A DNA stretch of 64,000 bases from Poseidonia sp. (GTDB lineage: Archaea; Thermoplasmatota; Poseidoniia; Poseidoniales; Poseidoniaceae), in NCBI GenBank assembly GCA_038118245.1, contig JAYOHN010000003.1, positions 923 to 64,922 on the forward strand, written 5' to 3'. The notes under the pieces are model-generated. The model did not search any database. It saw only the letters and a list, made by a program, of their open reading frames with translations, and was not told the DNA's origin. Of the stretch, positions 1 to 64,000 are shown in pieces; positions within the stretch are counted from its first letter, which is position 1, and every line of letters starts with the position of its first letter. The position numbers were made by a program, and so were the translations under genes.

Positions 1-1
1 A

Positions 2-871
2 GTTTGGTCCACCGATGACCCCAACGTGCTTGAGTTTCGATTTACCAACCAAATCTCTGTGTTTGACCAAATCATCCCTTCTCTTATCCCACGGAAAGGA
101 GAATCCTTGAACAGAACGACGGCTCACTGGTTCAAATTGGTTGAAGAGGCAGGCATTTGCAAAACCCATCTTCTTGAAGTCAACGGCCCCGACCGTTGCC
201 TCGTCCGGAAAGTCACGATCATCAAAGAGCCCGGGGCCATCCCTCGGGACATGGAATGGGTCTTTGTTCCCCTCGAAGTCATTGTGCGCCACTATCTTTC
301 CGGGTCGGCCTGGCGTCGTTTCCAACGTGGTGAATTGTCCGCTGAGGCGCTGGGTGTTTCACCTGACTGCGAGTATGGGGTCAAACTCGAGAAACCCTTC
401 GTTGAGGTGACCACCAAATTTGAGAAATTTGACCGCAACATTGACCGGGAGGAAGGTCTCGAGATTTCCAACATCACGGAAGCAGAATACGACGCCATTG
501 TTTCCGCCGCCCTAGCAGTGGACGAAATCATCGAGCACGAGGCAGCAAAGAACGGTCTGATCCATGTTGACGGTAAGAAAGAGTTCGCCCTTGGAACAAA
601 CCGAGAAATTGTGCTCGTGGACACGTTTGGGACCCTTGACGAAGACCGGTGGTGGGACGCAGAAGCCTATGCCAATGGAGAATGCATTGAACTCTCGAAG
701 GAATTTGTTCGCTCACACTACATTGAAACCGGTCACCAAGCGGCTCTCAAGACCGCCCGTGATGCGGGCACAGAGGAACCACCAATTCCCGCTCTGCCCG
801 ATTCCGTGATTGAAGAAACGGCCAACTTGTACGCCTCGATGTTTGAGCGGCTGACCTCGCAATCGTTCTGA
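2..871 (+). CDS. purC: SAICAR synthase (phosphoribosylaminoimidazole-succinocarboxamide synthase), 5' end cut by window edge
   Basis: The frame stays open to nt 2 (VWSTDDPNVLEFRFTNQISVFD...), so the listed GTG at 26 is probably internal. PurC-like segments are present: ISVFD, HVDGKKEFALG and VLVDTFGTLDEDRWWD, the last being the equivalent of the family D-x-x-TPD-x-x-R-x-W region. Confidence 0.85.
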   Translation, partial: VWSTDDPNVLEFRFTNQISVFDQIIPSLIPRKGESLNRTTAHWFKLVEEAGICKTHLLEVNGPDRCLVRKVTIIKEPGAIPRDMEWVFVPLEVIVRHYLSGSAWRRFQRGELSAEALGVSPDCEYGVKLEKPFVEVTTKFEKFDRNIDREEGLEISNITEAEYDAIVSAALAVDEIIEHEAAKNGLIHVDGKKEFALGTNREIVLVDTFGTLDEDRWWDAEAYANGECIELSKEFVRSHYIETGHQAALKTARDAGTEEPPIPALPDSVIEETANLYASMFERLTSQSF

Positions 872-1558
872 TTATCGGTGGCTGCGTAAGGCGAGGCCCA
901 CTCGCCTTCGTTCAGCTGCTTTGAGCAGCGCCGAGAGGTGTTTAGCGACATCCGCCACTCCACCGTCAAGGGGTTCTTCGTAAGACGCCGTCCAGGCACG
1001 GTTTGCAAAATCCTTGCGGAGTTGATGGACACCCTCGGCCGTGAGATAACCGTGGATTTGCATACCTCCAAAGCCGTTCTCGTACCTGTCATGGCCTCGG
1101 TGAGCGTCTTGACAACCGTGAGCGAGTTGCTCAAGCCCGTTGATCATGCGGTCGTACAGATCTTGGCCGTCGTTGTCAGTAATGCTTCGATTTGGACGAA
1201 TATGGTCCAGCAAGTATTGCAGCGCCGACCCGTTTCCATGGGGGAATCGTCCAAACCGCTCACGAGTGAGGGTTTCACCGATGGGGAGCGGTCGTCCGTC
1301 GTTGGCCAGTTCAACGCAGGAGGTGAACAGAAGCATGGCGTTGTCCCACGGTATGCTGCTGAATGATTCGGGCGAATCAATCCCTTGTTCTGAGAGGCGT
1401 CGCTCAAGAGCGTTGTCTTCCTTGACGGTGTCATGCCACATGCCCTCGTCGCCTTGCATTGCAGCCTCCACGGCTTGCATGACTGCAGCAGCACGCTCTC
1501 CGTTGAAAGCATCGAGCGTGTAAAACGGAGACGTCGATGACAGCGACCCTTCGTCCAT
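872..1558 (-). CDS. hypothetical protein (228 aa, soluble)
   Basis: This is the longest ORF here with non-repetitive, protein-like composition. Its stop abuts the purC stop with no spacer (convergent). I recognise no motif. Confidence 0.5.
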   Translation of the reverse strand: MDEGSLSSTSPFYTLDAFNGERAAAVMQAVEAAMQGDEGMWHDTVKEDNALERRLSEQGIDSPESFSSIPWDNAMLLFTSCVELANDGRPLPIGETLTRERFGRFPHGNGSALQYLLDHIRPNRSITDNDGQDLYDRMINGLEQLAHGCQDAHRGHDRYENGFGGMQIHGYLTAEGVHQLRKDFANRAWTASYEEPLDGGVADVAKHLSALLKAAERRRVGLALRSHR

Positions 1559-1606
1559 ACCAACGGGGCGGAAACCCCTTGGTTAAGACCTTGCTTTGGA
1601 AAAGGG

Positions 1607-4600
1607 TCACCGGTCGCCGAAGAAATCCTTCATTCGGTCCTCAATGGAACCTTTGGGCTCCACCACTTCATCTTCGACGATCTCTTCCCGGAGCGAAGCC
1701 AGCCGCCCACTGGCCGTCGCAGGCGTGGGGTTTTCCTCGGGTTCAACCGCTTCAACCACTTCTACCACCGATACGGTTTCAACATCTTCGACGCTCACCT
1801 CGATCGTCTCTCCAATCCGCTCCGTCTGTTCAACAACCATCTGGATGTCTTCTTCCTCGGCGTCGCTCTCTGGCGACACGGTTTCCTTTTGCGAGTCACC
1901 GGCGGATGACGAACCGTTTTCGATTCCAGATTCCGAAGGGGTGCGCTCGCTTGGTGGGCGACTTCCTGTTGAAGAATTGGAGGGTGGTCGAATGAACCCT
2001 CCAAACCACGCCCCTGCAAACAATAGGGCTGCTATCGCGACCACCCATCCAACATCGTTGCTGGTCACGCTGAGCAAACCCTCGGCTTTGTAGAAGGTGC
2101 TCGCCGTGTCATCATCCTCGTTGTCGTCAATGTCAAAGGGAACACTGCATCCCACAGAGGCAGTGATCTGCTCGTCCTTTTCGATGCTGTTGGGATTTTC
2201 GATGAAGACGACCGGCGCGAAATCGGCGTAGGCTATGTCAACAATGTAACTGGTGCTCCAACCTCCCGATGCTTCTACCGTGAGTTCACAAACGGCGTCT
2301 TCAAGAATGCTGAATCCCGTTCGTTTGATGCCGATGGTGATGTCGCCGTCCGATGTGAGGGAATTGATGCCGATGTTCCAATTGCTTGCCCTCGAGGTCA
2401 CCGACACTTCTGACCGGTCCAATTCTCGTCCAAACTGGTCGGAGGCAACCAGGACCACATCAAACATGCCTGGGTCGGGTGTCCAATCCACCACCGAGAG
2501 GTTCACCACTTCCTGTGTCCCCATGTTCACCTTCCACAGTTCGGTTTCAAGCGGGACACGTTCCCCTCTCGAGGTCACCAGTGTGATGGCCGCACGCAAA
2601 GCGGATTGGTCATCGGCCGTCATGTCGCATTGTGCAACGGTCCCGCTGATCGTGGTTCGTCCAAGCCCATCAAACACATTCGGCAGGAAATCGCATCGGA
2701 CCTCTGCATCGGGGTAGGTCCTCGCGACCACGTACAACGAGAGGTTGCTTGTCCCCCCTTGACTTGAAAATGCGATTTCTTGCTCCCCCGTCGTGGAAGG
2801 TTGGTTGAAGTGCACGGCGTTTGAATCGATGTCAACCAACAATCCGGAGGTGGCCGAAGGCACATCGTTCTCGAGGAGATGATAGCCAACGGATTGTGCT
2901 GTTCCGATGTAAGCGTCTCGTACGGGGCTTTCTGCCCATGAGATGGTTGCTTCCATCACTTCGATGTTGTGTGCAATGGTGCCCAAGAGAGGGTGATGCA
3001 CGTTCACCGTGACCAAGAACCGCTGGCCGTTCCAATCGTTGGAAGGAATGAGTTGAAGAGGAAGACCCTGTATATCGCCTGGTGCAAGCACCATTTGCAC
3101 GCCTTGCTCGGTGGACCATCCGTTCGGTAGGCCGTCCACATCAACGCTGAGAACCGCGATGTCGTTGCCGAGGTTCTCCACCCAAGCGGTGGGGTACCCG
3201 CCTTGCTGGTTAACGGCCCAAGCATTTCGGTGGTCCACGTTGATGTTGGGTTGTGCACCGACGCGAACCGGCACTTCCTCTTCGATCATGCCCGAGGTGT
3301 CGTTCCCAGTGATTCGTATTCTGAGCACGCCGATTTCACCCGCAATGGCGTCCACCGGAGGTTCAACAAATACAGTGAAGGTGGTGGTGGAAAACGGTGC
3401 GATGGCTTCGGTCGCGTCCGGTAGCGTGATGTTCCAGCCAGCACCGGCTTTCGCAAAATAGGCTGTTTCGTAGGCGTTTCCCGTGTGAACAAGTTGAAGC
3501 GTGATGTTCTCTCCAACGGGGTCAATTTCAAGGTCGGCTCCTGTGAGGTTCAATCGCCATCCCGATACTGGAAGGACGTTGATGGACACCACCGTTTCAC
3601 CCACGACATAGCCGCTGGTGCTGTGCAGCAACGTCATCACGACTTGGGAACCTGCCCAAGCGGTAGAAGGGACCACAAAGCTGAACGATGCCTCGTGCGA
3701 AGCGTTGATGGCCAATATCGGGGAAGACACCTCCCCAGCCTGCCACGAAGAGGTGTCACCGTTCACGGGCAAGACCTCCAAAACGGGAATCAAGGTGATC
3801 GTGTCGTTCGCATTCCCGAGGTTGGTGACTTCGATGGAGAGGTTCACCGTTTCTCCGGGCACTGCATCGTGCGAGCTCCCGTTGAGGGAGACAACACGCC
3901 ACTCATGGCTCGGCGCCGCCTGGAGGCTCACCGTTACGGCATCGACCACCTTACCGCTTCCCCCTTCGGAGGTCCATGTAAACGTCACGTCAAAGGGCAC
4001 TTGGGCGGGGACATCCTCTGAAAGCACAACATCCACCGTGCCGATGCCTGTACTCAGCGGACCCAGGGTCTTAACGGGGTCATAATAGGTGAACTCAATT
4101 TCGGAGGAAAAAGCAGCATCGTCCTCGTTCACGCTTGCTGCAAGCGTGAAGGTGTCGGGTCCGTTTCCTGGATTGCTGAGGAAGAGAAGGAAACGATGGG
4201 ATTGAGACACGTTGAGTGAGACGACATCATCCTCGCTTTCGAGGGACGGCTCAATCAGAGAGATGTTCGCTCGGTAGATTTGCAACACTTGAAGCGAGGC
4301 GTTGAAAACAGCATCGGAGTCACCATCATCCGTATCAACGAACGCATGGCGTTTTGGGACAGCGTTTGGTGGAAGCACGAGTTCAAGGTCACCCGTGACG
4401 GTCTGACCCGGCGTACCTTGGGCCTCAAGGTACGTGCCGTTGAAGGCCCAATCTCCTTCGATGTTCCATGTCCAACCTTGTTGAAGCATTCCCATCTCGG
4501 CGAGGTTCCACTGGACCATCCCGTGGGAGGGCATGGTCCCCGTCAAGTTCCAGGTAAGGGTTCTATCTGGGAGGGAGCGTTGATGATTGGGCTCCAGCAC

Positions 4601-7396
4601 AAACTTCTGTGAGGTGAACTGGAACGGCATGGATTCGCACAAGGCCTCTTCGCCGCTTCCCATGCACATGGTGAGCGTGGATTCGGTCGTGGATCCGTAA
4701 CTTGCCGAGGCAGGGGTGGGAAGGTGGGCGACCAATTCTTGAGCCTCTCCGGGCGAGAGTGTGATGCTGAAGAGCTGGTTGCCTTGACGATCGTGGATGG
4801 AAGGCGAGCCTCCCCAGGATGGTGCAGACCATGTGATGGTTGTGGTGGTCTCTTCGGCGTTGCCGAGGTTTTCGACCATAAACCATGCCTTTGCGGTGTC
4901 TCCGGGTCTTCCAGCACCGTGAGATTCGTTCAGGCCTTGTGGCCCGGTCAAATCAAGGCCTCGTGTTCGTAGAACTTCGAGTGGCAATTCCAAACTTGTG
5001 TTCACAGAAGGGTCGCTGTCCAGCAACATCACAAAGGTCACAACACCCGATGCATCGCCCAAGGCGTCCGAGGGAACGGAGGCCTCGAACGAAACGGTTT
5101 GAGGTGTCTGTGGGACGAGTTCAAAGGCCATCGATTGGCTGCCGGCGGGCACGAAATTCCAACCGTCAGGTAGACCGTCAGTGGCGTACGTGAGGGTCCA
5201 ATCAGCCGTTCGTGAACCTGTTGATGTGAGGGTGATGTCGATCGTCTCTTCGTTGCCGGGAAGAATCCGTGGTGGGTCGAGTGGGCCCGAAATCTCCGCA
5301 ACATAAGGTTCCACAACAAGGTATGAAGAAGCAGCACGGTTGTTGTCTTCACGTTGTTCAGTGATGTTTTCGTTCACATCAAGGATGAGTTCGAAGCGGT
5401 GTTCACCAAGTTGGGCCGTGAACTCAGCGGTGAAGGTCAGCGGGCCTCCTTCACCCGATGGGGCGACGGGCTGACTTGTGGTGAATCGCTCTCGTCCGAG
5501 CTCCACGCCGTTCATGAGGATGACAGCATCCACGTCATCATCGGCTTCTGCCGTGCCCATGTTGGAAAATTGTGCGGTAACCGTGACCGTGTCTCCCGGA
5601 TCGGCTTGAGCCGGATTAAACGAGAGGCCTCGTCCGTCGAGCGAAGGGGCCAGGTCAACGCCTCTGTTGGACACCAGGGTGTCCCCAAACAACACGTCGA
5701 TGTGGCCGTCACCGTCCACATCCGCAAGTGCGGGAGCCGTCCACACGCGATGCGGCATCGAGAGCGGTGTTGACCATTCGTTGTTGATGTCTGCTGAAGC
5801 CCCCGTGTCGCCGTCAAAAGCCCAGAAGCGACGGCCGAATCCGATGAGAATCTCGGGTGTCCCCTCGCCGTCAATGTCAAGCCAAAAAGGAGGTGATGCC
5901 GCAATCTCATCGTTGTCCGTGCCGCTTCCGCGTTCCAAATCCCGAACCCATTCGTTGACGGGGTTCTCGTCGCTGATATCGGTGCATCCGAGCATCCCTT
6001 TTCGGCTTGTTGTGACGGTTGAATCCGAGTACCAGGTGGCCCAGCACAATCGGTCTGAAACGCCATCGTCGTCCGTGTCAAGGGGTGTTGGCTGTGTGTC
6101 TGCGTACCCGTTGGGTGCACGGAAATTGAAGACCTCTGTGGCGGATGCGATGTCCATGCCTACAAAACGTGCGCCTGTCCCCGACGTGCGTCCGTTTGCA
6201 TCGGTGGGAACCGTGAGGACCATTTCTGGAGCGGCATCTCCGTCGAGTTGGGTGATGACGGGACCGGGCAAGCGGAGGCGGGGTGCGTCCGAGTCCGAGT
6301 CTGTCCCCTGCACGGCCACACGTTCCCAGTCGAGGGACCCGGAGCCTCCGTCTATTTTCCAAATCCACATGTTTCCAGAGTTCGAATCAATGGTGGTCAG
6401 GAGGATGGAGGTCGTCGTGCTGTCAAGTTTTGCCCAAACCGGATCGGAGGGGTGGGTGCCTCGGTCCAAATTCACGCTCCAGTCCGATGCACTGGGCTGA
6501 GTTGTTGTCAACGTGAACGATTGAACGTAAATTGACGGGTTGTTTTCGGGGTCATCAACCACGGCCAAGACAAGCTCGGGGGAACCGTCCAGTTCGAGGT
6601 CAGCAAGCAGCGGTTGGGTCACCGCATCATGGTCGGAGTTGGCAGTCCAGATGTGGGGGGATGGCGAGCCGATTCGAACATCAGAATCGCTGTAAGACCA
6701 CAAGAGTTCGTTGCTGTGTCCGGAAACTTGCCAGTTTGACTCGGTGCAGGTCAGGCGTGGCGACCAGACATCAATGTTCAGAGCGCTTTGTGTGTCGTAC
6801 ACGACGATGATTTCGGGAAAGCCATCGGCATCAATGTCATGAATCATCGGAGTTGAACGGATGGCTTCGGTGTTGCCCAGTGACGCTCGCCAGGCAATTT
6901 TAGCGTCGTTGCCCGACACGATGTTGAGAAAACTCTCTCTGTTGCCGTCGTTGCTTTCACTTGAGATCATGACCGGGAACAAGGTGCCTTGTCCGCACCG
7001 TTCAGCGGCGGCAGCCGTTGCTGATACACTGGGTGAAAAATCCCCAATCACCGAGCCATAGGCATCGCTTCCTTCTCCAGACTCAAAGACCTGCCAGTTG
7101 ATGACGGGGTGTTCAAGCGTCATCAGTTCCGTGACCTCGCTGAGGTTTCCCTCGCCCGGTCCGCCTTCTGGGTCGTGGGCCGGCGCCGTTTGGTTGTGGG
7201 TCGGGGTTTTCCCGTATTGCCCCCAAGGTTGTGCATCCCCTGCCCAATCATTCCCGCCCGAGACAGACTTCTCTGCTCGTGATTTTTGGAGTTCAATCCC
7301 ACCGATTAGGGGCGTGAAGAGCACGGTCAGCAACAAGAAAACAGCAAGGATGGAAAAGGTCCGTTTTCCTCGTACCGCATCGGACCCTGCTGACAT
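1607..7396 (-). CDS. giant cell-surface protein with FG-GAP/VCBS-type propeller repeats, multiple CARDB/Ig-like domains, a C-terminal TM anchor and an acidic tail
   Basis: The ORF is 1929 aa with an N-terminal hydrophobic segment (FSILAVFLLLTVLFTPLIGG). It carries Ca-binding propeller-type motifs DIDADGFPEIIVV, DLELDGSPELVLA, DGDAAPEMVL, DIDGEGTPEILIG and DVDGDGHIDVLFG. It also has repeated x-N-x-G-N CARDB-like motifs (SNMGTAEADD, ENLGNAEETT, SNPGNGPDTF, TNLGNANDTI, HTGNAYETAY, ENLGNDIAVL). The C-terminal TM segment VGWVVAIAALLFAGAWFGGFI is followed by an E/V/S-rich tail. Confidence 0.8.
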   Translation of the reverse strand: MSAGSDAVRGKRTFSILAVFLLLTVLFTPLIGGIELQKSRAEKSVSGGNDWAGDAQPWGQYGKTPTHNQTAPAHDPEGGPGEGNLSEVTELMTLEHPVINWQVFESGEGSDAYGSVIGDFSPSVSATAAAAERCGQGTLFPVMISSESNDGNRESFLNIVSGNDAKIAWRASLGNTEAIRSTPMIHDIDADGFPEIIVVYDTQSALNIDVWSPRLTCTESNWQVSGHSNELLWSYSDSDVRIGSPSPHIWTANSDHDAVTQPLLADLELDGSPELVLAVVDDPENNPSIYVQSFTLTTTQPSASDWSVNLDRGTHPSDPVWAKLDSTTTSILLTTIDSNSGNMWIWKIDGGSGSLDWERVAVQGTDSDSDAPRLRLPGPVITQLDGDAAPEMVLTVPTDANGRTSGTGARFVGMDIASATEVFNFRAPNGYADTQPTPLDTDDDGVSDRLCWATWYSDSTVTTSRKGMLGCTDISDENPVNEWVRDLERGSGTDNDEIAASPPFWLDIDGEGTPEILIGFGRRFWAFDGDTGASADINNEWSTPLSMPHRVWTAPALADVDGDGHIDVLFGDTLVSNRGVDLAPSLDGRGLSFNPAQADPGDTVTVTAQFSNMGTAEADDDVDAVILMNGVELGRERFTTSQPVAPSGEGGPLTFTAEFTAQLGEHRFELILDVNENITEQREDNNRAASSYLVVEPYVAEISGPLDPPRILPGNEETIDITLTSTGSRTADWTLTYATDGLPDGWNFVPAGSQSMAFELVPQTPQTVSFEASVPSDALGDASGVVTFVMLLDSDPSVNTSLELPLEVLRTRGLDLTGPQGLNESHGAGRPGDTAKAWFMVENLGNAEETTTTITWSAPSWGGSPSIHDRQGNQLFSITLSPGEAQELVAHLPTPASASYGSTTESTLTMCMGSGEEALCESMPFQFTSQKFVLEPNHQRSLPDRTLTWNLTGTMPSHGMVQWNLAEMGMLQQGWTWNIEGDWAFNGTYLEAQGTPGQTVTGDLELVLPPNAVPKRHAFVDTDDGDSDAVFNASLQVLQIYRANISLIEPSLESEDDVVSLNVSQSHRFLLFLSNPGNGPDTFTLAASVNEDDAAFSSEIEFTYYDPVKTLGPLSTGIGTVDVVLSEDVPAQVPFDVTFTWTSEGGSGKVVDAVTVSLQAAPSHEWRVVSLNGSSHDAVPGETVNLSIEVTNLGNANDTITLIPVLEVLPVNGDTSSWQAGEVSSPILAINASHEASFSFVVPSTAWAGSQVVMTLLHSTSGYVVGETVVSINVLPVSGWRLNLTGADLEIDPVGENITLQLVHTGNAYETAYFAKAGAGWNITLPDATEAIAPFSTTTFTVFVEPPVDAIAGEIGVLRIRITGNDTSGMIEEEVPVRVGAQPNINVDHRNAWAVNQQGGYPTAWVENLGNDIAVLSVDVDGLPNGWSTEQGVQMVLAPGDIQGLPLQLIPSNDWNGQRFLVTVNVHHPLLGTIAHNIEVMEATISWAESPVRDAYIGTAQSVGYHLLENDVPSATSGLLVDIDSNAVHFNQPSTTGEQEIAFSSQGGTSNLSLYVVARTYPDAEVRCDFLPNVFDGLGRTTISGTVAQCDMTADDQSALRAAITLVTSRGERVPLETELWKVNMGTQEVVNLSVVDWTPDPGMFDVVLVASDQFGRELDRSEVSVTSRASNWNIGINSLTSDGDITIGIKRTGFSILEDAVCELTVEASGGWSTSYIVDIAYADFAPVVFIENPNSIEKDEQITASVGCSVPFDIDDNEDDDTASTFYKAEGLLSVTSNDVGWVVAIAALLFAGAWFGGFIRPPSNSSTGSRPPSERTPSESGIENGSSSAGDSQKETVSPESDAEEEDIQMVVEQTERIGETIEVSVEDVETVSVVEVVEAVEPEENPTPATASGRLASLREEIVEDEVVEPKGSIEDRMKDFFGDR

Positions 7397-7663
7397 TGTG
7401 GATGACCGCCTTCGGGGGGTTGTTATGGATTATGGCGATGTCGTGGACTTAAACCCCTTTTGTTGCCTGCATCATTCAACGCCATTCGGCGTCCAGCATG
7501 CCAGAGTCCACGGTCCCGCTCTCCGTTTCAATTAAATAGGGGTCGTCGGTGGAAGGAATGACTTCGGTCGCTTTCTCTCCTGAGGTAACCCGGTGAAGGA
7601 CGGAACTGCATCTTTGCTTCCGTTTCTCATCGCTGCCCCTTGAGAGGACTCAGAGGTGAAAAA

Positions 7664-8224
7664 ATGTACAAGGTCGTTACCAAGGAAGACACCATCCGAA
7701 TCCCCGCAGAGTACATGCGGAAAGGGCAATCCCTTGACCAACACATCGACCGCCTGTCCATGGACGCTTTTGAAGGTAAATTCGACGCAGAGAACCGCTT
7801 TGTGCTCGTGACCAACAACCACAAGACCATCGGTCGGGGACGCATCATCCACGGCGACGGAGCCATTTACCAAAAAGTCCAATTTGACGCCGTTCTCTTC
7901 TGCATGGACGACCAAGAGGTCGTGGAAGGTGCGGTCTCTGAAGTCAACGAATTTGGCGCCTTCGTCCGCATCGGGCCCATGGAAGCTCTGCTCCACAAAT
8001 CCCAGATCATGGACGAACCGGTGGACATCAACATCGGTGCAAACAAAATCACCGGTCGACAAACCGGGCGAGAACTCGCAATTGGTTCCTTTGTCCGTGC
8101 TCGAATCGTCTCCCTGTCCCCCGACACCTCCGACCCACGTCGTTCAAAGATCGGACTGACCAGCAAGCAGGAAGGTCTCGGCTCCCCATCATGGTCCGGT
8201 GCCGGCCAAGACGGAGGCGAGTGA
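7664..8224 (+). CDS. rpo7: DNA-directed RNA polymerase subunit Rpo7 (E')
   Basis: MYKVVTKEDTIRIPAEY... is followed by an S1 domain (VEGAVSEVNEFGAFVRIGPMEALLHKSQI). The ATG at 7664 is preceded by GAGGTGA with a 5-nt spacer, so the track start at 7640 was trimmed. Confidence 0.9.
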   Translation: MYKVVTKEDTIRIPAEYMRKGQSLDQHIDRLSMDAFEGKFDAENRFVLVTNNHKTIGRGRIIHGDGAIYQKVQFDAVLFCMDDQEVVEGAVSEVNEFGAFVRIGPMEALLHKSQIMDEPVDINIGANKITGRQTGRELAIGSFVRARIVSLSPDTSDPRRSKIGLTSKQEGLGSPSWSGAGQDGGE

Positions 8225-8225
8225 T

Positions 8226-8429
8226 TTGGCAAAAATTCCATTCGCATGCGGTGAGTGTCACCTCGTCCTCGGCGACGACGTTGACCAATGCCCCCGTCAC
8301 CCCTCCGCCCAAGTGTCATCCGACTGGACGGGCTACGTCATCATCATGCAACCTGAGCGGTCAGAAATCGCCAAGCGTCTCCAGGTAGAGCAACCAGGGC
8401 GCTACGCACTCAAAGTCAACATTCGATGA
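8226..8429 (+). CDS. spt4: transcription elongation factor Spt4 (RpoE'')
   Basis: Zinc ribbon ACGECHLV...CPRH followed by SDWTGYVIIMQPERSEIAKRL...GRYALKV, the typical Spt4 pattern. A TTG at 8226 lies 8 nt after a GGAGG and 1 nt after the rpo7 stop. The GTG at 8199 is an alternative start. Confidence 0.8.
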   Translation: MAKIPFACGECHLVLGDDVDQCPRHPSAQVSSDWTGYVIIMQPERSEIAKRLQVEQPGRYALKVNIR

Positions 8430-8439
8430 GGTGAATGAC

Positions 8440-8769
8440 ATGGAAATCAAAGACAGAAAAGAGAACAAAGTGCTGAACCGAGTTGAAATCTCCTTCAGCT
8501 GGAAGCACGACAAGAAAGCCACGCCCTCTCGAAAAGAAGTCATGGACCTGGTCCGGACCCTCGAACCAGGCTCCAATCCAGATTTCATCGTCGTCAAGGA
8601 TTGTGTCACTCGATTTGGTCAACCTTTGACCACTGGCCTCGCCTATATTTACGGCTCTGCGGAAGCCATGGCGGTGGAACCCGGATACATTCACAAGCGC
8701 CACGAGCCGTTCCGATCTTCCACCGCAGGCGAAGGTGGCGATGACGCAGCTGAAGGAGGCGATGAGTGA
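8440..8769 (+). CDS. rps24e: 30S ribosomal protein S24e
   Basis: [38 protein letters not shown] matches the S24e N-terminal pattern. GAGGTGA lies 5 nt upstream of the ATG at 8440. The track start at 8431 is a GTG inside that Shine-Dalgarno (SD) element. Confidence 0.85.
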
Positions 8770-8936
8770 TGGGAGACGGTCCAAATGCCAAGGCCAAGTG
8801 GTCAAAATACAAAGTCGAAGATGGAAAGCTCGTTCGTGCTGAAAACTGCCCAAATTGCGGGCCAGGTGTTTTCTTGGCGCACCACAACAACCGCAAATCC
8901 TGCGGTCGATGCGGTCACACGACCATGAACGAATGA
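8769..8936 (+). CDS. rps27ae: 30S ribosomal protein S27ae (55 aa, absent from the ORF track)
   Basis: My translation is [55 protein letters not shown]. It has a C4 zinc ribbon (CPNC...CGRC) and the Y-x-V-x-x-G-K-x-x-R pattern of S27ae. AGGAGG lies 9 nt upstream. The ATG overlaps the S24e stop (TGATG). Confidence 0.85.
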
Positions 8937-10010
8937 TCACTCGTCCTCGTTCATTGGATGAGGCAGCGATTCGAAACCGCTGTTCGCCCACGAGCCATCG
9001 TTGAATAAGAGCAACGCCCCGGAGTCTTCGGGGTGGATATGAACCGGTATCTCACGCGTTTCTTTTCGTTCACAAAATCCGGGACGAAGGCAGGCCTCTT
9101 CCCTCCAGCCTGCAATTCGCCATCCCTGAAGGCGTTCATCCCAGGCAGCGTGTTGCACCGGGCCGCTCAGTTGAACATGTTGGGACACCGAACCGTTATG
9201 CAGCCAAACAATTTCGCCGGTGGAGGTTGTCGCAAGTTCGTGAGCGCCCTGCCGAAAGTGGTGTTCAAGCGGCCCTTCAACGCCGTTCAAGACGTACTCC
9301 TCCATCACTTGACCCGTTTCCAACGACCGACGTTGAACGTGCCCACCCTTTGAGGTGATGAAGACATGATCGTCAGCGATGTGAAGGGCGATTGTTTCCT
9401 CGTTGCGAGGACGGCGTTTTGAGTACTGCCAGGTTGGGCTCGCCATTCGCCAGCGTTCTTCTGCTTGGGCCGTGATGCAATACAGGCCGCGCCGGTACAA
9501 CTCAAACACCAGCAGTTCGCCTGAACTTGCAAGGGCCATGGGTTCGGCGTCAAGCATGTGGGACCAAATGTTGCCGGCAGGATGATGGGTCACGGGTGTG
9601 TTCATCGACGTGCGCAAATCGGCTCGGTTTGTCCCGTTCAATGCCGAACCGATGGGGAGACTGGCCATGAAAGCCAAGAGCAATTCTCGGTCCAGCCACA
9701 TGGCGTGGAAGGCGTTGTTGCTCAGCGTGGCGTGGTGAACACGCATGGGCAAGGGGACGGTTGGTTCTGCGAGGGGCTGCATCGTTCGGTCAAGCCAGAG
9801 CAATTCGCCCTCCATCCCCGTGATAACGCAGCCACCGTCATGATGCAGGACATTATCGGGCAGAAACGGGATGCTTGGCGGCAACCCTTCGTCCATGATG
9901 GAGGCTGGCGTGGGGAGTAATTCAAGCCTCGTCTTCGGCAATTCAATGAACCGCTTGCCTTTCTTCGGACCATGGCCGACGGAGGTGTTGTGCTCATCGC
10001 CGTCAACCAA
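8937..10010 (-). CDS. hypothetical protein, possibly beta-propeller-like
   Basis: 357-aa ORF with repeated strand-like segments (GELLVFELYRRGLYCI, DDHVFITSKGGHVQRRSLETGQV, GEIVWLHNGSV, LLLFNDGSW). The start is uncertain, because the listed start overlaps the dtdA start by 39 nt. An internal ATG at 9896 is an alternative. Confidence 0.55.
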   Translation of the reverse strand: MVDGDEHNTSVGHGPKKGKRFIELPKTRLELLPTPASIMDEGLPPSIPFLPDNVLHHDGGCVITGMEGELLWLDRTMQPLAEPTVPLPMRVHHATLSNNAFHAMWLDRELLLAFMASLPIGSALNGTNRADLRTSMNTPVTHHPAGNIWSHMLDAEPMALASSGELLVFELYRRGLYCITAQAEERWRMASPTWQYSKRRPRNEETIALHIADDHVFITSKGGHVQRRSLETGQVMEEYVLNGVEGPLEHHFRQGAHELATTSTGEIVWLHNGSVSQHVQLSGPVQHAAWDERLQGWRIAGWREEACLRPGFCERKETREIPVHIHPEDSGALLLFNDGSWANSGFESLPHPMNEDE

Positions 10011-10925
10011 CGCGACATCGCCAGCACAAACCAGGCCGATGTGTTGTTGCGACTCGACCCCTGGGTCCGTTCAGCCCCGTTTGAGGGGCACCCGACCCAT
10101 TCCTATCGCCACCTTCGCATGGTCCACTTGCCCGACGGCTTGTTGTTTGAGGACCATTTGGACCGGAGGTGGTTCGCTCACTGCGGAGAGACGGTTGAAG
10201 AGGTCATTTTCCCGTCGCGCCACGTTGCGGCCAGCGGCAAAGCCTCGCTGACCCTTCACCCCATCGGTACGCCGCACCTTGAAAGCGGTGAAATTGGGCG
10301 CTTTGGAGGTCACGGTGGACGGGCACCTCCGCCGTCCACAAGGCTGGCTGGATGGTGGAAATTGTTGCGTCAGCGAGCAGCATTGTCCACCGAAGTCGAC
10401 GGATTTGACCTCTCGCTTGAAGTCACACACCACGGGCCTCATCTCGAAGTTCCTTGCCTTTTCATCGAGGTCGGTTCAACCGAGGCGACCTGGGGGCATC
10501 AAGGCGCAGCAGACCTCCTTGCACACATCATTCGTGACTCGTTGCTTTCCGACGAGGACACAACGTTGTGGTCACCGGTCAGGAACAAAGGTGAAACGGT
10601 GATCGTAACGCTGGGCGGGGGACATTACGCCCCTCGGGCCAACCTCCTTGCGTCGCTGGAAGGCGTTTGGCTCGGGCACATGCTCGCCACCTATGCGCTG
10701 CCGTTTGAACAGGCGGAGGGCGAGGTCGCAGGGACATGGAGGCAGGCCATCGACGCAGCCCTTGACTCGACCCGTCGGAGTTTCCCGAACGGAGACATCG
10801 TGTGCTCCATGGACAAGAAGGCCTTCAGGGGCTGGCAGCGACAAGCGATTCGGGACCATCTTGAATCGATCAATGTGCCCCTTTTGACGAGCAAAGGTGT
10901 TGTGGAGCGAGCAGGCAAGCGATGA
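9972..10925 (+). CDS. dtdA: D-aminoacyl-tRNA deacylase, archaeal DTD2 type
   Basis: Matches remembered Pyrococcus DTD2 blocks: SRHVAASGKASLTLHPIG (SRH...H..GN region), EVTHHGPHLEVPCLFIEVGSTEATW (EATHHGP...FIEIGS...W) and GGGHYAPRAN...LGHMLATYA. Confidence 0.85.
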   Translation: MADGGVVLIAVNQRDIASTNQADVLLRLDPWVRSAPFEGHPTHSYRHLRMVHLPDGLLFEDHLDRRWFAHCGETVEEVIFPSRHVAASGKASLTLHPIGTPHLESGEIGRFGGHGGRAPPPSTRLAGWWKLLRQRAALSTEVDGFDLSLEVTHHGPHLEVPCLFIEVGSTEATWGHQGAADLLAHIIRDSLLSDEDTTLWSPVRNKGETVIVTLGGGHYAPRANLLASLEGVWLGHMLATYALPFEQAEGEVAGTWRQAIDAALDSTRRSFPNGDIVCSMDKKAFRGWQRQAIRDHLESINVPLLTSKGVVERAGKR

Positions 10926-10970
10926 TGCATCACACAAAGGGTCAAAGAGCGGCTTGGTGGAGTGCCCTGC

Positions 10971-11948
10971 ATGGTGGGGTGGTTCTCACGGCTTGTTGTC
11001 GCCACCACCGTCCGCATGCCGAAGTGGTTCGTGCGCTGGGTGAGTCGCCGTTATGTTGCAGGGGCATCCCTTGATGAAGCGGTTCAAGTCATGCAACGCC
11101 TCGCAACCGAAGGCGCCTGCTTTACGGTTGACGTCCTCGGCGAGGAGATTTCCAACCTCGAGGAGGCTTCCTTTTTCCTTCAAGAGTACCTTCGGGTGAT
11201 GGACGCCATTCGCGAACATGAACTCGATGCCAACTTGAGCATCAAACCCACAGCGTTCGGTTTGTTGATCGATGAGGAAGCCGGCTTGGAGAACATCCGT
11301 ACGCTTGTCACAAGGGCTGCGCAACACAACATGTTCGTGCGTTTGGACATGGAGGACCATCGCGTGACATCAGAGACCATTGACGTGGTCCTTACGCTTC
11401 ACAGCGAAGGGCTCACCAACGTTGGGACCGTGCTCCAAGGTCGATTGCATCGGACCCTTGCGGACATCAAGCACCTCGAAACCGAATTGGGTGGAGCAGC
11501 GGATTACCGCATTTGCAAGGGGATATATCTCGAACCAGAAAACATCGCTTACACCGGATACGATGACATCGTCAGGGCCACCAACGAAGCGGTTTCAGCC
11601 ATGCTTCATGCGGGTGCATACGTGGGAATCGCATCGCACGACAAACCGGTGATTGAACACGCTTTGGGGACGCTGGGCGAACTCGGCATGGGTCCGGGCA
11701 TGAACGACCCACGTCCAAACGCAGGGCCGGCTCGCCCACAGAAAGGACCTGGGTACGAATTCCAAATGCTCCTTGGCGTGCGGGGCCCCATGCGACGCAA
11801 ACTTCTGAGCCAGGGTCATCCGACCCGAGTATACATCCCCTACGGAGAAAAGTGGTATGAATACAGCATCCGTCGTCTCAAAGAAAACCCAACCATCGGC
11901 ACCCAAGTCGCGAAAGCCTTCTTGATGCCTTGGACCAACCGGCCGTGA
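10971..11948 (+). CDS. proline dehydrogenase (monofunctional PRODH family)
   Basis: VSRRYVAGASLDEAV...FTVDVLGEE, VRLDMEDH, ICKGIY and the C-terminal VYIPYGEKWYEYSIRRLKENP are PRODH-family blocks. The start is ambiguous between GTG 10962, ATG 10971 and ATG 11016. Confidence 0.8.
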   Translation: MVGWFSRLVVATTVRMPKWFVRWVSRRYVAGASLDEAVQVMQRLATEGACFTVDVLGEEISNLEEASFFLQEYLRVMDAIREHELDANLSIKPTAFGLLIDEEAGLENIRTLVTRAAQHNMFVRLDMEDHRVTSETIDVVLTLHSEGLTNVGTVLQGRLHRTLADIKHLETELGGAADYRICKGIYLEPENIAYTGYDDIVRATNEAVSAMLHAGAYVGIASHDKPVIEHALGTLGELGMGPGMNDPRPNAGPARPQKGPGYEFQMLLGVRGPMRRKLLSQGHPTRVYIPYGEKWYEYSIRRLKENPTIGTQVAKAFLMPWTNRP

Positions 11949-11949
11949 C

Positions 11950-12852
11950 TCAACGGCGTTTCTTTTTGTTCCGCTTGGGTTTGCTGTTTGGGTTGACCCC
12001 TTTTTTCACATGCTCTTTGGGTCGTTCTGGGTTTGGGTTGTAGCCCAATTTCCCTTCCTTCCACGCTTGGCGACGTTCCCGCGGTGTTCTCGGTGCGAAG
12101 TGCTCTCCTTTGGGAGGCTCATGAAGGTACATTCGCTTGATGTCGGGTGCTTGGACCGTTCCTCGAAGCGTTCTGCCTGCACCGGTGTGAATGGCCCGAA
12201 TCCGCCAAGTTTCATCTTCAAACTCCATGAGGTGAGATGCGGTAAAAGTGGTTTCTTGCGGGACGACGGTGACGGCGGATTTGGATTCCTCGCCCCTCGT
12301 TAGGGTCATTTTCACACGGACCATGTCGGTCCGAAGTGCTGTGATTCTTACAATATCTGTGGCCAATGCACTTTTGCCTTGTTGTCCGTTTGACAATTCA
12401 ATTTGGTGAACACCCCACAATTTCTCGTCTTCTTCAAAGACATCGCCGACCACGAATTCCTCATCGGCATCCACGACCAAGACAACGCGTTCGGAACTTG
12501 GCCCGTCCGAGAGGATGAACGGAAGGTGGGTGGCGGGCGGTGGGCGAAATTGCACCGTGTGGACGTGGCGACACGCTTCGCAACGAACCATGAAATCTGC
12601 ACCGTCGCCAACTTTCTTTTCCTTGAGGATCTCATGGCCGGTCATGTCGTCGCAGGTCGGACAATGGGTTGCATTGTCCATCACCTCCTCCTCTTCATCC
12701 CAGGCCTCCTCATCGACCATAGCAACGCCCTCATCGCCAACCCACCGCCCGTTTGGTTTCAAACCTCCGATGCCGGTGCGGAGCAAGGCTTCTTGTTTGT
12801 CCGCTCCAAGGCGTGGGTATGGACGAGGATGCATCGCTTCCAGATCGCCCAT
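11950..12852 (-). CDS. zinc-ribbon protein with a lysine/arginine-rich C-terminal tail
   Basis: It contains CPTCDDMTGHEILKEK...VRCEACRHVHTV (a CxxC...CxxC ribbon), a following beta-rich region and the tail KPKRNKKKRR. It is reminiscent of small conserved archaeal zinc-finger proteins. Family assignment is not verified. Confidence 0.6.
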   Translation of the reverse strand: MGDLEAMHPRPYPRLGADKQEALLRTGIGGLKPNGRWVGDEGVAMVDEEAWDEEEEVMDNATHCPTCDDMTGHEILKEKKVGDGADFMVRCEACRHVHTVQFRPPPATHLPFILSDGPSSERVVLVVDADEEFVVGDVFEEDEKLWGVHQIELSNGQQGKSALATDIVRITALRTDMVRVKMTLTRGEESKSAVTVVPQETTFTASHLMEFEDETWRIRAIHTGAGRTLRGTVQAPDIKRMYLHEPPKGEHFAPRTPRERRQAWKEGKLGYNPNPERPKEHVKKGVNPNSKPKRNKKKRR

Positions 12853-13559
12853 CCATTCTCGCTCAATTGCTCGCCAAAGACGGTGACCAACCCCGAAACG
12901 AACCCAAAATAGCGGCCAACATCAACGAGCAGTTGCAGCACATGGGGCTTTCAACATGGTCGATTTCACTGCTACGGCGCCTCCGAGATGCGATCGCCCG
13001 ACAACAACCAAAGCGCATGTTGGAGGTTGGTGCTGGTATAGGCCACCGTTCGGCATGGCTCCTCGACCTTTTTGAACGGAAGGTGAACGCGTTTGAGGCT
13101 TTCACGTTGGTTGAACAAGGTGGAAAATTTGGTGTCATTCTTCACCGTTTGTTGACGCGATACGACGCCCTCGGATGGGCCTCCATCGTGGTCGGTGAGC
13201 CGATTCAACTGGCTGCAGAACATCATGCATGGTCGCTCGCCTCAACCACGGCGGCTGAGCTTTCGGACACGCCGTTCCAGTCGAGTTACGACGCCATCGT
13301 GGTTGATGGCCCTTCCCCCCAGCGAGCGGCTTTGGTGAAGACCTACCTGCCGATGCTGAGCGAAAACGGTGTTCTCTACACGGTTGAACCCGACATGCCC
13401 ACGGGAGATGTGGACGAGGCGGATGAAGACGCGATGGCTTTGGTTCACGGGTTCAATGCTTGGATTGAATTGATATCATCGTGCCAAGCCACTCACCACG
13501 TGGCCTTCATGCCGCTGTTCGGCGGGACCCTCGTTGCTTGGCTTCCCCGTCAAGATTGA
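12819..13559 (+). CDS. class I SAM-dependent methyltransferase (O-methyltransferase-like)
   Basis: SAM-binding motif I MLEVGAGIGHRS and post-I/II-like YDAIVVDG. The start was trimmed to ATG 12819 (MDEDASL) because the upstream extension overlaps the opposite-strand gene. Confidence 0.65.
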   Translation: MDEDASLPDRPSILAQLLAKDGDQPRNEPKIAANINEQLQHMGLSTWSISLLRRLRDAIARQQPKRMLEVGAGIGHRSAWLLDLFERKVNAFEAFTLVEQGGKFGVILHRLLTRYDALGWASIVVGEPIQLAAEHHAWSLASTTAAELSDTPFQSSYDAIVVDGPSPQRAALVKTYLPMLSENGVLYTVEPDMPTGDVDEADEDAMALVHGFNAWIELISSCQATHHVAFMPLFGGTLVAWLPRQD

Positions 13560-14734
13560 GCTGCATCGAGCAGTCCACCGATGTTGAGCAAACCGTAGCC
13601 GTACTGGTCGTCGTGTCCGGTTTGTCCCTCTCGTGGCGTCACGCTTTCCATCAGCCACCGCTTCACGGCATCCACGTTGTCTGCACTGCCCGATGCGTCG
13701 GTCGAGATGAGGTCCGGTTTGCTTTCCAAGAGGAGACAAATCGCACCGGTAACGTACACCGTTGCTGCGCTCGTACCGTCTGCAAGACCCCAGGAACCGT
13801 CCGTCAGCAACACCGGAACGGCTTCTGCAGGGGCCACCACTTCGGGTTTGCGATCTGGGTCGCCTCGTGGGAGCAAGACCGGGAGTGGGAAAAGGCGCCC
13901 GTTGTTGTCGCCTTGGGATGAACCCGACCAGTGCGTTCCTTGCACGGTGACACCTCCTACGGCGATGACTCCGGACTCGCTGGCAGGGTGGGCCACGTCC
14001 CCATCATCTTCCTCTCCCCCGTCGTTTCCGGCCGCTGCAACCACGTAAACGCCGGCGTCGATGGCATCGCTTGCAGCGTCACCGGAAGTTCGGTCTGAAC
14101 CGATGGTAAAGGGAAGAATGCCGGGTGCACCGCCAAGGGAAAGCGACACGACGTGGGCACCCGATTCAACACACCAATCAATGGCTTGGGCCACGACGCT
14201 ATCGTCCCCACTCCCCTCGCCACTCAACGCCTTGGCGACCAACAGTTCAACGCCGTTGGCGATGCCTTTGAGCCAGCCGTTGGCGACAAGAATGCCGGCC
14301 ATGGACGTCCCATGGCCGTGATCGTCGTAGGGTGTTTCTCTTCCTTTGACAAAGTCCTTCCATCCGCCGAGTCGAACATCAGCAAGGTCGCTGTGGGAGA
14401 CATCAATCCCCGAGTCAACAATGCACACCACAACACCGCTTCCGTCCAAACCTTCGCTCGGGTGGTTGACAAGAGCGTTGTATGATTCATGGCGCTCAAG
14501 CGCCAGTTCACTTGGTCGCAACAGCACAGCGCCATCGCTGATGACCACGGCGGCAAGGTATCCTGCCGCCAGGACAAGGGTCAAGCCGAGGGTCACCGAA
14601 ACGACCGCTTTGATGGCACGGATGTCGGACGGTTCTTTTTGAGCCGTTTCGGACGGAAAGGCAGCGTTGCCCGGGTCCCAACTTGGTATCTCTAAACCGG
14701 TTTCACCGTTGCCGATTTGAGGTGATTTGTCCAT
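13550..14734 (-). CDS. membrane-anchored subtilisin-like serine protease (peptidase S8)
   Basis: Asp-His-Ser triad contexts are present: VVVCIVDSGID, HGHGTSMAGI and GTSAATVYVTG. There is an N-terminal TM segment (AVVSVTLGLTLVLAAGYLAAVVI). The start was trimmed to ATG 14734 (MDKSPQ) to avoid overlap with the upstream gene's stop. Confidence 0.85.
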   Translation of the reverse strand: MDKSPQIGNGETGLEIPSWDPGNAAFPSETAQKEPSDIRAIKAVVSVTLGLTLVLAAGYLAAVVISDGAVLLRPSELALERHESYNALVNHPSEGLDGSGVVVCIVDSGIDVSHSDLADVRLGGWKDFVKGRETPYDDHGHGTSMAGILVANGWLKGIANGVELLVAKALSGEGSGDDSVVAQAIDWCVESGAHVVSLSLGGAPGILPFTIGSDRTSGDAASDAIDAGVYVVAAAGNDGGEEDDGDVAHPASESGVIAVGGVTVQGTHWSGSSQGDNNGRLFPLPVLLPRGDPDRKPEVVAPAEAVPVLLTDGSWGLADGTSAATVYVTGAICLLLESKPDLISTDASGSADNVDAVKRWLMESVTPREGQTGHDDQYGYGLLNIGGLLDAAQS

Positions 14735-14738
14735 TCCA

Positions 14739-15953
14739 TCACCCGAGCGTGTGCACAATTTCGGTCAACGTATCAACAAAGAGGCGAACCTCTTCTTCGG
14801 TGTTGTACAAATACGCCGATGCACGAAGAGAGCCTTCAGGTTTGTTTCGGTCTGCAAACCACGAATGGACGCAATGTTGCCCGCTCCTTACCATGACCCC
14901 AGCCACCTCGTCAAGCAGCAACGCCACTTCATGGACAGGAAGGTGTTCAAGCAACATTGAGCAGATGCCTCCCCGTTTTGACGGGTCCTCAGGGCCAATG
15001 ATGTTCATCCCCGGCAAATCCTTCACGCCATCGGTCATGATTCGATTGAGCCGAACCTCATGCGCGTGGACTTCGGCCATGTCCAGTTGTGCGAGGTAGT
15101 CGATGGCGGCTCCCGTGGCCATCATGCCGGAAAAGTTGCCGAGCCCTCCCTCAAACCTCGATGGTGGCGGCGCCCATGATGGTTCATCGTAGGTGGCATG
15201 TGTCACGGTTTGTCCTCCTGACTGGATGGTTCGAAGGCCGTCGAGAAGGTCGTATCTCCCCCATAATCCTCCCATTCCAGAGGGGCCGCACATCTTGTGA
15301 ATCGAGAACGAGAGAAAATCGATGTCAAGCGCTTGCACATCGACGTTCATGTGCGGGGTTGATTGTGCACCGTCGACCGCAACCAAAGCACCGTGGTCGT
15401 GGGCAATTTTGGTCACTTCAGCAATGGGGATTTCAACACCGTCCAGGTTGCCAACGTGGCTCATGGCGACCATCTTCAACCGGTTTCCTGCTTCATCGCA
15501 GGCCCGTTCAAAGGCCTCAAGGTCAAACGAATTATCGGCATGGCTCTTCACCACACGGTGGTCAACGCCTTGTTCGCGTTCAAGTTGGAGCCACGGGACG
15601 AGGTTTGAGTTGTGCTCTCGGTCGGAGGTGAGGACAACATCCCCGTGCTCCCAAGCAAGACCGTGTGCGATTTGGTTGATGGAGTGCGTGGCGTTCCTTG
15701 TAAAGACGATTTCGTCAACGGAGGCGGCGTTGATGAAGGCCCCCAATTTCGTCCTAGCATCGTTCACCGCCTTTGAAACGGCGGTGCCGTATCGGTGGAC
15801 GGAGCGGCCACCGCACCCCGGTGTTTGTGTGTAATAGCGGTTGATGGCGTCCACCACCGTTTGCGGCTTGAGCGTCACACAGGCGTTGTCAAGGTAAGCC
15901 GGGGCAGCTTCGCTCTGTAAAGTAGGAAAATCATCACGACATCGTTCCAACAT
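14739..15953 (-). CDS. sufS: cysteine desulfurase (class V aminotransferase, SufS/CsdA-like)
   Basis: YLDNACVTLKP, the PLP-lysine context FLSFSIHKMCGPSG, and the catalytic Cys context VRSGQHCVH. Confidence 0.85.
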   Translation of the reverse strand: MLERCRDDFPTLQSEAAPAYLDNACVTLKPQTVVDAINRYYTQTPGCGGRSVHRYGTAVSKAVNDARTKLGAFINAASVDEIVFTRNATHSINQIAHGLAWEHGDVVLTSDREHNSNLVPWLQLEREQGVDHRVVKSHADNSFDLEAFERACDEAGNRLKMVAMSHVGNLDGVEIPIAEVTKIAHDHGALVAVDGAQSTPHMNVDVQALDIDFLSFSIHKMCGPSGMGGLWGRYDLLDGLRTIQSGGQTVTHATYDEPSWAPPPSRFEGGLGNFSGMMATGAAIDYLAQLDMAEVHAHEVRLNRIMTDGVKDLPGMNIIGPEDPSKRGGICSMLLEHLPVHEVALLLDEVAGVMVRSGQHCVHSWFADRNKPEGSLRASAYLYNTEEEVRLFVDTLTEIVHTLG

Positions 15954-15954
15954 C

Positions 15955-17085
15955 TCACCAAGCCTCCTGATCAGGAAGGAAATTGATGGCCGGTGCGTTC
16001 ACGCCACAGGATGGGCAATCGAGTCGACTCGGCATGTTCGTGTTGCACGCCGTGCACGTCGTTCCAACAGCGACGACCGCTGAACAGGCTGCCCCTACAC
16101 ATGGGTGTGTTAGTGTGCCCGATGCATCTCGTGTCAGCTTTGAGGTTGCGCCGCAATCGGGGCAGGCTGCTTTTGCGCTGGAGGTGACGCTCTCTTCGTT
16201 CATCTCCAAGGCGGCATCAACGGCGGCTCGGGTGCGGACCTGGGCTTGATTGCCCAACATTCGCTGAGGGTACCACAAAACGACCATCAGAACAGGAACG
16301 GCTGGAACACCTGTCATCAGGTGCAGGACGAGGAATCCGTAATTCGTTTGCCCGTACTCGGCAATGTGATGAATTCCCGCCCATGCCGACACCGTCATGA
16401 GCACCACCCATCCTGCAAACAAACCGGTCCAACCTCGAAGGGAGTGTTCGGCCAATTCGGCCTCCATCACTCGCACGTCTTCGTGGAGGTGATGGACCTC
16501 CACGTGCAAATCTCTCGTTTCAACCACGGCTTTCCAGAAAAAGAACAGGAAAAAGAAAACGATGAGAAGGATGAGCGTCCCTTCCATCATGTCGGACAGG
16601 TTGAGTCCAGACGGGAAGGTTGGGTTGTTTCGGTGGAAGAAGATTTGCGACCCGATCATGGCGTTCCACATGACCAGCAACGAGATGGCGTGAACCCTCA
16701 TGACGGGGAACAACGTCCACGCTTGGTAGGCGAACCAAGCCCAGCATAACAAGGATACGAGGACCTGAAAGAATTGGAAACCGTTGATGGCGAGGACACC
16801 ATCGATGCCGCTCATGGTGGCGTCACCTCCGTTCCAAAGTTCGGTTGAAATTGAGCCAAGGCAGAAGGCGAGAAGACCAAAAGCAAGCGCCGAGTAATGC
16901 TCCCGCGTCCATTCCTTGCGCAGGAGGCGGAAATGAAACAACCACTCTCGTCGCAAACCGTTGAGTTGTTCAGCCATTGGAAGGTTTGATGGAAACGGAC
17001 GGTTGAGGTCCATGTCCGCAAGGCGAAACGGGAGGTCTTTGTGCGAGGCAGCGATGCCTTTGGCCTCGAGCCCCTCTTCGCTCAT
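15955..17085 (-). CDS. polytopic membrane protein with a C-terminal double zinc ribbon
   Basis: About 7 hydrophobic segments, then CPDCGATS...C...C and CTACNTNMPSRLDCPSC at the C-terminus. It ends 1 nt from the sufS start. Function unknown. Confidence 0.6.
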   Translation of the reverse strand: MSEEGLEAKGIAASHKDLPFRLADMDLNRPFPSNLPMAEQLNGLRREWLFHFRLLRKEWTREHYSALAFGLLAFCLGSISTELWNGGDATMSGIDGVLAINGFQFFQVLVSLLCWAWFAYQAWTLFPVMRVHAISLLVMWNAMIGSQIFFHRNNPTFPSGLNLSDMMEGTLILLIVFFFLFFFWKAVVETRDLHVEVHHLHEDVRVMEAELAEHSLRGWTGLFAGWVVLMTVSAWAGIHHIAEYGQTNYGFLVLHLMTGVPAVPVLMVVLWYPQRMLGNQAQVRTRAAVDAALEMNEESVTSSAKAACPDCGATSKLTRDASGTLTHPCVGAACSAVVAVGTTCTACNTNMPSRLDCPSCGVNAPAINFLPDQEAW

Positions 17086-17156
17086 GTCTCACGCTTGCAG
17101 TCGCCCCTTTGAGTCCTTTCGCTTCTTCGCTTTCGTTCTTGGCGAACAAGCGTGAT

Positions 17157-17164
17157 GGTTAAAC
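17157..17164 (+). promoter_or_regulatory. candidate TATA-like box for tRNA-Ser
   Basis: GGTTAAAC is centred about 29 nt upstream of tRNA position 1, the usual archaeal TATA distance. The match is weak. Confidence 0.25.
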
Positions 17165-17189
17165 GAGGGACAGGGGTCGCTTGGGCAGA

Positions 17190-17276
17190 GCCGAGATCGC
17201 ATAGCCTGGTAGTGCGCGCGACTGGAAATCGCGTGGGCCCGTTCCCTCGGGAGTTCAAATCTCTCTCTCGGCGCCA
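17190..17276 (+). tRNA. tRNA-Ser (anticodon GGA), class II, CCA encoded
   Basis: Hand-folded. Acceptor GCCGAGA/TCTCGGC. D stem GCAT/GTGC. Anticodon stem CGCGA/TCGCG with loop CTGGAAA. Long variable arm TGGGCCCGTTCCCTC. T arm GGGAG-TTCAAAT-CTCTC. Discriminator G, then CCA. Confidence 0.85.
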
Positions 17277-17357
17277 ACAAGCAGGCCACGTCAAACCGAG
17301 AGGAGGTTGAACAACCGACAGGAACCCTGTTCCGGAGTTCAAATCTCTTTTGGCGCC
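17271..17357 (+). pseudogene. degenerate tRNA-like unit 2 (class-II-like, no D or anticodon arm)
   Basis: 87 nt. Perfect 7-bp terminal helix GCGCCAA/TTGGCGC, and its 5' strand overlaps the G73-CCA end of tRNA-Ser. T arm CGGAG-TTCAAAT-CTCTT. Variable-arm-like hairpin ACAGG-AAC-CCTGT. The remaining 40 nt do not fold into D or anticodon arms; there is only a GGTTG-AA-CAACC mini-palindrome. Confidence 0.4.
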
Positions 17358-17437
17358 AACAGGCAGATGACCTCTTGACCAAAAGAGACTGAACCGCGAA
17401 CGGTCGAAGTTTCGGGATTCAAACCTCTCTTGGTGCC
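17353..17437 (+). pseudogene. degenerate tRNA-like unit 3
   Basis: 85 nt. Terminal helix GCGCCAA/TTGGTGC (one G-U). Weakened T arm CGGGA-TTCAAAC-CTCTC. Hairpins CTCTT-GACCAA-AAGAG and ACCG-CGAA-CGGT. No canonical cloverleaf. Confidence 0.35.
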
Positions 17438-17458
17438 CAACCCAACAAGACTGGAATC

Positions 17459-19039
17459 GTGAACCGGAACCTCCATGACAGGAGGGGGCGACCACGGGGT
17501 GTGCTTGAGGTCAAGAAATGGGGGGCCCGGCGATGGGCAGTTTTGCTCCTTCTGGGACTCCTTCTGCACCTTGGAGCCATGGCAAACAGTGACTTGGGCT
17601 TGGATGCGCACGTGCGTTTGAATGCGGCGAACGGTGAATCTTCTACAGAGCAAGAACTTGCTTGGGGCTCGCTTCGGGTGTCGCCGAATACGTTGCAGAC
17701 GCCTGATTCGCCCGCTTTTTACGACGGCTACATTCCCCCTTCGTCAACCTCCGAGGCGGCCATGAAATGGACATCTCTGTTGGCTTTGGTCGCCGTGGCT
17801 GGGCTTGCAACCATCGTTCCGAAATGGCAGGATGGGCAGAAAAGGTTCGATTTCCTCTGGCCTGCCTTGATTTTGCTCAGTCCGGCTTTTCTCTTTGCCA
17901 CTGGACGAGGATACGATGAGCCCATCGTGGCCTTGCTCATTGGGCTGGGCACCGGAGGGTTCTACCTCAACAAAGGCGACGAGCCTCATCAACTCAGGTT
18001 CCATTTGCTTCTCTTGGCGACCAGTCTCCTTCTCGTGATGGGCTGGAAGGGTTTCAGCACGTTCAGTTCGTTAGGGATTTGGGCGTTGGTGTTGATGTTA
18101 GGTGCGGTTTGGATTGAATTGGAGCGTCGTCAACGAACGGAGGCTTTGGGCGCTTGGCTTTCCCATCCGTGGAAGATGGGAGGTGCCGTTGCGCTTCTCA
18201 CGTACGTTGGGGTGTTTGTGCTCAGCCTCAGATTTGGAACCGGTACGTTTTCTGTCGTGCTTGACGAGCCGGGAACGTTTTTGTTGGCTTCCTTCTTTGC
18301 TCTCTTGGACACCGCTGGAATTTACCTCTTGATCGGAATGATGTTTTGGCCGTTCATTTCAGCCTCGTGGAGCCGCTACCTTCGTCTCCGTGGCCCGGGC
18401 ATCACCCTCCTTGTCATGTTCATCTCCGGTTTGCTGACGGCGCTGATCGCGTACATCGCAGCGTTGTGGTCTCTTGAATCCAAATTGTGGGGCATGTCCC
18501 TTTTTGAAACGATGTTCATGCTGGGCAACAACGGTCGTTATGCTACATGCTTGGTTCTTCCTTTGGTCTTGCTGATCAATTGGGAGCGGCCTACATCCGA
18601 AGGCGAGCCGTTTCCCCAAACCTCGTTTTTGCTTGCTTTTTGCATTCTTCTCCCTGCGATTATCTTCACGGCCTTCGTCGGCCAACAACTCTGGTCGGTG
18701 GACGCAGCGGAATCCCTTCAAGAAGCCATGGTCGGCGATGAATCCAGCCTCCTTTTGGTGGGGCCCGAAGCCCTGTCGATGCATCATCTCTACGTTGTCA
18801 AGACCCACGTTGACCTTGACGGTGCTTTGAACCTAAACGGCCACTGGCGGGCGCCAGGAGATGCAGAAATCTTCCTTGATGAAGTGGAGGTGAAGCCGGA
18901 TTTTGTTCTGGTAGCGCCGAACACGAACATGTCGCTTGATGAGCGAGAATGGACCTTGGTGGCTGAAGAACCCGCTCCTCGGACCGTGACGGGTTGGTCG
19001 GACAAAGATGTCTGGCAAATCTACCGGCACCTTGGTTGA
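17459..19039 (+). CDS. polytopic membrane protein with a C-terminal soluble domain (possibly a GT-C-type glycosyltransferase; unverified)
   Basis: 526-aa ORF with at least 10 hydrophobic segments, followed by a roughly 110-aa soluble tail. The architecture resembles PMT/ArnT-like enzymes, but I cannot point to a diagnostic motif. The start is uncertain (GTG 17459 versus downstream ATGs). Confidence 0.6.
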   Translation: MNRNLHDRRGRPRGVLEVKKWGARRWAVLLLLGLLLHLGAMANSDLGLDAHVRLNAANGESSTEQELAWGSLRVSPNTLQTPDSPAFYDGYIPPSSTSEAAMKWTSLLALVAVAGLATIVPKWQDGQKRFDFLWPALILLSPAFLFATGRGYDEPIVALLIGLGTGGFYLNKGDEPHQLRFHLLLLATSLLLVMGWKGFSTFSSLGIWALVLMLGAVWIELERRQRTEALGAWLSHPWKMGGAVALLTYVGVFVLSLRFGTGTFSVVLDEPGTFLLASFFALLDTAGIYLLIGMMFWPFISASWSRYLRLRGPGITLLVMFISGLLTALIAYIAALWSLESKLWGMSLFETMFMLGNNGRYATCLVLPLVLLINWERPTSEGEPFPQTSFLLAFCILLPAIIFTAFVGQQLWSVDAAESLQEAMVGDESSLLLVGPEALSMHHLYVVKTHVDLDGALNLNGHWRAPGDAEIFLDEVEVKPDFVLVAPNTNMSLDEREWTLVAEEPAPRTVTGWSDKDVWQIYRHLG

Positions 19040-19058
19040 ACGGCTCCTTCACGAAGCG

Positions 19059-19065
19059 ATTATAT
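19059..19065 (+). promoter_or_regulatory. candidate TATA box for tRNA-Thr
   Basis: ATTATAT is centred about 29 nt upstream of tRNA position 1, in the 51-nt spacer after the upstream CDS. Confidence 0.35.
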
Positions 19066-19090
19066 CCGCTTGGTGGGTCGCCCAACCACT

Positions 19091-19165
19091 GCCACCGTGG
19101 CTTAGGGGTATAGCACCTCATTGGTAATGAGGAGGTCGCGAGTTCAAATCTCGCCGGTGGCTCCA
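19091..19165 (+). tRNA. tRNA-Thr (anticodon GGU), CCA encoded
   Basis: Hand-folded. Acceptor GCCACCG/CGGTGGC. D arm GCTT-AGGGGTA-TAGC. Anticodon stem CCTCA/TGAGG with loop TTGGTAA. Variable loop AGGTC. T arm GCGAG-TTCAAAT-CTCGC. Discriminator U, then CCA. Confidence 0.9.
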
Positions 19166-19278
19166 TCCCCGAAGCGTTCATTCCGTGTGGGAAAACTGAA
19201 CATTGTGCTCCTTCCAACCTCAATGTATAAGAGGTGACTTGCGTGATTTTTCGTTGAGAAGGCAACTTCTCAGATGGG

Positions 19279-19464
19279 ATGCACATGGAGCGCAAGCAAG
19301 AACAAGAGATGCAAGACAGGGTGAAGGACCTTCAACACCAAGTCGACGAACTGAAAGAACTCGTGAACACCCTCCTCAGCGTGATCGTTGAGGAGCCTGA
19401 TGGTGTTCACACCGGCGCTGCGCCCACCATCCCGGGTCAAAGCACGATGCAAGTTTGCATGTGA
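19279..19464 (+). CDS. small coiled-coil protein (61 aa), hypothetical
   Basis: MERKQEQEMQDRVKDLQHQVDELKELVNTLLSVIV has a heptad-like pattern. The ORF ends exactly at the rtcB stop (convergent). Coding status is unproven. Confidence 0.3.
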   Translation: MHMERKQEQEMQDRVKDLQHQVDELKELVNTLLSVIVEEPDGVHTGAAPTIPGQSTMQVCM

Positions 19465-20940
19465 TCAGCCCTTGATGACGGCGACCGGTGTGATTCGAAC
19501 TACGGGTCGGGCAAGGCCTGCTTGGTGCGTGAGTCGGATGACATCATCCACATTTTTGTAGGCCGCTGGGGCCTCCTCTGAGAGCACGTTTGGTGTCGAT
19601 GCGTGGACGCGAATGCCTTGAGCTTCCAACTCTCGCTTCAACCGCTTTCCGTCAAGGGTTTTCTTGGCTTGCGCCCTCGATAAGGCCCTCCCTGCTCCGT
19701 GACATGAAGAACCAAACGCCTGATTCATGCCTTGCAGCGGCCCGGCCATCACCCACGAGCCGTTGCCCATGTCACCGGGGACAATCACCGGTTGTCCTGT
19801 GTTCTCGAATGCCTTTGCAACTTCTGCATGGTCGCCGGAAAATGCTCGTGTCGCACCTTTGCGGTGAACACAACAGGTGCACCCTTTCCCGTTGACCACG
19901 TGATGCTCAATCTTTGCGATGTTATGGGCAACGTCGTACAGGGTTCGTGCTTCGCCATCAATGCCGAGTTCCAAACGCAAAACAGTGCGCAATCGCTCTG
20001 CAAGAACCGCTCTGTTGGCGAACGCAAAATTCGCTGCGGCGTTCATGGCGTCCAGGTATGCTTGGCCTTCAGTTGAGTGAACAGGCGCCGAGGCAAGTTG
20101 TCGGTCGGGCAAAGAATACCCCCACTTTTCGTTCTCCCACTGGCCGTTCTTCTGTCGGTATGTGCTTTCCAATGCCCGAACATGGTCCGTGCACACCTGA
20201 TGCCCTAAACCTCGACTTCCTGAGTGAATCATCGCCACGAGTTGGTCTTCGTAAAGGCCCCAAGCTTTGGCGGTCGCTGCATCAACCACCTCGCCTACGG
20301 CTTGGATTTCAAGAAAGTGATTCCCGCTCCCAAGGGTCCCAAGAGCCCTGAGGCCACGCTCCCGCGCCCTTTGGGATACGTCTGCTTCGGTCGTTTCAAG
20401 GCAACCGTTTGATTCCAGCATGTTCATGTCCTCGGCGTGACCGTATCCAAGATCAAAAGCAGCAGATGCCCCCCTCTGAAGGATCTCGTTCAAATTTTGG
20501 CTCGTGAGGTCCACGCCCCCTTTTCCTGAGCCACCCGCCGGAATGCGTCCCGCAAGGCGACCGGCCAGTTTTTTCAAATTGGGAACATCCTTCAAGGTCG
20601 CGTCCAAGGCAAGAAATCGTACGCCGCAGTTGATGTCAAAACCCACGCCCCCAGGGGACACCGCACCGCCCAGTTCGCCGTGATTCACATCGGTCGCAAC
20701 CACGCCTCCGATTGGAAAACCGTAGCCGTAATGCCAGTCAGCCATCGCCCAAGCATCGCCAACAATCCCCGGGAGGCTGGCGGTGTTCACCAACTGCTCC
20801 GGCCCCCTGTCGTCGGCATGCAGCTGCATATGGGCCTGATCGGTGACCAATCGTGCATCTGTTTTCATCGACCCGTGGGCACGAATCCGCACGGTTCCGT
20901 CGTCCTCTGGTACGAGGTGCTGGCGCCAGGACGCATCCAT
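19465..20940 (-). CDS. rtcB: RNA-splicing ligase RtcB
   Basis: RtcB blocks are present: GYGFPIGGV, FDINCGVR, GSGNHFLEIQ, HSGSRGLGHQV, CHGAGR. Confidence 0.95.
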   Translation of the reverse strand: MDASWRQHLVPEDDGTVRIRAHGSMKTDARLVTDQAHMQLHADDRGPEQLVNTASLPGIVGDAWAMADWHYGYGFPIGGVVATDVNHGELGGAVSPGGVGFDINCGVRFLALDATLKDVPNLKKLAGRLAGRIPAGGSGKGGVDLTSQNLNEILQRGASAAFDLGYGHAEDMNMLESNGCLETTEADVSQRARERGLRALGTLGSGNHFLEIQAVGEVVDAATAKAWGLYEDQLVAMIHSGSRGLGHQVCTDHVRALESTYRQKNGQWENEKWGYSLPDRQLASAPVHSTEGQAYLDAMNAAANFAFANRAVLAERLRTVLRLELGIDGEARTLYDVAHNIAKIEHHVVNGKGCTCCVHRKGATRAFSGDHAEVAKAFENTGQPVIVPGDMGNGSWVMAGPLQGMNQAFGSSCHGAGRALSRAQAKKTLDGKRLKRELEAQGIRVHASTPNVLSEEAPAAYKNVDDVIRLTHQAGLARPVVRITPVAVIKG

Positions 20941-21064
20941 GGTCCGTCCTCATGTTGCGTGCCTTTGAGTCTTTTTACATCGGGCAAACGGACCTTTCAC
21001 ATCATAGTCTTGAAAGGGGGTCTCGCTTTGGAGAGGACAACCACCTTGGTAGGATGTTTGGTTC

Positions 21065-23911
21065 ATGTCGCTCCCGCCCATTGATTTGGCCGTCTTTCAT
21101 GAACACGGTTTTGTCCGCAAACAATGCCGAGTCACAGACCTTTGGTTTTGGACCGCAGACCAAACCCGCACCACCTGCGGCGACACCCCGGAGGACGAAT
21201 ACACCTTCATCGGCAAACCGCTCATCGAAGGATTTGAACAACGAGGCAAGGCTCTAAAAGACGCCATGCGGGAAGCTTTTCTCTGCTTTTTTGAGGAACG
21301 GGACCACACGAGGATTGAACCCTATCCGGTTCTGGCTCGGTGGCGTGACGACATTCACCTCACCATCGCCTCCATCGCTGATTTTCAACCCCATGTCACC
21401 TCGGGCGAAGTTCAGCCACCAGCCAACCCGCTTGCCGTCTCCCAACCGTGCATTCGGTTGACGGACGTGGATGCTGTGGGCCGTTCCGGTCGCCACCTCA
21501 CCACGTTTGAAATGATGGCGCATCACGTCTTCAATCGTCCGGATGAAGGTGTGGAAATCTACTGGATGGAAGCCTGCGTTGAGCACTGCCACCGGATGCT
21601 GACCGAAACGTTCGGCATCGATGCTTCAGAGATCACCTATGTAGAAAATCCGTGGTGTGGCGGTGGGAACGCCGGCGCAGCCGTTGAGGTCATTGTCGGT
21701 GGTTTGGAATTAGCCACCCTTGTTTTCATGGACATGGAAGAACATCCCGAAGGGGAGGTTGAGTTGAAGGGTGACCGTTACCGAACCATGCCTCTTCAAA
21801 TCATTGACACCGGTTACGGGCTCGAACGGTTTTGTTGGGCTGCGGCGGGAACACCAACCATCTACGAAGCGATCTACCCCGAAACCGTTGCATGGCTCAA
21901 AGACCTCTCCGGATTCACCAAAATTGCGACGCAATGGCCTGACTTGGATCTGGAACGGCTGTTGGGTGAAATGAGTCGGTTGAACGGCATCATGAACATT
22001 GAAGCCGGCGTTGACGGTGATAAGTTAGTGGCCATCTTCCTCCAGCGCTTGAAGGAACGAGGCGTTGATGTTTCGTCCGAGCAATTCACCGCCATCACCG
22101 AGCCGCTGGCGAACGTGTACGCCATTCCCGACCATCTTCATGCGCTCTGCAACATGCTTGGAGACGGTCTTGTCCCGTCCAACGCCAAAGCAGGGTACCT
22201 CGCCAGAATGCTGGCTCGCAGGGTGCTTCGCATGCGAGATGAACTCCAACTGGGCGTATCGCTGAGCGACCTTGCCGAGCATCATCTCGACGTGAACTTG
22301 GGTGGGAAACTCAACAAACAGCACCGTGATGGGCTTTTGGAAATTCTTGCTTTGGAGGAAGAGCGTTACGCAGAGATGCTTCGTAAGGGCGACCAAGTCA
22401 TTCGTACCCAACTCAAAGGTTTGGACAAAAATGCTGATGCGGTCCCCGATGAGCACTTGTTCACGCTCAACGACTCTCACGGATTGGCCCCGGATATGGC
22501 GGTCGCCTTGGCGAGAAAAGCCGGTTGGGCCAACGTTTCCTTGCGGACCGGCTTTACCGCTGAGATGGCCGAACGACATGCCCGCCTCGCTAAGGCGGCT
22601 GCGAAAGACCAAGCCGCTGCTGAATCAACATTCGACCTGCAGTCCCTCCCACCAACACAACTCATCTACTACGACGATGTCTACAAAAGCGAGACATCAA
22701 GCAAGGTGTTGGCTTGTTTTGAAGCCGCTGATGAGGGGCCGAAGGAGGCATCATGGGCGGTGGTTCTCGACCGGACGCTCTTCTACCCCGAAGGTGGGGG
22801 GCAGGAAGGCGATCGTGGGCAACTTGTGGGTGCAGCAGCAGTCGTTCATGTGCTTGACACCCAAAAACAAGGAGACGTTGTCTTGCATTTCACCTCCGCA
22901 GCGCTTGAGGTTGGTGCCGAAGTGAACGGTATCCTTGATTGGCGTCGTCGTAAGCAGTTGATGGACCATCACACAGCCGTTCACATCGTCGGAGGTGCGG
23001 CTCGTCGTTTGCTCGGGCCCCATATCTTCCAAGCAGGTTCTCATCTTTCAGAGGAGAGCGGGCGTTTGGACATCACCCATTTCCATCGGTTAAATCGCTC
23101 GGATTTGGACGCTATGGAGGACATGGCGAACGAGGTTCTCGCAACGGTGTCGGCGACGGAAAAAACCGAGCTAAACCGAAAAGAGGCCGACATGGTTCAT
23201 GGATTTGACCTCTATCAAGGGGGTGCTCCGAAAGGGGATTCAATACGTATTTTGAAAATTGCAGAGCACGATACGCAAGCCTGTGGGGGGACGCATCACG
23301 ATGAGCCCGGACAAATCGGTTCCATTCGGGTCGTCCGTTCGACGGCGGTCCAAGACGGCGTTGAACGGCTTCACATCGTCGCCGGGGAGGCAGCCCTCGC
23401 TTATGCCCGTGCACAAGACGCCTTGGTCCGCACATCGGCCGAGGTCTTCGGTGTGCATCCCGACGACCTTCCACGTGCCGCTCGCCGATTCTTCAACGAA
23501 TGGAAAGAGCAACGAAAGACCATCGAGCATCTTGAATCCGAAATCGTTCGGCTGCGCACCTCCGGTGGAGGCGATGCAAGCACCGTCGTTGACGGTGTGC
23601 GTACGGTGGTGATGGCCGTCGACGGGGACCTCAAAACCATGACGACCATGCTCAAGGAACTCACACTGGAGAAGGAGACCCCCACGGTGGCCGTCCTGGG
23701 TTCGCCTGACGGCGGTGGCAAACTTATGATCGGCATCACCGAAGGCACCGTTGCTGCCGAGCGTTACAACGCCGTTGACCTCCTTCGAAGCATTTCGCAT
23801 CACATCAAAGGAGGCGGCGGTGGCCGTCCAACCTTTGCCCAAGGTGGGGGTTCGGACGCGAGTGGCTTGAAGGATGCACTGGACGCAGCCAGATCGCTTC
23901 TTGGCCAGTGA
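21065..23911 (+). CDS. alaS: alanine--tRNA ligase, archaeal type
   Basis: 948 aa. The N-terminus has FVRKQC...FWT...TCGDTPEDEYTFIG, the archaeal AlaRS zinc-like motif. The editing-domain histidines HTAVHIV and CGGTHH are present. The C-terminal DHHA1-like region has GGGGGRPTFAQGGG. Confidence 0.95.
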   Translation: MSLPPIDLAVFHEHGFVRKQCRVTDLWFWTADQTRTTCGDTPEDEYTFIGKPLIEGFEQRGKALKDAMREAFLCFFEERDHTRIEPYPVLARWRDDIHLTIASIADFQPHVTSGEVQPPANPLAVSQPCIRLTDVDAVGRSGRHLTTFEMMAHHVFNRPDEGVEIYWMEACVEHCHRMLTETFGIDASEITYVENPWCGGGNAGAAVEVIVGGLELATLVFMDMEEHPEGEVELKGDRYRTMPLQIIDTGYGLERFCWAAAGTPTIYEAIYPETVAWLKDLSGFTKIATQWPDLDLERLLGEMSRLNGIMNIEAGVDGDKLVAIFLQRLKERGVDVSSEQFTAITEPLANVYAIPDHLHALCNMLGDGLVPSNAKAGYLARMLARRVLRMRDELQLGVSLSDLAEHHLDVNLGGKLNKQHRDGLLEILALEEERYAEMLRKGDQVIRTQLKGLDKNADAVPDEHLFTLNDSHGLAPDMAVALARKAGWANVSLRTGFTAEMAERHARLAKAAAKDQAAAESTFDLQSLPPTQLIYYDDVYKSETSSKVLACFEAADEGPKEASWAVVLDRTLFYPEGGGQEGDRGQLVGAAAVVHVLDTQKQGDVVLHFTSAALEVGAEVNGILDWRRRKQLMDHHTAVHIVGGAARRLLGPHIFQAGSHLSEESGRLDITHFHRLNRSDLDAMEDMANEVLATVSATEKTELNRKEADMVHGFDLYQGGAPKGDSIRILKIAEHDTQACGGTHHDEPGQIGSIRVVRSTAVQDGVERLHIVAGEAALAYARAQDALVRTSAEVFGVHPDDLPRAARRFFNEWKEQRKTIEHLESEIVRLRTSGGGDASTVVDGVRTVVMAVDGDLKTMTTMLKELTLEKETPTVAVLGSPDGGGKLMIGITEGTVAAERYNAVDLLRSISHHIKGGGGGRPTFAQGGGSDASGLKDALDAARSLLGQ

Positions 23912-23915
23912 ATGC

Positions 23916-24635
23916 TTAAGCCAAGGTTTTCAGAGCCTCTCGGTCGAAATGGGACACCGCAATGGCGCACGCTTCCTCTGGGGTGAACCAGGCGGCTGCT
24001 GAAATTTCTTCTGCCTGCAGCGTTAACTCGTCCACCTCCCCGTTCCATTTCGCTCTATAGGTCAAGGAGACAAACGAGACGCCTTCGTCGTTGAAAATGC
24101 GTTGAGTAATGACGGGGGGGCTGTCGTCCAATGCAATGGTCAATCCCAACTCTTCTTGTGTTTCCCTAACACATCCACTCGCTGGGTCTTCGTTGTGGTC
24201 CATGTAACCTCCCGGAAGCGTCCAAAATCCCCGAAAATGGCCCCGCTCCACACGCCCCATCAACACGCTGCCGTGGTCGTTTTGAATCATGACTTTGGCG
24301 ACCATGCGATGAATCGAGCGGTAGATGGCTTCCCGCGCCACAGGATGAACGGCGTTGTCTGCAATGCAAGCGTCTTTCCATGCCCAATTTTCTGGCCAGG
24401 CGATGTTCGGGTAAGCCTTCGTCACGGTCACGGCGGTGCTGCCGAATTCAATGCGGAAGTGGTCCTTTTCGGTGATGGCGATTCCCATTTCGGCGACCTC
24501 CTCATGGTTTGGAAAGCGCAATCCATGCTCATTGTCCAACCTCCCCTGCATCGGGTTTTGCGGCCCTTTTCCGTGGCCATCGACCAACAAGACCTTCCCG
24601 TCGTGCTCCAAATAAATGACATGGGTGGGATGCAC
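23916..24635 (-). CDS. NUDIX hydrolase with an N-terminal Nudix-like extension
   Basis: Nudix box GGYMDHNEDPASGCVRETQEELGL. The start was trimmed to GTG 24635 (MHPTHVIYLEHDGKVLLV), with GAGGAG upstream. The longer track ORF (to 24956) runs 278 nt into rmuC on the same strand. Confidence 0.75.
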   Translation of the reverse strand: MHPTHVIYLEHDGKVLLVDGHGKGPQNPMQGRLDNEHGLRFPNHEEVAEMGIAITEKDHFRIEFGSTAVTVTKAYPNIAWPENWAWKDACIADNAVHPVAREAIYRSIHRMVAKVMIQNDHGSVLMGRVERGHFRGFWTLPGGYMDHNEDPASGCVRETQEELGLTIALDDSPPVITQRIFNDEGVSFVSLTYRAKWNGEVDELTLQAEEISAAAWFTPEEACAIAVSHFDREALKTLA

Positions 24636-24678
24636 GCTTTGGCCACGCTCCTCAACAACAAGAAACCTCGCACTGCGC

Positions 24679-25935
24679 CTAGGACGTGATGTTGTGCTGG
24701 ACCTCGCTCGGTTCCGGGAGGGCGTTTTGCAAGGTATCGGCGACTTTGAGCTCATCCAATCGCCTTCCCTGCGGAAGCACACGGGACCGGTACGACCGTA
24801 GCGTATCGTTGTACGACGCAGCAGCCTTCTCCAGGTGCCCACCGACTTTACTGAAATGCTCCACCATCGTCGCCATTCGTTTGTAGAGTTCACGAGAAAC
24901 ATCGTAGATTTCCCGTGCCCCCTCAGCCAAGGCATGTTGTTGCCAGTACAAGGCAACGGTTCGCAACAAACCGAGCATCGTGACGGGTGTGGTGACCAAC
25001 ACGGCTTTGCTCATGGCGTATTCCATGAGGTCAGGGTCGACGTTGAAAGCGGCGGCCGCCATCGCCTCGCTGGGAACAAACATCACCACATGGTCAAAAT
25101 TTCCTTCAATGGACTCCTGGTAGGCTTTTGAACTGAGTTCAGCGATTCGGCCTCGCATACTCTTCGCATGGCGAATCAGCAATTCATCCTGGGCGGGACC
25201 CGGCTCGGCCTCAACCGCTTCGAGGTATTTTTCGCCGACCGCTTTTGAGTCGATGGGGATGACAGCCTCCTCCGGCAAAACAACGACAAAATCAGGTCGC
25301 AACCCGTTTTCAAGCGTCACCTGTTCCTTGAAGTTCACATGTTCGCTCAACCCGGCCATTTCAAACAAGCGTCGCAATTTCACCTCGCCCCAGTTGCCCC
25401 GTGCTTGACCGGAGGTGGTCAATGCCGTGGAGAGCGCAACGGTTCTGCTGGAGAGCGATTCGGTTTTTTCCCCCAATTCTTTGATGTTGCGGCGTAAACC
25501 TTCGTAGGCCCCCACCCGTTCTTTTTCCATCTCAGTGTTGTGGTTTTGAAGACGGACAAGTTCTTCTTTCAAGGGTTTGAGCAGATGTTCGACCTCTTGT
25601 TTTCGTGTTTCGAGTTCGTGACTAGCCTGTTGCTGGTTTCTTAGCCATCGTTCCTCGGCCATCTTGAAGAAATGCTCCGTGTTTTCAGCGCTCAAACGTT
25701 TCGAGAGCGCTTCAATTTCAGCCCTCATCCGTTGTTCATTGGCCTCCGATGTTGTTTCGCTTGCCCGCACCCGTTCCTCAGCACGGATGAGGTCGCCCGA
25801 TGTGGCTTGCCGACCAAGAACCCAGCCCAAGAAGCAACCAATCGCCAACCCAACGAGCAATAATCCGTACTCCGTCAAAACCGTCATGCCACCGAAATGT
25901 TGCCGACAGTATTTGATGAAATCGGGACGCATCAA
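24679..25935 (-). CDS. rmuC: DNA recombination protein RmuC
   Basis: N-terminal TM segment, a long coiled coil, then a PD-(D/E)xK-like core (RPDFVVVLPEEAVIPIDSKA) and FVPSEA. This is the RmuC family architecture. Confidence 0.85.
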   Translation of the reverse strand: MMRPDFIKYCRQHFGGMTVLTEYGLLLVGLAIGCFLGWVLGRQATSGDLIRAEERVRASETTSEANEQRMRAEIEALSKRLSAENTEHFFKMAEERWLRNQQQASHELETRKQEVEHLLKPLKEELVRLQNHNTEMEKERVGAYEGLRRNIKELGEKTESLSSRTVALSTALTTSGQARGNWGEVKLRRLFEMAGLSEHVNFKEQVTLENGLRPDFVVVLPEEAVIPIDSKAVGEKYLEAVEAEPGPAQDELLIRHAKSMRGRIAELSSKAYQESIEGNFDHVVMFVPSEAMAAAAFNVDPDLMEYAMSKAVLVTTPVTMLGLLRTVALYWQQHALAEGAREIYDVSRELYKRMATMVEHFSKVGGHLEKAAASYNDTLRSYRSRVLPQGRRLDELKVADTLQNALPEPSEVQHNITS

Positions 25936-25966
25936 AGTTCAAAACAGTTGTTTGGGTGGGTTATTC

Positions 25967-26677
25967 ATGCGGTTCCAACAGATCAATGACGGTGTTTGGG
26001 CGATGACGTACCTCGTCGTGGACGAGGCGACGAACGAAGCTGCTCTTGTCGATCCCGTTTACGACTTTATGGAAGGGTATCTGGAGCGATTGCAAGACGA
26101 GGGATTGACGCTTCGGTATGCCATCGCCACTCACACCCATGCCGACCACATCACGGCCTGCTTCTCATTGCGAGAACGGACCGGTTGTGATTACGTCATG
26201 TTCCACAACACCGCAAGCCTTGGGGTCTCGATTTACGTTGAGGACGGTCAGACGCTCTCCATGGGTTCCGTTCCGTTCACGTTCCATGCAGCACCAGGTC
26301 ACACCAACGACTCCATGATCGTGCACGTCCCGGGATACATGATGACCGGAGATTTCCTGTTCAACGGCGAGGGTGGTGTTGGTCGAGACGACCTGCCCAG
26401 CGGCCGAACGCGTGAACATTGGGAGGCGTTGCGTGTCCTCGAGCGTTTTGAAGGCCACACCATCGTTTGTTCTGGCCACGACCCACCCGGCACTGAAATG
26501 CGTTCGCTTGATTGGAATCGGGACAACAACCCCGTTTTGTCCATGTCGAGTTTCAACGAATTTGACGCCTGGCAGAAGGCAACCTCGGAGAGACTCGGCG
26601 GCGTTTCAAAAATCAAAACGGCGATACCCGCCAACCTTTTTGGTGAACTTCCGGAAACGATTCCTTGGCTCGACTAA
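25967..26677 (+). CDS. MBL-fold metallo-hydrolase (glyoxalase II / persulfide dioxygenase-like)
   Basis: Metal motif THTHADH, then HAAPGHTNDS and SGHD. The start was trimmed to ATG 25967 (MRFQQINDGVW) because the track extension is antisense to rmuC. Confidence 0.8.
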   Translation: MRFQQINDGVWAMTYLVVDEATNEAALVDPVYDFMEGYLERLQDEGLTLRYAIATHTHADHITACFSLRERTGCDYVMFHNTASLGVSIYVEDGQTLSMGSVPFTFHAAPGHTNDSMIVHVPGYMMTGDFLFNGEGGVGRDDLPSGRTREHWEALRVLERFEGHTIVCSGHDPPGTEMRSLDWNRDNNPVLSMSSFNEFDAWQKATSERLGGVSKIKTAIPANLFGELPETIPWLD

Positions 26678-27831
26678 TCCTTGCGTAACGGGTTGCTCGG
26701 TGCGGTGGTGCCGGTGGATGCGGCGGGCAGGCTCTGCAAATCCTCAAACGTCAATTGCTGAGGTCGCTCGGCCTCGAACACGGTGAGGCGCTCCTCCATG
26801 CCCATTCGAACGTTGAAATCAATGCGACCTTTGGTTCGCGTCAGGTCGTAGGAAAGGGGGTTTAACCGCTCAATGACCTGCGTTTCAAAGGCTTGCTTGA
26901 CCCGCTCACCTCGCCACGAAGCGTACCCCCAACGGTAGGAGATGCCCACGACGGCAGCGCCGTACAGAAGCGTCAACACCACCGTGGAGAACAGGATGGG
27001 ATTCCCGCCTACATCTCGCGCTTCTTCCAACAAATTTCGTCCGAGCAGGAACAACAAACCCAAGCCTACAATGGGATTGAGTACGCCCTCAAGCCACTGG
27101 TTTACGGGGACGAGACGCCCCTTCGCAGGGTCAACAAACACGAGGTCAGCTTCGAAGGCCGTGTTCAGCACGGAAAGAATGGACAACAACACCATGTAGA
27201 GAAGGGCCGAAACGACCACCTCCACCGTCCAGGAATCCAAGTTGAGCACCCAATGAACGATGAGCCAAGCAAACAAACCAAGGAATGCGGCTTGCGGTAC
27301 GTAATTAAAATGCTCAATGTGTTGTGAGAACTCCGTCAGTGAGCGTTTGCTCGTTCGGCTCCCACGATGGGGCTTTGGGATGTGGATGACCTGCCAGTGC
27401 ATGACGCGTTCGGTTGCTTGGAGGATTCTGATGAGCAGGTTTTGGCGAATCAACACGAACTCCATGAGGAGCATGAATGGAAAGCCGATCAAAATTAACG
27501 GAAGTGCCATGATCGCAGATAGCGGCAAGATCAACAACGCCGGCAGAAGCAAAAAGTGTGAAAGGGTCAAGGGATGAAGCAACTCGGCTTCGATGAGGCG
27601 TTGTTTTGCCGGTGGGATGCGTAAGTTCCGGGCAATGTCGTCAAGATTTTGTGAGAAGGCTGTCACTTGATGTCCCGAGTCGACGATTTGGCGAACAATG
27701 GTTCGGTATTCTGAAACTTCGTGGCCTACGCCAACCCAAAACTGCCAGGCCAGTCGCATGGGCAAGGCGAGGAGGAGGGGCAAGGCCAGGATACCTGCGC
27801 CCCAGAGAAGACCTTGAACATCGGTCGCCAT
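26674..27831 (-). CDS. polytopic membrane protein, hypothetical
   Basis: 385-aa ORF with about 8 hydrophobic segments. Its 3' end overlaps the MBL gene stop by 4 nt. I recognise no motif. Confidence 0.55.
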   Translation of the reverse strand: MATDVQGLLWGAGILALPLLLALPMRLAWQFWVGVGHEVSEYRTIVRQIVDSGHQVTAFSQNLDDIARNLRIPPAKQRLIEAELLHPLTLSHFLLLPALLILPLSAIMALPLILIGFPFMLLMEFVLIRQNLLIRILQATERVMHWQVIHIPKPHRGSRTSKRSLTEFSQHIEHFNYVPQAAFLGLFAWLIVHWVLNLDSWTVEVVVSALLYMVLLSILSVLNTAFEADLVFVDPAKGRLVPVNQWLEGVLNPIVGLGLLFLLGRNLLEEARDVGGNPILFSTVVLTLLYGAAVVGISYRWGYASWRGERVKQAFETQVIERLNPLSYDLTRTKGRIDFNVRMGMEERLTVFEAERPQQLTFEDLQSLPAASTGTTAPSNPLRKD

Positions 27832-27931
27832 GCTGCTTCCCGGTTACCCCACGGCTTGGGGGTTGTTCAAGACAACGGTGAGAAAAGGGCCGCATCCCAA
27901 TGTTCTAACACCCTCGGTAAAAACACGGCGC

Positions 27932-28915
27932 ATGGCTCGAATCGCCGTGACCGATGGGATGGACAACAAAGCCGTAGAATTGCTGGAAAGTGGAGGCCAT
28001 GACGTCGTTTTGCAACATTACACTCCTGAGGAATTGCTCGGGGGCGTCCTGGCATCATTTGACGCCATCATCGTTCGCAGCGCGACCAAGCTGACCGCTG
28101 AGGTCCTCCGTGCCTCCGAGGGGGGTCTGAAGGTTATCGGACGGGCAGGTGTCGGGGTTGACAACATCGACCTCCAAGCTGCAGGAAACTTCGGCATGGT
28201 CGTCGTGAATGCACCTCGTGCCAGCACCCAGTCGGTGGTTGAACTCACCCTCGGGCACCTCTTGGCCTGCATCCGTCACCTTCCGCGAGCAGACCGTTCG
28301 CTTCGTGCGGGCAAGTGGGAGAAGTCGAAGATGAAAGGCTCGGAGCTCTCTGGAAAAGCGCTCGGTCTCGTCGGATTTGGTCGCATTGCCCAAGCGGTTG
28401 GACAGGTCGCTCAGGCCTTTGGCATGGTCGTCCATGCCTACGATCCTTACCTCCCTCCCAAAATCGCCAAAGCACAAAACACACGCCTTCACAAAACGGT
28501 GGACGCTCTTTTTTCCAACTGCACTCACATTTCCGTTCACTGCAACCTCACCGACGAGACTCACCACCTCGTGAATGCAGAGCGCCTCGCCTCCATGCCT
28601 CAAACCGGCCTCGACGGTACCCGATGCGGCAACCACATCATCAATTGCGCTCGAGGCGGCATTGTCGATGAAACCGCCGTCGTTGATGCCCTTGCTTCCG
28701 GGACCCTCACCTCGGCAGCGCTCGACGTTTTCGAGGTGGAACCCGTTGACCCGAACCACCCTCTGCTCCAGTTGGAATCATTCCACGGGACGCCTCACAT
28801 CGGAGCCTCCACCCTCGAGGCGCAGGCTCGCGTCGGTGCTGACATCGCAGCCAACGTGATGGCGGTGCTTTCGGATGAACCCTGCGACTTCGTGGTGAAT
28901 CGTGAACATCTGTAG
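27932..28915 (+). CDS. D-isomer-specific 2-hydroxyacid dehydrogenase (3-phosphoglycerate dehydrogenase-like, no ACT domain)
   Basis: GRAGVGVDNIDL, the NAD fold GLVGFGRIAQAVG, NCARGGIVDE and TPHIGAST. The start was trimmed to ATG 27932 (MARIAVTDG). Confidence 0.8.
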   Translation: MARIAVTDGMDNKAVELLESGGHDVVLQHYTPEELLGGVLASFDAIIVRSATKLTAEVLRASEGGLKVIGRAGVGVDNIDLQAAGNFGMVVVNAPRASTQSVVELTLGHLLACIRHLPRADRSLRAGKWEKSKMKGSELSGKALGLVGFGRIAQAVGQVAQAFGMVVHAYDPYLPPKIAKAQNTRLHKTVDALFSNCTHISVHCNLTDETHHLVNAERLASMPQTGLDGTRCGNHIINCARGGIVDETAVVDALASGTLTSAALDVFEVEPVDPNHPLLQLESFHGTPHIGASTLEAQARVGADIAANVMAVLSDEPCDFVVNREHL

Positions 28916-28979
28916 CACTTTCACTTTCAATCTTAGGGTCTAACAAAACCAACTGGGCCCTCTTTCCGGTCAACGCGTC

Positions 28980-29249
28980 ATGGGACGAAGCGTGCCACCA
29001 TGGCGAACGCGTGTTGAACGTGAGATGGAGCGATGGCAGGCCTATCGGCGGGCGCTTTCAACCCCCGAACAAGCGGCATTGGACGCCCTGTTCGATGAAG
29101 TGCGCCAGCGGCGTGCTGCCGGGGGAATGCTGCCTTCGCTTGAGACATGGCACCCGATGGTGCTGAGCATGGCCGTGGGTTTGATGGTGCGAATCGGTCA
29201 GTTGGACCACCGGCTTTCCGCTCTTGAGGCGAGGCGAGTGGATGATTGA
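28980..29249 (+). CDS. small helical protein (89 aa) translationally coupled to polB, function unknown
   Basis: The ATG ORF has its stop inside ATGATTGA, which also holds the polB ATG (8-nt overlap). The protein is Arg/Ala-rich and predicted helical, with a short hydrophobic stretch (MVLSMAVGLMV). I recognise no family. Confidence 0.5.
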   Translation: MGRSVPPWRTRVEREMERWQAYRRALSTPEQAALDALFDEVRQRRAAGGMLPSLETWHPMVLSMAVGLMVRIGQLDHRLSALEARRVDD

Positions 29250-31701
29250 AGGCTGGCTGCTCGACGTTCATGAAAACACCCACCACTCCGGCATGGTGGC
29301 TTGGATTGTTGACGATGCTGGAGCGGCACACGCCTGCGAAATACCGTGGACGGCATCGCTTCATGTTCACGCATCGTCCGCCGACATGCAGCGTCTTGAA
29401 CACTGGCTGATGTTGCCTGAAATATCGGCTCGGTTCGGTGTTCTGAGCGTGGTCCGGAGGGCGATGCGCCTCGATTTGGAGAGCGAAGGTCGGACCTCGG
29501 TTCTGGAGGTGCGTATCGGGCCGTTCCACCACCTCAAGGCGCTTGCAGAACACATCGAGGCGAGAGGCGACTTTCACCGCTACACGTTGTATTCGGTGGA
29601 TGCACATTTGGTCCAGCGTTTTCTCAACGAACACGGCTGCGAACCGTTCGCAAAAGTTCGTTGGGATGCCGACGGCCCGATTCCTCTCCAGTCCGTTTCC
29701 ACCGACGGCGATGAAAGCGGACCACCGCTCTGCGTTGTTCAAATTGGCTTTACCTTCGCCTCGGCATCGTTTCCGTCGGTGAACGATGCCATCCAGCGCA
29801 TTGAGTTGCGCATCAACGAGGAGCCGGGTGTTCTCGCCTCGCCGCGCGCCGTTGTCGAGGCCACACTTGACCGCGACCTGTTTCCTTCTCTCGAAGCGTT
29901 CCTGCATGCCTTCGAAAAAGCGTTTCACGCCATCGATCCGGACGTGGTTTTGAGTTACGGTGGTGATCAGCGGCTGTTTCCGTGGTTGATTCATCAAAGC
30001 GAAGCGGCGGGTTCTTCGCTTCGTCTGGGCCGCTCGAACACCCCTCTGCGGCCGTCCACGCAAGCTCGGACCGTACGTTCATACGGCCACACGCTTCATC
30101 GTCACGCTGCCTTCTTCCTCGAAGGCCGTTTGCATTTGGACCTTCGCAACAGCTTCATCGTCAAGGAAGGCGGTGTTGCAGGGTTGCTTGAACTGGCGCA
30201 ACAATCGAGCCAGTCTGCTCAAGTGATTTCTCGCCTCTCTCCAGGTTCGGTGATCAGTGCCATACAGATGCGGGTGGCCATGGACGACGGCGTTTTGGTT
30301 CCGTGGAAAAAAAACCGCCCTGAAGACACGAAGTCCGCTCTTGAACTTCTTCACGCAGACCGCGGAGGGTTGTACCTTGACAGCCGTCCGGGCGTCTATT
30401 CCTCCGTGATTGAACTGGACTTCGCCAGCCTCTTTCCAAGCATCATCGCCACGCGCAACATCTCTCCAGAAACGCTCAACTGCACCTGCTGCCAGCCCCC
30501 AGAGCAACACGCCTCCAACGCCTTGGTCCCGCTTGAACCCGACGCAGCGGTGTCTGAATTTCAACGAAGGTACCGCCGCTCGGCGTTCGGGCACGGGCTG
30601 TTTCCGTTGGCCCATGAACAGGCGATGCGCGTGCCCGGTCTGTCCAGTTATACTTGCGGACGTCGTCACGGTTTTTTGGGTCGGGTCGTAGCGCCCATCA
30701 TTGAACGTCGGCGGCAACTCAAACGGCTGCGGACAGCCAAGGGCGATGCTTACGACCTTCGTCAAAACGCCTTGAAGTGGTTGTTGGTCACGTGCTTTGG
30801 TTACACGGGTTATCGCAACGCTCGGTTCGGACGAATTGAGGCCCATGAAGCGATTTGTGCTTGGTCGCGCGATATTTTGTTGACCACCATTGAAGAGGCT
30901 CAACAGGACGGCTGGGAGGTCTTGCACGCCATCGTTGATTGCGTCTGGCTCGTTGACCGCCGTCAACGAAGTCAATCTGAACAGCGCAACGACGCTGAAC
31001 GTTTCGCTGCGCGTGTTACCGAACGGGTCGGAATTCCTCTCGAGTTTGAGCAACATTACGATTTCATCGCTTTTCTTCCGAGTCGCGTACACGGTTCGGG
31101 TTCGCTCACAAAATACTGGGCCTACGGTGGAGGCGAGTACAAGGTTCGGGGCATTGAGTTGCGTCAGCATTCCACTCCGCCGTGGGTGCGTGACCTCCAA
31201 GAGAAGGGGCTGACGTTGTTGGCGACCGGTCACACGGATGCGGGCGTCCCCGGGCCGGAATCTCAACAACGTGTCTTCCAACTTTATCGCGCCGAACTCC
31301 AACGTTTCATGGACGGAGATGTGCCGCTCCATGCGTTGGTCATCGCCCGCCGAGTCACCTCCACATTGAACGATTACCGCGTGAAAAACCTCACCTATGC
31401 AGCGCTTCAGCGAGCACATCAACAGGGACAACACGTCCCGCCGGGGGGAAAGATCCGCTACGTGGTCATGGATTCCAGGGCCAATGAACCCCTTGACAGG
31501 GTGCTTCTCGCCGAAGAACTTCCGTCGACAGCCAACAACATCTCTGGGTGCTTCCAACACTATCAGCAACTCGCCGAACGAGCAGTATGGGCGCTTTTGG
31601 CTCCGTTCGGGTGGACGACCGAACGTCTGAACATGGAGGGGCAGCAAGCCACCCTTCTCGATTTTACCACTCGCCGTGATGGAGCGTCAATGCACCCGTA
31701 G
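29242..31701 (+). CDS. polB: family B DNA polymerase with degenerate exonuclease motifs and an atypical motif C
   Basis: Motif A LDFASLFPSII (DxxSLYPS). Motif B KWLLVTCFGYTGY (KxxxNSxYG with N>T, S>C, Y>F). KxY region TKYWAY...VRGIELRQHS. Motif C reads AIVDCVW instead of YGDTDS, so only one Asp remains. The Exo I position reads LCVVQIGF (no DxE), and Exo II reads YGGDQRLFPWL (no NxxxFD). Confidence 0.85.
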   Translation: MIEGWLLDVHENTHHSGMVAWIVDDAGAAHACEIPWTASLHVHASSADMQRLEHWLMLPEISARFGVLSVVRRAMRLDLESEGRTSVLEVRIGPFHHLKALAEHIEARGDFHRYTLYSVDAHLVQRFLNEHGCEPFAKVRWDADGPIPLQSVSTDGDESGPPLCVVQIGFTFASASFPSVNDAIQRIELRINEEPGVLASPRAVVEATLDRDLFPSLEAFLHAFEKAFHAIDPDVVLSYGGDQRLFPWLIHQSEAAGSSLRLGRSNTPLRPSTQARTVRSYGHTLHRHAAFFLEGRLHLDLRNSFIVKEGGVAGLLELAQQSSQSAQVISRLSPGSVISAIQMRVAMDDGVLVPWKKNRPEDTKSALELLHADRGGLYLDSRPGVYSSVIELDFASLFPSIIATRNISPETLNCTCCQPPEQHASNALVPLEPDAAVSEFQRRYRRSAFGHGLFPLAHEQAMRVPGLSSYTCGRRHGFLGRVVAPIIERRRQLKRLRTAKGDAYDLRQNALKWLLVTCFGYTGYRNARFGRIEAHEAICAWSRDILLTTIEEAQQDGWEVLHAIVDCVWLVDRRQRSQSEQRNDAERFAARVTERVGIPLEFEQHYDFIAFLPSRVHGSGSLTKYWAYGGGEYKVRGIELRQHSTPPWVRDLQEKGLTLLATGHTDAGVPGPESQQRVFQLYRAELQRFMDGDVPLHALVIARRVTSTLNDYRVKNLTYAALQRAHQQGQHVPPGGKIRYVVMDSRANEPLDRVLLAEELPSTANNISGCFQHYQQLAERAVWALLAPFGWTTERLNMEGQQATLLDFTTRRDGASMHP

Positions 31702-32449
31702 ATGGAGGCATGGTTCGGTTCCCAAATTCACGAGGTTGGAGTACAAAACGGGTCTGTCTGCGGTCAAGTTCTGGATCCCATCGGCCCTGAAGACCTGTTC
31801 GTGGATGGCGGAGGAATAGCTGACGTTGGCGTCTTGAACCCTGCCATTCTCCGAGCAGGTGATGGTCACAGCGAACGTGCAGGTGGCGAAGCAATCGGCC
31901 GAGGTGCGGTGTCCGAGCGCGTTGCTCCGTGATGATCACGACTGCCACACGGTGGTGCTGTGCAAGGCGTTGGAGCACACGAGCATGACGCTTGAGCAAG
32001 GTGCGCGATTCCAAGCGTTTGATGGCGTCGTCTTCGTGCATGGCCAGCAAACCGTCAACCACGATCATGGGTGAACGCGTCAGTTGAACTTCTTGTGACA
32101 AGCGTTCAATCTGCTTGTCCAGTTGATGGAGCGTGAACCCGCGACTGAGGTAAAGCCGAGCGAGGCAAGCTTCGGTATCGGCTTGCAACCGAGCAAGGGG
32201 GGCCAGGAGCCGAGAAGGGTCAATGCGGCAGGCGCCGTCAACCCAGTGGACCGTGTGGCCCGCAGCAAGAGCGTGGGCCACCCAATGTTCAGCAACGGGG
32301 CGCATCCCCCTTCCTGCATGGCCTGGCCCTGCTAGATGGTAGAGCATTCCCGGTTGGGGGTGGATGTCGTTGAGGTTGAGTTGGGGGGCAGGTCGCCGCA
32401 ACAACGGATGCGGGCATGCTTGGGCATTTTCGGTCTTCATGTCAATCAT
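31664..32449 (-). CDS. RecA-fold (ImuA/RadB-like) protein with a degenerate P-loop
   Basis: The order of elements is RecA-like. It starts with MLYHLAGPGHAGRGM (GxxxxGRG in place of GxxxxGKT) and TVHWVDG. Next come RLYLSRGFTLHQL and MIVVDGLLAM (Walker-B-like). It ends with LQRLAQHHRVAVVIITEQ and an Arg-rich C-terminus. The start was set at ATG 32449, with CGAGGA 6 nt upstream. The track start at 32593 would overlap dinB. Confidence 0.5.
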   Translation of the reverse strand: MIDMKTENAQACPHPLLRRPAPQLNLNDIHPQPGMLYHLAGPGHAGRGMRPVAEHWVAHALAAGHTVHWVDGACRIDPSRLLAPLARLQADTEACLARLYLSRGFTLHQLDKQIERLSQEVQLTRSPMIVVDGLLAMHEDDAIKRLESRTLLKRHARVLQRLAQHHRVAVVIITEQRARTPHLGRLLRHLHVRCDHHLLGEWQGSRRQRQLFLRHPRTGLQGRWDPELDRRQTRFVLQPREFGNRTMPPSTGALTLHHGEW

Positions 32450-32561
32450 TGACGGTCCTCGAACGAGGTCAACGTTCTTTTTGCAGACCCCTTTGTTGAA
32501 CTGATGCCCATCAAGTTGAAACACCGTGGACATGGATGATTTTACGCAGTGAGGGGTTGAT

Positions 32562-33674
32562 GTGGGTGGCGACGATGAACGGCGCATCATCATTCATTGT
32601 GATTTGGATGCCTTTTTTGCTGCCGTGGAGACGCTTCATCATGGCTTTGATGAGCGTGTGCCTCTGATCATTGGCTCCGATCCAAAACAGGGACGTGGCC
32701 GTGGCATCGTGTCGACCTGCAACTACGAGGCTCGTACCTATGGCATTCGTTCGGCGATGCCGATTTCTGAGGCATGGCGAAGATGCCCCGCCGTTCCCTT
32801 TGGTCCTGGACGGTACATACGAGGGACGCGCGGCTTGTACTCCCGTGCGAGTCGAAAAGTCATGCAGGTGCTGCGCCGACCCGCTGGAGCGTTTGAGAAA
32901 GCCAGCATTGATGAAGCCTACATGGACGTCACGGACGCCGTTGGAGGTGACTGGGATGCTGCCTTGGCACTGGCAAAATCGTTGCAGTCTGAAATTTACC
33001 AAACCCTGGGTTTGACCGCATCGTTTGGCATCGCATCAACGCGGGTCCTTGCAAAAATGTCCAGCGAGGTCAACAAACCCAACGGCATCCATCGTGTCTT
33101 GCCGGATGAGATTGAGGCGTTTTTTGCAGGGAGGTCGGTTCGTGAAATTCCCGGAATCGGTCCTAAACGCGCAACACAACTGGCTGAATGGGGGTACTCG
33201 ACGGCGGATGAATTGCAGGCCTTGGGTGAACTCTCGCTTGCGAGATTGGCGGGGGAACGGTTTGCATCGTGGTTTTTGAGCGTCGTTGAGGGCGAGAGCA
33301 GCGACATCGTGAGTCCTGTACGGAGCCGCAAATCCGTCGGCAAAGAGCACACGTTTGAGCACGATCAACACGACCACGAAGTCGTCCTCAAACGGTTGCT
33401 CGACTTGGTGGAACTTGTTCTTGACCGTGCGACGGTGTTGGGCGTCGCAGGACGGTTGGCGGAAGTGAAAATTCGATACACGGGCTTCGAAACCCATGCC
33501 TCCAGCCGAAGCATTCCCGTTGCAATGGACGATGCTGCCGTGTTCAAACGGTTAGCGGCCACTCTTTTCGCCAGCACGCTCGAGGCTGACCGAGGCGTTC
33601 GCCTTGTGGGCTTTCGCATGGGGCAATTGGAGGTGCCGCCGTCCCGCCAAACGACGCTGTTTGAGGAGGAATGA
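32562..33674 (+). CDS. dinB: Y-family DNA polymerase IV (DinB/Dpo4-like), catalytic residues intact
   Basis: IIHCDLDAFFAAVE and SIDEAYMDV (the catalytic Asp/Asp-Glu), then SFGIASTRVLAKMSS and IPGIGPK (HhH). The GTG start is preceded by GTGAGGGG. Confidence 0.9.
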   Translation: MGGDDERRIIIHCDLDAFFAAVETLHHGFDERVPLIIGSDPKQGRGRGIVSTCNYEARTYGIRSAMPISEAWRRCPAVPFGPGRYIRGTRGLYSRASRKVMQVLRRPAGAFEKASIDEAYMDVTDAVGGDWDAALALAKSLQSEIYQTLGLTASFGIASTRVLAKMSSEVNKPNGIHRVLPDEIEAFFAGRSVREIPGIGPKRATQLAEWGYSTADELQALGELSLARLAGERFASWFLSVVEGESSDIVSPVRSRKSVGKEHTFEHDQHDHEVVLKRLLDLVELVLDRATVLGVAGRLAEVKIRYTGFETHASSRSIPVAMDDAAVFKRLAATLFASTLEADRGVRLVGFRMGQLEVPPSRQTTLFEEE

Positions 33675-36167
33675 TCAGACGAGTTGGTGCATGCGCGTGA
33701 GGGTTGCGGAAAATTCAGCAAGCGCTTCGGGAACCTGGATGCCTTCAATGGGTTGATTCAAGGACACACCGGCGTCTTTCTTCGCCCCCCAAGTCTTGCC
33801 GTTGAACTCTTGAAGAGATGTGGAAAGGCTGCACAACCGTTCACCTTCGCTCGTACCGGGGCCGAGTTCGGGCACCGGGAGTTCTGGAAAGGCGTCCACT
33901 TCAACCGCTGATGTTCCATAGACCGTTGAGGAGACGTGGTGGGAGAAGAAGGGGCAAACGGGGCTGAAAGCCGACATGAAGTCGCGCACGATGCGATGCA
34001 GCGTCCAGGCAGACGCTTTGTCTTCGTCATACAATCGGGATTTAACCATCTCAAGGTAGTGGCTTGGAAGCAAACCTGTTCCGAAGGATTTGAGTGCTTG
34101 TGTTGCGGTGTAAATGTCCAACTGTTCCCATGCAGAACGGACCTGATCCATCGTGGATTGGAATTCGGCGAGAATCCACCTGTCTTCTGGAGCGAGTTCT
34201 TCTGGGACATCGTCCAGCGAGGAAGGGACCTCAAACTGGGAAGCAAAGCGAGCGACGTTGAACAACTTGGTCAGGACGCCGAAATACTTCTTTTCGATTT
34301 CCTCTGGGTTGATGTGGAAGTCGTCACCCACCTGAGCGTCACAGGCTTTCCACAAACGGAAGCACTCGCTTCCGATTTTATTTGCTCGGAGACTCACCGA
34401 CCCGTCGGGGCCTTTGACCTTCCAAGAACCGGTTCGCCCGCCTGCTCCGCATTCAAGAACCGAATCCGCATCAATCCCGTTGCCGAGCGACTTGCTCATC
34501 TTTCGACCCCACGGGTCCATGCCGAGTCCGTCAATCCAGACATGTTGGAATCCGGGCTGGTCGAGCACCAACGTGGACTTGAGCAAGGTGTAGTACAACC
34601 ACGTGCGGACGATTTCTTTTCCTTGAGGTCGCAAGGCGGTTGGGAAGGCACGTTCAAACATTTCAGGGTGGTTGAGGTACCCGCTGACAAACAGATTGGA
34701 GTTGGAAGAATCCATCCACGTGTCGAAGACTTTCTCCTCGCCGGTGATGACGCCGAGGGTCTCTTTGAGGGCTGAATACTCACCGAGGTCTTCGCGTGTG
34801 GCTCGGTCGAGGACACGACTTCCCTCGGGCGGTGCATCCCGCCATGGCTGAACATAACGGCCGGGGGGCGGAACGACCACACGGTCCTCGTCTTCGCTGT
34901 ACCAGATGGGGATTTCTGTGTGGTACCACCGACGTCGGCTGATCGGCCAATCGATGCTGATGTTGTCCATCCAATCGATGAGAAATTGACGGTTTCGTGG
35001 TGGGTGGAAGGTGATGGAATCAATCAGTTCACGCATGCGGTCTTGAATGTGGGTCTGGCGGACGTACCATTCTTTCAGGAGAATGATTTCAACGGGGTTT
35101 TTGCCTCGCTCGGAGACGGGCACCTCTTGTTCCCGCTCCACCGTTTGAACAAGGTCGCCTTGCGTTTCCAAGAGCGAAATTGCTTGTTTTCTTGCTTCGA
35201 GGACGCTCAGGCCCTGCAAGGGTCCAGCAACGGTGGTCATGTTTCCGTCAAGGTCAATCGCCTGATACGGCGCCAAGCCAAGTTCGCGAAAGACCGCCAC
35301 GTCGTTTTGGTCTCCAAAGGAACACACCATGAGGACGCCAGAACCAAATTCCGACTTGACGGACGGGTGTTGCATGATGGGGACGGTGGTTGAACGACCT
35401 TCCGTTGGGAGGGGGAGGGTGACGGTTTTACCGACCAAATGACGGTAGCGTTCGTCATCCGGATGGACCACGACCACGCCGCAGGCACAAATCATCTCTG
35501 GCCGGGTTGTGGAGATGGTCAACTCTTCCCCGTCCTCGCATCGCCAGCGTACATCGACCAACTTTGTTTTCCGAGGCAAGCGTTCAACCTCTGCATCTGC
35601 AATCGTTGTGCCTTCCACCGGGTCGTAGATGTTGGGGCGCAGGTCTTCAACGATGTCTCCTTTTTTGAACAATTCAACAAAGATGGATTGCGTGACGCTT
35701 CTGTAATCGGGAGCATCGGTGAGGTACTCGCGCTCAAAATCACATGAGAGCCCCACCCGGCGGGCGGTGTTTCGCATTGCTTGCGTGAAGGATTCAATCG
35801 TGGTTTCGCAGAGCTTCAAAAATTCTGCACGGTCGTACGTCTTCATTTTCCGTTTCGTGTTTTTCTCCACCGTGAACTCAATGTTGATGCCGTTTCGGTC
35901 AACCCCCCACGGGAAAAACACCTCTTTGCCCAACAAGCGTTGGCTTCGAGCAAGAACGTCAATCATTGAATATTGGGCCACGGCCCCGATGTGCCAGGTA
36001 CCTGATGGATAGGGTGGCGGCGTGTCGATAACAAACAATTCTTTGCCGCTGGTCGGATTGAACCCGTAACGCCGGCTGTATTCCTTCGGGTCGGCGTAAT
36101 GCGCTTCTTGAATGGTCTTCTCCAAATCAATGGTCCAACGTTTTTCTGGGAGTTTTGGGGCTGGCAT
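33675..36167 (-). CDS. valS: valine--tRNA ligase, archaeal type
   Basis: VIDTPPPYPSGTWHIGAVAQYSMIDVLARSQRLLGKEVFFPWGVDRNGINIEFTVEK parallels the remembered archaeal ValRS N-terminus IDTPPPFTSGTLHLGHV...FPQGFDNHGLPTE..VEK. Also present are VFDTWMDSS and an intact KMSKSLGN. The ATG at 36167 is preceded by AGGTGA with a 5-nt spacer. Confidence 0.8.
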   Translation of the reverse strand: MPAPKLPEKRWTIDLEKTIQEAHYADPKEYSRRYGFNPTSGKELFVIDTPPPYPSGTWHIGAVAQYSMIDVLARSQRLLGKEVFFPWGVDRNGINIEFTVEKNTKRKMKTYDRAEFLKLCETTIESFTQAMRNTARRVGLSCDFEREYLTDAPDYRSVTQSIFVELFKKGDIVEDLRPNIYDPVEGTTIADAEVERLPRKTKLVDVRWRCEDGEELTISTTRPEMICACGVVVVHPDDERYRHLVGKTVTLPLPTEGRSTTVPIMQHPSVKSEFGSGVLMVCSFGDQNDVAVFRELGLAPYQAIDLDGNMTTVAGPLQGLSVLEARKQAISLLETQGDLVQTVEREQEVPVSERGKNPVEIILLKEWYVRQTHIQDRMRELIDSITFHPPRNRQFLIDWMDNISIDWPISRRRWYHTEIPIWYSEDEDRVVVPPPGRYVQPWRDAPPEGSRVLDRATREDLGEYSALKETLGVITGEEKVFDTWMDSSNSNLFVSGYLNHPEMFERAFPTALRPQGKEIVRTWLYYTLLKSTLVLDQPGFQHVWIDGLGMDPWGRKMSKSLGNGIDADSVLECGAGGRTGSWKVKGPDGSVSLRANKIGSECFRLWKACDAQVGDDFHINPEEIEKKYFGVLTKLFNVARFASQFEVPSSLDDVPEELAPEDRWILAEFQSTMDQVRSAWEQLDIYTATQALKSFGTGLLPSHYLEMVKSRLYDEDKASAWTLHRIVRDFMSAFSPVCPFFSHHVSSTVYGTSAVEVDAFPELPVPELGPGTSEGERLCSLSTSLQEFNGKTWGAKKDAGVSLNQPIEGIQVPEALAEFSATLTRMHQLV

Positions 36168-36307
36168 GTGCCTCACCTGGCCCCGCCTCCGTCAATGAGG
36201 TGGGTCCAATCCTCTCGGTGCTGGGTCGGCATTTCAACCCGTCGGCACCGCATCTCGAAAATGCACCATCTCCACCATCAGCGAAAAGGTAAGGCTTTGA
36301 AGGTGCC

Positions 36308-39300
36308 TTGCTTCCCAAGGGATGGGGTGGATTTTTGGATTCAAGCGACGCGCCGGATAACCCATCCTCTTCAAAGGGGTCCGGTGCAGTCAATCGCCGT
36401 CTCGATGCCCTTGGGAGCAAGTCCAAGGCGGTGCGCGACCAACTCTCGGGTCAACTGAAGACCATGGACTCCAAGAAAACCCTCGACGCTGTGCTGGATG
36501 CGCCAAAACGGTTCAAGCGTGAATGGCAGAAATCGGGTGCTACCGGGGCCATTACCCGTTTTCCTTTGCCCACCGTATTGGTGTTTCTTCTCCTGACGGT
36601 CTATTTTGTCACGCAATCGGGCTTTCTTGACGACACCAGGTTCGACGATGACCCCAACAACCCCGCCCTCAACGTGAACGGTGACTTGGAGGTGTACCTG
36701 CCCGACGGAAGTCGTGTGGCCGAACTCATTGGGAAAGTGGAAGAAGACTGGTCCACAAACGTGATGGTGGTGTACATCGAATCCGACAAATACAACATCA
36801 CGGATCAGCGTATCCTTCAAGAAATCAGTTATGTCGAAAACATCCTCAATCCGTACCTCTCCGATGAATCCGACGACGTCATCTACATCCTTTCGCTCTC
36901 AACCGTCTTGAAAGAAGTGAATTCCAGTGCGCCGCGCATTCGGGAAGCCGTCATCACCGAAGTCGGCGAACTTGGATGCTCAAGCAACCCCGAAGACGAT
37001 TGCTTGTCCCGGGATTTTGCAGAGAATTTGAACGATGCCGCCGCTACGACCGACGATCGTTTTGGAGGCGCATACGAAATCCCGAGCCAGACCACCATTG
37101 ACTTGGTGATAGGAGAAATGTACGAAGAGGACGGTTCGCCCACTGCGGGGTTGAACAAACTCGCTCGAGACATAGAGGGCGCCGAAGACGGAGAGCCAGA
37201 CGGCTTGTTGGACCGGGGCATCATGGCGGTCGCCGTGACAGAAAACAGGCCGGCAAAAGACATCATCTCCGACACGCAGGAAATCCTCGATGCCATCTCC
37301 TCCTTGGAGCGTGCGTGTCGGTTTGACGCCAACGGGGACCCGATTGAATCGGAAGGGTTGTGCGACTGGGAGGACTTGGGATTGAGCATGATTCTCACCG
37401 GCCCGGTCCCCATCACCAACGCCGTGACGGAGTTTTCCTTCCGCCTCTTTTGGGAAATTTTTCCCATGGCCGTTGTGTTGGTGGCCATTGGCTTGTTTGT
37501 CTTTCACTCGGATTTGCTCCAAACCGGGCTGACGGGGATGCGCCCCCTTCAGGGCTTCAAAGTGGTCGTGATTGCAGGCCTGCCGACCTTATGTGCGGTT
37601 TTTTGGACCTTAGGACTGATCGGGGCAACCAATTACGAAGTGACGATGACGGTCATCATCGTAGGACCGATTCTTCTTGCCCTGGGGGTTTCCTACGGTT
37701 TGCACATCACCAACCGTTACGCTGAGGAAGCTGGGACGAGAAGCGAGAAGATGAAAGCCTCCCTTTCCTCGACCGGAAAAGCCGTTTTCCTCTCAGCCGT
37801 CACCACGGTCATCGGCTTTATTTCCCTCGTCTTCACGCCAATGGCGCCCATCCAAACGGTTGGGATTGCCCTTTCGGGGGGTATCGTCATCGTGTACATC
37901 TTGACGATGTTCATGGTGCCCAATCTGACGCTCCTTCTCGACCTGAAAAAGCCAAAACACCCCCCGCTCAAAGCCTTTGACGTCTTGGTCGATGTTCCCG
38001 TCAAGCACAACAAGGCTGTCATCGGGACCTTTGTCATGTTGATTCTTCTCTCGGCAACCATCGGTCAGGCGAACGTGGAGGAAAACATCGATCTCCTCGG
38101 GATGGCTCCCGAGGGTGAATCTCCTGTTGTTAAAATGAAACAATACAGCAAAGAATTCGAGGCCGGGCAAGTCGGCATGATTCTTGTCAACGCCAACGTG
38201 AGCGGCGATTTCAATGACGATGATGTCTCAAACGATGACCCGGTTGAGATTCTTGAAAAAATCAACAACCTCGAAGCCTCGTTGAACACGGTTGAGAACA
38301 CCACGGCGGTCTCGGTGGTTTTCCTGATGAAAGCATCGGGCGTTCAGGTCACCGTCTCAGGGGAGCAGGTCAACGAGTTGTTCCAGTTGGTTCCATGCGG
38401 TGGAAACGACGGATGCGAGGACGTCAAGGCCACGGCAGAAGTCCTCTTCAATCAAAGTGCGTCCTTGGACACTTCGTTTTGGGACCTGTTGACCAACCCG
38501 GATGATTTCAACCTCCCTGGTTCGCAGCAAAGTCAAATTTTCCTTCTCGATGTGTTCTATGCATCGTTGACCAAAGAAACGCGTGAGATTTTCGTCAGCG
38601 ATGATTTTTCTCGTTCGCTCATTTATGTCGACATGCCGTTCATCCCCGTGGCTGACACCTCAAAGAGCGTTGACTCGGTGAACGAAAAGGCTGCGACGTT
38701 CCAGGGTCGTTATGGTGAAACGGCCGAAGAATTGACTGGCGTCGCCGCAACGGCCATTGAGGTCAACGAATTGATCGTTGGCTCCCAATGGACTTCGCTC
38801 GGATTTGCCATCATCCTTACCCTCATCACGCTGGCCGTCGTGTTCAGGGACATCCGCTATTCGATTTGGACCACCTCTCCCGTGATTGCAACGGTTGCGC
38901 TCCAATGGCTGGTGATGTGGCGAATGGACGTTCCTCTTTCGCTGGTGACGGTGATGATCGGTTCCATTCTCGTGGGCGTTGGCGTTGATTTTTCGATTCA
39001 CATCGCCAACCGAATTCGAGAATTGGGCGGTGGCATCCAAGCGATTCGAAGCGCAGCCGTGGGCACAGGAATGTCGTTGTTTGAAGCGGCTGTCGTGACC
39101 TCCCTAGGGATGTTCACTGCCTACAACATTCCCATCCCGGAAATTCAACCTTTTATCACCGTCATTCTCATCTTGCTGTGGGTGGCGGCGGCAAGCGCGC
39201 TGGTTTTGCTGCCTGCCATCTTTGTGACGCTTGAGAAAATGGGCATCGGTGCCGTGAGCGGCTCCAACAGCATGGCCAAGAAGTTGGGGCTGATTTCAAA

Positions 39301-39364
39301 CCACGAGGCCACCCATGAGGTCATGGAAGCCGCTCTGCTCGACGACGTGGTTGATGCTTGGTAA
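36308..39364 (+). CDS. RND-superfamily exporter (COG1033/MMPL-like, two 6-TM bundles)
   Basis: Two TM clusters (about residues 370-520 and 860-1000), each preceded by a large soluble loop. Sterol-sensing/MMPL-like segments include GLPTLCAVFWTLG and LVTVMIGSILVGVGVDFSIHI. The start is ambiguous between TTG 36308 and ATG 36464. Confidence 0.75.
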   Translation: MLPKGWGGFLDSSDAPDNPSSSKGSGAVNRRLDALGSKSKAVRDQLSGQLKTMDSKKTLDAVLDAPKRFKREWQKSGATGAITRFPLPTVLVFLLLTVYFVTQSGFLDDTRFDDDPNNPALNVNGDLEVYLPDGSRVAELIGKVEEDWSTNVMVVYIESDKYNITDQRILQEISYVENILNPYLSDESDDVIYILSLSTVLKEVNSSAPRIREAVITEVGELGCSSNPEDDCLSRDFAENLNDAAATTDDRFGGAYEIPSQTTIDLVIGEMYEEDGSPTAGLNKLARDIEGAEDGEPDGLLDRGIMAVAVTENRPAKDIISDTQEILDAISSLERACRFDANGDPIESEGLCDWEDLGLSMILTGPVPITNAVTEFSFRLFWEIFPMAVVLVAIGLFVFHSDLLQTGLTGMRPLQGFKVVVIAGLPTLCAVFWTLGLIGATNYEVTMTVIIVGPILLALGVSYGLHITNRYAEEAGTRSEKMKASLSSTGKAVFLSAVTTVIGFISLVFTPMAPIQTVGIALSGGIVIVYILTMFMVPNLTLLLDLKKPKHPPLKAFDVLVDVPVKHNKAVIGTFVMLILLSATIGQANVEENIDLLGMAPEGESPVVKMKQYSKEFEAGQVGMILVNANVSGDFNDDDVSNDDPVEILEKINNLEASLNTVENTTAVSVVFLMKASGVQVTVSGEQVNELFQLVPCGGNDGCEDVKATAEVLFNQSASLDTSFWDLLTNPDDFNLPGSQQSQIFLLDVFYASLTKETREIFVSDDFSRSLIYVDMPFIPVADTSKSVDSVNEKAATFQGRYGETAEELTGVAATAIEVNELIVGSQWTSLGFAIILTLITLAVVFRDIRYSIWTTSPVIATVALQWLVMWRMDVPLSLVTVMIGSILVGVGVDFSIHIANRIRELGGGIQAIRSAAVGTGMSLFEAAVVTSLGMFTAYNIPIPEIQPFITVILILLWVAAASALVLLPAIFVTLEKMGIGAVSGSNSMAKKLGLISNHEATHEVMEAALLDDVVDAW

Positions 39365-39402
39365 GCGAGCATTCCATAGACCCCTTTGACCTCCGTACAT
39401 CC

Positions 39403-39873
39403 ATGAAGCACTGGCTCATGAAGTCGGAGTTGGATGTTTACCCGTATGAAAAATTGGTCGAAGACGGCCAGACCCATTGGGATGGCGTGCGCAACTACCA
39501 GGCAAGAAACATGATGCGGGACGACATGAAAGTCGGTGATTTGATTCTCTTCTACCATTCAAACACCAAACCACCTCACGTCGCTGGCGTGGCGAGGGTG
39601 GTGCGGGAGGGCTATCCCGATTTTACATCGTGGGACGAGACGAGCAAGTATTGCGACGAAAAATCGACGCCGGAAAACCCCCGATGGTTCATGGTCGACA
39701 TTGAACCGGTCCGTCCTCTCACCATGGTCTCGTTGGATGCCATGAAAGCTAACCCATCGCTCGAAGGCATGCCTTTGCTACGTCGAGGGCAGCGTTTATC
39801 GGTTCAACCGGTCGATGAAGCCCATTTCAACGAGGTGCTTTCCATGGCCGGCGTGTCTCGTGAGGACCTGTAA
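39403..39873 (+). CDS. EVE (PUA-like) domain protein
   Basis: MKHWLMKSE...HWDGVRNYQARNMMRDDMKVGDLILFYHSN...VAGVARVV is the EVE/DUF55 signature pattern. The start was trimmed to ATG 39403. Confidence 0.8.
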   Translation: MKHWLMKSELDVYPYEKLVEDGQTHWDGVRNYQARNMMRDDMKVGDLILFYHSNTKPPHVAGVARVVREGYPDFTSWDETSKYCDEKSTPENPRWFMVDIEPVRPLTMVSLDAMKANPSLEGMPLLRRGQRLSVQPVDEAHFNEVLSMAGVSREDL

Positions 39874-39876
39874 ACG

Positions 39877-41094
39877 GTGATGGACATGCGCGACCCGGTC
39901 CCTGTCTCCAAGCGTGCCGCAGCCATTGAATACGCCATTCGGGATGTCGTGGTCCCCGCCACGGCACTCGAAGCAGAAGGTCACCAAATTCTCAAACTGA
40001 ATATCGGCGACCCGATTGCCTACCCGGGCCTTCCCACGCCCTCGCACATGGTTGACGCCTATATCAGGGCATTGAAGGAAGGCAGAAACGGCTACTCGCC
40101 TTCGTACGGTTTGCCCGAACTTCGGTCCGCCATTGCCTTGGATGAACAACGAAAGGGCTGGCCGGCAACTTCAGACGACATCTATGTTTGTCACGGTGTT
40201 ACCGAAGCCTTGCAGATTCTTTTTGCAGCTGTCCTTGAGAAAGGGACGAAGGTGCTGGCACCTGGGCCTCACTATCCCCCCTACATGGCGTACCCCCAAC
40301 TCTACGGCGGGCAAACCGTGGAATATGCCTTGGACCCGGACAACGGTTGGCGACCCAACTTTGACGATATCGAAGCCAAAATGGACGAGAGCGTTCGCTT
40401 GCTCGTTCTCATCAACCCGAACAATCCATGCGGGTCCGTCTGTGGGGCCGAGGATGTGGACCGTCTGCTCAACATCGCTCGAGGTTATCCGAATTGCATC
40501 GTGGTGGCAGATGAAATCTACGACGGCCTTGATTTCACAGGAAACCATGTCTCTGCGGCGAGCCGCAGCAACGATGTGCCCGTGGTTGCTCTCAACGGCG
40601 TATCAAAAGTCTACTATGCGCCGGGTTGGCGCATCGGGTACATGGCGGTGCACGACCCCACAGGGTGTCTTCGTTTGGTTCGTGACGGCATTGAACGTTT
40701 GCTCCGGTCTCGCCTCTGCGCTTCCACCCCCGCACAACTTGGTTACCTTGCAGGACTGACGGGTGACCGAACGTGGATGCAAACCTACAGCACCCGTGTA
40801 AAGCGACAGCGGGATTACTGCATTCAACGGATAGAGGGCATCGAAGGATTGGAGGTTCAATCGCCGGGCGGCGCCTTCTACATGTTCGTTAAATTGACCG
40901 ATGCCCGGTGGGCTGAAGATGACAAGCAGTTTGTCCTCGATTTGCTACATGAAGAACACGTTTTGTTGGTCCACGGGAGCGGGTTTTCCCCGATTTTAGG
41001 CAAAGGACATGTTCGTTTGGTTTACCTCGCTGATTTGGATGTTCTTGAAGAGGCTTTTTCAAGAATCGAGCGGTTTCTCGAAAGGCATCGCTGA
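39877..41094 (+). CDS. class I/II pyridoxal-phosphate aminotransferase (alanine/aspartate aminotransferase-like)
   Basis: LNIGDP, GYSPSYGLPELR, INPNNPCG and the PLP-lysine context NGVSKVYYAPGWRIGY. Confidence 0.85.
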   Translation: MMDMRDPVPVSKRAAAIEYAIRDVVVPATALEAEGHQILKLNIGDPIAYPGLPTPSHMVDAYIRALKEGRNGYSPSYGLPELRSAIALDEQRKGWPATSDDIYVCHGVTEALQILFAAVLEKGTKVLAPGPHYPPYMAYPQLYGGQTVEYALDPDNGWRPNFDDIEAKMDESVRLLVLINPNNPCGSVCGAEDVDRLLNIARGYPNCIVVADEIYDGLDFTGNHVSAASRSNDVPVVALNGVSKVYYAPGWRIGYMAVHDPTGCLRLVRDGIERLLRSRLCASTPAQLGYLAGLTGDRTWMQTYSTRVKRQRDYCIQRIEGIEGLEVQSPGGAFYMFVKLTDARWAEDDKQFVLDLLHEEHVLLVHGSGFSPILGKGHVRLVYLADLDVLEEAFSRIERFLERHR

Positions 41095-41097
41095 GGC

Positions 41098-44000
41098 ATG
41101 CGAACATACGGAGATTTGATGAAGCATCAATTCAGCGTGATTCTCATGCGGTGGTCCATCCTTTCGGTCTGCACCGCTCTCCTTGGGCTTGTTTGGCTTC
41201 CCAGCGTTTCGGCATCGACCGTTTCTTCAAGCACCGGCGTGACGGCTGATTTGGTTGGACCGTTGGTCATCGCCCTTCTCGTATCGTTCGCCATTCGTCG
41301 TTGGTTTATCCCTGCACAACTGAAAAACCTTCAAGTGGCTTTTGAGATTGATAATGATCTCTATGAAGTGCACCGAATCACGCGAACGCTGCGCGATTCC
41401 AGGAAGTTGCTCAAAGAGGGGCGCACCGGTTTTGGTGTCCTGCTTTACATGATGGGGCTCACGGGCGTCTTGATTTTAATTGCCGAACTCTTGTTCAATC
41501 CCGACGTGTTCTCGAGCATCAATCTCTACATCATGGCCACGTTGATCTTGATTCCTGTGCTGATCTCCCCTTGGGAGTCCCTCAGCAGTCTGCTCTCAAG
41601 CAAAAAAAGAGAAACACGCAGTTCCTTGAGTGCTGATTTGATTCGTCGGTTGATCACGTTGGCTCTGCTTGTGATAGCAACCGCTCTCGTGCTCGCTTAC
41701 GGCATGCAGGTGGAAGGGAAACTTACCCCGACCTGGATTGCGTTTGGATTGCTCACCTTCATGGCGCCTACAATTTTCGCCTATGGACGAATCATGGGTG
41801 CATCTTGGAACATGTTGCTCATCAGCAAGTGGAGAACCGCTCGTGGACGTGCAAATCCGATCGACCCCGAAAAGAACGGCATTGTTGGCCGTTTGTTTTC
41901 ATTTATTCTCGTCATGTTCCTCCTGACCATGCCGGTGACGGCGCTCAACGGTATCCTCACGGTACTCTACGTGATGCTGAACAACCCACCCAACGCCGAG
42001 GAGATCCTCAATTTCGGGGGCATCATTGGCTACACGATTTACCTGAACATTGACGTCATCTCAGAGATTCTTTTCCAACTGGAATTCATCAAGTCCCTCC
42101 CGGAAATTCTCTCCCTTTATTTGACCATGAACATCGCCATTGTTGGCCTTGCTTTCATCTTTGAGTTGACACGGAACCTGATTCTCGGCGGACAAAGCTT
42201 TGGCGGCATGTTCGGCGTAACGCTCGATACCCCACGAGAGATTCGAGCTGAAAAAGCGGCCCAAGCTCGTCAATTGACGTTTGCCTTCGCCGGTTTTTCC
42301 GGATACACCGTTCTTCTGCTCATCCTGGTGTGCTACAAAGAATTTGGCGACCTCATGCCGATGACGGCGTGGCTGGAATCGCAGAATTTTGACGAAGAAA
42401 TGCGTTTGCTGACCACCTGGCTGTTCATCGCCGTCGGACAGGCCGTCTTCCTCCTGACTTGGTTGCTGTCCATCAGTCGATTTGGTGGCTTGGTCAAACT
42501 CCGATTTGACCTCAATCCCGACGAACGAAGGGAGGGTGCCGTGAAACTCGCAGGTGGCGACCGCCTCCAAAACCTGGTCGAGACGGCCGCCTACAACGAG
42601 GACATCGACTTGCTGATTCGCGTGCAAACGCACGACTTCCCAGGGGATCAGGCCCTCATTCGTCAGGAACAATCTCGCGCCTCCATGTGGGAAAAAGCGT
42701 TGCGTGGCCTTTGGCCTGAAGCCATCGAGGAGAGTCGGAAGTTGCTGGCGCAATCCGGCGGCGACAACGACGAGGCCAGGCTGATCATCGCTACCGGTTA
42801 CATCGCCTTGCGACGCCTCGACGCCGCACGTGAAGCCCTTCATGGCTTGCAACAACCCGAGGGCTACGACGAGCCGGAGTTGCTTTCGTTCGTTTGTGAA
42901 TGGATGGACCCCTGGCACGGCTCTGTCACAGAGGATGACCTTTGGGACTGGGAAAACAACTCGGTGATTGACCACCTTCAAATGCTCCAAAACATGATGC
43001 GGAACTGGAGCCCAAAACCGAAGGACCTGCAGGTCCACAACGACAAAGTCTCCCAAGTTGGCCAGTTGACGATGGTGGCGTTGCTGCGAGCTCAAAGGCT
43101 GTACGACGAGGCCCTCGAATTGGCCCTTGTTTTGGTTCGTTCCGACCCCACCGGTGTCCGCCCGCGCATCGCCGTGGCTCTCACCTTGATGGACACCGGC
43201 CAGTGGCACGATGCAAAGACGGTTCTCGACGAACTCATCAAAAGCGACAGCAAAGACCCTCGTGTGATGGCGCTCGCTGTGATCTTTGGTTACGGGAAAA
43301 AGGGCAACGAACACATGGAAGTGTCGCTTTTGCTCGACGATGCGAAAACCACCCGACATTGGATGGATGCAGCGCCGGTGAACGCTTATGCAGCCCTTTT
43401 GCAAAAGGGAGGCGTCGATGAAGCACTGAACGCCAACGTCCTCGTTGCTGCTCACGAAGCCACCCGACGTGCCATGCCACCTCGGTTTGCTCCATCCATC
43501 TTTTCCCGCATCGTTCAGTTTTTGGTCCTGATTCCATTGTGGTTTGTACTGGGCATTTTGGCTTACCAAGAAGTGGGGGCTGAAGAAGGACTGACGTTGC
43601 TTGGTGGCCTTCTTGGTTTGCACTTCACTTACACTCGATTTGCCCTTCAGCAAGAGCATCAAATCAAACATCGGGACCAGCGAGGCTTGATCAAGTACGC
43701 GAAGCGTATGCGCCGGTTCAAGGTGAAACCAGGTCCAGAAAACATTCCCATCGGCAACCATCTTCTGATGAGCGGGATTCTTGTCTCCGTGAACGGTGTG
43801 GTGCTTGATGTTGGTTTTCCTGCATGGTTGTTTGAACGTCTTCCTCGGGAACCTGAAAAGAAAGTTCGGGGCCGGTTGCGCCGTCGCTCTGTGAAAATGG
43901 AAAAGGGGAAAACCCCACGAGTCACTCCACTCGGTAAGGCCTGGTGGCTCAAGCGTCCCAAGGAACATGCCGAAACCGGTCCAATGCTCGAACGTGAAAT

Positions 44001-44145
44001 CGGACCAGTGGCCTACCGTGGCCGGACCAATTACATCCGCAAAAAGGAGCCCCACGCTTTGAACGCCGCTGCTGAAGGGCGGGACGATGTTGTGCAACAG
44101 CGGTTCATACCTCGCAACACCATACGTAGCGAGCGAGGCGCTTGA
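41098..44145 (+). CDS. large polytopic membrane protein with a central TPR-like helical region and a basic C-terminal tail
   Basis: 1015 aa. A signal-like N-terminus, about 10 TM segments (residues 40-470), a roughly 350-aa helical repeat region (for example ARLIIATGYIALRRLDAAREALHGLQ and LYDEALELALVLVRSDP), two more TM segments, and a K/R-rich tail. I recognise no family. Confidence 0.65.
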   Translation: MRTYGDLMKHQFSVILMRWSILSVCTALLGLVWLPSVSASTVSSSTGVTADLVGPLVIALLVSFAIRRWFIPAQLKNLQVAFEIDNDLYEVHRITRTLRDSRKLLKEGRTGFGVLLYMMGLTGVLILIAELLFNPDVFSSINLYIMATLILIPVLISPWESLSSLLSSKKRETRSSLSADLIRRLITLALLVIATALVLAYGMQVEGKLTPTWIAFGLLTFMAPTIFAYGRIMGASWNMLLISKWRTARGRANPIDPEKNGIVGRLFSFILVMFLLTMPVTALNGILTVLYVMLNNPPNAEEILNFGGIIGYTIYLNIDVISEILFQLEFIKSLPEILSLYLTMNIAIVGLAFIFELTRNLILGGQSFGGMFGVTLDTPREIRAEKAAQARQLTFAFAGFSGYTVLLLILVCYKEFGDLMPMTAWLESQNFDEEMRLLTTWLFIAVGQAVFLLTWLLSISRFGGLVKLRFDLNPDERREGAVKLAGGDRLQNLVETAAYNEDIDLLIRVQTHDFPGDQALIRQEQSRASMWEKALRGLWPEAIEESRKLLAQSGGDNDEARLIIATGYIALRRLDAAREALHGLQQPEGYDEPELLSFVCEWMDPWHGSVTEDDLWDWENNSVIDHLQMLQNMMRNWSPKPKDLQVHNDKVSQVGQLTMVALLRAQRLYDEALELALVLVRSDPTGVRPRIAVALTLMDTGQWHDAKTVLDELIKSDSKDPRVMALAVIFGYGKKGNEHMEVSLLLDDAKTTRHWMDAAPVNAYAALLQKGGVDEALNANVLVAAHEATRRAMPPRFAPSIFSRIVQFLVLIPLWFVLGILAYQEVGAEEGLTLLGGLLGLHFTYTRFALQQEHQIKHRDQRGLIKYAKRMRRFKVKPGPENIPIGNHLLMSGILVSVNGVVLDVGFPAWLFERLPREPEKKVRGRLRRRSVKMEKGKTPRVTPLGKAWWLKRPKEHAETGPMLEREIGPVAYRGRTNYIRKKEPHALNAAAEGRDDVVQQRFIPRNTIRSERGA

Positions 44146-44201
44146 ACAGGCCACATTGCCTGCGGGAGTATTCAAAAACCGAGCGCGGTGTTGGCTAAGC
44201 A

Positions 44202-45515
44202 ATGACCAACTCCAAGGAATCCACGCCCGGCTCAACGACCAACCGAGGCCATGCGTTCGCAGTGATGGAAGCTGTTCGTTCAAGCGGGCGCCTCTACGGC
44301 GACGGTTTGGGGATGATCGCCTCGGAGAACATCATCTCTCCGCTGGTTCGCGAAATCGTCAGCAGTGACCTTCACGGTCGTTACGCCGAAGGATTGCCCG
44401 GCAAAAGGTACTATCAGGGATGCGATGATTTTGACACCATTGAATCGTTAGGCATTGAACTCGCTCGGGAAGTTTTTGGGGCACCCTTTGCCAACATTCA
44501 ATCCATTTCGGGAACGGTTTCCAACATCGGCGCCCTCAAAGCGCTCGCCAAGCCCGGTGACAAGATCACGGCGGTCTCGACAGCGGACGGCGGCCACATC
44601 TCCCACGCTCGGATGGGGGCTGTTGGTTTGCGCGAGCTGAACCTGACCACCTACCCATGGAACGAAGAACGAATGGAACCCGATGTAGATGCGTCTTGCG
44701 CTCTGATTCGGGAGGTCCAACCAAAGGTAGCACTCTTCGGCCAGTCGGTGTTTCTCTTTCCAACGCCGATGAAAGAAATGGCCGACGCGGCGAAAGAAGT
44801 TGGCGCCTCGGTGATGTACGACGGCGCACACGTTCTCGGTCTTATCGCCGGTGGGCAGTTTCAAGACCCGCTGAGAGAGGGTGCGGATGTGATGACCGGT
44901 TCAAGCCACAAAACCTTCCCCGGGCCACAAGGTGGGTTCTTGCTGTCCTCTTCTGAAGACGAAGGCGTCCACCGACGGCTGAACAACGCCATGTTTCCCG
45001 GAGTGGTCTCATCGTATCATCTTCACCATGTCGCCGGCAAAGTAATGGCGCTGGCTGAATTCAAGGAATTTGGCGTTGACTACGCGAAGGACATCGTGAC
45101 CAATGCACAAGCATTTGCTGCAGCGCTTGCATCCGAAGGCTTCGATGTTCTCGCAGAGTCCCGGGGGTACACAGCCTCACACCAGGTCTTGACCCGTCAC
45201 GGCGAATTGGATTCGGGAGCAGGAGCGAAAGCAGCGGCTCTCTTGGAACAGGCCGGAATCATCACGAACATGAACATGCTTCCTGGGGACACGAAAGCCA
45301 TGACGCCTTCCGGTTTGCGCTTGGGTGTTCAGGAACTCACACGCGTGGGTTTTACACCGGATGATATGCTTGACGTCGCATCGTTTTATGCCCGTGTTTT
45401 GCTGAAACATGAAGACCCTGCATCGGTGAAAGCAGACGTCCACGACCTCAAATCCCAGCGGCAACGGATTCTCTATTGCTTCAACGACGAAGGTGATTCC
45501 GGCTACCCGTCGTGA
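44202..45515 (+). CDS. glyA: serine hydroxymethyltransferase
   Basis: IASENIISP, YAEGLPGKRYYQGC and the PLP-lysine context TGSSHKTFPGPQGG. Confidence 0.92.
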   Translation: MTNSKESTPGSTTNRGHAFAVMEAVRSSGRLYGDGLGMIASENIISPLVREIVSSDLHGRYAEGLPGKRYYQGCDDFDTIESLGIELAREVFGAPFANIQSISGTVSNIGALKALAKPGDKITAVSTADGGHISHARMGAVGLRELNLTTYPWNEERMEPDVDASCALIREVQPKVALFGQSVFLFPTPMKEMADAAKEVGASVMYDGAHVLGLIAGGQFQDPLREGADVMTGSSHKTFPGPQGGFLLSSSEDEGVHRRLNNAMFPGVVSSYHLHHVAGKVMALAEFKEFGVDYAKDIVTNAQAFAAALASEGFDVLAESRGYTASHQVLTRHGELDSGAGAKAAALLEQAGIITNMNMLPGDTKAMTPSGLRLGVQELTRVGFTPDDMLDVASFYARVLLKHEDPASVKADVHDLKSQRQRILYCFNDEGDSGYPS

Positions 45516-45525
45516 GGTGGCTGAT

Positions 45526-46548
45526 GTGGCTACGCATTTGTCTCGCTTTGAGGAATTTTCCTTCGGAAAGAACGGGTGCTTTTTCGATGCGGAGGCAGCA
45601 AGCATCGCTCTATGGGGCGTGATCGAAACCGAGGATTTTTTTCGCTACCTGGACACTGAATTTGAAGCACCCATCGGGCGCAAGTTGCTCTACGCTGCGA
45701 CCGACGCTGAGGAAGTCTTGCTGCAAGAAACGCGCTTTCCACTGCCTCGATTCAGGAGGACCCGTCACCTTCGGGTTGTTCTTCGCAACCGAGCGACGCG
45801 CATGGGCTGGGGGCGCTTTGAAACGAGATCCGTCCTCAACCCCTGCCACGATGCGCTTTCCGTTGGATTCTCCCTTGCCCACGAGGAGCATGTCGGGAAA
45901 CAGCGGTTGAACATCGAGTGGAGGCAACTCCAGCCCGAATTCATACGCTATGAGGTGACCCCCAAGGCGACGCCCACGCCGCCTGCGTCCAAGCCGCGTG
46001 CACCTGAATGGGGCCGTTGCGAGGCCGAGCGACCCACCGAACTCCTTGCGGATTTGGAACTTGAGGAACGTGCAAACGGTTTTTTTCTTGGTGAGCAACG
46101 AAGTTTTTTCATGCCGACATTGCTGCTCGATTTCCTTCAAGATGCACTGCGCGGGCGGCCGCTCTCAAATGAGACAGCAGACCCATGGTTGACCTTTACC
46201 GACGCTGGAACTGAGCATCGTCTCTTCGCCGTCTTCGCTCGGGCTGCGCGTTCAATGTTTGAGAACAGCACTTACGGCGTTTACGTGCTGGAGAAAAAAG
46301 ACTGGGAGGCGCATGTCCAGCAGCGCATCCAACGACGAGGCCTTGGGAGGGTCGAGGTTCTTGAGGCCCACTTGGATGAGAGCCGGAGAACCGTTTTCCG
46401 CATCCAATCCTGTCTACCTGCGGTGGTTTCTGGTGTGCTCGTGGGCATGTGGGAGCGGTGCTACGGCCTTCGTTGTGCCGCTCGTGTCGATATGGGGACG
46501 AGTTTTGTCGATCTTTTTCTCGAACAGCCTGCGGTTGAATATGTTTGA
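45526..46548 (+). CDS. hypothetical protein (about 340 aa)
   Basis: A long ORF directly after glyA. GTG 45526 lies 6 nt after GAGGTG. GTG 45493 and 45517 are alternative starts. I recognise no motif. Confidence 0.5.
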   Translation: MATHLSRFEEFSFGKNGCFFDAEAASIALWGVIETEDFFRYLDTEFEAPIGRKLLYAATDAEEVLLQETRFPLPRFRRTRHLRVVLRNRATRMGWGRFETRSVLNPCHDALSVGFSLAHEEHVGKQRLNIEWRQLQPEFIRYEVTPKATPTPPASKPRAPEWGRCEAERPTELLADLELEERANGFFLGEQRSFFMPTLLLDFLQDALRGRPLSNETADPWLTFTDAGTEHRLFAVFARAARSMFENSTYGVYVLEKKDWEAHVQQRIQRRGLGRVEVLEAHLDESRRTVFRIQSCLPAVVSGVLVGMWERCYGLRCAARVDMGTSFVDLFLEQPAVEYV

Positions 46549-46659
46549 TTTTTTGAACAAAATGCGTCGGCGTGCTTTGATGTCACGCCCAAAAGAGGTC
46601 AAGGTTCATAACCGAATCAACGCCTCGTCAAGATTGCACAGTTGTGCGGGGTGTGTTGA

Positions 46660-56800: not shown

Positions 56801-56906
56801 CTTCAACCGGCTCAGGGAGAGGTTCTGCGGGTTCGGTGGCCCCGAGGCAACCTGCGAAGCACATGAGCAGCACGAGGGACACCGCTGACCAGCGCCGAGG
56901 GTTCAT
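53874..56906 (-). CDS. secreted lipobox protein with TSP3 acidic repeats, a thioredoxin-fold-like middle region and a PNGase F-like C-terminal catalytic region
   Basis: Signal plus lipobox MNPRRWSAVSLVLLMCFAGC (start ATG 56906; ATG 56948 is an alternative). The C-terminal half matches remembered PNGase F blocks. These are GCHEWDYLAYLY (CDEWDRYANVYV), ATITGHGFNKDTANCAEFC (TISGWGH...GCAEWC) and GRAGWCAGQDV (DRAGWCPGMAV). Confidence 0.75.
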   Translation of the reverse strand: MNPRRWSAVSLVLLMCFAGCLGATEPAEPLPEPVEETYTLEATTVVAPEQVQLGETATYVVQVQMKGQGTYAPDISVLEPSFASVETLLWTEQESGYQLSFTPEVVGQHIVSIGFENTGSTPLVPLFEPLVFGLSVTPPDEPAPVLSTPSRLVLEEPNVVWFEGSVEHRYVSSCEVRYQITDGTESNLAVDDEGKWKILLDFTEATSSHTVTTTATCGRYALLSDTTSTQVIVEGAGDDEDGDGIQNANDRCPSGIGASEGWQSTTATDGDQDGCRDNDEDEDDDNDGIVDMHDGCPESYGWVSTPSADYDYDGCHDDDEDEDDDNDGVTDSLDACPVGRKGWFSNRYSDWDNDGCSDLDEDDNDDNDDHNDSIDACAKGVASWASTSETDWDDDGCRDADEDTDDDNDGVNDVNATGATLDLCPRTPVNSSDVDENGCAAVERDTDGDGINDLDDACEGTPANLVVNSVGCADIDGDGVFANADVCADSPQRWSVDETGCAVVQLPVQWTEANSLNGPMQEVPQFSVPTLNGSFNFKDRWTGHDVYFFMFKYTNSAGSSNSGTWAQNPGKFIRNLPANTHLFYGSFDTTYRNDVVQQQNAVLAGLTASEEAYWDDRIHYIDMDASNIGGGLGDMISSFNNPLYIGIDRFQLARETGSLYAWTTQSNDPYHLSFETNQWVAEFPTKIRSADPAVHAVSVMDFQRHTGGWGGGHSSFTNATFQLPENLSSYDTLEVYHEHACYERLNRYQKSDGSYGGCHEWDYLAYLYACDVDNASVCNTETVRWITTYGREGMWLTDISPYLFMFEDDQERRFKYSGANRGDLTVTFLFSNWGSGERSVNGTFAFSGGQFDGTYNNESRYNRQLNFTVPSGTTRVEIVATITGHGFNKDTANCAEFCDHQHYYTMGTHQTYEWHPIVYSSEGCENEVDNGVVANQFGSWPFGRAGWCAGQDVKQWTYDISDWVDNTSNNHLVYRGYYNGAEYVPSDGIGNGGRNIRAVIWVVFYGPTTA
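55404..56198 (-). repeat. coding tandem repeats: acidic Cys-flanked TSP3-type Ca-binding modules
   Basis: Four roughly 40-aa units of the form W-x-S...D-(W/Y)-D-x-DGC-x-D-x-DED-x-DDDNDG-x-x-D-x-x-D-x-CP, plus further DxDxDG units. At the DNA level the + strand shows GTC/GTT-rich low complexity. Confidence 0.8.
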
Positions 56907-56944
56907 GGGTTGAGGAGTCCTTGGCCGAGCCTTGAAGGTGTTGT

Positions 56945-58087
56945 TCAAGTGATGTCCAATTCCGACCTGCCGTCGTGCAGAGGGAGCACCATAAGGTGCG
57001 AAGCCTCCACTGGATGGTCAACGCTCAGCGGCTCCACCCACAGCAAGGCGCCTCCTTTTTTCCGGTCAATGCGGAGGATGCACTCCCAATGAACACGCAC
57101 AAGGTCGGTGTTGACGGATCCTGGCCATGGCCCGTTTGGTGGCAGGAGTTCAAGGCATTCACCCTCCTTCCAGCGTTTCTTCTCACCTGTGTCCATGATG
57201 CGCATCGGTCGTAGATACAAGCCACCTTTCACCTCCTGCATTTCCATGGGGGCGTCTTCTCCGCCAGCGGTCCCGTCATCAAGTCCTTCGATCCAATGGT
57301 GCGGCAATTCTGTCGAGAGACCCGGAGGGGGTTGTCGCTCGGGGGTTCGATTCAATTCTTTGAGAAGGACTTCTCGTGAAGGTGGAAGGATGCCCACTCT
57401 CCAAAGGACATCGACATGGTTCCAATCCTTTGGAAAATCATCAAAGTTGACCGTCAATACCAAGGGTTTGTTGGCGACGAGCGGTCTTTTTACCTCGATT
57501 TTTGGGGGCTTTGGACCGCTTGCGAGGAATCGATTTTGCCGGCGAAGTTCCACCAGGTTGGCCAGAATCCGAAGCAGCAAGGGTGTGAAGATGAGCGGTA
57601 CGACAAACACGGCCAAGGCCGGGTAGTCAAGGAGACCCCAGCGAACGGTTTCAAGCCCGTAAACCGGGATGCTCAAGAGGATGAGAACCGGAGAGACAAA
57701 CAAATAGAACAAGGCTGCCAGAAGGATAACCACGACCCCGTTGATGAATTGACGAAGAATGTGGTGGATGGGGTTTGGTATGAGGTACCATCCACGGCGC
57801 TGCCGTTTAACCACATCAACAAAAGGAGCATCATCCGAGACGGGACCGGAAGTTGTGTGGTTCAACGGCTCTTTGTCGTATTCGTAAGAACTCTGAACGA
57901 ACCACCCTGTTTCTGTTCCAAGTTGAAACGATGGTCGCCGGGTGTTGAGGAACTCAATGGCTTCTTGTTTTGATGCGAAGTCACCAAGATGAACCCGTTG
58001 GACGGCAAGCGGCAGCGCTTCGGGCAACCATCTCCCTGCCTCAAAAGGTGGGTAGCGAATGCGTTGTATTTCGTAAAGCGCCGTCAT
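56945..58087 (-). CDS. membrane protein, hypothetical (380 aa)
   Basis: A soluble N-terminus, 3 hydrophobic segments (VVVILLAALFYLFVSPVLILLSIPVY and ALAVFVVPLIFTPLLLRIL), and a roughly 200-aa beta-rich C-terminal domain. Its stop overlaps the upstream-most ATG of the PNGase-like ORF. Confidence 0.55.
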   Translation of the reverse strand: MTALYEIQRIRYPPFEAGRWLPEALPLAVQRVHLGDFASKQEAIEFLNTRRPSFQLGTETGWFVQSSYEYDKEPLNHTTSGPVSDDAPFVDVVKRQRRGWYLIPNPIHHILRQFINGVVVILLAALFYLFVSPVLILLSIPVYGLETVRWGLLDYPALAVFVVPLIFTPLLLRILANLVELRRQNRFLASGPKPPKIEVKRPLVANKPLVLTVNFDDFPKDWNHVDVLWRVGILPPSREVLLKELNRTPERQPPPGLSTELPHHWIEGLDDGTAGGEDAPMEMQEVKGGLYLRPMRIMDTGEKKRWKEGECLELLPPNGPWPGSVNTDLVRVHWECILRIDRKKGGALLWVEPLSVDHPVEASHLMVLPLHDGRSELDIT

Positions 58088-58096
58088 GATGCTCCC

Positions 58097-59311
58097 TCAC
58101 GACAGCAGCAAACGAACGCCTGCCTTCAAGGCAAGCGGGCGAAAAGCGGGCACTTGCCGAAGCAGGGCCATGCCCAAGGGTACGGGTTTTTCGATATCGC
58201 CGATTTCGTTGATGAGTTTGAGGGTGTTGGGGTGAGCAAAAGCCCTGAAATGCTTGTCAAGTGTTTCGTCAGAACAATCGCTGACGAGCAAATTTCGAAG
58301 AGCTCGCGCACGGTCCTGTTCTCGTTTCATGGATTCCCATGGCTTCTTCGTGATGCTTTTCAAGGCGGGTTCGTTCAGGTTGTCGTTCACAATGGCCTCA
58401 ACCAGTGGGTTCAGGATGCATTGAATTTGATGAAAACCGGGCCCTATTCCTCCTCCCGTCGTTGGTTTCGCCATTCCAGCAGCATCGCCCAGGAGCATGA
58501 CGCGTTGTTTCACGTTCCTCTTGACCATGCCTGAGGGCACGGGGCCGCAGTAGCGAGCGACTTCCGTGACGTTTTCAAAACGGTCTTTCCAAAGCGGGTG
58601 GTCAATGAGGTCTTGATAGCATGACTCGATGCTTCTGCCGTTTAGCCGGTCAGCGGTTGACCACAAACCGATGCGGTGTGAGCCAAAACCGGAAGGAATC
58701 ACCCACGCAAAGAATCCGGGTGCGATGGCTTGGCCGCTGTACATCTCCAACCACCGGTCACGGCCTTCGTAACCGATGACTTCGGTTTGAAAACCGATCA
58801 TCAATTCCTTCGGTCGCCCCATTTTGAAGTTCCGTCGGGTCCAACTGTGAGCACCATCTGCTCCGATGATCAACTTGCAGGTGATTTTGGTGGCAGCACC
58901 GCCTCTGTTCACCGTGAGCGTAGCGCCGTTGTCGTTCACCTCCGCCTCTGTTGGCGTGGCGTTGAGCCACAATTCGGCCCCCGACTCCATGGCTTGTTGC
59001 ACCACAAATTGGTCAAACCGCTTTCGACAAACCACGTAGGTCCGCAAGGTACCTTCGGTCCCCACGGGCACAAGAGTTCCGCTCGGACCGTGTATCAAAG
59101 CACCATCGACCTCCTCCAGCACGGTATGATGGGCACCCACAGCGTCCATGGCCGAGGGGGTAACGAGGCCTGCGCACTGAAAAGGCCGGCCGATCTCTGC
59201 ATGCTCTTCGAGCATGAGGACACGGATTCCACATGCCGATAGCAGGTGTGCTGCTCTACCCCCGACCGGCCCAGCGCCGACGACGACCACATCGTAGTCA
59301 AAGGAGGTCAT
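58097..59311 (-). CDS. geranylgeranyl reductase family flavoprotein (archaeal lipid saturation)
   Basis: FAD fold YDVVVVGAGPVGGRAA, then CAGLV, LIIGADGAHS and LLGDAAG. Confidence 0.85.
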   Translation of the reverse strand: MTSFDYDVVVVGAGPVGGRAAHLLSACGIRVLMLEEHAEIGRPFQCAGLVTPSAMDAVGAHHTVLEEVDGALIHGPSGTLVPVGTEGTLRTYVVCRKRFDQFVVQQAMESGAELWLNATPTEAEVNDNGATLTVNRGGAATKITCKLIIGADGAHSWTRRNFKMGRPKELMIGFQTEVIGYEGRDRWLEMYSGQAIAPGFFAWVIPSGFGSHRIGLWSTADRLNGRSIESCYQDLIDHPLWKDRFENVTEVARYCGPVPSGMVKRNVKQRVMLLGDAAGMAKPTTGGGIGPGFHQIQCILNPLVEAIVNDNLNEPALKSITKKPWESMKREQDRARALRNLLVSDCSDETLDKHFRAFAHPNTLKLINEIGDIEKPVPLGMALLRQVPAFRPLALKAGVRLLLS

Positions 59312-59362
59312 GTTGTGAGGTTTGGTTGCCCGTGTTTCAACCTTCCTTAACGCCCAGGGACA

Positions 59363-62113
59363 TCAAGAGCGTTTTGCGAACTTGTAGCCTACTGACTCGT
59401 TCTTTTTCAGGTAGAGGGAAGCAGCAAATGGGTTCCCTGTTTTCTTCGAGAGGAAGTCATCAACGGGACCGAACGTCCTTTCTTCGACCAAGGATTTTGC
59501 TTCTTCTCGGGTGAGGTCACGTTTGGAAATGCACCGTTCGAGGTGGATTTTGCATCCTGTTGATGAATCTTCTACCGTGTAGTGGGTTTCGGTCTCCACG
59601 ATGTTCGCTTTATGGGTGGGGCAAACACCCACCACGCCGGCTACGACAGGGAAGCTTTTGGCGTCAGCCGAGGCGGCTCTTGGTGGAAAGTCGAACGCCA
59701 CCCGGTTCTTTTCCAACACGAGGAAGGCACTGAACGGTCGGTTGCGCTTTGATGTGAAATCTTCCAGTAAGGTTGACCTCCCCTCCGTGAAAATTGGCTT
59801 GGCTTCTTCAGGCGTGACCGGGCGCTTGCACATGACGTTCTGCATGCCCCGGAAGGTGCAGTCATCAAAATCACAAACATAGGTCGTGCTTGTGATTCGT
59901 ATGGATCCGTGGTCACAAACTGGGCAAGGGCAGAGCACCTCATCATCGTCTTTCGGTGCGCCTGCTGTACTCCCTTTCGCCATCACCTTTCCGTCGTCTT
60001 TGAGCTCAACCGATGTCTCGTAGCCCTCGCCGGCTTGGGAGAAAAACCCATGCAAATTTTCGAGGGCTCGTCCTTCAAGGAGCCTCGACGCCGTTGTTCG
60101 GTCAAACCAACGGCCGGAGGTGTCTTTCCAGAAGACGAAAGCGCATCCTTTGTCCCGTCCTTCGTTCTTCTCGCACTGATAGGAGAGGGTGGTTTCAACC
60201 ACGTTTGCATCGCACTTCGGGCAGGCTCCCAAAGGAGGCTCGTTAGCATACAACAAAGCTCGGTCGTGTTCGCGAATTCGCTCAACCATGACGGCGGTTT
60301 GTTCAATGATTTTTTGCATGTAACTCTCCATGGATTCCGTACCTCGCTGAACGGCGAGGAGGGAGGCTTCCATGTCACCGGTGAGTTCGGGCGAGGTGAT
60401 CCACTCGACGGGGATTCTTCGGAGAATGTCGATCATGCGTATGCCGTGAGGGGCAGCGCTGATGGTGCCGTTTCGGGAACGGCGAATGTAATTCCTGCTG
60501 AGCAATTTTTCGATGGTGTCTGCTCTGGTGGCAGGTGTGCCGAGCCCTTTGTCTTTCATCGCTTCCGCAAGTTCATCGTCCTCAATGTGCTTCCCGGCGT
60601 GTTCCATTAACTGCAGCAAACTGGCTTCCTTGAGCCTGTTTTTAGGTTTGGAGAATTCCTCTGAGAATTCGTGGCTGTCAAGTTGACTCTCGCAAGGATT
60701 GGAGGGCAGGTTGCCCCAACCCTCGGGAACTTTGTCGCTTTTTGGGACCACCGCTCGCCATCCAGCGTCGGCAAGGGCTTCAACTTCTTTGATGAACTGG
60801 TGACCGTTTGACCGTGTCGTCCTCTTGGTCACCGTCCAAGTGGATGGTGGATGCCAGGACGCCAGGAAATTTCGAACGATGAGGTCGTAAAGTTTGGCGT
60901 GATCTCCTCCGAAATTAACCGGTGGGTTTTGACCCGTTGGGACAATCGCGTAGTGGTCCGATACCTTGCTGTTGTTGAAGTTTCGTCCAGCGTTGGCGAG
61001 GCCGTCGCTCTGAAGACGGTCGACATGGACGGCGTAGTCGGATTGGACCTTGAGTTGGTCCAACGTTTTCGCCACCACTTCGTGCATGTCCTCGGGAAGG
61101 TGCTTTGAATCCGTTCTTGGATAGGTGGTGAGTTTGAATTTGTCGTACAGGTCCTGTGCAACACTGAGGGTACGCTTCGCCGACCATGACCAAAGGCTGT
61201 TTGCTCTCTTTTGCAGCGTCGTTAAATCAAAGTTGAGCGGGGGTTGTTCGGTTTTGGTCCGTGCCGTCTCATCGGTTTCAAAGGGCCCGTTTGCGGCAAG
61301 AATGGCTTCAATGCTTTCTTTTTCGGATTGCTCAACGATGCGGTGCGCCTTCATCTCGGGACGGGTCGCATCCTCTTTGTGGTCGGTCCGCTCCCAGCGA
61401 GCTGTCCAGCGTGCATCACCAGCCGTGAACGTCGCTTGGAGTTGCCAGTACGGAAGCGGAACGTGTGAGAGGACCTCAAGTTCGTGGTCAACGATGAGGG
61501 CGAGGGTGGCGGTCTGGACGCGCCCAAGCGAATTTGAAGAGCGCTCTCTTCGATTTTGTGGGAGAAAGGTGTTTGCAACCCGTGAACCGTTCATCCCGAT
61601 GATCCAATCGGCATGGGAACGTGAGTAGGCTGCATCCCCAAGGGCGTCGTACTCTGCTCCGCTTTTCCTCCCTTCAAACGCAGAGAGGAGGGCATCGTAA
61701 GTCATGGACTGCATCCACATTCGTGAGGTCGGGGTTTTCACCTTGGCGTGTTGCACGATGGTTCGGAAAATCAATTCGCCTTCACGCGCAGCGTCACAAG
61801 CATTGACAATCTCGGTCACATCCTTCGATTTGAGGAGTTTTTTGATGGCCGTGAGTTGGGACTTGTTTCGTCCGCCTTTGGGTTTGTATTCAAAGGTTGC
61901 AGGAATGTAAGGGAGTCTATCGATGGTTTTTCGCCAATTCTTGAAGGCCTCGTCGTACTCGTCCATGTACTTGAGTTCCAGCAAATGGCCGACAGCCCAT
62001 GTGATGATGATGTCCTCACTGTGCCAGTGGGTGTCGGTTTTTTTCCCAACTCCAAGCACGTTTGCCAGGTCCTCAGCAACGCTTGGTTTCTCGGCGATGA
62101 TGACGATGGACAT
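59363..62113 (-). CDS. type IA DNA topoisomerase (Topo III/TopA-like) with C-terminal zinc ribbons and topoisomerase C-terminal repeats
   Basis: TOPRIM MSIVIIAEKPSVA...ACDAAREGE, and the active-site region TYPRTDSKHL. The C-terminus has CPKC...C, CPCPVC...C, and repeated ...RNRPFSAFLVLEKNRVAFDF / TGNPFAASLYLKKNESVGYKF. The start was trimmed to ATG 62113. Confidence 0.88.
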   Translation of the reverse strand: MSIVIIAEKPSVAEDLANVLGVGKKTDTHWHSEDIIITWAVGHLLELKYMDEYDEAFKNWRKTIDRLPYIPATFEYKPKGGRNKSQLTAIKKLLKSKDVTEIVNACDAAREGELIFRTIVQHAKVKTPTSRMWMQSMTYDALLSAFEGRKSGAEYDALGDAAYSRSHADWIIGMNGSRVANTFLPQNRRERSSNSLGRVQTATLALIVDHELEVLSHVPLPYWQLQATFTAGDARWTARWERTDHKEDATRPEMKAHRIVEQSEKESIEAILAANGPFETDETARTKTEQPPLNFDLTTLQKRANSLWSWSAKRTLSVAQDLYDKFKLTTYPRTDSKHLPEDMHEVVAKTLDQLKVQSDYAVHVDRLQSDGLANAGRNFNNSKVSDHYAIVPTGQNPPVNFGGDHAKLYDLIVRNFLASWHPPSTWTVTKRTTRSNGHQFIKEVEALADAGWRAVVPKSDKVPEGWGNLPSNPCESQLDSHEFSEEFSKPKNRLKEASLLQLMEHAGKHIEDDELAEAMKDKGLGTPATRADTIEKLLSRNYIRRSRNGTISAAPHGIRMIDILRRIPVEWITSPELTGDMEASLLAVQRGTESMESYMQKIIEQTAVMVERIREHDRALLYANEPPLGACPKCDANVVETTLSYQCEKNEGRDKGCAFVFWKDTSGRWFDRTTASRLLEGRALENLHGFFSQAGEGYETSVELKDDGKVMAKGSTAGAPKDDDEVLCPCPVCDHGSIRITSTTYVCDFDDCTFRGMQNVMCKRPVTPEEAKPIFTEGRSTLLEDFTSKRNRPFSAFLVLEKNRVAFDFPPRAASADAKSFPVVAGVVGVCPTHKANIVETETHYTVEDSSTGCKIHLERCISKRDLTREEAKSLVEERTFGPVDDFLSKKTGNPFAASLYLKKNESVGYKFAKRS

Positions 62114-62195
62114 GATGTGGAAGCGCACCGCCGACCATACTTGAACCCTCCTTACCCCCTCCATTGCGCCGTTCGCACGCATGAAATGAAACATT

Positions 62196-62633
62196 TCATG
62201 AGCGATTTGGCCTGAATTCCTGGAGGGCTTCCCGGTTCTGAGATTCGTCCCAAGGTTGCTCAGCCTCGGATCCAGCACACCCTACACAACCGGGGTAACC
62301 TGCACGGATCAAGTCCAACGCTGTTGTTTTGATGGCCTCCCATGCAGCCCGCCCTTCCAGCGGAATCCACACAACCTCTGGAGGTGGTTCATCCTGAGAA
62401 CACTGCACCACGATGCGGTGGGTCGTGCCGTCCAGAAGAGCGATGGGTTGGTCAGAAACGGGAAGGCACGAGGGGAAGGTGAGGCGTGCGGGGAGTTTGT
62501 CACCCATAACGACCCCAAGGGAATGAACCTCTTGTTCGAGCCAATCCGGGCCCTGAATCAGAGCGTTGGGTTCTCGCACTAAGCGTCGGGCAGCCTCCCG
62601 TACGGCAGGCCAACGCGGGTCCGTGATGCGCAT
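62196..62633 (-). CDS. hypothetical protein (146 aa)
   Basis: The ORF was trimmed to ATG 62633 (MRITDPRW), because the longer form overlaps pyrD. I recognise no motif. Confidence 0.4.
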   Translation of the reverse strand: MRITDPRWPAVREAARRLVREPNALIQGPDWLEQEVHSLGVVMGDKLPARLTFPSCLPVSDQPIALLDGTTHRIVVQCSQDEPPPEVVWIPLEGRAAWEAIKTTALDLIRAGYPGCVGCAGSEAEQPWDESQNREALQEFRPNRS

Positions 62634-62675
62634 GTTTCGGTGGAAGCGGCCGCAAGACTTGAAGAACGTTGCTTC

Positions 62676-63800
62676 ATGGGCGCCCTCTATCGCTTGTTTG
62701 GTCGCCCATTGCTTCGATTTCAGGATTCCGAACGGGCGCACAAGCGATCCTTACGCCTCTTGAAGTTGACCAGCTCAAATCCAGTTGGCCGTTCTCTCCT
62801 CGCCTGGATGTACAAGCCCAGAGCAAAACTTCCTGTCACGGTGTTTGGCCACACCTACGACCACCCCTTCGGACTGGCTGCCGGCATGGACAAGAACGCC
62901 GATGCGTTGCTCGGTTGGCGGAGTCTGGGCTTGGCCTTCATTGAAATTGGAGGTGTCACGATGCTTCAACAAGACGGCAACCCCAAGCCTCGAATGTTTC
63001 GTGCCGATCGTTCCCAAGCCTTGGTCAACCGAATGGGGTTTAACAACGAGGGGAGCGAGGCCATCGGTGCGAAATTGAAACGCTTTGAGACGCGTAATGG
63101 GGCGCTTGGCGTGCCGTTGTGGGTGAATTTAGGAAAGTCCAAATTGACGCCGCTTGATGAAGCCCATATCGACTACGCCACGTCACTCAAACGGATGTGG
63201 GGACAGGCAGATGTGTTTGTGGTGAACGTTTCTTCGCCCAACACACCGCAACTGCGCGACCTGCAGAACGACGAACACCTCGAACGCATTCTCAAGGCGT
63301 GCCATGAGGCCAACAAAGCGTCTGCTGATGCGCACGGTGGCCAACCGAAACCTGTCCTCGTCAAGATCGCTCCCGACCTGACCGACGTTCAAATCGAAAC
63401 CATCGTTGCTACGGCACAAAACAACGGTGCCGCAGGCATGGTTGTGAGCAACACCACGGTCGCTCGTCCTGAGGTCAGTCACGGGAAGGAAGCGCGTGTT
63501 TACGCTGAACAAGGAGGCATGAGCGGACGTCCTGTCATGGAGCGGTCAACGGCCTTGATTCGACAGGTGCGCTCGCTTTCGGGTCCGGATTGGCCCATTG
63601 TGGGTGTTGGCGGCATCGCTACTTCCCAGGATGCGTGGATGAAAATAGCTGCAGGAGCCACCTTGATTCAAGCATACAGCGGGTTTGTCTTTCAAGGACC
63701 CGGTTTAACCAAGGCCGTTGTTCATGGCCTTCGTCGTCACCTGGACGACCACGGGCTTTCTTCGATGGACGAGGCTGTCGGTTTCGAGCATCGGTCTTGA
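62676..63800 (+). CDS. pyrD: dihydroorotate dehydrogenase (quinone), class 2
   Basis: A class-2 N-terminal extension (ERAHKRSLRLLK), then GLAAGMDKN, NRMGFNNEG, NVSSPNTPQLRDLQ and GVGGI. The start was trimmed to ATG 62676. Confidence 0.9.
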   Translation: MGALYRLFGRPLLRFQDSERAHKRSLRLLKLTSSNPVGRSLLAWMYKPRAKLPVTVFGHTYDHPFGLAAGMDKNADALLGWRSLGLAFIEIGGVTMLQQDGNPKPRMFRADRSQALVNRMGFNNEGSEAIGAKLKRFETRNGALGVPLWVNLGKSKLTPLDEAHIDYATSLKRMWGQADVFVVNVSSPNTPQLRDLQNDEHLERILKACHEANKASADAHGGQPKPVLVKIAPDLTDVQIETIVATAQNNGAAGMVVSNTTVARPEVSHGKEARVYAEQGGMSGRPVMERSTALIRQVRSLSGPDWPIVGVGGIATSQDAWMKIAAGATLIQAYSGFVFQGPGLTKAVVHGLRRHLDDHGLSSMDEAVGFEHRS

Positions 63801-63834
63801 GAGGATTGTTAAGGGTCGGCAAGGAGGCAGTATT

Positions 63835-64000
63835 GTGTGGGCACGTCGTACACGCATCCTCGTCATCGGTGGCGTTCTTACCATCGCTCTGCTCGCCACC
63901 GTGGTCCTGCAATCACCCGCACCGACTCAAACCGTTGACGAATTGATGGGCGACCCGTCCCGATTTTTGGACCAGGAAGTTGCGGTACGCGGAGAGGTTC
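63835..64000 (+). CDS. N-terminal fragment of a membrane-anchored protein (CcmE/OB-fold-like start), 3' end cut by window
   Basis: The GTG at 63835 is preceded by AAGGAGG with a 7-nt spacer. The translation is MWARRTRILVIGGVLTIALLATVVLQSPAPTQTVDELMGDPSRFLDQEVAVRGEV and stays open to the window end. It is not in the ORF track. The anchor followed by ...EVAVRGEV resembles CcmE-like OB-fold proteins, but weakly. Confidence 0.45.
   Translation, partial: MWARRTRILVIGGVLTIALLATVVLQSPAPTQTVDELMGDPSRFLDQEVAVRGEV

What the first reader, a model, noticed from the sequence alone, without database searches (positions are those of the whole stretch)
28980..33674. Candidate archaeal translesion/mutagenesis cassette: small ORF - exo-degenerate PolB - RecA-fold protein with dead P-loop - DinB
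Four adjacent genes form one tight unit. An 89-aa ORF is coupled to a family-B polymerase through an ATGATTGA overlap. A convergent RecA-fold gene has a 3' end that overlaps the polB 3' end by 38 nt. A catalytically intact Y-family polymerase is transcribed divergently from the RecA-fold gene across a 112-nt spacer. In bacteria the established damage-inducible mutasome is ImuA (RecA/SulA-like with a degenerate ATPase site), ImuB (Y-family) and DnaE2/ImuC (an error-prone replicase paralog). This locus has the same three-component logic. The differences are that a proofreading-deficient PolB occupies the DnaE2 position and the Y-family member still has its catalytic acids. I do not know of a described archaeal counterpart, so functional linkage is inference from adjacency and motif state only.
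Basis: partly seen in the sequence, partly recalled or inferred. Interest (0 to 1): 0.8.

Follow-up and report, generated by a model that had tools for sequence, protein, structure and literature searches.

The report
Known archaeal PolB2 mutasome beside DinB
This locus is the already-described archaeal damage-tolerance polymerase module (a small helical protein, a proofreading-dead family-B polymerase and an inactivated RadA) in a marine Poseidonia-type genome. The adjacent DinB polymerase is an ordinary neighbour whose position is conserved only in this one family, not a fourth subunit.

Summary
The first three genes are the published PPB2 (arCOG07300/DUF8156)–PolB2–iRadA "PolB2 mutasome" (Makarova 2014; Timinskas 2025). 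PPB2 starts MGRSVPPWR, matching the published MGRT arm. PolB2 has IVD in place of DTD, a decayed exonuclease domain and the ADRGG motif. iRadA models as a Rad51/RadA core without the N-terminal domain. A syntenic Poseidonia ortholog (my L020) was itself modelled as a heteropentamer in the 2025 paper, so "no described archaeal counterpart" is wrong.

DinB is catalytically intact Pol IV. It is adjacent in all 38 Poseidoniaceae genomes, but so are a 2-hydroxyacid dehydrogenase, a tRNA synthetase and an MMPL transporter. In two other genomic contexts the convergent trio is present without DinB. DinB is therefore a lineage-specific neighbour, although inserter/extender cooperation is plausible.

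Small additions: a conserved tandem ANTTTC-like box (ACTTTCACTTTCA-N6-GGGTCT) precedes both PPB2-PolB2 and iRadA. Most orthologs keep Walker-A GK[ST], so the "dead P-loop" is clade-specific. PolB2 and DinB both carry conserved C-terminal PIP-like motifs.

The module is already known; interest is low to moderate.

The parts
28916..28949 (+). Conserved promoter/regulatory box of the PPB2-PolB2 unit: CACTTTCACTTTCA (28916-28929), N6, GGGTCT (28936-28941), then an A-rich element
   Evidence: Near-invariant in 32 orthologous intergenic regions while the rest of the spacer drifts. TTTCASTTTCA occurs once in the 64 kb window, against 0.15 expected. The sequence was checked.
28980..29249 (+). PPB2 (arCOG07300 / Pfam DUF8156), 89 aa, small helical subunit with an N-terminal MGRS arm
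   Evidence: Always 89 aa in Poseidoniaceae, with MGRSVPxWR invariant. Homologs carry precomputed PF26485 = DUF8156. The profile finds 570 representative clusters, with MGRT(V/I)P..R N-termini in the proteins sampled, and iRadA-PPB2 fusions. The model shows an N-terminal arm followed by helices.
29242..31701 (+). PolB2, 819 aa: exonuclease-dead family-B polymerase. Motif A is at 30415-30441, motif C HAIVDCV at 30925-30945, ADRGG at 30352-30369 and the C-terminal PIP-like QATLLDF at 31645-31665.
   Evidence: Motifs B and C closely resemble the published PolB2 sequences shown.
31664..32449 (-). iRadA, 261 aa: Rad51/RadA core without the N-terminal domain. The Walker A remnant GPGHAGRG is at 32306-32329 and DGACR (catalytic Glu replaced by Ala) at 32225-32239.
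   Evidence: Pfam Rad51 7.7e-8. The profile hits RadB/Rad51/DMC1 in PDB at 7e-5. The AlphaFold model has pLDDT 83.6. Foldseek finds RAD51/DMC1/RadA at E about 1e-11, probability 1.0.
32477..32525 (-). Conserved elements of the iRadA promoter inside the 112-nt iRadA-DinB spacer: distal GGTGTTTCAACTTGATG and proximal TCAGTTCAAC-N4-GGGGTCTGCAAAAAG
   Evidence: Alignment of 35 spacers. In other lineages the proximal element is literally ACTTTCACTTTCA-N6-GGGTCT.
32562..33674 (+). DinB / Pol IV (Dpo4-type Y-family polymerase), catalytically intact, with a conserved C-terminal RQTTLFEEE. It is a neighbour, not a core part of the module.
   Evidence: NF002677 scores 267 bits against a 256-bit cutoff. 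DLDAFFAAVE and SIDEAY are conserved in the ortholog alignment. DinB is absent next to the trio in type-B and type-C loci.

Best explanation
Genes 28980-32449 encode the known archaeal PolB2 mutasome in its Poseidoniales layout (PPB2-PolB2 on one strand, iRadA convergent). By homology with the published models, a PPB2 trimer inserts one conserved N-terminal arm (MGRS...R9) between PolB2 and iRadA near the DNA. iRadA docks on PolB2 through a Rad51-oligomerisation-like beta-alpha segment just before the ADRGG motif. The catalytic subunit lacks proofreading and has IVD instead of DTD. By analogy with Sulfolobus Dpo2, the complex extends primer ends past lesions and mismatches, and here it is probably tethered to PCNA through the conserved QxxLLxF motif at the PolB2 C-terminus. 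The neighbouring DinB is a separate, ordinary Pol IV/Dpo4-type enzyme. Its adjacency is a family-level (Poseidoniaceae) feature of synteny. It may supply the inserter step and share a divergent control region with iRadA, but it is not part of the conserved module.

What is shown: gene identities, motif states, the iRadA fold, synteny and the conserved upstream boxes. What is inferred: complex formation, extender activity, PCNA binding and damage induction.
For: Literature: define the trio and its signatures. One search shows Poseidonia sp. MBL6742770-2 modelled as PolB2 + iRadA + 3x PPB2 (model scores of about 0.83-0.84). Its PolB2 N-terminal sequence, as quoted in that file, matches my syntenic ortholog L020.

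PPB2: MGRSVPxWR is invariant and R3 and R9 are present. Distant relatives start MGRTVPTWR. The family is DUF8156. A profile search recovers the wider MGRT family and iRadA-PPB2 fusions.

PolB2: IVD is invariant in 34 of 34 orthologs, ADRGG is conserved, the Exo II Asp is lost, and there is a roughly 45-aa deletion where Exo III lies.

iRadA: Rad51 fold, with the catalytic Glu replaced by an invariant Ala.

Unit of conservation: the convergent trio appears in three different genomic contexts, and only one has DinB. In Table S1 of the 2025 paper, IMS is present in 46 of 95 group-3b operons, alongside 2-Hacid_dh 45, tRNA-synt_1 42 and orc1/cdc6 0.

Function of the family: Dpo2 is damage-inducible, solely responsible for targeted mutagenesis, acts as an extender and cooperates sequentially with Dpo4 in vitro.

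Shared cis-box upstream of both transcription units.
Against: No experiment exists for any Poseidoniales member. I could not run complex modelling for the window's own proteins. Foldseek with the PPB2 monomer model found nothing significant, so the reported sigma-factor-like fold was not reproduced. iRadA sits on the opposite strand, unlike most published operons, so the three genes are not one transcript. Most Poseidoniaceae iRadA keep Walker-A GK[ST], so nucleotide binding is not excluded. DinB adjacency is perfectly conserved in 38 species-level genomes and the spacer is short and highly conserved, so a functional tie to DinB cannot be dismissed.
Confidence: 0.85

Rival explanations
1. The locus is a loosely coupled inserter/extender pair. 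DinB and the PolB2 mutasome are co-regulated through the conserved divergent iRadA-DinB control region and act sequentially on PCNA: DinB inserts opposite the lesion and PolB2 extends. The adjacency in Poseidoniaceae is therefore functional.
For: Dpo4 and Dpo2 act sequentially on abasic sites in vitro. The mBio paper raises a two-polymerase scheme as an open question. DinB is adjacent and divergent in all 38 Poseidoniaceae loci plus L041, L042 and L044. The roughly 100-125-nt spacer is densely conserved, and in the L041-type lineage it holds the exact box. Both polymerases carry conserved C-terminal Q-x-x-L motifs.
Against: Unrelated housekeeping genes are conserved as neighbours to the same degree (Table S1). 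The trio lacks DinB in type-B and type-C contexts. In Sulfolobus, dpo4 is not damage-induced and is dispensable for targeted mutagenesis. The box reads in the iRadA direction.
Confidence: 0.25
2. One reading: a four-component cassette that is the archaeal counterpart of bacterial ImuA-ImuB-DnaE2, with DinB as an integral adaptor or subunit.
For: There is a formal similarity: a RecA-fold protein with a defective ATPase, a Y-family polymerase and an error-prone replicase paralog sit side by side.
Against: DinB is catalytically intact and scores above the Pol IV equivalog cutoff, unlike the catalytically dead ImuB. The polymerase is family B, not C. iRadA is Rad51/RadA-type, and no ImuA family appeared among its NCBIfam hits at E of 1 or better. 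The published complex needs PPB2, which has no Imu equivalent. DinB is absent from the trio elsewhere.
Confidence: 0.05
3. The trio is a non-catalytic or regulatory complex (the older 'inactivated polymerase' view), for example acting in replication-fork or origin regulation rather than DNA synthesis.
For: Makarova 2014 proposed this on the basis of disrupted catalytic motifs. IVD replaces DTD and the exonuclease motifs are gone.
Against: Sulfolobus Dpo2, with IID at the same position, is a robust polymerase and the sole source of targeted mutagenesis. Motif A, motif B and the second Asp of motif C are invariant here. No orc1/cdc6 gene lies nearby.
Confidence: 0.05
4. The region is a recently acquired island or mobile element carrying repair genes.
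For: GC is slightly raised (0.578, z = 2.0) and tetranucleotide distance is z = 1.7.
Against: The region ranks only 5 of 60 windows. Synteny with housekeeping flanks is perfect across a whole family. No integrase, repeats or tRNA gene at the borders turned up in the annotation.
Confidence: 0.02

Closest known systems
PolB2 mutasome: PPB2 (arCOG07300) - PolB2 - iRadA operon (Makarova, Krupovic and Koonin 2014, PMC4104785; Timinskas, Timinskas and Venclovas 2025, PMC11791011), operon group 3b
   Same: All three gene families are present, in the order PPB2-PolB2-iRadA. The shared features are the MGR(T/S) N-terminal arm with R3 and R9, IVD/IID in place of DTD, the D(K/R) motif, the decayed exonuclease domain and a RadA core without its N-terminal domain. 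Poseidoniales operons are in the published dataset, and one syntenic ortholog was modelled as a heteropentamer.
   Different: iRadA is convergent with an overlapping 3' end rather than co-directional. The clamp-binding-like motif is on PolB2, which the paper reports as the rarer case. Most family members keep Walker-A GK[ST]. No orc1/cdc6, SRAP or DUF72 gene is nearby, whereas DinB is.
Sulfolobus islandicus / S. solfataricus Dpo2 (PolB2) with Dpo4 (PMC7390963, PMC8764526, PMC8721586) and its Orc1-2/ANTTTC damage regulon (PMC6061795)
   Same: The polymerase subfamily and motif lesions are the same. A Dpo4/DinB homolog is present in the same genome. A tandem ANTTTC-containing box lies roughly 50-60 nt upstream of the start codon (the Sulfolobus element lies at -23 to -55).
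   Different: The Poseidoniales PolB2 is full length (819 aa) and keeps an exonuclease-domain scaffold. DinB is adjacent here but not in Sulfolobus. No experiment exists here, and no Orc1-2 gene is in the window. The match of the box to ANTTTC is a resemblance, not a tested identity.
Eukaryotic Pol zeta (Rev3-Rev7 plus accessory subunits) working with Y-family inserters
   Same: A family-B polymerase without proofreading, multi-subunit, acting as an extender after a Y-family inserter. draw this parallel.
   Different: The accessory subunits are unrelated (Rev7, Pol31 and Pol32 against PPB2 and iRadA). This is a functional analogy only.
Bacterial ImuA(')-ImuB-DnaE2 mutasome
   Same: Both follow a three-part logic in which a RecA-like protein with a defective ATPase accompanies an error-prone replicase paralog, and both relate to damage tolerance.
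   Different: The catalytic subunit is family B, not C. The Y-family member here is an active stand-alone Pol IV, not a dead adaptor. The RecA-fold protein is Rad51/RadA-type. PPB2 has no counterpart in the Imu system.
E. coli Pol V (UmuD'2C-RecA)
   Same: A polymerase binds a RecA/Rad51-family protein through an oligomerisation-like motif, and a small subunit inserts an N-terminal arm near the active site.
   Different: The catalytic subunit is Y-family and uses active RecA. The small subunits are unrelated and the stoichiometry differs.

Membership tests
PolB2 mutasome (PPB2-PolB2-iRadA) | PolB2: the first Asp of the DxD (DTD) polymerase motif is replaced (IID/IVD) while motif A and the second Asp are kept | tested here: met
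   HAIVDCV aligns to Pab PolB YIDTDG and is invariant in 34 of 34 orthologs. Published PolB2 rows show HGIVDS/HGIIDS.
PolB2 mutasome (PPB2-PolB2-iRadA) | PolB2: the proofreading exonuclease active site is lost or decayed | tested here: met
   Pfam exo1 scores only E = 0.089. Exo II YNGDNF(D)FPYL is replaced by YGGDQRLFPWL. About 45 residues are missing where Exo III lies. No invariant acidic pair is found in the Exo I region among orthologs. Placement of Exo I relies on my recollection of the Pfu sequence.
PolB2 mutasome (PPB2-PolB2-iRadA) | PolB2: a conserved D(K/R) motif preceded by the iRadA-binding beta-alpha segment | tested here: met
   ADRGG lies at aa 372-376 and the DR is conserved in all orthologs (one has an ambiguous residue there). 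The preceding roughly 50 residues are almost invariant. The binding role itself was not testable.
PolB2 mutasome (PPB2-PolB2-iRadA) | PPB2: a helical protein of about 90 aa with the conserved N-terminal MGRT arm and Arg3/Arg9 | tested here: met
   The window protein starts MGRSVPPWR, and this is invariant. MGRTVPTWR is found in more distant Poseidoniales. The profile recovers 570 representative clusters; the sampled members begin MGR(T/S/A) (one MGKT), and the set includes iRadA-PPB2 fusions. Homologs are assigned DUF8156. The model is helical with a free N-terminal arm.
PolB2 mutasome (PPB2-PolB2-iRadA) | PPB2: a sigma-factor-N-domain-like fold and a trimeric coiled coil | tested here: inconclusive
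   The monomer model (pLDDT 79) gave no PDB match with E below 3. The oligomeric state cannot be tested with these tools. One ortholog has a weak, sub-threshold hit to the matrilin trimeric coiled-coil family.
PolB2 mutasome (PPB2-PolB2-iRadA) | iRadA: a Rad51/RadA ATPase-core fold lacking the N-terminal helical domain | tested here: met
   The protein is 261 aa, with the core starting at about residue 30.
PolB2 mutasome (PPB2-PolB2-iRadA) | [quoted passage not shown] | tested here: met
   The window protein has GPGHAGRG (Lys replaced by Arg, Ser/Thr by Gly) and DGACR, where Rad51 and RadB have DTEG. Caveat: 26 of 37 orthologs keep GK[ST]. The universal lesion is the Glu-to-Ala change.
PolB2 mutasome (PPB2-PolB2-iRadA) | The three genes are adjacent, usually co-directional in one operon | tested here: met
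   The genes are adjacent and PPB2-PolB2 are translationally coupled. iRadA is convergent, so co-directionality is not met. The published group 3b (PPB2-PolB2-iRadA order) contains the Poseidoniales operons. I could not see the paper's Fig. 2 to confirm that 3b denotes the inverted iRadA.
PolB2 mutasome (PPB2-PolB2-iRadA) | Heteropentamer formation, DNA-damage induction and extender activity | not testable with these tools
   Multimer modelling and expression data were unavailable. A published model exists for a syntenic ortholog.
ImuA-ImuB-DnaE2 mutasome | ImuB: a Y-family fold lacking the catalytic acidic residues | tested here: not met
   DinB has DLDAFFAAVE and SIDEAY conserved in the ortholog alignment and passes the Pol IV equivalog cutoff.
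ImuA-ImuB-DnaE2 mutasome | DnaE2/ImuC: a family-C polymerase paralog | tested here: not met
   The polymerase is family B.
ImuA-ImuB-DnaE2 mutasome | ImuA/ImuA': a bacterial RecA/SulA-type protein of the ImuA family | tested here: not met
   The best matches are Rad51, RadB, DMC1 and RadA. No ImuA model appeared among the NCBIfam hits at E of 1 or better.
DinB / Pol IV (Dpo4-type Y-family polymerase) | IMS plus IMS_C domains, the catalytic Asp/Asp/Glu triad, and a score above the equivalog cutoff | tested here: met

The most novel reading that the evidence does not exclude
Poseidoniales run a damage-response regulon through a tandem ANTTTC-type box (ACTTTCACTTTCA-N6-GGGTCT, 39-40 nt before the start codon). 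This box drives both convergent halves of the PolB2 mutasome and at least one further gene (a 165-aa ORF next to a TFB gene). In Poseidoniaceae it sits in a bidirectional spacer that also controls DinB. If so, the Sulfolobus Orc1-2/ANTTTC logic would extend to a mesophilic, sunlit-ocean euryarchaeal lineage. It would also give the first genomic evidence for a co-regulated Y-family inserter and PolB2 extender pair in archaea.
Probability: 0.15. Interest if true: 0.55.

Novelty: already known. Interest (0 to 1): 0.25.

Why it matters
The main value is corrective. What looked like an undescribed archaeal mutasome is the published PolB2 mutasome, and members from this very lineage are already in the literature. 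It still matters modestly. Marine Group II archaea are abundant in sunlit surface water, and this is probably their damage-induced mutagenic bypass machinery. The strictly conserved DinB neighbour, the shared upstream box and the PIP-like tails on both polymerases give concrete, testable handles (metatranscriptomes, reporter assays, multimer models). These bear on an open question raised by the Sulfolobus work: whether PolB2 cooperates with a Y-family inserter in vivo, and how it is regulated outside Crenarchaeota.

Tried and rejected
I rebuilt the alignments from database hits.
- Foldseek of the PPB2 monomer model against PDB found nothing significant, so the reported sigma-factor similarity could not be reproduced.
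- The local Pfam copy lacks PF26485, so the small ORF had no local hit. The name DUF8156 came from precomputed annotations. A literature search for the accession found nothing.
- The bacterial sigma-70 and intrinsic-terminator scan is irrelevant to an archaeon and uninformative.
- I looked for an Orc1/Cdc6 regulator in the window and found none.
- A composite box search in the window with up to 3 mismatches gave no more hits than chance apart from the PPB2 site.
- The horizontal-transfer idea was rejected. The compositional deviation is only mild and synteny is family-wide.
- The idea that the box is a terminator of the upstream dehydrogenase gene was rejected, because the same box precedes iRadA, where no co-directional gene lies upstream.
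- A literature search for Poseidoniales together with TLS terms listed no paper on this lineage's locus among its top results.

Full report
**Observation.**
- 28980-29249(+) encodes 89 aa.
- A family-B polymerase starts at the ATG at 29242 and ends at 31701 (819 aa).
- A RecA-like gene lies on the minus strand at 31664-32449 (261 aa; the open frame extends to 32593, but conservation begins at 32449).
- A DinB gene starts at the GTG at 32562 and ends at 33674.

The ATGATTGA start/stop overlap, the 38-nt convergent 3' overlap and the 112-nt divergent spacer are all real.
- DNA_pol_B scores 1.3e-22, while the exonuclease domain reaches only E = 0.089.
- Rad51 scores 7.7e-8.
- DinB scores above the curated Pol IV cutoff.

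**What the first three genes are.** A literature search led directly to two papers. Makarova, Krupovic and Koonin 2014 described a conserved predicted operon of PolB2, which has disrupted polymerase and exonuclease centres. Its partners are an uncharacterised ~90-aa helical protein (arCOG07300) and an inactivated RadA. Timinskas et al. 2025 renamed the partners PPB2 and iRadA. They modelled a PolB2 + iRadA + 3x PPB2 heteropentamer and listed diagnostic features. I tested each feature.

*PPB2.*
- The window ORF begins MGRSVPPWR. All 36 orthologs recovered from related genomes are exactly 89 aa, with MGRSVPxWR invariant. This matches the published MGRT arm with Arg3 and Arg9.
- More distant Poseidoniales copies read MGRTVPTWR.
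- Database homologs carry Pfam PF26485, which is DUF8156.
- A profile of the orthologs searched against 1.84 billion representatives found 570 clusters. These are mostly 80-120 aa. Fifteen were retrieved: the twelve stand-alone proteins begin MGR(T/S/A), apart from one MGKT. The other three are longer proteins in which a RecA-like domain precedes an internal MGR(T/S) or VGRS, which are the published iRadA-PPB2 fusions.

*PolB2.* Alignment to Pyrococcus abyssi PolB and to 33 orthologs shows:
- motif A LDFASLFPS and motif B KWLLVTCFGYTGY intact;
- motif C HAIVDCV, that is IVD for DTD, invariant in 34 of 34;
- ADRGG, the D(K/R) motif;
- Exo II YGGDQRLFPWL, which lacks the catalytic Asp;
- about 45 residues missing where Exo III lies.

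The motif B/C block closely resembles the published PolB2 rows from Thermoplasmata and haloarchaea.

*iRadA.*
- An ortholog profile hits RadB, Rad51 and DMC1 in PDB.
- An AlphaFold model (pLDDT 83.6) matches RAD51, DMC1 and RadA at E about 1e-11 and probability 1.0.
- The protein lacks the N-terminal domain.
- The catalytic Glu of the DTEG segment aligns to an invariant Ala (DGACR).

*Direct link to the published models.* The 2025 supplement lists Poseidoniales operons in group "3b (PPB2-PolB2-iRadA)". It includes a heteropentamer model for Poseidonia sp. MBL6742770-2. The PolB2 sequence quoted there matches my syntenic ortholog L020 over the stretch shown. The trio is therefore not merely similar to a known system. 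It is a member whose close relatives are already in the published dataset.

**Is DinB part of it?** A scan of species-representative genomes returned 38 loci, essentially all labelled Poseidonia, Poseidoniaceae or Poseidoniales, or by broader archaeal names. One contig (L026) is labelled Verrucomicrobiales. PolB2 identity is 53-83%. Wherever the contigs extend far enough, these loci share one nine-gene order:

metallo-beta-lactamase, membrane protein, 2-hydroxyacid dehydrogenase, PPB2, PolB2, iRadA(-), DinB, class-I tRNA synthetase(-), MMPL transporter.

But it recurs no more than the unrelated flanks do.
- The 2025 paper's Table S1 tells the same story for group 3b. Of 95 operons, IMS is present in 46, 2-Hacid_dh_C in 45, tRNA-synt_1 in 42 and Lactamase_B in 32. 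IMS accompanies only 10 of the roughly 1,700 other operons, and orc1/cdc6 appears in none of group 3b.
- I then looked at PolB2 homologs of 48-52% identity.
  - L041, L042 and L044 keep the window-type synteny with DinB.
  - L039, L040, L043 and L045 have the same convergent DUF8156-PolB2/iRadA trio between Peptidase_M28 genes.
  - L046 and L047 have the trio next to a PRC-domain gene.
  - None of these last six loci has an IMS gene within 6-8 kb.

The unit that travels is the convergent trio, and DinB adjacency is a Poseidoniaceae feature. The convergent 3' overlap of PolB2 and iRadA is conserved: 9-167 nt (mode 62) in 36 of the 37 loci where both gene ends could be read. The exception is L030, whose PolB2 ORF is interrupted. 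Type-B loci show about 60 nt.

**Mechanism.**
- Shown here: identities, motif states, the iRadA fold and synteny.
- Inferred from the family: a PPB2 trimer inserts one N-terminal arm between PolB2 and iRadA near the DNA, and iRadA docks on the PolB2 segment before ADRGG.
- Inferred from Sulfolobus: the enzyme is a damage-induced extender of mismatched or lesion-adjacent primer ends. Dpo2 is the only damage-induced polymerase there and the sole source of targeted mutagenesis. It extends what Dpo4 inserts at abasic sites.
- Two local details fit a PCNA-based hand-off. PolB2 ends with a conserved QxxLLxF (TLFDFF in other Poseidoniales). DinB ends with a conserved RQTTLFEEE.
- DinB as the inserter is therefore plausible. 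However, in Sulfolobus dpo4 is neither induced nor needed for targeted mutagenesis, so partnership is a hypothesis and not a finding.

- The dead P-loop (GPGHAGRG) is real in the window and four close relatives. Elsewhere 26 of 37 orthologs have canonical GxxxxGK[ST], and others have GA, GG or GD at the Lys position. Type-B and type-C proteins also keep the Walker-A Lys (GK[SN]). The family-wide lesion is the lost catalytic Glu, so nucleotide binding without hydrolysis is conceivable in most species.
- The polymerase is not only proofreading-deficient. Its DTD motif is altered as well, which is the PolB2 hallmark.

**Regulatory boxes (not in the papers I read).**
- The PPB2 upstream region starts, right at the stop codon of the dehydrogenase gene, with CACTTTCACTTTCA-N6-GGGTCT followed by an A-rich element (window 28916-28949). 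This block is near-invariant in 32 loci while the rest of the spacer drifts.
- The iRadA upstream region (minus strand of the 112-nt spacer, 32477-32525) has the same layout in degenerate form: TCAGTTCAAC-N4-GGGGTCTGCAAAAAG, plus a distal GGTGTTTCAACTTGATG.
- In other lineages the iRadA box is literally ACTTTCACTTTCA-N6-GGGTCTAACAAAGG (L041) or TTTTCACTTTCAC (L039, a locus without DinB). The two convergent transcription units therefore share one cis-element.
- TTTCA[CG]TTTCA occurs almost only at these two positions in 710 kb of fetched sequence, and once in the window against 0.15 expected.
- An exact scan of 241 million metagenome records for the 19-base composite gave 59 stretches:
  - 25 lie upstream of PPB2 (one truncated);
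  - 3 lie upstream of iRadA;
  - 12 lie 40 nt upstream of a conserved 165-aa ORF of unknown function, which follows a TFB gene in L063;
  - about 19 fall into roughly 8 unrelated loci, about what chance predicts.
- The box contains two tandem ANTTTC hexamers, the Orc1-2-bound damage-response element of Sulfolobus, which lies at -23 to -55 from the ATG. That is a resemblance only. The hexamer is short and no Orc1/Cdc6 gene lies in the window.

**Context and horizontal transfer.** The window is ordinary chromosome. It encodes SAICAR synthetase, Rpb7, RtcB, AlaRS, NUDIX, RmuC, SHMT, topoisomerase I and DHODH. The region's GC (0.578, z = 2.0) and tetranucleotide distance (z = 1.7, rank 5 of 60) are unremarkable.

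**Comparison and verdict.**
- The locus is a member of the PolB2 mutasome family. All sequence-level defining features are met. Co-directionality is not met, but the published group 3b covers the Poseidoniales operons.
- It works like Sulfolobus Dpo2 and, more distantly, like Pol zeta with a Y-family inserter.
- It is not a member of the ImuA-ImuB-DnaE2 family. DinB is catalytically intact Pol IV, the polymerase is family B, and iRadA is Rad51-type.
- Novelty: already known.
- Residual interest lies in the Poseidoniaceae-specific DinB adjacency (counted but not discussed in the 2025 supplement), the shared ANTTTC-like box and the retained Walker A in most iRadA.

Noticed in passing
window 28916-28949 (+) and 32477-32525 (-); L041 around 11269 (-); L039 around 11169 (-): A conserved tandem box ACTTTCACTTTCA-N6-GGGTCT followed by an A-rich element lies 39-58 nt upstream of both PPB2 and iRadA start codons across Poseidoniales. 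It contains two ANTTTC hexamers, like the Sulfolobus Orc1-2 damage-response element. I did not find it described in the papers I read.
   Followed up: yes
L063 8132-8694 (also L058, L059, L065, L069, L076, L077, L082, L091, L094, L098, L105): The same box with the same spacing (40 nt to the ATG) precedes a conserved 165-aa ORF (MRQLRTVIRSM...). It has only weak, sub-threshold beta-propeller hits. In L063 it lies directly downstream of a TFB (TFIIB-family) gene on archaeal marine contigs of about 0.44 GC. It may belong to the same regulon. It is not encoded in the window.
   Followed up: partly
window 32306-32329 (-) and orthologs in L001-L037: The iRadA Walker A is polymorphic. 26 of 37 species-level orthologs keep canonical GxxxxGK[ST], while the window clade has GPGHAGRG and others have GA, GG or GD at the Lys position. 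The catalytic Glu position is Ala in all (DGACR).
   Followed up: yes
window 31645-31665 (+) and 33645-33671 (+): PolB2 ends with a conserved PIP-like QxxLLxF (TLFDFF in other Poseidoniales). DinB ends with a conserved RQTTLFEEE. Both are candidate PCNA-binding tails. The coding sequence of the PolB2 motif abuts the overlapping iRadA stop codon.
   Followed up: partly
window 24679-25935 (-): An RmuC-family (DNA recombination) gene sits between the NUDIX and metallo-beta-lactamase genes, 3 kb upstream of the module. tblastn detected it in 22 of the related loci. In several others (for example L007-L012, L033, L037) it is absent and NUDIX abuts the lactamase gene.
   Followed up: partly
L030 7001-8788: In one close relative (Poseidonia sp. 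SFB_27S, 83% identity) the PolB2 reading frame is interrupted after about 517-595 codons. This is either an assembly error or a pseudogene.
   Followed up: no
L026 (NZEQ01000045.1); P0139: A contig labelled 'Verrucomicrobiales bacterium' and a protein labelled 'Candidatus Woesearchaeota archaeon' carry this Poseidoniaceae locus or PolB2 at 66-69% identity. These are probably binning or taxonomic mislabels in public MAGs.
   Followed up: no
window 31664-32593 (-): Public gene calls for the identical iRadA sequence differ in start (213, 261 or 289 aa). The 289-aa and 309-aa versions would run into the conserved promoter boxes or the DinB start. Conservation supports 261 aa.
   Followed up: partly
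window 39358-39873 (+): An EVE-domain gene follows the MMPL transporter. Its position is conserved in distant window-type loci (L041, L042, L044).
   Followed up: no
window 30490-30520 and about 30650-30665 (PolB2 aa 416-420 and about 471-473): A conserved cysteine cluster (LNCxCCQ, then HTCGR about 50 residues later) lies between motifs A and B of PolB2. It may be a metal site. I did not compare it with other PolB2 groups.
   Followed up: no

What the first reader, a model, noticed from the sequence alone, without database searches (positions are those of the whole stretch)
29242..31701. Family-B polymerase lacking recognisable 3'-5' exonuclease acids and with motif C reduced to a single Asp
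Polymerase motifs A (DFASLFPS), B (K-LLVTCFGYTGY) and the KxY region are recognisable. At the expected Exo I position the sequence is LCVVQIGF (no D-x-E), and at Exo II it is YGGDQRLFPWL (no N-x-x-x-F-D). Motif C reads AIVDCVW rather than Y-G-D-T-D-S. If VDC aligns to TDS, the metal-binding second Asp is kept and the enzyme could still be an active but non-proofreading polymerase. This is the pattern reported for PolB2/Dpo2-type archaeal enzymes, which have been implicated in damage-induced mutagenesis.
Basis: partly seen in the sequence, partly recalled or inferred. Interest (0 to 1): 0.6.

Follow-up and report, generated by a model that had tools for sequence, protein, structure and literature searches.

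The report
Known PolB2 translesion polymerase of Poseidoniales
This gene encodes an archaeal PolB2 (Dpo2-type) DNA polymerase that has lost its proofreading site but keeps the residues needed for synthesis, and it sits with its two known partner genes, so it is a typical member of a published translesion "mutasome" and not something new.

Summary
ORF 29242-31701(+) encodes an 819-aa family-B polymerase. Motif A (DFASLFPS) and motif B (KWLLVTCFGYTGY) are intact. Motif C is HAIVD, with one Asp. The Exo I position is not conserved, the Exo II catalytic Asp is Leu, and the Exo III segment is deleted.

The interpretation as a PolB2/Dpo2-type enzyme is also correct. The protein carries every published B2 signature: HxxxD, D(K/R)-GG, Exo I not conserved and Exo III missing. 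It aligns to S. islandicus Dpo2 with IVD opposite 401-IID-403 and D373-R374 opposite 253-DK-254. It is flanked by the two published partners:
- PPB2 (28980-29249), starting MGRS with Arg3 and Arg9.
- iRadA (31664-32449, minus strand).

A Poseidonia sp. homologue 61% identical to this protein was already catalogued and modelled as a PolB2-iRadA-3xPPB2 complex (Timinskas et al. 2025, operon group 3b). That paper's neighbourhood table already lists the adjacent DinB, 2-hydroxyacid dehydrogenase and tRNA synthetase genes.

The genome also has a canonical proofreading PolB and PolD. PolB2 is patchy in the order (71 of 151 genomes), as expected for an accessory repair enzyme.

Two side observations may not be in those papers: a conserved tandem ACTTTC promoter box shared by the PPB2 and iRadA promoters, and a conserved CxCC...C cluster.

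The parts
29242..31701 (+). polB2: 819-aa family-B polymerase of the B2 (Dpo2) group, exonuclease-dead
   Evidence: AF2 model: pLDDT 84.2, pTM 0.82. Full-length fold match to Tgo, Pab, KOD and 9N PolB: TM 0.60-0.70, E about 1e-39.
28980..29249 (+). PPB2 (arCOG07300, 'partner of PolB2'), 89 aa, N-terminus MGRSVPPWR. Its stop codon overlaps the polB2 ATG (ATGATTGA).
   Evidence: Start MGR[ST], Arg3 and Arg9 are each present in 77 of 78 Poseidoniales loci. The gene lies directly upstream on the same strand in 75 of 75 loci with room. The published PPB2 hallmark is the 'MGRT' arm with Arg3 and Arg9. Alignment A2.
31664..32449 (-). iRadA: 261-aa Rad51/RadA-core protein with P-loop GPGHAGRG (Lys->Arg, Ser/Thr->Gly). 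It is convergent with polB2, and the 3' ends overlap by 38 nt.
   Evidence: Pfam Rad51, 32.3 bits. Weak RadB and Rad51 NCBIfam hits far below cut-off. Convergent and adjacent in 75 of 77 loci. P-loop variants. The published Poseidoniales iRadA sequences in Timinskas data file 2 are homologous.
32562..33674 (+). dinB: Y-family Pol IV/Dpo4-type polymerase with intact catalytic DLD...SIDEAY. It is divergent from iRadA.
   Evidence: Pfam IMS and IMS_C. NF002677 at 267 bits exceeds the 256-bit cut-off. Adjacent in 50 of 69 loci with room. IMS is listed in 46 of 95 group-3b neighbourhoods in the published table.
30358..30363 (+). D373-R374, the B2-specific D(K/R) motif immediately before GG
   Evidence: D in 136 of 136 and R/K in 132 of 136 representatives. 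Aligned to Dpo2 D253-K254. Lies in the low-confidence loop 358-377 of the AF2 model. The published model has this loop contacting PPB2 and iRadA.
30418..30441 (+). Motif A, D393-FASLFPS (catalytic Asp)
30775..30813 (+). Motif B, K512-WLLVTCFGYTGY
30925..30939 (+). Motif C as HxxxD (H562-A-I-V-D566). The first Asp is replaced by Ile.
29728..29754 (+). Exo I-equivalent strand (LCVVQIGFT), no DxE
29956..29988 (+). Exo II-equivalent (YGGDQRLFPWL); catalytic Asp -> Leu245
30481..30657 (+). CxCC...C cluster (C414, C416, C417, C472) enclosing an insert found in the Poseidoniales sequences
   Evidence: Cys conserved in 125-135 of 136 representatives. The spacer is 17-21 aa in most representatives and 59 aa here. 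C417 and C472 align to the Cys pair of Pab PolB.
31645..31668 (+). C-terminal PIP-like box Q802-ATLLDF-T (Qxx-L-xx-F)
   Evidence: L805 is invariant and F808 is at least 90% conserved. Aligns to the QRTLFSF C-terminus of the genome's own canonical PolB. Disordered in the AF2 model.
28917..28949 (+). Conserved promoter element upstream of PPB2: ACTTTCACTTTC, then N7, then GGGTCT-AACAAAAC
   Evidence: Tandem box present in 73 of 76 loci at about -65 or -74. GGGTC at -44 or -43 in 55 of 76.
32481..32523 (-). Related element upstream of iRadA: GTTTCAACTTGA..AGTTCAAC..GGGGTCT-GCAAAAAG, with GGGTCT 41 nt before the ATG
   Evidence: In L051, L058 and L060 the iRadA promoter carries the full ACTTTCACTTTCA-N5-GGGTCT box.

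Best explanation
The gene encodes the catalytic subunit of the archaeal PolB2 translesion complex (PolB2 + PPB2 trimer + iRadA).

Shown by sequence here:
- It is a full-length family-B fold with a dead and partly deleted exonuclease active site.
- It keeps an intact two-carboxylate polymerase centre: D393 of motif A and D566 of motif C.
- It carries the B2-specific His562 and D373-R374.

Inferred by homology to the characterised Sulfolobus Dpo2:
- It is an active polymerase without proofreading.
- It mainly extends mismatched or lesion-opposed primer ends after an inserter has placed a nucleotide. The adjacent DinB is the obvious candidate inserter.
- The conserved loop at about residues 329-374 docks iRadA and the MGRS N-terminal arm of one PPB2 subunit.
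- The C-terminal QATLLDF box tethers the complex to PCNA.

The two convergent transcription units (PPB2-polB2 and iRadA) share a conserved promoter element. They are therefore probably co-regulated, plausibly by DNA damage.
For: - Motif and alignment evidence.
- Published B2 definition (Exo I not conserved, Exo III missing, one Asp in motif C, conserved His, D(K/R)).
- Dpo2 is a robust polymerase without exonuclease and a mismatch/lesion extender.
- Partner genes: PPB2 with MGR[ST], R3 and R9 in 77 of 78 loci; iRadA adjacent in 75 of 77 and PPB2 upstream in 75 of 75.
- A Poseidonia sp. homologue (MBL6742771, whose printed N-terminus matches my P0056, 61% identical to the window protein) was modelled as a pentamer with AlphaFold ranking score 0.83.
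- The published table for operon group 3b lists the same neighbours: 2-Hacid_dh_C 45, IMS 46, tRNA-synt_1 42, of 95.
- NCBIfam preference is shared with Dpo2.
- The genome also has a canonical PolB with FDLET, NIDNFD, YCVRD and DTD, plus PolD.
- Distribution is patchy: 71 of 151 genomes and 15 of 22 genera.
- AF2 model and fold matches.
- Shared promoter element.
Against: - No biochemical, genetic or expression data exist for any Poseidoniales PolB2.
- iRadA is on the opposite strand here, so co-expression is inferred only from the shared promoter element.
- DinB adjacency is absent in about a quarter of loci.
- The KxY lysine is shifted by one position.
- The Poseidoniales enzyme is about 260 residues larger than Dpo2 and has an extra insert of about 40 aa. 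Its kinetic behaviour may therefore differ from Dpo2.
Confidence: 0.87

Rival explanations
1. It is a catalytically inactive polymerase relic kept for a structural or scaffolding role. This was the prediction for PolB2 before 2020.
For: The first Asp of motif C is lost, the exonuclease site is lost, and the KxY lysine is shifted. PolB2 was long annotated as inactivated.
Against: The metal-ligand Asp residues, the motif B Lys and Tyr, and the B2-specific His and D(K/R) are near-invariant across 136 representatives down to 31% identity. Sulfolobus Dpo2 has the same IID motif and is as active as Dpo1.
Confidence: 0.08
2. It is a replicative or general-repair PolB (B3/B1 type) whose exonuclease motifs were simply misaligned.
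For: The full-length fold matches Thermococcales replicative PolBs, and a PIP-like C-terminus is present.
Against: - Pairwise, profile and family alignments recover no DxE, NxxxFD or YxxxD.
- Identity to the genome's own canonical PolB is only 22%.
- That PolB and PolD are both present.
- The gene is absent from about half of Poseidoniales genomes.
Confidence: 0.03
3. It is a polymerase carried by a mobile element, such as a casposon, a provirus or a plasmid remnant.
For: PolB2 operons have moved horizontally among archaea and into bacteria. The distribution within the order is patchy.
Against: The locus is syntenic between housekeeping genes (2-hydroxyacid dehydrogenase and valS) in dozens of species. 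GC content equals that of the flanks. No integrase, terminal protein or Cas1 lies nearby.
Confidence: 0.02

Closest known systems
Poseidonia sp. PolB2 complex (PolB2 MBL6742771, iRadA MBL6742772, PPB2 MBL6742770), operon group '3b (PPB2-PolB2-iRadA)' in Timinskas, Timinskas & Venclovas 2025 (PMC11791011)
   Same: Same order and genus-level lineage, same three genes in the same order, and the same neighbours (2-Hacid_dh, IMS/DinB, tRNA-synt_1). The PolB2 is 61% identical over 99% of its length.
   Different: It is a different species. The iRadA P-loop here is GPGHAGRG, whereas many Poseidoniales copies keep GxGxxGK[ST].
Sulfolobus/Saccharolobus Dpo2 (PolB2), the experimentally characterised extender TLS polymerase
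   Same: HxxxD motif C (IID versus IVD), D(K/R)-GG, dead exonuclease, and PPB2-PolB2-iRadA gene order. BLASTP E = 2e-31.
   Different: According to the cited papers, Dpo2 is the smallest known PolB2 and has a strongly decayed exonuclease domain. The window protein is 819 aa and its model matches full-length archaeal PolBs over the whole chain. It has four conserved Cys where Dpo2 has two, an insert of about 40 aa, and a C-terminal PIP-like box. iRadA is convergent here.
E. coli Pol V mutasome (UmuD'2C-RecA) and the bacterial ImuA-ImuB-DnaE2 cassette
   Same: Analogous logic: an error-tolerant polymerase, a small oligomeric accessory protein and a RecA-fold subunit, under damage control. The parallel with Pol V is drawn. 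The ImuA-ImuB-DnaE2 comparison rests on my own knowledge.
   Different: The polymerase families differ (Y and C versus B), and the accessory proteins are unrelated. This is analogy, not membership.
Eukaryotic Pol zeta (Rev3)
   Same: A B-family polymerase with an inactive exonuclease that acts as an extender after a Y-family inserter.
   Different: It belongs to a different B-family clade, has Rev7, Pol31 and Pol32 as subunits, and has a C-terminal metal-binding domain.
Thermococcales/Pyrococcus PolB (B3) and E. coli Pol II
   Same: Overall five-domain fold: TM 0.6-0.7 to Tgo, Pab, KOD and 9N. C417 and C472 align to the Cys pair of Pab PolB.
   Different: Those enzymes keep DxE, NxxxFD, YxxxD and YxDTD, and they proofread.

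Membership tests
Archaeal PolB2 (B2 group, Dpo2 type) | Exo I motif not conserved | tested here: met
   LCVVQIGF lies opposite FDLET of the genome's own canonical PolB. The column is variable within 16, 75 and 136 sequences.
Archaeal PolB2 (B2 group, Dpo2 type) | Exo III motif missing altogether | tested here: met
   About 45 residues are absent between GRLHLDL and the following helix. Profile positions 266-316 span residues 238-333 of the archaeal family-B polymerase chain 6wya.
Archaeal PolB2 (B2 group, Dpo2 type) | Motif C is HxxxD: one Asp and a conserved His in place of YxDTD | tested here: met
   H562-A-I-V-D566. His in 131 of 136 and Asp in 136 of 136. IVD aligns to DTD of Pab PolB and to 401-IID-403 of Dpo2.
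Archaeal PolB2 (B2 group, Dpo2 type) | Group-specific D(K/R) motif in a flexible loop before motif A | tested here: met
   D373-R374. D in 136 of 136 and K/R in 132 of 136. Aligned to Dpo2 D253-K254. The AF2 pLDDT is below 50 for residues 358-377.
Archaeal PolB2 (B2 group, Dpo2 type) | Intact motif A Asp and motif B Lys/Tyr (polymerase competent) | tested here: met
   D393 in 135 of 136, K512 in 135 of 136, Y521 in 131 of 136.
Archaeal PolB2 (B2 group, Dpo2 type) | Closer to Dpo2-type sequences than to B3/B1 polymerases | tested here: met
   114 bits and 29% identity to a 399-aa Dpo2 fragment, against 58 bits and 22% to the genome's own canonical PolB. NF004418 and NF004416 are the top models for both this protein and Dpo2. 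No tree with named B1 and B3 references was built.
PolB2 mutasome (PolB2-PPB2-iRadA operon) | Adjacent PPB2 (arCOG07300), small and helical, with the conserved N-terminal 'MGRT' arm and Arg3/Arg9 | tested here: met
   The 89-aa ORF starts MGRSVPPWR. MGR[ST], R3 and R9 are each present in 77 of 78 loci. Helicity and trimer formation were not modelled here.
PolB2 mutasome (PolB2-PPB2-iRadA operon) | Adjacent iRadA: a RadA/Rad51 core without the N-terminal domain and with degenerate ATPase residues | tested here: met
   Pfam Rad51 at 32 bits covers only profile positions 62-174. The Walker A reads GPGHAGRG. Caveat: most Poseidoniales copies still read GxGxxGK[ST], so the degeneracy is lineage-specific.
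PolB2 mutasome (PolB2-PPB2-iRadA operon) | The three genes in one orientation, forming one operon | tested here: not met
   iRadA is convergent with polB2 in the window and in 75 of 77 Poseidoniales loci. The authors say 'in most cases' the genes share an orientation, and they still place Poseidoniales in their group 3b. This is therefore a tolerated variant, not an exclusion.
PolB2 mutasome (PolB2-PPB2-iRadA operon) | Polymerase activity without 3'-5' exonuclease; efficient mismatch and lesion extension | not testable with these tools
   Known only for Sulfolobus Dpo2.
PolB2 mutasome (PolB2-PPB2-iRadA operon) | DNA-damage-inducible expression | not testable with these tools
The only evidence is a conserved promoter box resembling the Sulfolobus ANTTTC element.
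Proofreading archaeal PolB (B3/B1) | Exo I DxE, Exo II NxxxFD, Exo III YxxxD, and motif C YxDTD | tested here: not met
   None of the four is present. The genome's other PolB has all four.

The most novel reading that the evidence does not exclude
In Poseidoniales the mutasome genes are split into two convergent transcription units. Their promoters share a conserved composite element: tandem ACTTTC-ACTTTC followed by GGGTCT-N2-CAAA about 41-44 nt before the ATG. ACTTTC fits ANTTTC, the Orc1-2 damage-response element of Sulfolobus. The genome has two Orc1/Cdc6 paralogues. The iRadA promoter region is shared divergently with dinB.

The reading that is not excluded is this: a sunlit-ocean archaeon of the Thermoplasmatota runs an Orc1/Cdc6-type damage regulon that co-induces a Y-family inserter and a B-family extender from one locus. 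That would extend the Sulfolobus damage-response circuit well beyond Crenarchaeota.
Probability: 0.25. Interest if true: 0.45.

Novelty: already known. Interest (0 to 1): 0.15.

Why it matters
It matters little as a discovery. The enzyme class, its odd active site, its partner proteins and this lineage's version of the locus are all published.

It is useful as annotation. The "hypothetical" 89-aa ORF and the RecA-like gene should be named PPB2 and iRadA, and the polymerase should be named PolB2, not "DNA polymerase I".

It also shows that abundant surface-ocean Marine Group II archaea carry an inserter (DinB) next to an extender (PolB2). That fits a UV-exposed lifestyle. The conserved promoter box gives a concrete handle for asking how these uncultured archaea regulate damage tolerance.

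Tried and rejected
- The single genome-contig scan used family-specific peptide patterns (VLVPWKKN, [RQ]QNALKWL). It returned only Poseidoniales, so it gave no named B1, B2 or B3 references for a tree. I took a 399-aa Dpo2 fragment from the published supplement instead.
- Local Pfam did not recognise PPB2, although the precomputed annotation of homologues lists PF26485/DUF8156.
- Neither the single sequence nor the 75-sequence profile could align the Exo I region to solved structures. The Exo I equivalence therefore rests on MAFFT with the genome's own canonical PolB.
I could not measure the D393-D566 geometry or the Cys-Cys distances.
- The bacterial ImuA-ImuB-DnaE2 idea was dropped as a membership claim. 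It is only an analogy.
- A genome-wide search for the tandem promoter box found only one further site, against about one expected by chance. No regulon can be claimed.
Full report
WHAT IS THERE

The window lies on contig C3 of a 1.59-Mb, 78%-complete archaeal MAG. Its relatives are labelled Poseidonia and Poseidoniales, that is Marine Group II, phylum Thermoplasmatota.

The ORF at 29242-31701(+) encodes 819 aa. An upstream TTG at 29224 is possible, but all homologues begin M-I-E-G-W, so ATG 29242 is the start. Pfam finds only the polymerase domain, DNA_pol_B at 80.7 bits over residues 344-758. It finds no exonuclease domain.

In the HMMER alignment to Pyrococcus abyssi PolB, I564-V565-D566 sit opposite D-T-D. 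In that same alignment Y239-GGDQRLFPWL sits opposite YNGDNFxFPYL. The Exo II Asn is therefore Gly240 and the catalytic Asp is Leu245. The invariant D242 is the non-catalytic Asp of NGD.

In a MAFFT alignment with the genome's own canonical PolB, LCVVQIGF lies opposite YRILSFDL, so the DxE is G169/T171. This position varies freely even among close relatives.

There is no Exo III equivalent. Roughly 45 residues are missing after GRLHLDL. In the profile alignment to the best-scoring PDB hit, the archaeal family-B polymerase 6wya, positions 266-316 span chain residues 238-333.

The AlphaFold2 model (pLDDT 84.2, pTM 0.82) is a complete five-domain PolB. It matches Tgo, Pab, KOD, 9N and Pyrobaculum PolB over its whole length, with TM 0.60-0.70 and E about 1e-39. 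The exonuclease domain is therefore present but has no active site.

THE POLYMERASE SITE IS UNDER SELECTION

In 75 Poseidoniales homologues (47-83% identity), D393, K512, Y521, H562 and D566 are invariant.

I also ran an exhaustive search of 1.84 billion cluster representatives. I aligned 136 of its best 150 hits, those of 500-1000 aa and 31-65% identity. The counts were D393 135/136, K512 135/136, H562 131/136, D566 136/136, D373 136/136 and R/K374 132/136. The first motif C position is I, L or V, never Asp.

IT IS A PolB2

Kazlauskas et al. 2020 define the archaeal B2 group (and its bacterial offshoot G2) by four features: Exo I not conserved, Exo III missing altogether, one Asp in motif C with a conserved His, and a group-specific D(K/R) motif. 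Feng et al. 2022 phrase motif C as YxDTD mutated into HxxxD. All four features are met.

I took the first 399 residues of S. islandicus Dpo2 from the supplement of Timinskas et al. 2025. BLASTP against it gives E = 2e-31. It puts D373-R374 on D253-K254 and I564-V565-D566 on 401-IID-403, the residue numbers quoted in that paper.

The two best NCBIfam models for the window protein are NF004418 (393 bits) and NF004416 (365 bits). These are also the two best for the Dpo2 fragment. The genome's other PolB prefers NF004421 and scores only 75 and 35 bits on those two models. The window protein is only 22% identical (58 bits) to that other PolB.

THE GENOME'S OTHER REPLICASES

Contig C23 carries a canonical PolB with FDLETS, YNIDNFD, YCVRD, DFKSMYPS, KILMNSFYG and YSDTDS. 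Contig C4 carries the PolD large subunit.

PolB2 is found in 71 of 151 Poseidoniales genomes that are at least 80% complete. That is 28 of 58 high-quality genomes and 15 of 22 genera. All 21 genomes of the window's own genus have it. This is the pattern of an accessory repair enzyme.

THE NEIGHBOURS ARE THE KNOWN PARTNER SUBUNITS

Timinskas et al. 2025 describe a PolB2 "mutasome" made of PolB2, a trimer of the small helical PPB2 (formerly arCOG07300) and iRadA, an ATPase-dead RadA core.

- PPB2. The 89-aa ORF at 28980-29249 starts MGRSVPPWR, and its stop overlaps the polB2 ATG. The published hallmark of PPB2 is the N-terminal "MGRT" arm with Arg3 and Arg9. In 80 species-representative Poseidoniales loci, PPB2 is directly upstream in 75 of 75 with room. 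MGR[ST], R3 and R9 are each present in 77 of 78.
- iRadA. The gene at 31664-32449(-) hits Pfam Rad51 at 32 bits over the core only, and has GPGHAGRG for Walker A. It is adjacent and convergent in 75 of 77 loci.
- dinB. The gene at 32562-33674 is above the NCBIfam Pol IV cut-off and keeps DLD...SIDEAY. It is adjacent in 50 of 69 loci.

THIS EXACT LOCUS TYPE IS ALREADY PUBLISHED

The supplement of Timinskas et al. lists Poseidoniales operons as group "3b (PPB2-PolB2-iRadA)". It includes an AlphaFold-Multimer pentamer for a Poseidonia sp. (PolB2 MBL6742771) with pLDDT 84.4, ipTM 0.83 and ranking score 0.83.

The printed N-terminus of MBL6742771 matches my hit P0056, which is 61% identical to the window protein over 99% of its length.

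Their Supplementary Table S1 lists these neighbours for the 95 group-3b operons: 2-Hacid_dh_C (45), IMS (46), Lactamase_B (32) and tRNA-synt_1 (42). This is the window's gene order: Lactamase_B ... 2-Hacid_dh, PPB2, PolB2, iRadA, DinB, ValRS.

The finding is therefore an already described system. The DinB linkage is tabulated there but not discussed in the main text.

LIKELY MECHANISM

Shown: the protein keeps the two metal-binding carboxylates and the dNTP-binding Lys and Tyr, and it lacks every exonuclease carboxylate.

Inferred from Dpo2: it is an active, non-proofreading polymerase that is poor at inserting opposite lesions but efficient at extending mismatched or lesion-paired termini. 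The adjacent DinB is the natural inserter.

Inferred from the published complex models:
- The extremely conserved stretch ISRLSPGSVISAIQMRVAMDDGVLVPWKKNRPEDTKSALELLHADR (residues 329-374) ends in a loop that AF2 cannot place in the monomer (358-377, pLDDT below 50).
- This stretch is the beta-alpha element that binds iRadA in the manner of a RadA oligomerisation motif.
- The DR dipeptide contacts the PPB2 arm.

Also inferred: the C-terminus Q802-ATLLDF fits Qxx-L-xx-F and aligns with the QRTLFSF end of the genome's own canonical PolB. In this lineage the PCNA-binding box therefore appears to sit on PolB2. A Qxx[LIMV]xx[FYW] box occurs in the last 35 residues of only 22 of 137 aligned sequences (136 PolB2 representatives plus the genome's own PolB). 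That is consistent with the published statement that few PolB2s carry it.

SIDE OBSERVATIONS

(a) Promoter. Two nt after the stop of the upstream dehydrogenase gene lies ACTTTCACTTTC (28917-28928), followed by GGGTCT (28936-28941) and AACAAAAC. The PPB2 ATG is 44 nt after the start of GGGTCT.
- The tandem box is present in 73 of 76 loci. GGGTC at -44 or -43 is present in 55 of 76.
- The iRadA promoter has GGGGTCT-GCAAAAAG 41 nt before its ATG, preceded by GTTTCAACTTGA and AGTTCAAC.
- In more distant species (L051, L058, L060) the iRadA promoter carries the full ACTTTCACTTTCA-N5-GGGTCT-N2-CAAAG box. The two convergent units therefore share a cis-element.
- ACTTTC fits ANTTTC, the Orc1-2-bound damage-response element of Sulfolobus. 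The genome has two Orc1/Cdc6 genes.
- This resemblance rests on a hexamer and is only a lead. Genome-wide, A.TTTCA.TTTC occurs twice against about one expected. The other site lies upstream of a 187-aa beta-propeller-like ORF on C40.

(b) Cysteine cluster. C414-x-C416-C417...C472 is conserved in 125-135 of 136 PolB2 representatives, with a 17-21-aa spacer in most and 59 aa here. Dpo2 and Pab PolB have only the two Cys that align to C417 and C472. The Timinskas main text contains none of the words cysteine, zinc or disulfide. The passages of Kazlauskas 2020 that matched "zinc" or "cysteine" and that I read concern other PolB groups. A metal site is possible but untested.

(c) iRadA P-loop. Most Poseidoniales copies keep GxGxxGK[ST]. 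The Lys is R, S, A, G, D or Q in various clades, including Arg-Gly here. This suggests relaxed selection on the P-loop, not a uniformly dead site.

VERDICT

The system is already known. Interest is low. The promoter element and the Cys cluster are modest leads.

Noticed in passing
window 28917-28949 (+) and 32481-32523 (-): A conserved composite promoter element, tandem ACTTTC-ACTTTC plus GGGTCT-N2-CAAA about 41-44 nt before the ATG, is shared by the PPB2-polB2 and iRadA promoters across Poseidoniales (73 of 76 loci for PPB2). ACTTTC fits the Sulfolobus Orc1-2 damage-response hexamer ANTTTC.
   Followed up: partly
genome contig C40, about 12397 (-), outside the window: This is the only other A.TTTCA.TTTC site in the genome: AGTTTCACTTTCA-N12-GGGTGT. 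It lies 69 nt upstream of a 187-aa ORF that has weak beta-propeller Pfam hits. It could be a co-regulated gene or a chance match.
   Followed up: partly
window 30481-30657 (PolB2 residues 414-472): A CxCC...C cluster is conserved in 125-135 of 136 PolB2 representatives but reduced to two Cys in Sulfolobus Dpo2. The sequences here carry an extra insert of about 40 aa between the Cys. It may be a metal-binding site. The term searches I ran in the two PolB2 papers gave no mention of it.
   Followed up: partly
window 32306-32329 (iRadA P-loop) and loci L010-L089: The iRadA Walker A is GPGHAGRG here, but most Poseidoniales copies keep GxGxxGK[ST]. The Lys position is K, R, S, A, G, D or Q in different clades. 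The 'inactive' label may not apply uniformly.
   Followed up: partly
window 33645-33674 (DinB C-terminus): DinB ends ...RQTTLFEEE. PolB2 has QATLLDF and the genome's canonical PolB ends QRTLFSF. All three polymerases share a Q-x-T-L C-terminal box, probably this organism's PCNA-binding motif.
   Followed up: no
L040 (NZEQ01000045.1): This contig is labelled 'Verrucomicrobiales bacterium' but carries a 69%-identical PolB2, iRadA, DinB and an archaeal-type ValRS in Poseidoniales synteny. It is almost certainly a mis-binned archaeal contig.
   Followed up: no
Genome-search hits G024, G044, G090, G133: Some Poseidoniales PolB2 genes are split into two frames (G024, at residue 517) or contain a single in-frame stop (G044, G090, G133). 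These are either occasional pseudogenes or assembly errors.
   Followed up: no
L005/L006 and loci L061-L089: In the more distant Poseidoniales lineage (PolB2 about 48-51% identical), DinB and ValRS are not next to the cassette. In L005 and L006 a peptidase M28 gene follows iRadA. The DinB linkage is therefore clade-specific.
   Followed up: partly
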